Of a stretch of DNA of 36,046 bases, positions 1-36,046 are shown piece by piece. The notes beneath the pieces were generated by a model that searched no databases, was not told the DNA's origin, and was given only the letters and a program-made list of their open reading frames with translations. Every line of letters starts with the position of its first letter. Position 1 is the stretch's first letter. Position numbers and translations under genes: made by a program. This DNA is from Cyclobacteriaceae bacterium (GTDB lineage Bacteria > Bacteroidota > Bacteroidia > Cytophagales > Cyclobacteriaceae): positions 1 to 36,046 of the forward strand of contig JANYKP010000059.1 of NCBI GenBank assembly GCA_025358195.1, written 5' to 3'.

Positions 1-2
1 CT

Positions 3-83
3 TTCTCCTTTTTTCATTTATTTTCCTACCTTTGTGCTTCGGAAATTATTCCGCTTGTGATCATTATCAAGTTATTCTTTTAA
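3..83 (+). CDS. 3' end of DUF4271-family membrane protein (partial, runs off window)
   Basis: Frame from position 3 reads FSFFHLFSYLCASEIIPLVIIIKLFF* (TAA 81-83). The (F/S)YLCxxEIxP C-terminal motif and position directly before hemD fit Bacteroidota DUF4271. Not in the ORF track. Confidence 0.75.
   Translation, partial: FSFFHLFSYLCASEIIPLVIIIKLFF
27..34 (+). promoter_or_regulatory. Putative Bacteroidota -7 promoter element (TACCTTTG) for hemD
   Basis: Exact TAnnTTTG match 73 nt upstream of the hemD ORF, inside DUF4271 codons. Confidence 0.45.
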
Positions 84-107
84 CTACCGAAACCGACGTG
101 TGCAGAT

Positions 108-887
108 ATGATAGAAACGGTTGTTATTGACAGGATGCGGAAAGTAAAAAGCATTCTCGTCACTCAGGAAGTACCAACGGATCCAACTTCTCCTTACTTC
201 AAAATCGCTGAGAAATATTCGATCAGGGTTGACTTCAGACCTTTCATACAGATTGAGGCTGTGCCTGTGAAAGAATTCCGCAAACAGAAAATTGAAATAC
301 TGAATTACACCGCGATTATCTTCACCAGCCGCAATGCGGTGGATCACTTTTTCATACTCTGCCGGGAACTGAAGATTGAGATGCCTCCTGACATGAAGTA
401 TTTCTGTATCTCCGAACAAACGTCCAATTATCTTCAGAAGTACATCGTCATTCGAAAGAGAAAAATATTTACCGGCCTTAAGGACACACGCGACTTACTG
501 GAGATCATTAAGAAGCATAAGAACGAAAAGTTCCTTTTCCCCTGCTCGGATATTCGCAAAAATGACATTCCTGATTTTCTGCGGGAGAATAGTTACCATT
601 TTAGTGAAGCGATCACGCATCATACGGTGGCCGCAAATCTTTCTGATCTGAAAGAAGTTTTCTACGATATACTAGCTTTTTTCAGCCCTTCCGGAATACA
701 CTCACTTTATACCAACTTCCCGGATTTCAAGCAAAACAGCACACGTATTGCCGCCTTTGGTCCCGCCACCGCGAAAGCGGTAAGAGATGCTGGTCTGGTC
801 CTTGACATTGAGGCCCCTTTGCCAAATGCCCCGTCAATGACGGGAGCATTGGAGCTCTATATTAAAAAGGTCAACCTTTCTAAATAA
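108..887 (+). CDS. hemD: Uroporphyrinogen-III synthase (Bacteroidota HemD-like)
   Basis: KVKSILVTQ N-terminus, IIFTSRNAVDHFF, FFSPSGI, AFGPATAKA and APLPNAPSM motifs. The start could be the downstream Met at 135. Confidence 0.85.
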   Translation: MIETVVIDRMRKVKSILVTQEVPTDPTSPYFKIAEKYSIRVDFRPFIQIEAVPVKEFRKQKIEILNYTAIIFTSRNAVDHFFILCRELKIEMPPDMKYFCISEQTSNYLQKYIVIRKRKIFTGLKDTRDLLEIIKKHKNEKFLFPCSDIRKNDIPDFLRENSYHFSEAITHHTVAANLSDLKEVFYDILAFFSPSGIHSLYTNFPDFKQNSTRIAAFGPATAKAVRDAGLVLDIEAPLPNAPSMTGALELYIKKVNLSK

Positions 888-959
888 AACAAAAGGATTC
901 TTTCGTTACTTCGCTGGCAGAGTTTATAAGTTCAAATTTGAAAATCTTGCGAACTGACA

Positions 960-1919
960 GTGAAAAAGATAATACTCCTTTTAACCGTGTTATTATCCTT
1001 TGATGCCCTGGCCCAGCAGGACCCTCAGTTTACGCAATACATGTTCAATTCATTTTATTACAATCCAGCCTTCGCTGGCTCGGAGGGCGTCACCAAAATA
1101 ACCGGACTTTATCGAAGTCAGTGGCTGGGTTACTCGCCCACCTACGGAGACGGTGGCGCGCCAACGACACAGATACTGAGTGTGCATACGCCGATCGCCA
1201 AGCTCAAGGGTGGTGTAGGAGGTTACATAGTCAATGATAAACTGGGTCCTCTTACTAATTTTGAAGTCCAGGCATCGTACGCGTATTATATAAATGTGAA
1301 GGATGCCAAACTTAGTATTGGCGTACGAGGCGGGATGTTTTCTCAAAAAGTAGATTTTGATTTATATCGGGCGACGGATCAGAATGATCCTTTGCTGGCG
1401 GGAAAATCAGGCAAGGAATCACAAGTCCGACCGGATTTGGCGGTGGGCGCGCTTTATAGAAAGGACAAGTACTACATCGGCATAGGCCTCAATCATCTTA
1501 ACCAATCGAGTTATGATTTCGGCTTGACACAAAACAACCAGCTGAAACGCCACCTTTATGTTACGGGCAGTTACTTTTATGATCTCAATTTTGATGTTCG
1601 GCTGCAATTCGTAACCCTTATCAAGTCGGACTTCACCAAAACCTCCTTTGATGTCGGTGGCCTGGCTTATTTCAAGGTCATTATGTGGGGAGGCCTTTCA
1701 TTCCGGCAATCGGAAGCAGCCATTTTAATTTTGGGATATAGCCTGTTGAAAGATAAATCTTTGAAAGTTGGATATTCATTAGATTACATTGTGAAAGATC
1801 AGCAGGCAAAGCAGCCAACTTCGCATGAATTAATGGTTTCATACAGTTTGCCGGTCAATTCCAGTGGTAGAAAGCCCATTAAAACGCCTCGTTTTAATTA
1901 TGAAAGACCAAAGCGTTAA
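960..1919 (+). CDS. porP: Type IX secretion system outer-membrane beta-barrel, PorP/SprF family
   Basis: Signal peptide, AQQDPQFTQYMFN, YNPAFAG, YRSQW, GYSLD and SHE motifs; directly upstream of gldKLMN. Confidence 0.9.
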   Translation: MKKIILLLTVLLSFDALAQQDPQFTQYMFNSFYYNPAFAGSEGVTKITGLYRSQWLGYSPTYGDGGAPTTQILSVHTPIAKLKGGVGGYIVNDKLGPLTNFEVQASYAYYINVKDAKLSIGVRGGMFSQKVDFDLYRATDQNDPLLAGKSGKESQVRPDLAVGALYRKDKYYIGIGLNHLNQSSYDFGLTQNNQLKRHLYVTGSYFYDLNFDVRLQFVTLIKSDFTKTSFDVGGLAYFKVIMWGGLSFRQSEAAILILGYSLLKDKSLKVGYSLDYIVKDQQAKQPTSHELMVSYSLPVNSSGRKPIKTPRFNYERPKR

Positions 1920-2099
1920 TCCTTTTTGCTTGAAGAATGAGCTTTAACTGTCCATTTCCTTCACAAAACCAAAACATTTTTGGGTTTTTTGAAGATTTTA
2001 CTGAATTTGGGAACTCTATTTTTTGGCAAAGCAGAGGAATGAAATAAATTTATGGTCCGTTCGTTGGACAAAATCCAACTGGGCAATTGACTTAACAAC

Positions 2100-3203
2100 A
2101 TGATTATGAATTTAAAGGTGACATCAAAAAGTCTAGGTTATGTGGCGCTGGCAACCATCTGTTTGTCAATTGCGGGTTGCGGCTTGCTGGGCATTGGTGG
2201 CAAGAAGGGTGGTGACCAGGGGGAATTGTTGGGGGTTCCCAACCGCGAAGGTTGGGTTATGCCAGGCCTGTATGGTATGGTGCCCATCCCGGCAGGCACA
2301 TTCCACATGGGGCAGGCAGATGAAGACCCTGCATCCACACAAATTAACTTTAACAAGCAAATCACCATCGGGCCATTCTTTATGGATGACACCGAGATCA
2401 CGAACAATGAGTATCGCCAGTTTACAAACTGGTTCCTGGTGGACAATGGAACGATTGAAGGTTTCCCTGCGGTAGACGCTGGGACGTTCAGACAAAAGTA
2501 TTACCCAGATACCACCTGCTGGGTGCGCGATTTTGCACATCACATGGGCGATCCTGTTCAGGACTACTATTATTGGCATCCGGGCTATGATGATTATCCT
2601 GTTGTGGGAATTAACTGGGATGCGGCAGTATTTTTTGGAAAATGGAGAACGGCCTACCTTAATGATTTCCGGAAGACCGTAGGTGAATTTCCAATGCCGG
2701 AATTTCGCCTTCCCTCTGAAGCGGAATGGGAATACGCAGCGCGTGGCGGAAGGGATATGGCAAAATATCCATGGGGTAACCCCTATATCCGTAACTCCAA
2801 AGGTTGTATGCTGGCGAACTTCAAGCCCGGAAGAGGTAACTTCTTCGATGATGGCTTTGCGTACACCTCCCCCGTTAGATCATACTTTGTGAATGATTAC
2901 GGGCTGTTTGATACTTCTGGCAACGTCTCTGAATGGTGTCTTGATGACTTCAATCCGGCCTCTGTGCCTACCGTGTGGGACCTGAACCCTCAATATATTG
3001 ATCCTCGCACAGATCCCGACAATAAGAAATTTAATGCCAAGATTCCCCCTAAGAAAGTTGTTCGTGGTGGTTCATGGAAAGATGTAGCGTATTACTTGGA
3101 AACGGGTACCAGAACCTATGAATTCAAAGACTCTTCGCGTGCTTATATTGGATTCCGTTGTGCCCTGACCCACCTGGGGCGGTCATCCGGGACCGAATTT
3201 TAA
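2100..3203 (+). CDS. gldK: Gliding motility/T9SS lipoprotein GldK (PorK), SUMF1/FGE-sulfatase fold
   Basis: Lipobox SIAG-C; GMVPIPAGTFHMG, FFMDDTEITNNEYRQF, YPVVG, FRLPSEAEWEYAARGG, GNVSEW, RGGSWKD and IGFRC motifs; first gene of the K-L-M-N order. Confidence 0.9.
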   Translation: MIMNLKVTSKSLGYVALATICLSIAGCGLLGIGGKKGGDQGELLGVPNREGWVMPGLYGMVPIPAGTFHMGQADEDPASTQINFNKQITIGPFFMDDTEITNNEYRQFTNWFLVDNGTIEGFPAVDAGTFRQKYYPDTTCWVRDFAHHMGDPVQDYYYWHPGYDDYPVVGINWDAAVFFGKWRTAYLNDFRKTVGEFPMPEFRLPSEAEWEYAARGGRDMAKYPWGNPYIRNSKGCMLANFKPGRGNFFDDGFAYTSPVRSYFVNDYGLFDTSGNVSEWCLDDFNPASVPTVWDLNPQYIDPRTDPDNKKFNAKIPPKKVVRGGSWKDVAYYLETGTRTYEFKDSSRAYIGFRCALTHLGRSSGTEF

Positions 3204-3282
3204 TAATTGAAAACTCGTGCTATCTTTAACTCGTGCTAACTCCAAGAAAACGAAAACCTTAAACCCTAAACTTTAAATAACC

Positions 3283-4113
3283 ATGGCAAAGAAAAAAGGC
3301 GGATTCATGCAATTGCTCTATGAAACCATCATGCCCAAGATATATGGAATTGGTGCGGCAGTCGTAATCATAGGTGCTCTCTTCAAAATTCTTCACTTAC
3401 CAGGAGCTAACCTGATGTTAATGATTGGTCTTTCAGTGGAGGCTGGCATTTTCTTCCTTAGCGCATTTGAGCCTAAGCACGAGGACCCAGATTGGTCAAA
3501 GGTTTATCCTGAGTTATCAGAAGAATATGAGGGTCCAGCCAATCAGACCGCTACCCGCATTAGCAATCGCCCGGGAGCAGGAGAATCACCCCTACTTAAG
3601 ATTGATGACATGCTAAAAACCGCCAAGGTTGATCAAAACCTCCTGGATAATCTGGGCAAGGGACTAACGAACCTTGCAACGTCCGCTACGCAAATGAATA
3701 ATCTTTCGAATGCGGCCGTAGCCACAAACGAATATGCGAAGAATGTGCAGGCGGCCTCCGCTTCACTCACAGAGATGAACAAGTCATATGGCTCGGCGAT
3801 GAAAGCCGTTTCAGCAATGGCCGATGCATCCAAAGATACGGGTGAGTATCACGCACAAGTGCAAAAAGTGACAAAGAATCTGGCGGCTCTCAATACCATT
3901 TATGAAATGGAATTGAAGGATGCCGATTCACATGTGAAGAATATGAATAAGTTCTACGAAAGCTTAACAGGTGCAATGCAAGGCCTGTCTTCCGTTGGAG
4001 CCAATACATCAAAATTCACTTCCGAATTGGGTAAGTTGACAGACAATCTCACTTCATTGAATAACGTATACGGAAGTATGTTAACAGCAATGAAAGGTTC
4101 TTCTGCAAAGTAA
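3283..4113 (+). CDS. gldL: Gliding motility/T9SS motor subunit GldL (PorL)
   Basis: YGIGAAVVIIGALFKILH, VEAGIFFLSAFEP, DWSKVYPEL and C-terminal LNNVYGSMLTAM. Confidence 0.95.
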   Translation: MAKKKGGFMQLLYETIMPKIYGIGAAVVIIGALFKILHLPGANLMLMIGLSVEAGIFFLSAFEPKHEDPDWSKVYPELSEEYEGPANQTATRISNRPGAGESPLLKIDDMLKTAKVDQNLLDNLGKGLTNLATSATQMNNLSNAAVATNEYAKNVQAASASLTEMNKSYGSAMKAVSAMADASKDTGEYHAQVQKVTKNLAALNTIYEMELKDADSHVKNMNKFYESLTGAMQGLSSVGANTSKFTSELGKLTDNLTSLNNVYGSMLTAMKGSSAK

Positions 4114-4167
4114 GGTTGAGTAGCAGTTTAAGGTTGATTCTGATTTAAACTCTAAAACAAATACAAT

Positions 4168-5799
4168 ATGTCAGGCGGTAAGGAAACTCCGAGGCAAAAG
4201 ATGATAGGTATGATGTACCTGGTGCTAACAGCCCTCTTAGCACTTAATGTAAGCAGCACGGTGCTTGAGAAGTTTGCCATTATGAATACCACCCTCATAG
4301 AATTGAGAGATGAAAGTACGTTGACGAACGAAGGGAAGCTGGCAAGGATTTTAAACCAAAAAAGTGATAATCCGCTTGTGAAGGATGCGATGGCAAAAGC
4401 CCAGCAAGTCCGAGACCTTACGAAAGCAACCATTAAATCGTTGGACAGTCTCAAGTCTGTGTTGAGCCAGGAGCATGATGGAACGCCGATCGAAGGCCCT
4501 GAACTGGTGGGCAATACAAACATTGCGGAAGAAAAAATGCTGAATGATAAATCAACACTGGCTCCCGATTACGAAAAGAAGTTGGTCAATTTCAAAGACA
4601 AGCTGGAAGTGCTTTCCGGAAAGAAGTTTAGTAAGCTTAATAAGAAAGCAGAAGACTTTCCTGAATTAGCAGAAAAAGACTCGGAGGGCAACATTGTAAA
4701 GAACGATGACGGCACACCGAAAGTAGAGCACGGTGAGCTTGACTTTATTGAATTCTCCTTTCATGGAAACCCTACGATGTCAGCCATCGCGGGTGTCTCC
4801 CAGATGCAAACGGAAATTTTGGAATATGAAGGGTTAGCACTTGATCGTTTGGATTCAATTGCGGGCTCTAAAAACTTCAACTTTGATAAGGTTGTGCCCA
4901 TGGTAATGGGGCCAAGCATTGTTGCTGTCGGCGCAAAGTACCAGGGACGATTGTTTATGGCGGGCGCCACGTCAGGTGGTCCTCCCCCACAGATGTTCAG
5001 GGATGGAACGGCTTTGACCGTGACGACAGACCCTGAAACCGGTATCAAGATGGCTATGATTGAGTTTTCCGCCAGGGCTGACGGAAGCTTTGATGCAAAT
5101 GGGATGGGTTCTGGGCATTTTAATACTGAAATACGAGTGGAAGGGAAAGACCCGCTTAAGAGAACAATTGACTACAAAGTAGTGGTACCTACGGTCGAGG
5201 TGGTCTCGGGCGCACGACCCTCTGCCTACTTAAATTGCGGTAACCCGATAACATTTAATTGTCCTGTGTTGGGTGAGTCGTACAATCCAAACTTTAGCTC
5301 AGCCGATCAGGTTACCATCATAAAGGGAGACCGTCCAGGGGTTACTACGCTTATTCCCAAGCAGAAAGGTCAGATCAAAGTAGTGGTGACGAATGCAGGA
5401 GTGCCCATCAGCACCAAGGCATTTGACGTGCTGCCGGTTCCGAATCCACACTATGTTGTAAAGGATGATAACGGTAAAGAAATTAATCCGAAAGATGGTG
5501 TGAGCAGCCCGGGAGGACTCCGGGTTTCGGCAGAAGCGGAAACCAACTTTAAGGCGGCATTGAAAGACGACTCAAAGTATCGTATACGCACCATGGAAGT
5601 CTATTGTAAAAAAGGCAACGGGGACCGCCGGTTTACACTCAATCCAACGTCTGAAATCATAGACTTATCTGCGTATAAGTCGCAGTTCCAGCGTGGCGAT
5701 CTTATCGTAATTGATATAAGAACGGTAACCAGGAAAACGTTTACCGGTGATGACGATAAAGTGGATTTCGTTGAAACAAAGTTTATTCCGATAAAATAA
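4168..5799 (+). CDS. gldM: Gliding motility/T9SS motor subunit GldM (PorM)
   Basis: N-terminal TPRQKMIGMMYLVLTALLALNVS signature followed by a large periplasmic region. Confidence 0.95.
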   Translation: MSGGKETPRQKMIGMMYLVLTALLALNVSSTVLEKFAIMNTTLIELRDESTLTNEGKLARILNQKSDNPLVKDAMAKAQQVRDLTKATIKSLDSLKSVLSQEHDGTPIEGPELVGNTNIAEEKMLNDKSTLAPDYEKKLVNFKDKLEVLSGKKFSKLNKKAEDFPELAEKDSEGNIVKNDDGTPKVEHGELDFIEFSFHGNPTMSAIAGVSQMQTEILEYEGLALDRLDSIAGSKNFNFDKVVPMVMGPSIVAVGAKYQGRLFMAGATSGGPPPQMFRDGTALTVTTDPETGIKMAMIEFSARADGSFDANGMGSGHFNTEIRVEGKDPLKRTIDYKVVVPTVEVVSGARPSAYLNCGNPITFNCPVLGESYNPNFSSADQVTIIKGDRPGVTTLIPKQKGQIKVVVTNAGVPISTKAFDVLPVPNPHYVVKDDNGKEINPKDGVSSPGGLRVSAEAETNFKAALKDDSKYRIRTMEVYCKKGNGDRRFTLNPTSEIIDLSAYKSQFQRGDLIVIDIRTVTRKTFTGDDDKVDFVETKFIPIK

Positions 5800-5809
5800 A
5801 TTTAAGGGT

Positions 5810-6895
5810 ATGAGGACCAAGAGGATCGTAGTTGGGTTGGCAATAGTCATGTTCTGTAACATTTGCGTTGCGCAGGATGAGGCGCAAGTGGATCCGAATT
5901 CACTACTCAAGATTCCCAAGTACGAACAAATGTATAAGGTGAGGGTTTGGAGGGCCATCAATCTTCGCGAGAAACAGAACAAGGGATTTTTTGCCAAGCG
6001 CAATGAGATCACCAAATTGATCATGAATGCGGTCAAGTCGGGTGAGTTGTCGGACTTTTATGAAGCGGATCTCGTAACAAAAATTCCAAAGGACAAATTC
6101 CTTTCAGGCCTTTTGTCAAAAGAGGGGGTAGTATTCCCAGAGTGGGTGGCGACGCAAAACTATACGCTCGGTGATAAGTATAGCTATAAGGGCGTCAATT
6201 ACGAAGCGAGCGATGATGCTCCTTCTAAAACACCATCTAACGACTCAAGAAGCTGGAAAAGAACAGGAAAAGGTAAAACCGCATTTGAAGCCTGGAGTGT
6301 TGAAAAAGCCTACAAGATTGGAGATAAAGTGGCTTTTGACGGAACGAATTATGAAACAATAGGAGACGTGCCGGTGATGAACCCCTCGACCGACAAGGAT
6401 CATTGGGCGGTGTCACCGGAAGGAAAGGCGATCAATGTGGAGCCTGCAGACGTATCCAAACTTACTCTTGTGGAGGATGTGATCTTTGATAAGAGGAGGT
6501 CGCGGTTGTACTACGATATGCTTGCCGTTGAGTTAAAGGCCTATATCCCGCTTGATAAGTCAAATCCTGATCCTGAGCAGGATGTTGCAAATGGTAGCTT
6601 TAAATCGCTTGGCTGGTTTCTGTATAAAGACCTCGAAAAAGTGTTCAGAGATCCAACGCACGTAGCCGAAGCCATTTGGTTCAACCGCCAAAACATGGCT
6701 GAAAAGAGAAATTATGCGGATGCGTTCCTGCTGCGCCTTTTCCACTGTACCATTGATAAGGTTGAAAACCCCGATGACGAAACAATATTTGAAACCTACA
6801 ACAACAACCGGCGCCCCTATAAGGAAGCCGTTTGGGCTACCGAGTGGGAAGAAATGAGACTGATGGAGAAAGAGCACAATTTGTGGGAATACTGA
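5810..6895 (+). CDS. gldN: Gliding motility/T9SS protein GldN (PorN) with two inserted CBM5/12-like repeats
   Basis: Signal peptide; RVWRAINLREKQN, EDVIFDKRRSRLYY, FLLRLF and C-terminal EHNLWEY; position after gldM. Confidence 0.93.
   Translation: MRTKRIVVGLAIVMFCNICVAQDEAQVDPNSLLKIPKYEQMYKVRVWRAINLREKQNKGFFAKRNEITKLIMNAVKSGELSDFYEADLVTKIPKDKFLSGLLSKEGVVFPEWVATQNYTLGDKYSYKGVNYEASDDAPSKTPSNDSRSWKRTGKGKTAFEAWSVEKAYKIGDKVAFDGTNYETIGDVPVMNPSTDKDHWAVSPEGKAINVEPADVSKLTLVEDVIFDKRRSRLYYDMLAVELKAYIPLDKSNPDPEQDVANGSFKSLGWFLYKDLEKVFRDPTHVAEAIWFNRQNMAEKRNYADAFLLRLFHCTIDKVENPDDETIFETYNNNRRPYKEAVWATEWEEMRLMEKEHNLWEY
6134..6406 (+). repeat. Tandem 41-aa protein repeats within GldN (150-nt period)
   Basis: FPEWVATQNYTLGDKYSYKGVNYEASDDAPSKTPSNDSRSW versus FEAWSVEKAYKIGDKVAFDGTNYETIGDVPVMNPSTDKDHW: ungapped, 16/41 identical by my count. 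Confidence 0.85.
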
Positions 6896-6915
6896 TCCCT
6901 ATCTGCTGATATAAG

Positions 6916-6948
6916 AAAATGCCTGGTTTATCCAGGCATTTTTGTTTT
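6916..6948 (+). terminator. Intrinsic terminator after gldN (possibly bidirectional with uvrC)
   Basis: AAAATGCCTGG-TTTAT-CCAGGCATTTT stem followed by TGTTTT; A-tract on the other side. Confidence 0.85.
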
Positions 6949-7054
6949 ACAGAAGGGCTTATCTGAGTTCGATTTGGAATGCAGGAGGGCCATGTAAGAA
7001 TGGACAAAATCAGGCTGAAAAAACAGGCAATGTGAAGCCAGCGTGAGGCACCTT

Positions 7055-8836
7055 CTAAGGCATCTGCTTTATTTTTTCTGCCAACGCTGAACTAACAAAC
7101 TTCTCCAGCTCAGACCGGTCAGCTTCTTTTATCTTTTTGATGGACTTGAAGTGGGCCAGCAATGCATTGGCTTTTGACTTGCCAATGCCCTTGATATTTT
7201 CAAGTTCGGTGGTAAAAACGGATTGGCTTCTTTTCTTTCTGTGAAAGGTAATAGCGAAACGGTGGGCCTCGTCGCGGATGTGTTGTATGAGTAAAAGGCT
7301 TCTGGACTTTTTATTAATATGTAATGGAAGGGGATCTTCCGGGTAGTAAATCTCCTCCAGTTTCTTGGCAATGCCAATAATGGGCACCTGACCATAAATT
7401 GCTAACTCCTGTAACGCCTCGACCGCGCTGCTGAGTTGACCCTTCCCACCATCTACGATTATCAAATTTGGAAGCTCACTGTTTTCTGCGAGAATTCTGT
7501 GATAGCGACGGCCAACAATCTCTTTCATGGATGCAAAATCATCCGGACCCTCGACGGTTTTAATATTGAAGTGACGGTAACCGCTTTTGTCAGGCTTACC
7601 ATCTGCAAAGCGCACCATGGATGCCACCGGGTTCGTTCCTCCCAAATTCGAATTATCAAAGCATTCAATAATTCTTGGAAGTTTTTTTAATTGTAAGTCC
7701 TTCTGGAGGCCCTGCAGAACTTCGATATTTTTTATTTTGGTTTCTTCCTTGGCGATTTCTTTTTTGGCCTTCAGGAACAGAGCATTTTTCAAGGATAAGT
7801 CCACCAATTTTTTCTTGTCGCCAATCTGCGGAACAATATTTTCAATGAATTCGTCAGTAACCAACAGGGGTTTATTGCTAAAAATAGTGGAGTGACGGCT
7901 GTTGGTTTCCATGCGGAGTTGGTGCGCTACGATTGTAAGTATTTCCTCATCCGATTCTTCCAGTTTCTTTTTGACTTCCACATTTTTGGAGAACACAATA
8001 GCACCTTCTCTAATTTGTAAAAAATTAATAAAGGCATCCGATGGCGAACTTGTAATTGTGATGACATCAATGTCGGTGAGCTTTCGATTGACAACCAATG
8101 ATTTTGACTGAAATTTCTCCAGCAAATTTAATTTATGCTTAAATAGTGCTGCCCGTTCGAATTCCATTGCCTCCGATGCCCACTTCATGTTTTCTTCAAA
8201 GTAGTTTTCGACAATGCTGAGATTGCCTTTAAGAATGCTCCTGGCCAGCGCGATTTCTTCCAGGTAGGGGCCTTCCTCCTGTAACCCTTCACAAGGACCC
8301 TTGCAGTTACCCAAATGATATTCAAGACAAACCTTGAATTTTTTCTTTGCAATATTCTCTTCAGAAAGAAGCAGGTTGCACGTCCTGATGGAATATAATT
8401 TTCGAACGAGTTCTAAAACACTTTTCATCGATGCAACACTGGTGTAGGGTCCAAAATATTCACCCTGCCGAGGAATGTATTTGCGTGTGTAAATGATTCT
8501 TGGAAAGCGCTCCTTTAAAATGCAGAGGTATGGAAAAGTTTTATCGTCCTTCAGTAAGATATTATACCTGGGCTGATTCTCTTTGATGAAATTGTTCTCG
8601 AGGAGCAAAGCATCGAACTCAGTATTGGCAAGTGTAAATTCGATTTTTCGGATTTCCGAAACGAGCTTTTCCGTCTTCCGATTGTATTGTGATTGCTTTA
8701 CAAAATAGCTGCTGACACGCTTCCTGAGGCTCTTCGCCTTGCCCACATAAATCAATGACTCCCCCTTGTCATAAAACCGGTAAATACCCGGAGAATCCGG
8801 CAGCGATGCTACTTTTTCTTTCAGCACATCGGTCAT
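7055..8836 (-). CDS. uvrC: Excinuclease ABC subunit C
   Basis: GIY-YIG region (PGIYRF...IYVGKAK), Cys cluster (CNL...CLEYHLGNCKGPC), UVR region, IECFDNSN, VDGGKGQL, RDEAHRFA and C-terminal HhH (GIGK). Confidence 0.97.
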   Translation of the reverse strand: MTDVLKEKVASLPDSPGIYRFYDKGESLIYVGKAKSLRKRVSSYFVKQSQYNRKTEKLVSEIRKIEFTLANTEFDALLLENNFIKENQPRYNILLKDDKTFPYLCILKERFPRIIYTRKYIPRQGEYFGPYTSVASMKSVLELVRKLYSIRTCNLLLSEENIAKKKFKVCLEYHLGNCKGPCEGLQEEGPYLEEIALARSILKGNLSIVENYFEENMKWASEAMEFERAALFKHKLNLLEKFQSKSLVVNRKLTDIDVITITSSPSDAFINFLQIREGAIVFSKNVEVKKKLEESDEEILTIVAHQLRMETNSRHSTIFSNKPLLVTDEFIENIVPQIGDKKKLVDLSLKNALFLKAKKEIAKEETKIKNIEVLQGLQKDLQLKKLPRIIECFDNSNLGGTNPVASMVRFADGKPDKSGYRHFNIKTVEGPDDFASMKEIVGRRYHRILAENSELPNLIIVDGGKGQLSSAVEALQELAIYGQVPIIGIAKKLEEIYYPEDPLPLHINKKSRSLLLIQHIRDEAHRFAITFHRKKRSQSVFTTELENIKGIGKSKANALLAHFKSIKKIKEADRSELEKFVSSALAEKIKQMP

Positions 8837-8839
8837 GGA

Positions 8840-11173
8840 TTAATTATTGATATCCCAGGGTTTTTGATTCAACTTCGTGGAGTCCGTCTGCTGGAATCGG
8901 GAGCAATCCAGTGATATATCCACTCCGGACGGCGGAACTTTAAATTTCCCCTTGGTAATGCCGGTAGTTAGGTCGAGATACGTCTTGGTCATGTATTTTT
9001 TCCAAATGGGCCCTGCCGTGCGTCCGCCCTGTCCAAATACCCACGATGGGAAATGGATGCTGCGCTCATCGCCACCCACCCAAACACCTGTGACGAGGTC
9101 GTGGGTAACACCGATGTACCAACCATCCGAAGCCTGGTTGGTTGTGCCGGTTTTTCCACCTATTTCATTGTCTTTTCGGAGGTCAGCAGTCATCCAGCTT
9201 GAAGTTCCATAGTCTTCTTCCACGCCGCCTCTCAACATGTAAATCATTTTGTAGGCCGTTTGGTCGCTGATGGCCTGTATTGTTTTCGGAACAAAATTTT
9301 CGATCACGTTCCCATTCTTGTCTTCAATGCGGGTGATATAAAATGGTTCTGTATGGATGCCGTTATTGACAAACGTACTATACGCCCCGACGATTTCATA
9401 CAAGGATACATCACTGACACCCAGACAAAGCGAGGGAACGGCATCAAGTTTACTCTCGATTCCAACCCTGTGGGCAAACTCCACTACATTCTCCTCACCC
9501 AGCGCCTTCATCATTTGCGCGGTAATGGAATTAACGGACCGCGCCATCGCCTGGCGGATTGTCATTTTCTCTCCATTTCCCCTTTTCCCGTCGAAATTAG
9601 GCGGATACCATACAGTGCCCGATACCTTAAAACTTGGTGAGATGTCTTCCAGGACATAGCAAGGAGAATACCCCGACTCCATAGCAAGACCGTAGACAAA
9701 TGGCTTGAACGTAGAACCGGGCTGTCGTTTGCCCTGCTTGACGTGATCGTATTTGAAATACTTATAGTTAAATCCACCTACCCAAGCTTTGATGTGGCCG
9801 GTGGTTGGATCCATTGACATCATACCGGTTTGCAAAAATCGTTTGTAGTATGCGAGTGAGTCCATGGAACTGAATAATGTGTCTCTTTCTCCGCGCCAAT
9901 CAAAAATCGTTACGGGTTTTTTGAGGTTAAGCATGATGCGTACGGAGTCAGACTTCTCTCCGTATTTTGCCACGAGGTTTTTATAAGCATCTGTCTGTTT
10001 AATGCGCAATTTTAAAAAACCGGGTATTTCTTTCCAATCTTCATCCACCCAGGGATTTCCGCCTTTCGTTTTCCACTGCTTTTCAAATTCTTTTTGAAGA
10101 AAGTTCATATGCTCTGCCACTGCTTCTTCGGCATATTTCTGTAAACGGCTGTCAATGGTTGTATAAATCCGCAGACCCGAGTTCCATAAATCAAGACCAC
10201 GCTGGGAGCAAAAATCCATAAGTTTTGTGGTAATGACTGTCCGGAAATACGTAGCGAGACCTTCATTCTGGTTTTGAATTTTAAAATTCAAGCCAAGGTC
10301 AAGGGCAGCAATCGAGTCGTACTTTTCGCGTGACGTGATTTTATAGTTGCCTTTGAAAACCTTTTTGAGAACTTCATTCCGTTTTTGCAAAGCGTTTTCA
10401 GGCCTTCTGACAGGGTTATAAAATGTTGGGTTTTGCAACATACCCACCAGCAGGGCCGACTCCTGCAAGTTGAGGCTGTCTGGGGGTTTGTTAAAATAGG
10501 TTTCGCTGGCAACTTTGATACCGTAACTGTTGCTGCTGAACTCTGCAGTATTCAGGTACATGGCAATGATTTCGGGTTTTGTGAAATTGCGTTCAAGGTT
10601 TACAGAAATGAGCCATTCTTTTGTCTTTTGAATGATACGTCTTGGATAACGGCCAAGTCTGGCCAGTGTGCCATCCAACGACCGATCCGGATTGCGGGTG
10701 TACAAGTTCTTAGCCAACTGTTGGGTAATGGTGCTGCCGCCACCTTGAGGACTTAGCGTAAGCAGCCCCCAGGCAACACGAAAATAGGATGGAAGGTCTA
10801 GTCCAGAGTGCTCATAAAACCGATGATCCTCCGAAAGCACCAAGGTATTCACCAGGTCACTTGAAAGTTCATCGAAATTGACCTGGCTTCTGTTGAATCT
10901 GAAATACCGGCCAAGTGAAACCCCGTCTGCAGATATTAATTCAGAAGAAAGATCGTTCTCAGGGTTCTCTACGTCAGCGAGACTGGGCATCCCCCCAAAA
11001 AGTCCAAAGAGATTCCAATCTACCGAATACACGTACAACGGCAAGCCCAGGATGAAACACAGGAATGCAATCCAGCTATATTTAATGACCTTGCGAAACC
11101 AGGGCCGCTGATGGTTCAGCAGATCACTGATTTTCTTTTTGATAGTGTCGGTCGAAGAAGCTGAGGTACTCAT
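8840..11173 (-). CDS. Class A penicillin-binding protein (PBP1A; transglycosylase/transpeptidase)
   Basis: N-terminal TM helix; glycosyltransferase motifs EDHRFYEHSG and GGSTITQQLAKN; transpeptidase motifs STFK, SVN and KTG. Start placed at ATG 11173 rather than the track's 11224 because a -7 element lies at 11222-11229. Confidence 0.92.
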   Translation of the reverse strand: MSTSASSTDTIKKKISDLLNHQRPWFRKVIKYSWIAFLCFILGLPLYVYSVDWNLFGLFGGMPSLADVENPENDLSSELISADGVSLGRYFRFNRSQVNFDELSSDLVNTLVLSEDHRFYEHSGLDLPSYFRVAWGLLTLSPQGGGSTITQQLAKNLYTRNPDRSLDGTLARLGRYPRRIIQKTKEWLISVNLERNFTKPEIIAMYLNTAEFSSNSYGIKVASETYFNKPPDSLNLQESALLVGMLQNPTFYNPVRRPENALQKRNEVLKKVFKGNYKITSREKYDSIAALDLGLNFKIQNQNEGLATYFRTVITTKLMDFCSQRGLDLWNSGLRIYTTIDSRLQKYAEEAVAEHMNFLQKEFEKQWKTKGGNPWVDEDWKEIPGFLKLRIKQTDAYKNLVAKYGEKSDSVRIMLNLKKPVTIFDWRGERDTLFSSMDSLAYYKRFLQTGMMSMDPTTGHIKAWVGGFNYKYFKYDHVKQGKRQPGSTFKPFVYGLAMESGYSPCYVLEDISPSFKVSGTVWYPPNFDGKRGNGEKMTIRQAMARSVNSITAQMMKALGEENVVEFAHRVGIESKLDAVPSLCLGVSDVSLYEIVGAYSTFVNNGIHTEPFYITRIEDKNGNVIENFVPKTIQAISDQTAYKMIYMLRGGVEEDYGTSSWMTADLRKDNEIGGKTGTTNQASDGWYIGVTHDLVTGVWVGGDERSIHFPSWVFGQGGRTAGPIWKKYMTKTYLDLTTGITKGKFKVPPSGVDISLDCSRFQQTDSTKLNQKPWDINN

Positions 11174-13715
11174 CGAGAGCTTTGTTTCTGTAGAAGATAT
11201 TGAAATTATCTTTGGTAATAACAAAGTTATGGAAATTTAAGGTGGAAAAGGGCAGCCCTTTAGCCACTTGGTTGTCGAACCGGTTAAAATATTCCAATGC
11301 TTCCGTTTTGTTGCCCAGCATGCCGACGAACGTCAACACATACTGATCATTGAAAATAAGATTACTTGCCTCGAGCTTTTTACTCCTATAAAACAGCAGA
11401 TTGAATTTCTCCACTGCAGTAGCCATCGCAGTGCTAGCCTTATCCTGGATGCGATGGACAATTACGAAATAGTGTGGTTCTTCAAAAGAAGCAACAAACC
11501 TTATCCCTTTTGAACGTTCTGTTTTTTCAATAAACGTCTTGGAGCTTGCCAGCAATGTTTCTGCGTAGGTATGCACAAGAGCATCTGGATATTTTTTGAT
11601 AAACTCCCCAAGCTCATATTGATATCGGGTGACATCTTCGGTTTTACCCGTGATTAGAATTTGGAGTAAATCCAGTTGAGGCGTAAACGAAGTTTCGCCG
11701 ATGTCCTTTGCCAACTTTATTTTTTCCTGTGTTCCCCTCAAATTGTTTCGCTGAAATTCGGCGTAGGCCTCTTTGTAGATTATTTTCTGTTTTTCCGCTG
11801 CTACACTAGTTTCCTTTAGATAGTCCGGATTAAGCAATATTTTGGTATAGGTGGAATTGGGAAATTCATCTTTCAGATTTTGTGCAAGAATGTCTGCCTG
11901 TCTGTCACCTTTCTCTTTATGAATCAGGTATAGTTTGTAGAGCACTTCCGGTTTGAATGAAGATGTTGGAAAGCGGGCGAGTAGTTTTTCATAAGAACCA
12001 GCAGCATTTTCCTTTTCTGCCAATTGAAAGTAGTAAAGATCACCAAGCTTAAAGTAAGCTTCTTCAATTTTTAGCAATGATTCGGTTTTCTGTTTCTCAG
12101 TTTTTGGAAGCTGAGCAAAGAGTTTAGCGGCCGCATCTTCCGCCGGACTTACTTTTTGTTGGCCCCCAACAGTTGCCTTGGCAATAATGCTGTTGGGCGC
12201 AGTTTCAACAGGTGCAGATATACCTGTCAGGGGCACGGCGGACCGGGAGGATCTTCGCCAGTTATCCTCCAGTGGAATCTCGCTCCAGATGCGCTTAAAT
12301 TCATTCTGGCCTGAGGATACAGCAGATGCGTTACCAAAGTACCAATCGTTGGTGCTGTTGGACTCTGTTTGGAAAAAGGAGCTATTCTGATTGTTACCGG
12401 TATTACCGTTATCCGATTTCTTTTTTTTCTTTTTCCGGGCATCGGTACTTTTTTCTTTGGCGGCAAACACTGAATCAACATGTGCGCGGAGGGAAGCGGA
12501 GTCCAGGGAGGCCATCATCAACAAACTGTCCTGCCATTGAATGGTCTCCGTGTATTTTACAAATTCACCCAACACTTCATGTCGTTTTTTGATAGCATCA
12601 TAATTTTCAAATTCCTTCGGCAACGCGCTGATCGCGCTGTCGTAGTACGACTTCGCCAGCGAAAAGCGTTTAAGTGAATCAAAATACAATTGTCCGACGC
12701 GGAGAAAGGCATTGCCTTGTATGCGCTTGTTTTTGCCAGCATGCGCCGATGATTTATATTGGTCAATTGCCTCGGTAACATTCCCTTGCTTTCGCTCAAA
12801 TTCCCCCAACTCGAAATAAATCTTATCTCTGAATTCGTAATTCTTGGCGTCTGTTAATAATTTTTCAAACTGCTTTCGAACAGCTCGTACATTACGGGAG
12901 TTATCAAGTCTGGCTACTTGCGCCATGTTAAGTCGCGCGTAAAAATCAATCTCGTACTCAGGATTGGTAGTGAGGCATTTCTTATAGTAGTTATAAGCTT
13001 CCGAGCTGAAGCCGAGTTTTTGATACACCTGGCCGATGATAAAGTAAATTCTCCCTTTCCGGTCAGCACGGGTGAGGAGAGAATCCGCTTTGGTAAGACT
13101 CCTTACCATGTTGTCATAATCAGATTTTATTTGATAGTAGTAGGCCTGTTCCAGATAAAGGTTTTTTGCGTTGGTTCTGTTAAGTTTTTCTTTTTCTAAA
13201 AAATGGAAAGCTTCTTCTGCTTTTTCAAATTCGTTTTGCTCAGTAAACGTCCGAATCAAATGCACCAACGCCTGGTGACGCAAGTTAGGATCATGGCTTT
13301 TTGTGTTGACATATTTAAATGTCTGGACGGCATTTGCGAAATCGCAATCGTATAAGCGTGCCAAGCCCACCAACAAGTAGTTGTCATCTACCCAGCGGCT
13401 GTTAGGGTGTCGCTGGATGGAAATGGAGGCCATCTTAATAATTTCTTCAGTGTCTTTACGATAGCTTTTTGCCATCGTAGTATCCAACTTGGGGTACAGC
13501 CGGAGAATTTGATTGGGGTTATCATCCAGACTTTTAAGAATTACTTTCTCTACCGCCCGGGTTTTCTCCTTGGCATAGAAATATCCATTGAAACGGGCCG
13601 TTGTATTGTGGAACAGGTCACCAACAATGGTGTTTTGATTGGAAGAACAACCCCACCACAGGGTAGCCTGAAGGCAAAGAAATGACCACAAAAATATCCT
13701 CCAAAAGACCTTCAT
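11124..13715 (-). CDS. sprE: TPR lipoprotein, T9SS/gliding periplasmic lipoprotein SprE/PorW
   Basis: Lipobox-like LWWG-C; FHNTTARFNGYF, HPNSRWVDD, YYDSA, WYFGN and LEDNWRRS motifs typical of SprE/PorW; multiple TPR-like helices; 863 aa. Confidence 0.82.
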   Translation of the reverse strand: MKVFWRIFLWSFLCLQATLWWGCSSNQNTIVGDLFHNTTARFNGYFYAKEKTRAVEKVILKSLDDNPNQILRLYPKLDTTMAKSYRKDTEEIIKMASISIQRHPNSRWVDDNYLLVGLARLYDCDFANAVQTFKYVNTKSHDPNLRHQALVHLIRTFTEQNEFEKAEEAFHFLEKEKLNRTNAKNLYLEQAYYYQIKSDYDNMVRSLTKADSLLTRADRKGRIYFIIGQVYQKLGFSSEAYNYYKKCLTTNPEYEIDFYARLNMAQVARLDNSRNVRAVRKQFEKLLTDAKNYEFRDKIYFELGEFERKQGNVTEAIDQYKSSAHAGKNKRIQGNAFLRVGQLYFDSLKRFSLAKSYYDSAISALPKEFENYDAIKKRHEVLGEFVKYTETIQWQDSLLMMASLDSASLRAHVDSVFAAKEKSTDARKKKKKKSDNGNTGNNQNSSFFQTESNSTNDWYFGNASAVSSGQNEFKRIWSEIPLEDNWRRSSRSAVPLTGISAPVETAPNSIIAKATVGGQQKVSPAEDAAAKLFAQLPKTEKQKTESLLKIEEAYFKLGDLYYFQLAEKENAAGSYEKLLARFPTSSFKPEVLYKLYLIHKEKGDRQADILAQNLKDEFPNSTYTKILLNPDYLKETSVAAEKQKIIYKEAYAEFQRNNLRGTQEKIKLAKDIGETSFTPQLDLLQILITGKTEDVTRYQYELGEFIKKYPDALVHTYAETLLASSKTFIEKTERSKGIRFVASFEEPHYFVIVHRIQDKASTAMATAVEKFNLLFYRSKKLEASNLIFNDQYVLTFVGMLGNKTEALEYFNRFDNQVAKGLPFSTLNFHNFVITKDNFNIFYRNKALDEYLSFFDRHYQKENQ
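11222..11229 (-). promoter_or_regulatory. Putative -7 promoter element (TAACTTTG) for PBP1A-uvrC, internal to sprE
   Basis: Plus-strand CAAAGTTA = TAACTTTG on minus, 48 nt upstream of ATG 11173. Confidence 0.45.
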
Positions 13716-13731
13716 GAATCGGTTTGAGCTA

Positions 13732-13739
13732 CAAACGTA
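13732..13739 (-). promoter_or_regulatory. Putative -7 promoter element (TACGTTTG) for sprE
   Basis: Exact TAnnTTTG in the divergent intergenic region, 16 nt upstream of the sprE ATG. Confidence 0.55.
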
Positions 13740-13803
13740 AAAAACACATTTTCAATATTATAATCGCCCGGAATATCTAATTTTACTAATATTTTCGCTG
13801 CTT

Positions 13804-14673
13804 TTGAAGCCAAAAAAGACCCTATCGGAGAGATTTAACACACCCTACCAGATGGTGATCCGTAACGAGGACAACCTGGAGGAGCGATCGCGCTTTGGCT
13901 TTACCTATGCAAAGTTGCTGGTTTTTACGATTGTCCTGTTCATTATCATGTTTGTAGGCAGTCTTTATTTGGCGCAAACCCTTTTATCCCGATGGTTTGA
14001 TCCGCGTTTTGCGCAACGCGAAACGATCAAGAAGCTGGATCAGCTTGCCTTCAAAGTAGACTCGTTGGCGATGGAAGAAGAGAACAAGGACAAGTTCATT
14101 CAAAATTTCAAACGGGTCTTTAACGGCGACACAACCAATAGTAATTTTATTGATCCGGCAGCGGCCCTGAAAGGACAAGACAAGCCAATCAAGCCGGTGA
14201 GCAGCATGAAACTTGCACCAACGGATTCCCAATTCAGAAAGGATTTTGAACAGTCAGAGCTTTCGTTGATAACGCTCACCAGCAGTAAGTACCGGGAATT
14301 GCAGGAAACATTTTTTTTTACACCGATCACTGGCTTTATTTCAGATCGCTACGATGTAAAGAAGGGCCACTATGGAGTTGACATTGTAGCCAAAACGAAC
14401 GAGCCAGTCAAATGCATCGCTGATGGTACAGTGATCCTGTCTTCCTGGACACAGGATGCCGGCTACGTGATTGCTATCCAGCACCGGGGCAACCTGATAT
14501 CGGTGTTCAAACACAATGCTGAATTATTGAAAAAAGTTGGTAGTTTTGTCAACGCAGGTGAAATAATCTCTATTGTTGGCAACAGTGGCGAGATGACTGA
14601 TGGACCCCACCTTCACTTTGAACTTTGGTACAATGGCAACTCGCTTAATCCGGAAGAGTTTGTAACGTTTTAA
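13804..14673 (+). CDS. M23 family metallo-endopeptidase with N-terminal TM helix and coiled coil
   Basis: HYGVD (HxxxD) and GPHLHFE (HxH) zinc motifs; one TM helix; TTG start. Confidence 0.92.
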   Translation: MKPKKTLSERFNTPYQMVIRNEDNLEERSRFGFTYAKLLVFTIVLFIIMFVGSLYLAQTLLSRWFDPRFAQRETIKKLDQLAFKVDSLAMEEENKDKFIQNFKRVFNGDTTNSNFIDPAAALKGQDKPIKPVSSMKLAPTDSQFRKDFEQSELSLITLTSSKYRELQETFFFTPITGFISDRYDVKKGHYGVDIVAKTNEPVKCIADGTVILSSWTQDAGYVIAIQHRGNLISVFKHNAELLKKVGSFVNAGEIISIVGNSGEMTDGPHLHFELWYNGNSLNPEEFVTF

Positions 14674-14684
14674 AATCTGAAGTC

Positions 14685-15113
14685 ATGTTTACAACAAAGG
14701 AGGAAAAAAAAGCGGCTGAAGAGATCAGCAATTCCAGCAATGTGATTGGTAAAGGCACTATACTGGAAGGGAACATTGAAACCTTCGGCAACATTCGCAT
14801 TGAAGGACGTATCAATGGCAACATCAAATCAAAATCTAAAATTGTTTTGGGCCACTCGAGTCATATCGATGGGAACGTCACTGCTCAGAATGCCGATATC
14901 GAAGGAAGCGTAAAGGGCAAAATTGAAATATCAGAAATGCTGGTGCTCAAGGCCTCGGCAAACGTGCATGGTGACATTTCTACCGGTAAACTGGTTGTCG
15001 AGCCAGGCGCTGTTTTTAATGGCAGTTGCAAGATGGGTGCAGCGATCAAAGACATCAAGTCTGCAGAGAATAATGGAACAGGACCGCACGCCTACCGAGC
15101 CGAAGCCATCTGA
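14685..15113 (+). CDS. Bactofilin (polymer-forming cytoskeletal protein)
   Basis: Beta-helix repeats IGKGTILEGNI...IRIEGRINGNI...VHGDI...LVVEPGAVFNGSC; short MF-led N-terminal tail. Confidence 0.93.
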   Translation: MFTTKEEKKAAEEISNSSNVIGKGTILEGNIETFGNIRIEGRINGNIKSKSKIVLGHSSHIDGNVTAQNADIEGSVKGKIEISEMLVLKASANVHGDISTGKLVVEPGAVFNGSCKMGAAIKDIKSAENNGTGPHAYRAEAI

Positions 15114-15297
15114 TTCGTATCTCAAGTACAGTGGCTTTGCCCTTCAACTATTCGGGGGCATTGGTCTGGCAGCATGGGCAGGTTATCGTCTTGATGGCTA
15201 TCTTGGATTAACTTTTCCTGCATTTTTGTTATCCTTTGTGCTCATTGTGTTTGCAGGTATGTTGTACCTGATTTACAAGAGACTCAATAAAGAATAG
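15073..15297 (+). CDS. AtpZ/AtpI-family small membrane protein
   Basis: MEQDRTPTEPKPSDSYLKYSGFALQL...WAGYRLD... with two TM segments, upstream of atpB. Start reassigned to in-frame ATG 15073. Confidence 0.8.
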   Translation: MEQDRTPTEPKPSDSYLKYSGFALQLFGGIGLAAWAGYRLDGYLGLTFPAFLLSFVLIVFAGMLYLIYKRLNKE

Positions 15298-15672
15298 TTG
15301 CTGCGGTTTATTATCATGACGCTTTTGCTGGCATTCCTGGTACTGGGATTCGTGCTGGCAGGTAGCGGCTTGGGATGGTTTACACATCCCTCATTTTTCA
15401 TTGAGATTATTATTTTTATTGCACTGTCGACTATTGCACTCTACTGGTTCACAACACGGAAGTTGAATCTGCAACCAGATGATTTTGTAAAAATATACCT
15501 GGGAGCCACGGTTCTGAGAATCCTTTTTTTTGGCGGCTTTATTTTCACGTTAATCGTGCTGGACAAGTTGGGCGCAAAGGAAAACGCCTTACTTTTTTTG
15601 GTGTGTTATTTCCTGTTTACAGCCCTGGAAGTAATGGTATTGTATCGTCAAATAAATGCAAGAAGGCCTTAA
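15298..15672 (+). CDS. Four-TM membrane protein in the AtpI-like position
   Basis: Hydrophobic 124-aa ORF with FVKIYLGATVLRI and YFLFTALE segments, between the atpZ-like gene and atpB. Confidence 0.7.
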   Translation: MLRFIIMTLLLAFLVLGFVLAGSGLGWFTHPSFFIEIIIFIALSTIALYWFTTRKLNLQPDDFVKIYLGATVLRILFFGGFIFTLIVLDKLGAKENALLFLVCYFLFTALEVMVLYRQINARRP

Positions 15673-15721
15673 AGGCTGGCCAAAAAGATCTTTAAAGATT
15701 TTTTTTTGGTCGATTAATCAA

Positions 15722-15729
15722 TAGTTTTG
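15722..15729 (+). promoter_or_regulatory. Putative -7 promoter element (TAGTTTTG) for atpBEFHAG
   Basis: Exact TAnnTTTG followed by CGCA just upstream of atpB. Confidence 0.55.
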
Positions 15730-15742
15730 CGCACCATTTAAA

Positions 15743-16804
15743 TTGTCTGTGAACCGCTGCCCAAGAAAGCCATTTTTATTAGTAAAAAGCACGATTTTTG
15801 TCGTTTTGGCCATCATTTTTTCGACGTCAATTTTGACTGCTTTTGCGCAGGGGCAGGAAGAAAATCAACCCACAGAAAATGCCGGTCACAAGGAGGTATT
15901 CAATGTGAGTGAAGTCATCCTGGAACACGTGATGGATGCCCATCAATGGCACCTCACCGATGGCCTGGTGATCCCGCTTCCCATCATTGTATATTCTGCT
16001 GAAAAAGGGCTTGATGTTTTTTCCTCCGCTCGTTTCTTTGAGCACCATGAGCCTGTTGATTACAACGGATACAAACTGGAACACAACCATATTTATCTGG
16101 CCGACTCACGAAAAGCAGTATTGGATTTGTCTATTACCAAGAATGTGTTGATGCTGTTCATCAATGCATCGGTACTTTTATTTGTGTTTCTTTCCGTTGC
16201 CCGCGCTTACAAGACAAACAAAGGCAAAGCCCCCAAGGGACTGCAATCGTTTATCGAACCGATTGTTGTTTTTGTAAAGGATGAAATCGTCAAGCCCAAC
16301 GTCGGTCCGAAGTATGAAAAATATCTTCCCTATTTGCTGACCCTTTTCTTTTTCATCTTCTTCGGCAATGTACTGGGCTTGCTTCCTGGTGCGGCTAATC
16401 TCACAGGAAATATTGCCGTGACATTAGTCCTGGCGTTACTTACATTTTTTATTACAATTTTTAGTGGTAATAAAAATTACTGGTCACATATATTCTGGAC
16501 ACCCGGTGTGCCACACTGGCTGCGCGTGATTATTTTGCCGGTGGAGTTGATCGGTGTATTTACTAAGCCATTCTCCCTTACTGTGCGTTTATTCGTCGCC
16601 ATCACAGCCGGACATATTGTGATCCTGGCATTGATTTGCCTAACATTTATTTTTCAAAGTTATTTTGTGGGGATAGGATCGGCCATCGTGGTAATTTTCA
16701 TCAACCTGATTGAATTGTTGGTAGCTGGGATACAGGCATATGTTTTTACGATGTTCACATCACTCTACATTGGTATGGCCATTGAGGAGCACGAGCATCA
16801 TTAA
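15743..16804 (+). CDS. atpB: F0F1 ATP synthase subunit a
   Basis: DLSITKNV, PKGLQSFIEP, KPFSLTVRLF (essential Arg) and IQAYVFTM. Exact start uncertain (TTG 15743 or GTG 15749). Confidence 0.96.
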   Translation: MSVNRCPRKPFLLVKSTIFVVLAIIFSTSILTAFAQGQEENQPTENAGHKEVFNVSEVILEHVMDAHQWHLTDGLVIPLPIIVYSAEKGLDVFSSARFFEHHEPVDYNGYKLEHNHIYLADSRKAVLDLSITKNVLMLFINASVLLFVFLSVARAYKTNKGKAPKGLQSFIEPIVVFVKDEIVKPNVGPKYEKYLPYLLTLFFFIFFGNVLGLLPGAANLTGNIAVTLVLALLTFFITIFSGNKNYWSHIFWTPGVPHWLRVIILPVELIGVFTKPFSLTVRLFVAITAGHIVILALICLTFIFQSYFVGIGSAIVVIFINLIELLVAGIQAYVFTMFTSLYIGMAIEEHEHH

Positions 16805-16879
16805 GGAAGAAAATGGAAGCAGCGAAGACTGCTTAAAATATTCCGGGGAGTCCCGGTCTTTGTTTCACTTAAATTTTAA

Positions 16880-17128
<249 letters not shown>

Positions 17129-17137
17129 GCTGATTAG

Positions 17138-17177
17138 GAAGATTTGCCCTAGGCAATTGGCCGGGCAAATCTTCTTT
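17138..17177 (+). terminator. Strong stem-loop after atpE (partial terminator or mRNA stabiliser)
   Basis: Perfect 12-bp inverted repeat GAAGATTTGCCC (17138-17149) / GGGCAAATCTTC (17163-17174), then TTT. Confidence 0.6.
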
Positions 17178-17225
17178 AATTCTACAAAAGTGAGAAATCG
17201 TTGGGCTAATTGAAAAAATAAACTT

Positions 17226-17720
17226 ATGGATTTACTAACCCCCGCCTCCGGCCTTCTTTTCTGGCAACTGATCATCTTCGTTGCGCTCTTTGTCCTGTTG
17301 ACCAAGATGGCCTGGAAGCCTATCTTATCTTCATTGAAAGAAAGAGAAACGTCCATTCAAACAGCACTCGACTCGGCTGAGAAAGCAAAAGCAGAAATGG
17401 CTTCGCTAAAATCTGACAATGAAAAGCTTTTGAAGCAAGCGCGTGAAGAACGTGATCATATTTTACGAGACGCGCGGGAAGCTGCCAACCGCGTTCATGA
17501 CCAGGCCCAGACGGATGCTAAGAAAAATGCAGACCGGATCATTCAAGATGCAAAAGCGGTGATCAATATCGAGAAGCAGGCAGCCCTGCGCGATGTGCGT
17601 GCTCAAGTAGCACAATTTTCTTTAGAGGTCGCTGAAAAACTCATCAAGAAAAACCTCGCTAACGATAAGGCACAAAAAGACCTTGTGGAAAGTTTCATAA
17701 AGGAATTAAAGCTGAACTAG
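17226..17720 (+). CDS. atpF: F0F1 ATP synthase subunit b
   Basis: GLLFWQ...AWKPILSSLKERE, then a long coiled coil. Confidence 0.96.
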   Translation: MDLLTPASGLLFWQLIIFVALFVLLTKMAWKPILSSLKERETSIQTALDSAEKAKAEMASLKSDNEKLLKQAREERDHILRDAREAANRVHDQAQTDAKKNADRIIQDAKAVINIEKQAALRDVRAQVAQFSLEVAEKLIKKNLANDKAQKDLVESFIKELKLN

Positions 17721-17723
17721 TTC

Positions 17724-18284
17724 ATGGCTGATTTACGAGTAGCATCAAGATACGTAAAGTCACTGCTTGATTTGGCAGTGGAGAGGGGGGCCGTAGAAGC
17801 TGTTCATCAAGATATGCTGCTGTTTTCGAAAATCTGTACAGAAAATCGCGCCTTTGTGCTGATGTTAAAGAGCCCGGTAATCCGTCATGATAAGAAGCGG
17901 GATATTCTTGAAAAGATATTTGCAGGCAAAATGAATCCTCTTTCGATGGCGATCATCGACATTCTTACCCGTAAGAACCGCGAACCCTTGTTACCTTCTA
18001 TCGCCACTGAATTTCATAATGCCTATAACCTATACAAAGGAATTGGCCAGGCAAGCATCACGACCACATTGCCAATGGATAAGGAAATGCGCGAGATGAT
18101 CGAATCGATCGCGAAGAAGCTTAGTGATAGAAAACAAGTCGAGATGGATGAGAAAGTGGATAAGGATTTGATCGGTGGATTCATCCTCAATGTAGGCGAC
18201 CGCCAAATCGACGCATCCATCAAGAGTAAATTAAAAAAGCTGAGCTTGAAATTCAATGAGAACTATTATGTGAAGGAGTTTTAG
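17724..18284 (+). CDS. atpH: F0F1 ATP synthase subunit delta
   Basis: VASRYVKSL, LKSPVI and LIGGFILNVGDRQIDASI. Confidence 0.96.
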   Translation: MADLRVASRYVKSLLDLAVERGAVEAVHQDMLLFSKICTENRAFVLMLKSPVIRHDKKRDILEKIFAGKMNPLSMAIIDILTRKNREPLLPSIATEFHNAYNLYKGIGQASITTTLPMDKEMREMIESIAKKLSDRKQVEMDEKVDKDLIGGFILNVGDRQIDASIKSKLKKLSLKFNENYYVKEF

Positions 18285-18286
18285 AA

Positions 18287-18334
18287 TGACGAGTTACGAA
18301 AGACGAATAAAATTTACGAATAACGAATAACGAA
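18287..18334 (+). repeat. Degenerate heptamer tandem repeat (nnACGAA) in the atpH-atpA spacer
   Basis: TGACGAG TTACGAA AGACGAA [TAAAAT] TTACGAA TAACGAA TAACGAA. Confidence 0.75.
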
Positions 18335-18337
18335 ATT

Positions 18338-19912
18338 ATGGCAGAGATCAGACCTGAAGAAGTATCCGCAATATTACGCGAGCAATTATCTCACGCCCGT
18401 ACGGATGCTGAGTTGGAAGAAGTTGGTACCGTGCTGACGATCGGTGATGGCGTAGCTCGTATATACGGCCTCACCAAAGCCCAGGCTGGGGAATTGATTC
18501 AATTTGAAAATGGTTTACGTGCATTGGTACTGAACCTGGAAGAAGATAACGTGGGTGCCGTGTTATTGGGTGATCCTCAGGGTATCAAAGAAGGAGCCAC
18601 TGTAAAACGCACCGGCCAGATCGCTTCCATAAAAGTTGGAGAGGGTGTCCTTGGTCGTGTGGTTGATACATTGGCAAAACCAATTGATGGCAAAGGCCCG
18701 CTGTCGGGTGACCTGTATGAAATGCCACTGGAGCGTAAAGCACCTGGGGTAATTTTTCGTCAACCCGTAAATGAACCACTTCAAACAGGTATCAAGGCCA
18801 TTGACGCGATGATTCCGATTGGCCGCGGCCAGCGTGAGTTGATCATCGGTGATCGCCAGACCGGAAAAACGGCAGTGGCCATTGACGCAATCATCAATCA
18901 AAAGGAATTCTACGAATCAGGCAAGCCGGTATATTGCATTTATGTTGCTATTGGTCAAAAGGCCTCGACTGTTGCATCGGTTGCTGCCACTCTGGAAAAG
19001 GCAGGAGCATTGCCGTTTACGGTTATCGTTTCAGCTTCAGCCGCTGATCCGGCCCCTATGCAATTCTTTGCACCGTTTACAGGCGCTGCGATCGGCGAGT
19101 TTTTCCGCGATACTGGTCGTCCTGCCCTCGTTATTTATGATGATTTGTCCAAACAGGCGGTATCGTATCGTGAGGTTTCGTTGCTATTGAGAAGACCCCC
19201 GGGACGCGAAGCGTATCCTGGCGATGTATTCTATTTACACTCACGCCTTCTGGAACGAGCAGCAAAAATTATTAACAATGATGCGCTGGCACAGAAGATG
19301 AATGACCTTCCGCCTTCTATCAAGCATCTTGTAAAAGGTGGCGGTTCTCTCACGGCGCTTCCGATTATTGAAACACAGGCCAATGACGTTTCCGCTTATA
19401 TTCCAACCAACGTTATCTCCATTACAGACGGGCAGATATTCCTGGAGACCAACCTTTTCAACTCGGGTATCCGCCCGGCTATCAACGTAGGTATTTCTGT
19501 ATCGCGGGTAGGTGGATCGGCACAGATCAAATCAATGAAGAAGGTAGCCGGTACCTTGAAACTTGACCAAGCCCAGTTCCGTGAGCTAGAAGCGTTTTCG
19601 AAGTTCGGTTCTGATCTTGACGCATCTACTAAACTGACGATCGAACGCGGCCGCAGAAATACAGAAGTTTTGAAGCAACCTCAATATCAACCCGTACCGG
19701 TCGAGGAGCAGGTAGCAATTTTAACAGCGTCAACCCGGGGCTATCTTGACAAGGTTCCGGTGAATAAAGTGAAAGAGTTCGAAGCGGATTTTCTTGCCTT
19801 GATGAGAGCCCAACATAAAAATATCCTCGACAATTTCAAAGTTGGTAAGGTGGAAGATGCGGATATGGAAATGTTGAAAAAGGTTGCGCTGGAATTGGCT
19901 GGCAGCTACTAA
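18338..19912 (+). CDS. atpA: F0F1 ATP synthase subunit alpha
   Basis: Walker [34 protein letters not shown] and [14 protein letters not shown]. Confidence 0.99.
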
Positions 19913-19954
19913 CTGGGTATCAACCTGACAATGATTGTTCGACGATTTTAACAT

Positions 19955-20830
19955 ATGGCTAGTTTAAAAGAAGTCAAGACCCGGATCAGTTCGGTGACCA
20001 GTACGCAGCAAATCACCAAAGCCATGAAGATGGTGGCGGCGGCGAAACTGCGCAAGTCCCAGGACCGTATCATCCAGATGCGCCCCTTTGCGCAAAAGAT
20101 GACCGCTATATTGCAAAATCTCTCATCCGGAAATAATGACGGCGATAACTGGTACAGCACGGTAAGGAAAGAGGAAAAAATATTGATTGTTGCGATTAGC
20201 TCAGACCGCGGATTATGTGGATCCTTTAACTCCAATGTTTTTAAAGCCGTGCTTCGCCTTATCCAGGAAAAATATTTAATTCAACAGGCTAAAAAGAATG
20301 TTACGGTTCTTTCTATAGGTAAAAAGACAGCAGACTATTTCGGCAAACGGCAGTACCCGCTAATGGGGGACTTTGTAAATATTTTTCAAGGATTAACTTT
20401 TGAAAAAGTCGCTGAGGCGGGACAGTATCTTATTGATGCTTTTCGTCGTGGAGATTACGATAAGATCGAAATTGTTTACAACCAGTTCAAGAATGTTGCT
20501 ACTCAAATATTGATCACGGAACAATTTCTGCCAGTGTTACCGATTGCTTCCGCGAAAAAGCAGGATATTGATTATATCTTTCAACCGAACCAGGAAGAAA
20601 TCATGTCAGGACTTATACCTAAGTCGTTGAAAGTGCAGTTATACAAAGCCGTACTCGATTCTAACGCTTCCGAAAATGGAGCTCGCATGACCGCCATGGA
20701 CAAGGCGAATGAAAACGCTGGTGAAATGCTCAAGGACCTTAAGTTGATGTATAACCGCACACGCCAGGCGGCGATCACCAAAGAAATTCTTGAGATTGTG
20801 GCCGGAGCGGAGGCGCTTAAGTCTGTATAG
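19955..20830 (+). CDS. atpG: F0F1 ATP synthase subunit gamma
   Basis: QQITKAMKMVAAAKL, SDRGLCGSFN and RTRQAAITKEILEIVAGAEAL. Confidence 0.98.
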   Translation: MASLKEVKTRISSVTSTQQITKAMKMVAAAKLRKSQDRIIQMRPFAQKMTAILQNLSSGNNDGDNWYSTVRKEEKILIVAISSDRGLCGSFNSNVFKAVLRLIQEKYLIQQAKKNVTVLSIGKKTADYFGKRQYPLMGDFVNIFQGLTFEKVAEAGQYLIDAFRRGDYDKIEIVYNQFKNVATQILITEQFLPVLPIASAKKQDIDYIFQPNQEEIMSGLIPKSLKVQLYKAVLDSNASENGARMTAMDKANENAGEMLKDLKLMYNRTRQAAITKEILEIVAGAEALKSV

Positions 20831-20856
20831 GAAAGAGAAAAATAGAATAAATTGAG

Positions 20857-20888
20857 GGCTCATCCTGACAAGGGTGAGCTTTTTTGTT
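20857..20888 (+). terminator. Intrinsic terminator after atpG
   Basis: GGCTCATCCT-GACA-AGGGTGAGCT stem (two G-U pairs) followed by TTTTTGTT. Confidence 0.85.
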
Positions 20889-20933
20889 AGCCATCCGATC
20901 GTGCATTATAAGCTCGTGGTCACGAATTTTCCA

Positions 20934-21758
20934 ATGAAAAATATTTTTCAGTTGTATCGATTTTTGAACCTGATCAGTGTAGATGTAGCGTTTGGTGCGG
21001 TGGTGTGTGCGGCTTTTTTCGCACGAATTTTTCGAATTGAGTTGCGTCCGCAGGGTCTCATCGCGTTGGGGATTACTGTGTGGATTATTTATACTGTCGA
21101 TCACTTGCTGGATGTCCGCCAGTTGAAAAGGGAGGCCTCTACAAAACGACACCTTCTTCACCAGCGTAATTTTCGTGCAGTATGTACACTGGTGACGGTG
21201 GGGGTGGTGATCGATCTCTGTATGATTCTGTTTATCCGAAAACAGGTTTTTGTTTGGGGAATGGGGTTGGCAATAATTGTATTACTCTATCTGCTTTTTC
21301 AGCGATTGATTACTCCTTTTAAAGAAGCGATGGGTGCTCTTTTGTACGCGGGAGGTGTATTGTTACCTGTGCTATCGCTCCATATAACACCACTTTCAGC
21401 TTCTCTCATTTTTCTCATGATTGCCTTTGTGCTTACGGCCTTGATAAACCTGGTTTTATTTTCATGGTTTGATTTGGAGCATGACAGCAATGACACCCAA
21501 GTATCCATGGTTACATTTTTCGGAAAGCAAAAGTCAAAAAGGGTTCTATCAGTCTTGTTTTTGTTACAGGGATTCCTGTTGACGTGCTTGCTGGTGAGCA
21601 CTCCCTATAAAACTGAAGCCTTGATTTTGGGTAGCATGAATGTTGCCCTTGTCATTCTCCTGGTGGCGGCTGACTGGTTTAAGCGGGAAGATATTTACAG
21701 GCAGGCGGGAGATTTCATTTTCCTGTTTCCCTTACCTTATGTCATCTTGAATGGATAA
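20934..21758 (+). CDS. Polytopic membrane protein, UbiA prenyltransferase-like
   Basis: About 8 hydrophobic segments with Asp-rich motifs YTVDHLLD and FDLEHDSND in UbiA-like positions. Start moved to ATG 20934 because the track start lies inside the atpG terminator. Confidence 0.6.
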   Translation: MKNIFQLYRFLNLISVDVAFGAVVCAAFFARIFRIELRPQGLIALGITVWIIYTVDHLLDVRQLKREASTKRHLLHQRNFRAVCTLVTVGVVIDLCMILFIRKQVFVWGMGLAIIVLLYLLFQRLITPFKEAMGALLYAGGVLLPVLSLHITPLSASLIFLMIAFVLTALINLVLFSWFDLEHDSNDTQVSMVTFFGKQKSKRVLSVLFLLQGFLLTCLLVSTPYKTEALILGSMNVALVILLVAADWFKREDIYRQAGDFIFLFPLPYVILNG

Positions 21759-22374
21759 AAACCACAGTTTTGATTCAGTGGCGCGGTATTACGATCTGTT
21801 GACCGGGATCGTCTTTGGAAAATCAATCCGTCGATCACAGACTTGCTTCCTCAACAACCTGTCCCCCACATCCACTGTGCTTGTGCTTGGAGGTGGTACA
21901 GGTTGGTGGTTAAAGGAGTTTCTTCAGCAGAAACCTGGCTGCAGGATTTTGTACGTCGACTCGTCCTCCGAAATGTTAACCCGGGCAATGAAAGCTGTTG
22001 GAGATAATAGTCGGATTACGTTCAGGCTTGGAACGGAAAATTCGATTAAGGAGGTATATGAATTTGACGCAGTGATAACGTTCTTCTTTCTTGATCTTTT
22101 CTCCCATGAAGAACTTCGAAGTGTGATTGCTAAAATTAAAGTTTCCCTCAAACAAAACGCCCATTGGCTGGTATCTGATTTCACTAATACAACCTGGTGG
22201 CATGCTTGTATGTTGTTAGTCATGTATTCTTTTTTCAGAATCAGTACTGGGCTCCAGAATAAAAACCTTCCTGATTGGACTGAAGTATTATTGGAGAACG
22301 ATCTGCACGAACTGGATCAAAAAATGTTTTACGGAGGCTTTATTAAAAGTGCTTTATACCAGACCATTGAATAG
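21751..22374 (+). CDS. Class I SAM-dependent methyltransferase
   Basis: FDSVARYYD, motif I VLVLGGGTG, YVDSSSEML, FDAVITFFFLD and LVSDF; 8-nt overlap with the upstream gene. Confidence 0.85.
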   Translation: MDKNHSFDSVARYYDLLTGIVFGKSIRRSQTCFLNNLSPTSTVLVLGGGTGWWLKEFLQQKPGCRILYVDSSSEMLTRAMKAVGDNSRITFRLGTENSIKEVYEFDAVITFFFLDLFSHEELRSVIAKIKVSLKQNAHWLVSDFTNTTWWHACMLLVMYSFFRISTGLQNKNLPDWTEVLLENDLHELDQKMFYGGFIKSALYQTIE

Positions 22375-22375
22375 T

Positions 22376-22456
22376 GATGCTCCTCAACCACATAGGAGCG
22401 GCATAGATCTCATAGGATGCTTACCTCCGATGAAGACTGTCCGCCATATGTGTTTA
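22376..22456. ncRNA. Candidate structured RNA (long rod-like hairpin) between convergent genes
   Basis: Minus-strand nested pairings CACAUA/UAUGUG, GGCGG/CCGCU, UCU(U)CAU/AUGAGA and GGA/UCC closing loop GGUAAGCA; alternative hairpin GCUCCU/AGGAGC. Folded by eye; strand ambiguous. Confidence 0.4.
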
Positions 22457-22496
22457 AATTATTCTGTTATTTATCAACATGACATTAGAAGAAGGA

Positions 22497-23024
22497 TTAG
22501 TCAAATTCCAAATCTCCGGTCTCAATTTCAATTTTAAGCAGGTCCAGTTGCGTTTGAGCCTCATCTTGCAAATACGACTTTGAAAGAACGAGTATTGATT
22601 TCCACATCAGGTTATTACCCGTGATACTGTAGTGGGCCGTAATTTCAGTCTTTGAATCTTTTGGAGCCAGCATAAAATCATATTCTGACCTCAGTACATC
22701 ATTTGTTAATTCAAAGCTGGCCAATTCAGGAGCTTTTATTTCTTTCATCACCTCCCGCATGACATAACGTTCTTTCTGGCGGATGATAAGCTCATAGACG
22801 GCACCTGCCTGGAAGTGATTGCCGCTCTTAAGCGTAAGTCGTTCAAAACCGGACACCCATTTTTTCATCCGACTTGTGTCATGGAGAACGGCCCAGCACT
22901 TTCCCGGTGAGGCATTGATGGAAACGACTGACGTATATTCAAAGGAGGGAATAGCCAGCCCAAGGGATATTAAAACAGCAAGCAGAATAGTAACCACAAT
23001 GCCGAGATACTTTATCATTTTCAT
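22497..23024 (-). CDS. SRPBCC (START-fold) family protein with N-terminal TM anchor
   Basis: SVVSINASPGKCWAVLHD...MKKW and GAVY pattern typical of SRPBCC/polyketide-cyclase-like proteins. Confidence 0.75.
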   Translation of the reverse strand: MKMIKYLGIVVTILLAVLISLGLAIPSFEYTSVVSINASPGKCWAVLHDTSRMKKWVSGFERLTLKSGNHFQAGAVYELIIRQKERYVMREVMKEIKAPELASFELTNDVLRSEYDFMLAPKDSKTEITAHYSITGNNLMWKSILVLSKSYLQDEAQTQLDLLKIEIETGDLEFD

Positions 23025-23175
23025 GAATTGAATTTAGCACACAAATCAATTTTATCGTTGCGCACGGCGGACTTTGTGAATTTGTTGCAAAGCGATAATA
23101 CTTAAATATTGGGTCATTTCTTACATCCATAGCTGAATCCGCGGCGCAAACCTTACTTTTACCTTTTAACGTGGG

Positions 23176-24981
23176 ATGACCTTGATAAAAAAAGGAAGTA
23201 GACAGCGATTGATTGATCATTTACCGGTCGTGGTATTTGAATATACCTTCTTTCCAGATGGGAATCGGGACTTTACCTACATCAGCCCTCGTTGCGAAGA
23301 ATTGTTTGGCCTCAACCCCGAAATTATGATGCGAGGTCATTTACCCATTGCAAATTTCATTCATCCCGATGATATCGCATCATTCAATGAAAGTGTTGAA
23401 AACCCTGTTCGCGACATGAAGGAGTGGAGATGGGAAGGCCGGTGTAAAGGGAAACAAGGATTCATTTGGGTGGAAGCTGAAGGTATTCCGGTAAGAATGA
23501 AGGATGGCCGCATTGTCTACAATGGGATTTTCTCAGATATTACGGAGCGAAAGGCTCTTGAACAGCGCTATCGTGAATTAGTAGAACAGCTTCCAATTGG
23601 ATTAGCCATTCACTCAAAAGGAATATTAAAGTTTGTGAACGCCGAGGCGGCCAGGATGATGGGGGCGAACAGTCCGCAAGATTTGATCGGACTCGAGGTG
23701 CTGAGATTTGCTCATCCCGACTCTATTCCGATTGTGAAGGAACGCATGCAACGGGTGCTGGAAGGTCAGTCAGCTCCACCCGTTGAAGAAAAATATGTAC
23801 GACTGGACGGAAAGGTGGTCTATGTGGAGGCCTCCGCACATCCATATGTTTATGAAGGTGAGCCAGCTGTTCAGGTGATCTTCACCGATATCACGGAACG
23901 AAAAAAGGCTGAAGTAAGTTTTCGAAAAACTGAAACATTGTTCTATCAACTTTTTCAGAATACACCGCTGGCTGTCACGCTACTGAACGAAGAAGGAAAT
24001 GTTGTGCAGATTAATAAGGGTTTTGAGGAAATGTTTGGCTATTCGGTGCAAGAACTTGAAGGGAAAAGCCTCAATTTATTTATTGTCCCTGATGATCTTG
24101 AATCGGAGGGGAACGACCTTAACACGTTGATTTCAAGCAATCGCGTTATCCGTACCGAAACAGTTCGTTATCGGAAAGACAAGACGCTTTTGTCGGTTAT
24201 AATATACGGTGTGCCGGTCTTGTTGCAAGATCAGACCATTGGTATTTTCGGTATGTACGTCGATATAACCGAACGGAAGAAGGTAGAGGAAGAATTAAAA
24301 ATTCGAAATACAGAGCTTGACAATTTTGTGTATAAAGTTTCTCATGATCTGCGGGCGCCGCTATCGTCGATCCTGGGGCTCGCCCATCTTGCCAGCCTTC
24401 CGGGCAATGATGATAACCTGACCGAGTACATCACATTGATGGGACAAAAGGCCGAGCAGCTCGATCACTTTATCAGGGATGTCCTCAGTCATTCCAAAAA
24501 TTTGAAAATGGATCTGAAGATAGAAAATGTTGATTTTCAAAAAATCATCGATCAGACATTTAATGACCTTAATTATCTGAAGGGCGTTGAGAAGGTAGAA
24601 AGAAGTATCACCATTTCTGCCGATGAATTCTACAGTGATCCATGGCGCATAGCGGAGATTTTCCGAAACCTCGTATCGAATGCGATCAAGTACAGGAGAC
24701 TTGACAACCCGGAAACCTTCATCACGATCGCAATTGCATCGGAAGAAGGGCAATGCTCAATTGTTTTCCAGGATAATGGAATCGGAATCGATACGGTAAG
24801 TCTTGAAAAAATTTTCGAAATGTTTTACCGCGCCAGTGACCAATCGGAAGGCAGTGGTCTTGGTCTTTATATCGTCAAAAATGCGGTGGATAAACTGGGA
24901 GGAAAAGTGAAGGTAGAGAGTGAATTAGGAAGGGGGACAACATTTAAAATAACACTGCCCAATCAACGCCTGTCAAAATAA
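23176..24981 (+). CDS. Soluble multi-PAS sensor histidine kinase
   Basis: Three PAS/PAC units each ending DITERK; H-box SHDLRAPL, N-box NLVSNAIKY, DNGIGI, IFEMFYR and GSGLGL; no TM segment. Confidence 0.93.
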   Translation: MTLIKKGSRQRLIDHLPVVVFEYTFFPDGNRDFTYISPRCEELFGLNPEIMMRGHLPIANFIHPDDIASFNESVENPVRDMKEWRWEGRCKGKQGFIWVEAEGIPVRMKDGRIVYNGIFSDITERKALEQRYRELVEQLPIGLAIHSKGILKFVNAEAARMMGANSPQDLIGLEVLRFAHPDSIPIVKERMQRVLEGQSAPPVEEKYVRLDGKVVYVEASAHPYVYEGEPAVQVIFTDITERKKAEVSFRKTETLFYQLFQNTPLAVTLLNEEGNVVQINKGFEEMFGYSVQELEGKSLNLFIVPDDLESEGNDLNTLISSNRVIRTETVRYRKDKTLLSVIIYGVPVLLQDQTIGIFGMYVDITERKKVEEELKIRNTELDNFVYKVSHDLRAPLSSILGLAHLASLPGNDDNLTEYITLMGQKAEQLDHFIRDVLSHSKNLKMDLKIENVDFQKIIDQTFNDLNYLKGVEKVERSITISADEFYSDPWRIAEIFRNLVSNAIKYRRLDNPETFITIAIASEEGQCSIVFQDNGIGIDTVSLEKIFEMFYRASDQSEGSGLGLYIVKNAVDKLGGKVKVESELGRGTTFKITLPNQRLSK

Positions 24982-25007
24982 AGAGTATCTTTCCGGGCGT
25001 CGTTGCT

Positions 25008-26177
25008 ATGCAAATTCACGAAGTAATAAGTAAGGAGGATATACGCGAGTTTCTGTTATTGCCCGTGCGTATGTACAAGTCCACACCCCAGTGGATTCGG
25101 CCGCTGGACAACGATATTGAATCGGTATTTGATAAAGAGAAAAATAAAGCGTTTCGTCACGGCGAATGCATCCGATGGCTTTTGAAAAGTGATGTTGGAG
25201 AAAACATAGGAAGAGTGGCAGCTTTTCTCAACGAAAAAAATGTTCACAAAGGGAATGAGCAGCCCACAGGAGCCATGGGCTTTTTTGAATGTATCAACGA
25301 TCAGGTAGCAGCTTTCAGACTATTTGATCAATGTAAAATGTGGCTTCAGGCCAGAGGAATGGAAGCCATGGACGGACCGGTAAATTTTGGCAGTCGCGAC
25401 CGATGGTGGGGACTCCTCGTGGAAGGATTTGAGAACGAACCTAATTACCAGTGCAACTATAATTTTCCCTATTATAAAATCTTTTTTGAAGCATATGGAT
25501 TTCAATTGTATTTTAACCAGCTAACCTATGCCCGAAAAGTGATGGAGCCGCTATCAGAACGACTGGATATGAAAGCAAAATTGGTGGCCCGCGACGCGAA
25601 TTATAGTTTTCGTTATATCGCCAGAAAGGAATTGAATAAGTTGCCGGAATATTTAAGGACAGTATATAACAAGGCATGGGCTAATCGCGCAGAAAACCCG
25701 GAATTATCACCAGCGCAGGCAACGCTATTTGTAAAACAAATGAAACCAATTCTGGATGAACGTCTGTTGTGGTTTGGGTTTCATAAGGAAGAACCTGTTG
25801 CGTTTTTTCTCTCGTTGCCCGAAATCAACCAGATATTCAAACACGTAAACGGAAAACTCGATTGGATCGGAAAACTAAAGTTTCTCTGGCATAAGGTAAA
25901 TAAGACTAACAAAAAAGCATTTGGGATACTGTTTGGTGTGGTGCCTGAGCACCAGGGACTTGGAGTAGATGGAGCGGTTATTATGGCTTCCAGGGAATTA
26001 TGGCAATCCGGTAAAATGCATTACACCGAATACGAGATGAACTGGATTGGAGATTTTAACCCGAAAATGATCCAGGTAATAGAACAGGTGGGAGGCTATA
26101 TTGCCAAACGTCATATTACATACCGGAAATTGTTTGATGAAACAAAGCCGTTTAAACGTCACCCGATTTTACGATAA
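25008..26177 (+). CDS. YghO-like GNAT-fold protein (bacterial ceramide synthase-like)
   Basis: GRVAAF, GFFECIND, MDGPVNF...WGLLVEGF, NYNFPYY, FGVVPEHQGLGVD (acyl-CoA-binding motif A-like) and WIGDFNPKM; 389 aa. Function inferred. Confidence 0.65.
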   Translation: MQIHEVISKEDIREFLLLPVRMYKSTPQWIRPLDNDIESVFDKEKNKAFRHGECIRWLLKSDVGENIGRVAAFLNEKNVHKGNEQPTGAMGFFECINDQVAAFRLFDQCKMWLQARGMEAMDGPVNFGSRDRWWGLLVEGFENEPNYQCNYNFPYYKIFFEAYGFQLYFNQLTYARKVMEPLSERLDMKAKLVARDANYSFRYIARKELNKLPEYLRTVYNKAWANRAENPELSPAQATLFVKQMKPILDERLLWFGFHKEEPVAFFLSLPEINQIFKHVNGKLDWIGKLKFLWHKVNKTNKKAFGILFGVVPEHQGLGVDGAVIMASRELWQSGKMHYTEYEMNWIGDFNPKMIQVIEQVGGYIAKRHITYRKLFDETKPFKRHPILR

Positions 26178-26179
26178 CC

Positions 26180-26758
26180 ATGCAACAGGAAGAAACAAAG
26201 TCTAGTTTTTTGTGGAAGAACCTCTTGCGCGGACTGATTTGGTTTGCGGTCATTATTACGGCCTACATTCTTGCCAGCGAGGATATAAAAGTCTACCAGA
26301 AGGAAATCAACGATATCGGCGACCGTTTACCATTGTTGCTGGGAATATTTACAGTTTCAGAAGTTGTTTTTGGAATTATCCCTCCTGAACTGTTCATGCT
26401 AATCTGGCAATCCAAGGGCATACTTTCAGAGTATGTCGTCAACCTCACGTATCTGACAATGATCTCCTATGCAGCGGGTGTTCTCGGCTACTATATCGGC
26501 CGGTATTTTTCAAAAACAAGTTTATATCAGCGTATCAATGATCGGTACCTTAAGCAATATGATCGACAACTAAAGAAATTCGGTATTTATATTGTACTGG
26601 TTGGCGCCGTTACCCCGGTTCCGTTTTCGGCTACCTGCATGTTGGCAGGCTCGGTTAATTTGCCCATCAGGGATTTTCTGCTGATCTGTATTTCGCGAAT
26701 TCTGCGCTTCGCCGTATACGGTTGGATGGTATGGAGTTTTCCAAATTGGTTTAGCTGA
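26180..26758 (+). CDS. DedA/VTT (YqaA-like) membrane protein
   Basis: GIIPPELF, GVLGYYIGR, GAVTPVPF and SRILRF motifs. Confidence 0.75.
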   Translation: MQQEETKSSFLWKNLLRGLIWFAVIITAYILASEDIKVYQKEINDIGDRLPLLLGIFTVSEVVFGIIPPELFMLIWQSKGILSEYVVNLTYLTMISYAAGVLGYYIGRYFSKTSLYQRINDRYLKQYDRQLKKFGIYIVLVGAVTPVPFSATCMLAGSVNLPIRDFLLICISRILRFAVYGWMVWSFPNWFS

Positions 26759-27377
26759 CCTGTGTTTCTTTAAAAGACGGCCCTCGGGAAATAAAACCTG
26801 TATGCAGTTGAAGAACTTGCGGAATGATCATGTGCTGATCATCATTGTAAATAATGAAATCAGCTCTTTTTGCCTTTTCTTCCTCCGGTAGTTGATTTTT
26901 CATGATCGCTTGAATGTCCTCCTCTGTCCGATGCGCATCGCGGGCTATGACGCGTTTGATTCTGATATCTTCTGGTGCAGACACGACGATCATCTTGTCA
27001 ACCGATCGGGAGATGCCAATCTCATAAAACAAGGCGGCTTCGCGCAGTACATATTTTTCGTGTCGATGTGTGGCCAACCATCCTTTATAGTCCTCAGCCA
27101 CTCTCGGATGAACAAGGCTATTCAGCGTCTCCAGGCGAGCTCGATGGGCAAACACACTACTCAGATAGGTACGATCAAGGCTGCCATCGGGTAGATAGGC
27201 CGGGGCCCCAAATTCCTTTTTGATTTGTCCGACGAGAATCTCGTCCGTTGTCATCAAGTTTTTCGCCCGGCTGTCGGCGTCGTATACGGGTGTTCCAAGG
27301 CACCTGAAAATATGACACACCAGACTTTTTCCGGCACCGATACCACCAGTAATGCCAACTTGCAATGGATGGCTCAT
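26751..27377 (-). CDS. coaE: Dephospho-CoA kinase
   Basis: VGITGGIGAGKS P-loop, VYDAD, LNSLVHPRV and EAALFYE. Confidence 0.96.
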   Translation of the reverse strand: MSHPLQVGITGGIGAGKSLVCHIFRCLGTPVYDADSRAKNLMTTDEILVGQIKKEFGAPAYLPDGSLDRTYLSSVFAHRARLETLNSLVHPRVAEDYKGWLATHRHEKYVLREAALFYEIGISRSVDKMIVVSAPEDIRIKRVIARDAHRTEEDIQAIMKNQLPEEEKAKRADFIIYNDDQHMIIPQVLQLHTGFISRGPSFKETQVS

Positions 27378-27381
27378 GGCA

Positions 27382-28332
27382 TTAATATTTCTTCACGTTC
27401 ACGGAATCAATGCGAACTACCGCTGCGTAGGGTGGTAATCCCTTTAATGCAGGCAGAAATTTTTTCGTCTGTCCTTTTGAAATCGTTGCGTAGTCGAATG
27501 ATAAAGAAAGTGTGAGCTGCTCCATCAGGAATCGGTCATGTTCTTTTTGAGGTACCAGAAAAATACACCGGACACTGTCCTTCTCTACCTCAACTCCCCA
27601 GGGAGCTTTCGGCATTCGCAAGGTTACATCTCGAGTTATTTCTTCCACGGGACCAACATCAAACATTACTTCTGCTACAGGCGGGTTGCGGCTGATCAGC
27701 TCATTATTGGGGACCACAACTTCCACGCTTTCGCGAAAATTACGGTTGATCCTGGAGCCATTCACGTTCAATAGAATTGTGTCGCGCAGACTCTCTATTA
27801 AACTTTTGGGTCCTTGAAGCGTAACAGAGTCGGGTAACACAACAACCTTGCTGGTTCGTCCCAGATTTTTTCTGAATGAAAGGTTGTTAAGGGATGCCAC
27901 GAGTTTTATCTTACGCGGTACCCTGGGTTCGATTTTTAATCGAAGCGTATCAGTGACAATATAATTTACCTGGAGTGTCCCAATCTGGCTGGCGACAATT
28001 GGCGAGAGAGTGGCGGCCACAATTTTACGCATATCCGTTGGCCGCTCGAGCGTCATAGAGATCTTGGGGACTTTTAACCCCAGACTTCTCCGGAGTATTT
28101 CCCAACCATTCCCGTTCACGTTAAGTACCAAGGCTCCAGGCAATGGCTCTACGGCCACATACTTCGTGTTATCAAATTCAAACTGTAGCGGGAATCGAAG
28201 ATTTGTTGCGTAGTTTTTATTGAGAGCATTAAAAATCCAAAAGACAGCAGCTGCGAAAAAACAAAGTGACAGCGTTTTCCAATTGGTACGGTCAAACCGC
28301 AGCAGGTTGCTTATGGCACGTAGAAAATTCAA
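27382..28332 (-). CDS. YbbR/CdaR-like domain membrane-anchored protein
   Basis: N-terminal TM (FWIFNAL), PDSVTLQGP motif; conserved Bacteroidota position between yajC and coaE. Confidence 0.75.
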   Translation of the reverse strand: MNFLRAISNLLRFDRTNWKTLSLCFFAAAVFWIFNALNKNYATNLRFPLQFEFDNTKYVAVEPLPGALVLNVNGNGWEILRRSLGLKVPKISMTLERPTDMRKIVAATLSPIVASQIGTLQVNYIVTDTLRLKIEPRVPRKIKLVASLNNLSFRKNLGRTSKVVVLPDSVTLQGPKSLIESLRDTILLNVNGSRINRNFRESVEVVVPNNELISRNPPVAEVMFDVGPVEEITRDVTLRMPKAPWGVEVEKDSVRCIFLVPQKEHDRFLMEQLTLSLSFDYATISKGQTKKFLPALKGLPPYAAVVRIDSVNVKKY

Positions 28333-28365
28333 AGGTTATACTTGAACATTCAAATGATTAAACAG

Positions 28366-28683
28366 CTACGTCGACGCCTTTTTAGCATTCGCAGCTTTAG
28401 TTGACTCCATGGAAACGGAAGATTTGGCGAACTTGATACGGGCTCCGCGTTCAAATTCAATGATAAACGTGTCATCTTCAATCTCTGCTATCCGGCCATA
28501 CGCGCCGCCAATGGTCACAATGAGATCGCCTTTTTTCACTTCTTCCACAAATTTTTTCTGGTCTTTGGCCTTCTTTTGTTGTGGGCGAATCATGAAGAAA
28601 TAGAAAATACCAATGATAGCCACCATAAAAATCATGGAGGGCCAACTGCTGCCTTGTGCTTGTAAAATAATGATAAGAGTCAT
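28366..28683 (-). CDS. yajC: Preprotein translocase subunit YajC
   Basis: FYFFMIRPQQKK and KKGDLIVTIGG. Confidence 0.96.
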   Translation of the reverse strand: MTLIIILQAQGSSWPSMIFMVAIIGIFYFFMIRPQQKKAKDQKKFVEEVKKGDLIVTIGGAYGRIAEIEDDTFIIEFERGARIKFAKSSVSMESTKAANAKKAST

Positions 28684-28702
28684 GGTTAAAATTTTTGCCC
28701 AT

Positions 28703-28710
28703 CAAAGTTA
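28703..28710 (-). promoter_or_regulatory. Putative -7 promoter element (TAACTTTG) for yajC-YbbR-coaE
   Basis: Exact TAnnTTTG 19 nt upstream of the yajC ATG and downstream of the DUF1573 terminator. Confidence 0.6.
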
Positions 28711-28732
28711 GTAGTTTTTAGACTGTAAAGAC

Positions 28733-28777
28733 AAAACAAAAAAGTCCCCGCCCCGATATGTCGGGCCGGGGGACTTT
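28733..28777 (-). terminator. Intrinsic terminator after the DUF1573 gene
   Basis: AAAGTCCCC...CCCGA-TATG-TCGGG...GGGGACTTT GC-rich stem; a T-rich tail follows on the minus strand. Confidence 0.85.
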
Positions 28778-28798
28778 ACTTGATTTCTTTCGGGAAAA

Positions 28799-29341
28799 TT
28801 ACTTCGTAGGCCCGTTTGATTCAGCCTTGGGGGTTACCATGGCCTTGAATCGAAGGGTTGTGATTTTAGGCCATGTATTGGCCGTCACTGCAATAGTCTT
28901 GTTGTTGATGCCGCCTTTGCCATTTGTATCAAACTCAGCCGTGACGGAGCCCGTGCCACCAACGGGTATTGGCTCTTTTGTCCATGTAGGCACTGTGCAG
29001 CCGCAAGAAGGCGCTGCGCTTTGAATGATTAGCGGAGCCTCACCGGTATTTTTGACTTTGTAGATATAAGTAACCTTTTTGCCTTCAGTGACCGTACCAA
29101 AATCGTGATCAATTACTTCAAATTTGGCTATGGGTAATGGACCTTCCGGCTTTTCTTCTGTTACTGCAGCGACGGTTTGAGGCGTTGCAACGGCAGGGTT
29201 AGGAGCCGTTCCCTTATTGGTCTCTAATTGAGCAAGACGGCTTTCAAGTTCGGCAATGCGTTTTTCAGCTGCGCGGTCTTTGCAGGCGGTCATAAACAGT
29301 ACGGAGCCGGCAATTATCCAAATAGAAATATTCCTCTTCAT
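28799..29341 (-). CDS. DUF1573 domain lipoprotein
   Basis: Lipobox MTA-C; HDFGTV, KNTGEAPLII and PSCGCTVP motifs. Confidence 0.88.
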   Translation of the reverse strand: MKRNISIWIIAGSVLFMTACKDRAAEKRIAELESRLAQLETNKGTAPNPAVATPQTVAAVTEEKPEGPLPIAKFEVIDHDFGTVTEGKKVTYIYKVKNTGEAPLIIQSAAPSCGCTVPTWTKEPIPVGGTGSVTAEFDTNGKGGINNKTIAVTANTWPKITTLRFKAMVTPKAESNGPTK

Positions 29342-29458
29342 ATGTATATAATTTGATTTTTAACACTCCTAGCCTATTGGCAGGACAAAACAACCCCCAA
29401 AGTCTATTCAGTAAAATTATTCAGAAATTCGTAATGAAATAAATTCATTAACAAATCA

Positions 29459-29770
29459 TTAACTCTTTTTGCTTCCCCGGATTTGGGCCAACAGGTCATC
29501 AACATCCCCCAAGAGGCGCTCCGCTTTCCCTTTGGCTTCTGATACCACCTTTTGACCTTGAGATTTTGCTTCCGATGTCAGTTCGGTGTCCTTGCCGGAA
29601 ACCAAGTCTTCGATGAAATCCTCCAATACTTTTTTGTATTTATCTAAGCGATAAGAAAGTTTTCCCCGTGTGGTTGTGCCCTTATCAGGGGCATAAAGAA
29701 TACCCAAAATGGCCCCTGCTGCGGCCCCCGCAAGGAAGGCAACTAATGTATTGCTGCTTTTTTTACCCAT
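29459..29770 (-). CDS. YtxH domain protein
   Basis: AFLAGAAAGAILGILYAPDKGTTTR. Start set at ATG 29770, downstream of a -7 element. Confidence 0.9.
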   Translation of the reverse strand: MGKKSSNTLVAFLAGAAAGAILGILYAPDKGTTTRGKLSYRLDKYKKVLEDFIEDLVSGKDTELTSEAKSQGQKVVSEAKGKAERLLGDVDDLLAQIRGSKKS

Positions 29771-29789
29771 GACAAAATGACTTAGGAGG

Positions 29790-29797
29790 CAAAGATA
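29790..29797 (-). promoter_or_regulatory. Putative -7 promoter element (TATCTTTG) for the YtxH gene
   Basis: Exact TAnnTTTG 19 nt upstream of ATG 29770. Confidence 0.6.
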
Positions 29798-29855
29798 ATT
29801 CATTCATTTGATAGTCAATAGTACTAGGCCTAACATGGAAATCGACATAAACGGC

Positions 29856-30989
29856 CTACTTATTGTCCATCAGCCCGCGACCGCTTTTCTTGATTTTACC
29901 GGATTGCTGGAGGTCCTTGGCGATCACATCCAGAATTCCGTTTATGAATTGCCGGCTTTTTGGTGTGCTGTATTGTTTAGCCAGTTCAATGTACTCGTTG
30001 ATGGTAACCTTGACAGGAATATTGGCAAAATCAATCATCTCAGCGATGGCCATTCCCAATATCACACGGTCAGTCAGCGGAAGCCGGTCAACTTCCCAGT
30101 TCTTGGTGTTATTGGCAATGAGATCATGATACTCTTTATCCAATTTTGACGCAGACACAAAAAGTTTTTCGATAAAAATTTTATCTTCTTCCCAGTCAAG
30201 GGAAAGCTTTTGAATCTCCAGCGAACCCGATTTTTCATCCAGTGATTTAAGAGTTTTGTCTGACATGCTCCGCACGATCTCGTGGTCTTCCGCCCACCGC
30301 AAGTCCTCTTCTTCAAAGTAGGAATTGATAAGGGTATCTCCCAAAATAAGTTTCCGGACGAGATGCTTCACAAATGATCTATGAACTTCGATATCCGGTG
30401 TTTCCAGCGCACTGTACTTTTGAAACTCCTTATCCGATTTTATGCAATCTCTAAACCAACCCCTGACCATTTCCATACGTTGGTCCCAACCACCCCCCGA
30501 TCGAAGCGTTTCCTTTTTGAGATCCGTATTTTCCCGAAGGGCTATTACCACCGGATTGGAAGTAAAATTTTTTGAGCTGATTTTTTTATCCTGAGCTGCT
30601 ACGGAAGCAAAAGCGGGAAGAAGGTTTAAAATGGAATAATAAAACACGTTAATTTTCTCGACGTCCAGCGCAATGTTTTTGCGCAAATAATCAAAGTCCT
30701 TTTTTGTGAGCTTTTTGTGAAGAGAAAGGGCTTCTTCGATTGCCTGGCTAATTTTGGGGTCCGGGCTTTCCTTGACTGCCAGCCCCTGAAATTCTTTCTC
30801 AAATTGCTTAAGTGCCACCGCCTGCTGACTTTTTAACATGACCTTGTCCTGAATCTTCATAGAATTAAGGTCGGGCTGGAAAAACGCAGCAACATGGTCG
30901 TGCGCAATCAGGTAGTCAGCTTCTTTACATTGCTCATAGGCAAAGAGGCTTTGCATGATTTTGATCCGGAGAGTGCGTCTGTTAAGCAT
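29856..30989 (-). CDS. nusB: Transcription antitermination factor NusB (long Bacteroidota form)
   Basis: MLNRRTLRIKIMQSLFA start; C-terminal NWEVDRL, IPVKVTINEYIELAKQYSTPKSRQFINGILD and KSGRGL. Confidence 0.95.
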   Translation of the reverse strand: MLNRRTLRIKIMQSLFAYEQCKEADYLIAHDHVAAFFQPDLNSMKIQDKVMLKSQQAVALKQFEKEFQGLAVKESPDPKISQAIEEALSLHKKLTKKDFDYLRKNIALDVEKINVFYYSILNLLPAFASVAAQDKKISSKNFTSNPVVIALRENTDLKKETLRSGGGWDQRMEMVRGWFRDCIKSDKEFQKYSALETPDIEVHRSFVKHLVRKLILGDTLINSYFEEEDLRWAEDHEIVRSMSDKTLKSLDEKSGSLEIQKLSLDWEEDKIFIEKLFVSASKLDKEYHDLIANNTKNWEVDRLPLTDRVILGMAIAEMIDFANIPVKVTINEYIELAKQYSTPKSRQFINGILDVIAKDLQQSGKIKKSGRGLMDNK

Positions 30990-31100
30990 GGCAAGGAACG
31001 GTAAAAAAGAAGGGCGCAAGTTACATTTTGTAGTGGATAAATGGTTGATTTGAACTAAAATTCAATCGGCCCGTTTTATCTGCATCGTCTGAAGGCTTTC

Positions 31101-32888
31101 ATGAAAGAACTTTCGCATCTCAACAAATATCTCCTGAAGTACAAATGGCACCTCTTCTGGGGCCTGGTGTTTGTGCTCATCTCCAATGTATTTCAGATCG
31201 CTCCTGCCGTTATGGTGCGAAACGCCATTGACCTGGTGATGGATAATATCAAGGTATACAGGTCATTTGGGGCGACCAGTGCACAAAAAAAATTCTTTGA
31301 TGTGTTTGCCCAGGGCATCCTGTTGTATGCCGGACTGATACTTGTTATGGCGCTCTTGCGTGGGATTTTTTTGTATTTCGTTCGACAGACATTGATTGTC
31401 ATGAGTCGCCTCATTGAGTATGACATGAAAAACGAAATTTTTGAACATTATCAAACATTACCGTTGAGTTTCTTCAGACGTAATAATACAGGTGACCTGA
31501 TGAACCGGATTTCAGAAGATGTAGGTCGTGTGAGGATGTACCTTGGACCCTCTATTATGTATGGACTCCAGCTTTTTACCCTGTTTTTCATGCTCATTCC
31601 GGTAATGTTTATGATCAGTGTGAAGCTGACCTTGTTTGCTCTTATCCCCTTGCCATTCCTTTCGTTCAGCATTTATTATGTGAATACTATTATCGAGCGG
31701 AGGTCAGAAGAGATCCAAAAAAGCCAATCGAGACTCAGCACGTTCATTCAGGAGGCTTTTTCCGGCATCCGCGTCCTGAAATCTTTTACCCGTGAGAAGG
31801 AATCGGTTGAAAAATTCACCTTGGAAAATGATGTGTACAAACATCAATCGCTCCGACTTACGCGGGTACAATCACTTTTCTTTCCGGTGATGTTTGGTTT
31901 GATTGGCCTGAGCACTATCCTGACCGTTTATGAAGGAAGTGTCGAAGTGATCAATGGCTCACTCACGTTTGGCAACATCGCCGAGTTTATCATCTATGTC
32001 AACCTATTGACCTGGCCTGTGGCATCACTTGGCTGGACCAGCAGCCAGGTGCAACGCGCCGAGGTCTCACAAAAGCGAATCAACGAATTTCTTAAGACAA
32101 AGACAGACCTTATCTCCGAGAGAAATCTCGTTCATCAAATAGCCGGAAAGATTGAATTCAATAATGTCTCCTTCACGTACCCTGACACGGGAATAAGAGC
32201 CCTGAAAAACCTTTCTTTTGATATTCAGGCAGGGGAGTCCCTCGCCATTATTGGATCTACCGGTTCCGGCAAAAGTACGATCGCCAATCTTGTCTCGCGA
32301 TTGTATGATGTTACGGAAGGGGAGATCCGCATTGATGAGATTCCAATAAAGGAGTACAATCTTACATGCCTGCGGAGTCAGATTGGCTATGTACCGCAGG
32401 ATGTATTTCTTTTCAGTGATACAATTTATAACAATATAGCTTTTGGTCTCACCTCAGTGGAGGAACAAAAAATTGCGCAAGCCGCTAAGGATGCGGATGT
32501 GTATCAAAACATTATGAGTTTCCCCCTGGGGTTCAATACGAGGGTGGGAGAGCGAGGGATCACGCTTTCGGGTGGTCAAAAGCAACGCGTGTCGATTGCG
32601 AGGGCCATTGTGCGGGAACCAAAAATACTGATGCTCGATGATGCGCTTTCGGCGGTCGATACAAAGACAGAAAACACCATCCTCAACAGTATGAAGACGA
32701 TCATGCAAGGCCGTACCACGATCATCATTTCTCATCGCGTTTCCTCTGCTAAACTTGCGAATAAAATTATTGTGCTTAACGATGGCGTTCTGGCGGAAGA
32801 AGGCACACATGAAGCGCTGCTGGAACGTAACGGAATTTATCGAGAGCTCTATGAACGGCAAATGATGACGGACGAAGTTGAAAACTGA
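31101..32888 (+). CDS. ABC exporter half-transporter (TMD+NBD) with degenerate Walker B
   Basis: 6-TM domain, Walker A GSTGSGKS, signature LSGGQKQR, Walker B ILMLDD and SHR. Confidence 0.95.
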   Translation: MKELSHLNKYLLKYKWHLFWGLVFVLISNVFQIAPAVMVRNAIDLVMDNIKVYRSFGATSAQKKFFDVFAQGILLYAGLILVMALLRGIFLYFVRQTLIVMSRLIEYDMKNEIFEHYQTLPLSFFRRNNTGDLMNRISEDVGRVRMYLGPSIMYGLQLFTLFFMLIPVMFMISVKLTLFALIPLPFLSFSIYYVNTIIERRSEEIQKSQSRLSTFIQEAFSGIRVLKSFTREKESVEKFTLENDVYKHQSLRLTRVQSLFFPVMFGLIGLSTILTVYEGSVEVINGSLTFGNIAEFIIYVNLLTWPVASLGWTSSQVQRAEVSQKRINEFLKTKTDLISERNLVHQIAGKIEFNNVSFTYPDTGIRALKNLSFDIQAGESLAIIGSTGSGKSTIANLVSRLYDVTEGEIRIDEIPIKEYNLTCLRSQIGYVPQDVFLFSDTIYNNIAFGLTSVEEQKIAQAAKDADVYQNIMSFPLGFNTRVGERGITLSGGQKQRVSIARAIVREPKILMLDDALSAVDTKTENTILNSMKTIMQGRTTIIISHRVSSAKLANKIIVLNDGVLAEEGTHEALLERNGIYRELYERQMMTDEVEN

Positions 32889-33440
32889 TTACTTTGGAAA
32901 AAGTTTGACATATGTAAGTTTGTAGGTGATCGTTGTGTTACCTTCGTTCTCCACACGAACACCTTCCAGGATATCCGCAGTTTTATCAGTGGTGAACGTG
33001 TAGGAAGAGCTTTTATTTCCCGTGAAATGCTTGTACAATAAAATATTTCCATTGGTAGCAATGGTAAATTCTCCCACAACCGAATAGGTCGGGCGCAGCT
33101 CCTGATCCAGGGACAACTCCAGGTATTCCCTTCCGCCTTCTTCCAGATCGCGAAGGATGGCTACCTGAGCGTAATTCTCTTTGCGATCTGTGACTTTTTC
33201 TTTTTCGCCACCACCTAAAAAGCCCTTCCCTCTTTTTGTCACGGAGCCAGAAACAGAATAAATCCCTTCAATGGAGTTGAATTTTTCTTTTTTTAAATAA
33301 CGCTTGATAAGGGACTGAAAGTCTACCTGCTGGTAGGATGAAGCTACGCGCGCATGTTTCATTTGCTGCAGTTTTTGAACGGAACAACCTGACAACAACA
33401 AGACGATTATGAAAATAGGACCGAATATTTTTATGGACAT
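32889..33440 (-). CDS. Hypothetical lipoprotein
   Basis: Lipobox LLSG-C; beta-rich mature region with IEGIYSV; no family recognised. Confidence 0.7.
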   Translation of the reverse strand: MSIKIFGPIFIIVLLLSGCSVQKLQQMKHARVASSYQQVDFQSLIKRYLKKEKFNSIEGIYSVSGSVTKRGKGFLGGGEKEKVTDRKENYAQVAILRDLEEGGREYLELSLDQELRPTYSVVGEFTIATNGNILLYKHFTGNKSSSYTFTTDKTADILEGVRVENEGNTTITYKLTYVKLFPK

Positions 33441-33465
33441 TTCGAATTATTCAAAAGCCGCTGAA

Positions 33466-34179
33466 TCAGAACACATACCGCAAACCCACTCCACCCTGGA
33501 AGCGTTGATAGCCGGGGTCAATTAATGCATCGGTGTATACCTCTATTTCGATAAAGGCAGAGATCGGAAGGGAGAAATGCGAATATTCAAAACCAACCAC
33601 GGCTACCGGGCCATGGGTAGATCGCTGTTCTGTGAATTTTCCAAATTTACCGTCGCTCGGGCTGACGGAAAGATCCGTAAAGCTGTAGTCATATTGGAGT
33701 TTTGTATTGCGCCACTGCCACCCAAGCCCTGCGTAGAACTGCAAGCCCTTCGATATTTTTTCAGCATCCCATTGATATAAAAATTTTGTCTCCACGAACC
33801 AGTCACTGAGCGCTTTGTGTGCGAGGTACTGAATGCTTTGTTCTTTTTTCAAGGTATCGGGCAGGTACGTGGCGAATGCATCCCGGTAATAGCGGTTGTA
33901 CAACCCACTGGCTGCCTTGCCCACATCCACTGCAATGGCAAAGTGTTGGTCTGCATAGAATTTATAGCTGAGGGCAAAAGGATCCCCCAGCTTCAAACCA
34001 AAGCCCTGATACGGATACCGGCTTCCTTCCAGGAGTGGGCACATGATCCGGGCTTTGTTGCTGTTTACATGCGGGATCCGAAAGCCGGAGCTCCGTGGAC
34101 TTTTCCTGACTTGCGCAAATCCACAGGCCGTTCCAAGGAGCAGCACAAGCAAAATCCAAGTGGGTTTTGAACAACGCAT
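33466..34179 (-). CDS. Putative small outer-membrane beta-barrel protein
   Basis: Signal peptide (GFA-Q), amphipathic strands (GFGLKLGDP, FYAGLGWQ, VVGFEY) and C-terminal GVGLRYVF beta-signal. Confidence 0.72.
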   Translation of the reverse strand: MRCSKPTWILLVLLLGTACGFAQVRKSPRSSGFRIPHVNSNKARIMCPLLEGSRYPYQGFGLKLGDPFALSYKFYADQHFAIAVDVGKAASGLYNRYYRDAFATYLPDTLKKEQSIQYLAHKALSDWFVETKFLYQWDAEKISKGLQFYAGLGWQWRNTKLQYDYSFTDLSVSPSDGKFGKFTEQRSTHGPVAVVGFEYSHFSLPISAFIEIEVYTDALIDPGYQRFQGGVGLRYVF

Positions 34180-34184
34180 TAAAG

Positions 34185-34192
34185 CAAAGATA
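34185..34192 (-). promoter_or_regulatory. Putative -7 promoter element (TATCTTTG) for the beta-barrel/lipoprotein pair
   Basis: Minus strand reads TATCTTTG-CTTTA-ATG. Confidence 0.55.
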
Positions 34193-34242
34193 GCGGTTTT
34201 GCGTTAAAATATTGAGGGTAACCCCGGGCGGGGGAGTGCGTG

Positions 34243-36015
34243 TCAGACTACTTCTTTGTACTGCATTTTGTGAAGCTGAGCGTAGAATCCTTCCAGGCCA
34301 AGAAGATCTTCGTGCCGGCCAATTTCCTGAACCGCACCCTTGTCAAGCACGATGATTTTGTTCGCTTTTTGGATGGTAGAGAGCCGGTGAGCGATGACAA
34401 TAGATGTGCGGTGGCTCATCATCTTGCCGATGGCTTCCTGGATCATTTCTTCTGTTTCTGAATCCACGGAAGACGTGGCCTCATCGAGTATGAGGATTTT
34501 GGGATCGTACACCATTGCGCGGATAAAAGAAAGTAATTGTCGTTGACCAACGGAGAGGGTCGCGCCGCGCTCCATCACGTTGTAATCGAGTTTGCCAGGC
34601 AGGCGGTCAATGAATTTTTGAGCACCCACTAAGTCCGCCGCGTGCATGATCATCTCGTCGGTTACTTCCTGATTGCCGAGTGTGATATTGTTTCGAATGG
34701 TATCTGAAAAGAGAAAGACATCTTGTAAGACAACGCCGATATTTTTTCGTAGCGCTTGAAGATCATATTCTTTTATATCAACGCCGTCAATTTTTATGGA
34801 ACCCCGATTTATATCGTAAAAGCGGTTTAATAAATTAATGATGGAAGATTTACCGGCCCCGGTAGCGCCTACCATGGCAATCGTCTCTCCAGACTTAATT
34901 TCAAGATTGATATCTTTTAGAACATATTCAGCCTCGTTGTATGCAAACCAAACATGTTCAAATGTTACTTCACCTTTCAGCGACTCCGGCCTGTGGGTGC
35001 CATTGTCCATCCGATGTTCTGTGCTATCCAGAAGATTAATAATCCGGGAAGAACTGACAATACCCATTTGCAAGGTGTTGTATCGATCAGCAATCATTCG
35101 GATGGGACGGAAAAACATTTGGATATACATAATGAATGCGGTCAATGTTCCGATCGTAATGCCGGTTTGTTCAACGTTTAACACACTTTTGGCACCGTAC
35201 CACATTAATAGACCAATACCCATGGCCGCGATAATTTCGGCGACCGGAAAATAGACAGAGTAATAAAGTACTGATTTCAAGTTCGAATCAAGATGATCCT
35301 TGTTGATCTCTTTAAATTTTTCAAACTCACGTTTTTCGCTTCCAAAGATCTGTACAATGTTCATTCCGGTAAGATGCTCTTGAACAAATGAATTAAGATT
35401 GGACACGGCATTGCGCACATCATTAAAGGCGACTTTAATTTTCTCTTTAAATATGTACGTAGCGATAAACATCAGCGGAATGGTGGAAAGACTCACCAGC
35501 GACAACCGCCAGTCAGTCCAGAACATGAAGAAGAGTATGAAGACGATTTGAAGAAGGTCACCCATCATGGCGGCGAGCCCTTCGCTGAATACATCCGCTA
35601 ATGTTTCCACGTCGGAGATGGTGCGCGTTACCAACCGGCCAATGGGTGTCTTGTCAAAAAATTTGAGCCGTAAACCGATAATATGCTCGTACAATTTAAT
35701 GCGGATGTCACGAATTACGTATTGTCCGATACGCCCGGAAATGTAGGTATGAATGTATTGAAGAACCGATTGAAAAATTAAAAGACCGATAAGAAGCAGA
35801 ATGAAATAAACCATCATCTGGTAGTTGCCTACGGCAACATATTTATCCAGAATAATTTGCGTGAGATACACCCGGTACGGAGACAGAAACCCGAGGAAGA
35901 AAGTAAGTACAATTACAAAATAGAATTTGCCCTTGTACGGTTTAATGAATTGAAGAATTCGCTTTAATACCTTAAAGTCGATAATACTGCCGCTGCTGAC
36001 TTTTTCTTTTTCCAT
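34243..36015 (-). CDS. ABC exporter half-transporter (TMD+NBD) with degenerate signature
   Basis: 6-TM domain, Walker A GATGAGKS, signature LSVGQRQL, Walker B ILILDE and AHR. Start set at ATG 36015 (MEKEK). Confidence 0.95.
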   Translation of the reverse strand: MEKEKVSSGSIIDFKVLKRILQFIKPYKGKFYFVIVLTFFLGFLSPYRVYLTQIILDKYVAVGNYQMMVYFILLLIGLLIFQSVLQYIHTYISGRIGQYVIRDIRIKLYEHIIGLRLKFFDKTPIGRLVTRTISDVETLADVFSEGLAAMMGDLLQIVFILFFMFWTDWRLSLVSLSTIPLMFIATYIFKEKIKVAFNDVRNAVSNLNSFVQEHLTGMNIVQIFGSEKREFEKFKEINKDHLDSNLKSVLYYSVYFPVAEIIAAMGIGLLMWYGAKSVLNVEQTGITIGTLTAFIMYIQMFFRPIRMIADRYNTLQMGIVSSSRIINLLDSTEHRMDNGTHRPESLKGEVTFEHVWFAYNEAEYVLKDINLEIKSGETIAMVGATGAGKSSIINLLNRFYDINRGSIKIDGVDIKEYDLQALRKNIGVVLQDVFLFSDTIRNNITLGNQEVTDEMIMHAADLVGAQKFIDRLPGKLDYNVMERGATLSVGQRQLLSFIRAMVYDPKILILDEATSSVDSETEEMIQEAIGKMMSHRTSIVIAHRLSTIQKANKIIVLDKGAVQEIGRHEDLLGLEGFYAQLHKMQYKEVV

Positions 36016-36018
36016 AGG

Positions 36019-36046
36019 CCTCACCCCCGGCCCCTCTCCGGAGGAG
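36019..36046. repeat. REP-like GC-rich element (truncated by window end)
   Basis: CCTCACCCCCGGCCCCTCTCCGGAGGAG matches the first half of the widespread CCTCACCCC-nn-CCCTCTCC...GGAGAGGG palindromic repeat. Confidence 0.55.

What the first reader, a model, noticed from the sequence alone, without database searches (positions are those of the whole stretch)
6134..6406. GldN carries two tandem CBM5/12-like (chitin-binding type 3) modules inside its core
Seen: residues ~109-149 and ~159-199 are an ungapped 41-aa duplication with consensus W-x5-Y-x2-GDK-x2-(Y/F)-x-G-x-NYE-x9-PS-x-D-x3-W, flanked by normal GldN motifs. Established: W-x5-Y-x2-GD-x-V-x-Y-x-G-x2-Y...P...W is the CBM5/12 (ChtBD3) pattern, and as far as I know the characterised GldN/PorN proteins have no such domain. 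Inference: the periplasmic GldKN ring or track would display many small glycan-binding-fold modules, possibly contacting GlcNAc-containing peptidoglycan or glycosylated cargo. This would be an undescribed link between gliding machinery and cell wall. Caveat: the exposed aromatic pair (AKWW-type) used by many CBM5/12 domains is absent, so they may be protein-interaction modules.
Basis: partly seen in the sequence, partly recalled or inferred. Interest (0 to 1): 0.75.

Follow-up and report, generated by a model that had tools for sequence, protein, structure and literature searches.

The report
Chitin-binder fold on gliding gear tooth
In one group of Cytophagales bacteria the gliding and secretion protein GldN carries a small domain with the predicted fold of a chitin-binding module (two copies here) that lacks the sugar-gripping residues and likely serves as the tooth that the motor's arm pushes against, because its charge mirrors the charge of that arm's tip across species.

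Summary
The repeat is real: residues 109-149 and 159-199 of a normal gldN (gldKLMN operon), 16 of 41 identical without gaps. Both copies have the CBM5/12 fold (Pfam; AlphaFold plus VIA, Z 6.7-8.6) but lack every surface aromatic that CBM5 uses to bind chitin. One module is the rule in a clade of GTDB-sense Cyclobacteriaceae (116 of 121 nearest proteins). Two copies arose at least twice. The module replaces the variable tip of a GldN hairpin; other Cytophagales carry an acidic floppy loop there. The main new result: across 139 Cytophagales gldM-gldN pairs, the net charge of this tip moves against the charge of GldM's end domain D4 (independent contrasts r = -0.52; -0.54 with module, -0.52 without). 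No other GldN segment does so. The module is most likely a folded, acidic tooth that the motor tip engages, not a cell-wall binder. Direct binding is not shown. The scan earlier noted the GldN module in two other genomes (e1-5209395, e1-5201783); their summaries mention neither doubling nor the GldM link. New variant of a known machine; interest 0.5.

The parts
5810..6895 (+). gldN, 361 aa, the only GldN match in this genome (80% complete); N-terminal signal peptide judged by eye
   Evidence: PorN fold Z 13-15.9
6113..6121 (+). Outgoing stalk strand (residues 102-104) after the helix at residues 94-100
   Evidence: DSSP of the AlphaFold model
6134..6265 (+). CBM5/12-fold module 1 (residues 109-152), net charge about +1; core W112, Y118, Y131, P142, W149 kept
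6212..6217 (+). D135-D136, the position of the CBM5 WW/YW chitin-binding pair in module 1
6284..6415 (+). CBM5/12-fold module 2 (residues 159-202), net charge about -5, like the single module of relatives
6362..6367 (+). G185-D186, the position of the CBM5 WW/YW pair in module 2
6431..6436 (+). Returning stalk strand (residues 208-209), leading into the long strand 215-227
   Evidence: DSSP
6485..6502 (+). Loop at residues 226-231, equal to PorN F179-S184, which inserts into PorK; it marks the membrane-side end of the long strand, opposite the insert
6068..6076 (+). D87-L88-V89: the D-S/T-x O-glycosylation sequon of single-module relatives is missing here
   Evidence: sequon in 116 of 116 single-module and 0 of 5 double-module proteins; motif as given in PMC12365241
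4168..5799 (+). gldM, motor arm with four periplasmic domains
5434..5796 (+). GldM D4 (residues 423-543), inferred partner of the GldN tip; strongest covarying window is residues 432-452 (nt 5461-5520)
3283..4113 (+). gldL
2100..3203 (+). gldK lipoprotein
   Evidence: TIGR03525 434.7 bits against cut-off 350
960..1919 (+). PorP/SprF-family beta-barrel gene upstream of the operon
6903..6955 (+). Inverted repeat followed by a T-run, likely the operon's terminator

Best explanation
The two CBM5/12-fold modules are likely a folded, acidic tooth at the periplasm-facing tip of GldN that the basic end domain (D4) of the GldM motor arm would engage electrostatically to push the GldKN ring or GldJKN track. 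Shown: the fold (by prediction and profile), the loss of the chitin-binding aromatics, the insertion site in a variable hairpin, and the charge covariation with D4. Inferred: that this site faces the periplasm and touches D4. One ancestor in a Cyclobacteriaceae (GTDB-sense) clade likely replaced its floppy acidic loop with a borrowed CBM5/12-type domain. Later tandem duplications (at least two) gave a two-lobed tip in which copy 2 keeps the acidic character and copy 1 is neutral, probably a spacer or near-neutral extra.
For: (1) Site: the insert replaces the hairpin of PorN Y144-K157. It enters the long strand whose far end is the PorK-binding loop F179-S184, so it should lie at the end away from GldK (geometric inference). 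(2) Published models place PorM D4 between negatively charged PorN cogs (PMC12365241; PMC12635249) and on PorN loops 6 and 4, with loop 7 being the PorK-binding loop (PMC12421860); equating loop 6 with this hairpin is my inference from the numbering. (3) Charge covariation in 139 gldM-gldN pairs: tip against D4, independent contrasts r -0.52 (opposite sign in 74 of 101), -0.54 in 52 module-bearing and -0.52 in 87 module-free pairs; tip against D3 -0.26, D2 0.06, D1 +0.23; GldN core against D4 -0.06. Of 10 GldN segments only the tip covaries; partial r -0.48 after GldK, GldL, core and D1 charge (90 pairs); r -0.34 after dropping the 10 largest contrasts. Tip length does not covary (0.03). (4) The tip is net acidic in 123 of 139 and D4 net basic in 138 of 139; 54 of 59 modules are acidic. 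(5) The CBM5 WW positions are aromatic in 13 of 59 and 0 of 59 modules. (6) The same fold has structural roles in phage proteins: T4 gp23/gp24 insertion domain bridging neighbours, Milano gp124 tail-binding module, a Mu gp36-like connector carrying a similar module.
Against: No direct evidence of contact. The covariation is of net charge, not of residue pairs. Tip acidity also tracks GldL charge (r +0.54), so habitat salinity is a partial confounder, and GldK charge also covaries weakly with D4 (-0.30). In 13 pairs from other orders the trend is absent or reversed (Spearman +0.50, p 0.08), and Flavobacterium-type tips are basic beside a basic D4. Some Cytophagales have almost no tip (12-16 residues), so it is not essential for motor coupling. 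Fuchsbauer et al. placed the F. johnsoniae extra loop near the C-terminus and suggested GldK binding. The published PorM cross-link is to PorN A241, a core residue. Loci were picked from listed hits, not at random.
Confidence: 0.55

Rival explanations
1. The module is a structural bridge or decoration that packs on the neighbouring GldN, GldK or GldJ subunit and stiffens the ring or track, as the chitin-binding-like insertion domain does in the T4 capsid.
For: Fold match to T4 gp24/gp23 (Z 5.1-5.6) and its bridging role (PMC3185693). PorN-PorN contacts are weak in the solved ring. Fuchsbauer et al. proposed that the F. johnsoniae loop binds GldK. The core aromatics and P are strictly kept.
Against: It does not explain the charge covariation with GldM D4. 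Tip charge moves in the same direction as GldK charge (r +0.36), not against it. It is not exclusive of the best explanation.
Confidence: 0.17
2. The module binds sugar (peptidoglycan GlcNAc, or O-glycans of cargo or of the machine's own subunits) through a non-canonical site built from the Tyr after the core Tyr and the Asp/Asn at the second W position.
For: CBM5/12 fold. In single-module proteins that position is aromatic in 206 of 260; it sits next to the W-pair position in the model's strand register (inferred from DSSP bridges). One lineage also has F/Y at the first W position.
Against: Both copies in this window lack all of these aromatics, as do 10 of 10 doubles scored. Strongly acidic modules would be repelled by peptidoglycan carboxylates (inference). 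A moving track would be slowed by binding the wall (inference). The exposed Tyr does not covary with the nearby glycosylation sequon among single-module proteins. No other CBM5/12 was found in this genome.
Confidence: 0.12
3. The insert is tolerated filler in a permissive loop; the fold is kept only to stay soluble and the duplication is neutral.
For: The site takes anything from 12 to 123 residues, folded or not. Duplications are rare (5 of 121; 6 of 120, or 7 counting P0275 by eye) and lose the exposed Tyr.
Against: The single module is kept across a deep clade (53 of 56 rows by HMM) with conserved surface D/N at the second W position (53 of 59), and tip charge tracks D4 charge. For the second copy alone, neutrality remains quite possible.
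Confidence: 0.16

Closest known systems
GldN/PorN (PF19841, TIGR03523); P. gingivalis PorKN ring, PDB 9mzu, 9myj, 9ots, 7pvh
   Same: Core fold (VIA Z 13.0-15.9, rmsd 3.3-4.4 A over 155-196 residues), gldKLMN operon, PorK-binding loop position.
   Different: PorN has a short hairpin where this protein has about 100 residues forming two globular modules.
F. johnsoniae GldN 'extra loop' (PMC8861641)
   Same: A roughly 40-residue charged insertion in the same helix-to-strand segment; Flavobacterium-type sequences align to this site.
   Different: That loop is basic in the Flavobacterium-type loci seen here and has no CBM5/12 match; the paper suggested GldK as its partner.
CBM5/CBM12 chitin-binding domains (S. 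griseus ChiC 2d49, S. marcescens ChiB, C. violaceum 4tx8, B. circulans ChiA1 1ed7, CjCBM5 6z40)
   Same: Fold (module 1 alone: Z 7.5, rmsd 1.5 A over 47 residues to 4tx8), length, and core aromatics.
   Different: No WW/YW pair and no third surface aromatic; sits inside a periplasmic motor-track subunit, not on a secreted enzyme; usually acidic.
CBM5/12-like structural modules of phage particles (T4 gp23/gp24 insertion domain; Milano gp124 and 7-7-1 tail-fibre N-terminal repeats; Pa193 baseplate)
   Same: Same fold (Z 5.1-7.4); tandem copies in gp124 (best PDB sequence hit to the double insert, E 0.048); described as bridging or tail-binding parts.
   Different: Those are static joints in a virion; here the module is on a moving track and its charge covaries with a motor arm.

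Membership tests
GldN/PorN | Profile match above the curated cut-off | tested here: met
   PF19841 170.8 bits (cut-off 23), TIGR03523 107.2 (cut-off 85.9)
GldN/PorN | Fourth gene of a gldK-gldL-gldM-gldN operon | tested here: met
GldN/PorN | PorN core fold | tested here: met
   Foldseek and VIA top hits 9mzu, 9myj, 9ots, 7pvh, on a predicted model
GldN/PorN | Assembles with GldK into a ring or track | not testable with these tools
   needs cryo-EM or biochemistry
CBM5/12 (PF02839) | Profile match | tested here: met
   42.9 bits for both copies together (cut-off 26.2); each copy alone 24.0-24.7 bits, just below
CBM5/12 (PF02839) | Small beta 'ski-boot' fold with core Tyr and Trp (Y265, W299 in CjCBM5) | tested here: met
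   model pLDDT 86; Z 6.4-7.5 to six chitinase/deacetylase CBMs; core columns aromatic in 58-59 of 59 modules
CBM5 (functional chitin binder) | Exposed YW/WW aromatic pair | tested here: not met
   D135-D136 and G185-D186; clade-wide 13 of 59 and 0 of 59 aromatic; definition from PMC8449059
CBM5 (functional chitin binder) | Third surface aromatic three residues before the last Trp (Y296 in CjCBM5; less conserved in the family) | tested here: not met
   S146 and K196 in the two copies (sequence)
CBM12 (ChiA1 type) | Exposed Trp two residues before the conserved Pro (recalled as W687, the binding residue; the label is from memory) | tested here: not met
   K140 and M190 here; aromatic in 2 of 59 modules
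CBM5/12 (functional) | Binds chitin or another glycan | not testable with these tools
   needs a binding assay

The most novel reading that the evidence does not exclude
The hairpin tip of GldN is the exchangeable gear tooth of the Bacteroidota gliding/T9SS track: a short hairpin, an acidic floppy loop or a recruited chitin-binder fold all do the same job of catching the motor arm, and its charge is tuned against GldM D4. The one- and two-module forms would be rigid, defined teeth that make motor-to-track coupling directly testable, and tooth size or charge would set grip or gearing.
Probability: 0.45. Interest if true: 0.7.

Novelty: new variant of a known kind. Interest (0 to 1): 0.5.

Why it matters
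How the GldLM motor grips and drives the GldKN ring or GldJKN track is open: the published motor-track models have weak confidence scores (ipTM 0.47 in PMC12365241; 'weak' in PMC12635249). This finding names a specific segment of GldN and a specific stretch of GldM D4 whose charges move against each other across Cytophagales. It also offers natural variants (no tip, floppy tip, one or two folded domains) for swap experiments. A folded tip should be visible in cryo-EM where a floppy loop is not. It is also a clear case of a carbohydrate-binding fold reused without its binding residues, a warning against reading 'CBM5/12' in an annotation as chitin or cell-wall binding.

Tried and rejected
Complex prediction of GldN 26-361 with GldM D4 gave no verdict (score 0.00, mark 0.32); it is not used as evidence either way. 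Assembly artefact or recent duplication: rejected (58 of 123 DNA identity; four other double-module clusters at 69-96% identity). Single origin of all doubles: rejected (AU p 4.4e-7). Idea that the exposed Tyr binds GldN's own O-glycan: no covariation of Tyr and sequon among 260 single-module proteins, though only 7 independent pairs, so the test is weak. Tip length as the driver of D4 charge: r 0.03. Donor of the module: not resolved; chitinase CBMs, phage tail repeats and long collagen/repeat proteins score similarly. The first-pass module profile missed divergent copies (for example G152), so genome tallies are lower bounds. P0145 did not match the module profile (E 0.064) although it lies in the module clade; P0142 did (E 9.6e-5); P0135 was judged by eye only. 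Direct sequence search of the PDB with this GldN did not find PorN; the mapping went through a Bacteroidales-like homologue. Literature searches for a CBM in GldN (listings only) showed no title or abstract on it; a search for CBM_5_12 with peptidoglycan and endolysin returned 0 papers. Figures and supplements of the PorKN papers were not seen and may define the cogs and loop numbers exactly.

Full report
Observation. The window holds porP-family, gldK, gldL, gldM and gldN genes in a row on the + strand, followed by a hairpin and T-run. gldN (5810-6895, 361 aa) is the only GldN match in this 80% complete genome; a GldJ-like gene lies on another contig (below the TIGR03524 cut-off). A public Cyclobacteriaceae MAG record encodes a 100% identical GldN (L004). 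Residues 109-149 and 159-199 are an ungapped repeat, 16 of 41 identical, score 94 against a shuffle maximum of 42. Both copies hit Pfam CBM_5_12. No other CBM5/12-like module was found in the genome.

Structure. AlphaFold2 on a 36-row alignment gave pLDDT 78-89 over the modules. The core matches PorN (Z 13.0-15.9) and the insert matches CBM5/12 domains of chitinases and chitin deacetylases (best Z 8.6, rmsd 1.7 A over 51 residues), then phage tail, capsid and injection-system domains. Module 1 folded alone (pLDDT 86); in a wide search its top six hits were chitinase or deacetylase CBMs (Z 6.4-7.5), followed by phage tail and T4 gp24/gp23 domains. The tool notes that Z under 8 is common, so the case rests on the Pfam match, near full-length coverage and low rmsd together.

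Binding residues. PMC8449059 (passages read) defines the CBM5 binding face as a YW/WW pair plus a less conserved third aromatic, with two core aromatics. An ungapped alignment to ChiC CBM5 puts the pair at D135-D136 and G185-D186; the third site is S146/K196. In 59 diverse modules the pair positions are aromatic in 13 and 0, the CBM12 Trp position in 2, while core W, Y, Y, P and W are kept in 58-59. The position after the core Tyr is aromatic in 206 of 260 single-module proteins and 0 of 10 doubles scored (27 of 297 proteins could not be scored). So this protein's modules have the fold but no visible sugar platform.

Distribution. Of the 121 proteins (query included), 116 have one module and 5 have two; of 80 genome loci, 79 have one and 1 (the identical record) two. 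Named carriers include Chryseolinea, Chryseosolibacter indicus and uncultured Ohtaekwangia. In the family-wide search 62 of 301 genomes matched the module profile; of 20 matches fetched, 18 were GldN and 2 were other proteins. None of 78 gldN genes from 16 other Cytophagales family groups carried it. In a tree of 197 GldN cores with the insert left out, all 53 module-bearing rows fall in one 56-row clade (FastTree support 88, not starred); of the 3 others, one matches the profile, one does not, one was judged by eye. A second lineage of doubles exists (6 of 120 by HMM, 7 with P0275 by eye), and one origin for all doubles is rejected (AU p 4.4e-7). In both lineages copy 1 is neutral (0 to +1, with -1 in P0003/P0004) and copy 2 acidic (-4 to -5, -1 in P0276).

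The site. It aligns to PorN Y144-K157. The long strand ends in the loop equal to PorN F179-S184, which inserts into PorK (PMC12365241, section 6 and passages read). The insert therefore leaves the subunit at the opposite, periplasm-facing end; this is an inference, as no coordinates were available. That paper models the basic PorM D4 tip between acidic PorN cogs (ipTM 0.47). PMC12421860 (passages and sections 11, 13 read) has PorM binding loops 6 and 4, and loop 7 binding PorK; I take loop 6 to be this hairpin but could not see the figure. PMC12635249 (outline, passages and section 11 read) puts D4 in the cleft between PorN copies and makes GldJKN the moving track. [quoted passage not shown] PMC12239597 (passages) added nothing on this loop.

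Charge covariation. Of 205 loci, 187 held adjacent gldM and gldN; close relatives were thinned to 25, leaving 139 pairs. The loci were chosen from listed hits, not at random. On a tree built without the tip and D4, tip charge and D4 charge covary negatively: r -0.52 overall (opposite sign in 74 of 101 contrasts, p 3e-6), -0.54 in 52 module-bearing pairs (sign-flip p 0.007) and -0.52 in 87 pairs without module. The effect fades down the arm (D3 -0.26, D2 0.06, D1 +0.23) and the GldN core shows none (-0.06). Only 1 of 10 GldN segments covaries with D4; in GldM the signal is strongest at residues 432-452 (-0.43), with weaker signals at 492-532 and 372-392 (about -0.25) among 16 windows. It survives control for GldK, GldL, core and D1 charge (-0.48, 90 pairs) and removal of the 10 largest contrasts (-0.34). 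Against: tip acidity also follows GldL charge (+0.54), which suggests a salinity component; GldK charge covaries weakly with D4 (-0.30); 13 pairs from other orders show no such trend (+0.50, p 0.08). This window's pair is at the mild end (tip -3, D4 +2).

Mechanism. Most likely the module is a rigid version of the acidic tip that the motor arm catches, giving a salt-bridge grip that can make and break as the arm turns (0.55). Shown: fold, missing aromatics, site, distribution, covariation. Inferred: orientation in the ring and contact with D4. Rivals: bridge to neighbouring subunits as in T4 gp23/gp24 (PMC3185693, one passage read) or the Milano gp124 tail-binding module (PMC10811340, passages read) (0.17); tolerated filler (0.16); sugar or peptidoglycan binding (0.12, and lower for the doubled form). 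The second copy may well be neutral.

Novelty. The protein is a member of GldN/PorN. The modules belong to the CBM5/12 fold family but fail the test for a working chitin-binding CBM5 or CBM12. Pfam annotations in the protein database already list both families on some of these proteins, but four searches of the open library (listings only) showed no paper describing it; subscription papers and supplements were not searched. Two earlier reports of this scan describe the GldN module in other genomes and also judged it a structural add-on with unknown partner; I read them after reaching my own view. The repeated doubling and the GldM D4 covariation are not in their summaries. Verdict: new variant of a known kind, interest 0.5; the gear-tooth reading would deserve 0.7 if confirmed.

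Noticed in passing
L084-L113, L174-L175, L220-L277 (GldN tip segment): Module-free Cytophagales GldN tips carry repeated short acid-plus-aromatic motifs (Asp-Asp-Gly-Trp-Gly type, up to three per loop in one family group), present in 52 of 74 loops of 30 aa or more; they look like linear binding motifs.
   Followed up: partly
P0244, P0252, P0257: Divergent 507-576 aa proteins that look like two fused GldN-like halves, each with its own CBM5/12-type module at the same site; possible GldN paralogue family.
   Followed up: partly
L171:610-1230: Mu gp36-like phage protein with a module of the same WW-less type inserted, in a same-family genome; a possible route of origin for the GldN module.
   Followed up: partly
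L170:455-1093: 213-aa protein with a likely signal peptide, no Pfam match, and one module very like the GldN module.
   Followed up: partly
window 6068-6076: The O-glycosylation sequon near GldN D87 is present in 116 of 116 single-module neighbours and absent from 5 of 5 doubles of this lineage and 5 of 6 of the second; this GldN has no sequon at all.
   Followed up: yes
window 960-1919: The PorP/SprF-family gene before gldK has no cysteines in its C-terminal tail, so it is unlikely to be the disulfide-linked SprF; GldK keeps a Lys-Gly-Cys-Met version of the reactive cysteine motif.
   Followed up: no
window 4168-5799: GldM (543 aa) is 10-20 residues longer than close relatives (520-532 aa), apparently by an acidic insert in D1.
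   Followed up: no
P0162, P0193, P0201, P0206-P0208: Very long proteins with 8-39 tandem CBM5/12-like repeats, several with collagen, Mtd_N, BclA or CBM96 domains; likely fibres or surface proteins.
   Followed up: no
L147, L152, L153, L178; L240, L253, L259, L261, L264, L265, L269: Lineages whose GldN has almost no tip (12-16 residues) and often a more acidic core; useful natural controls for the gear-tooth idea.
   Followed up: partly
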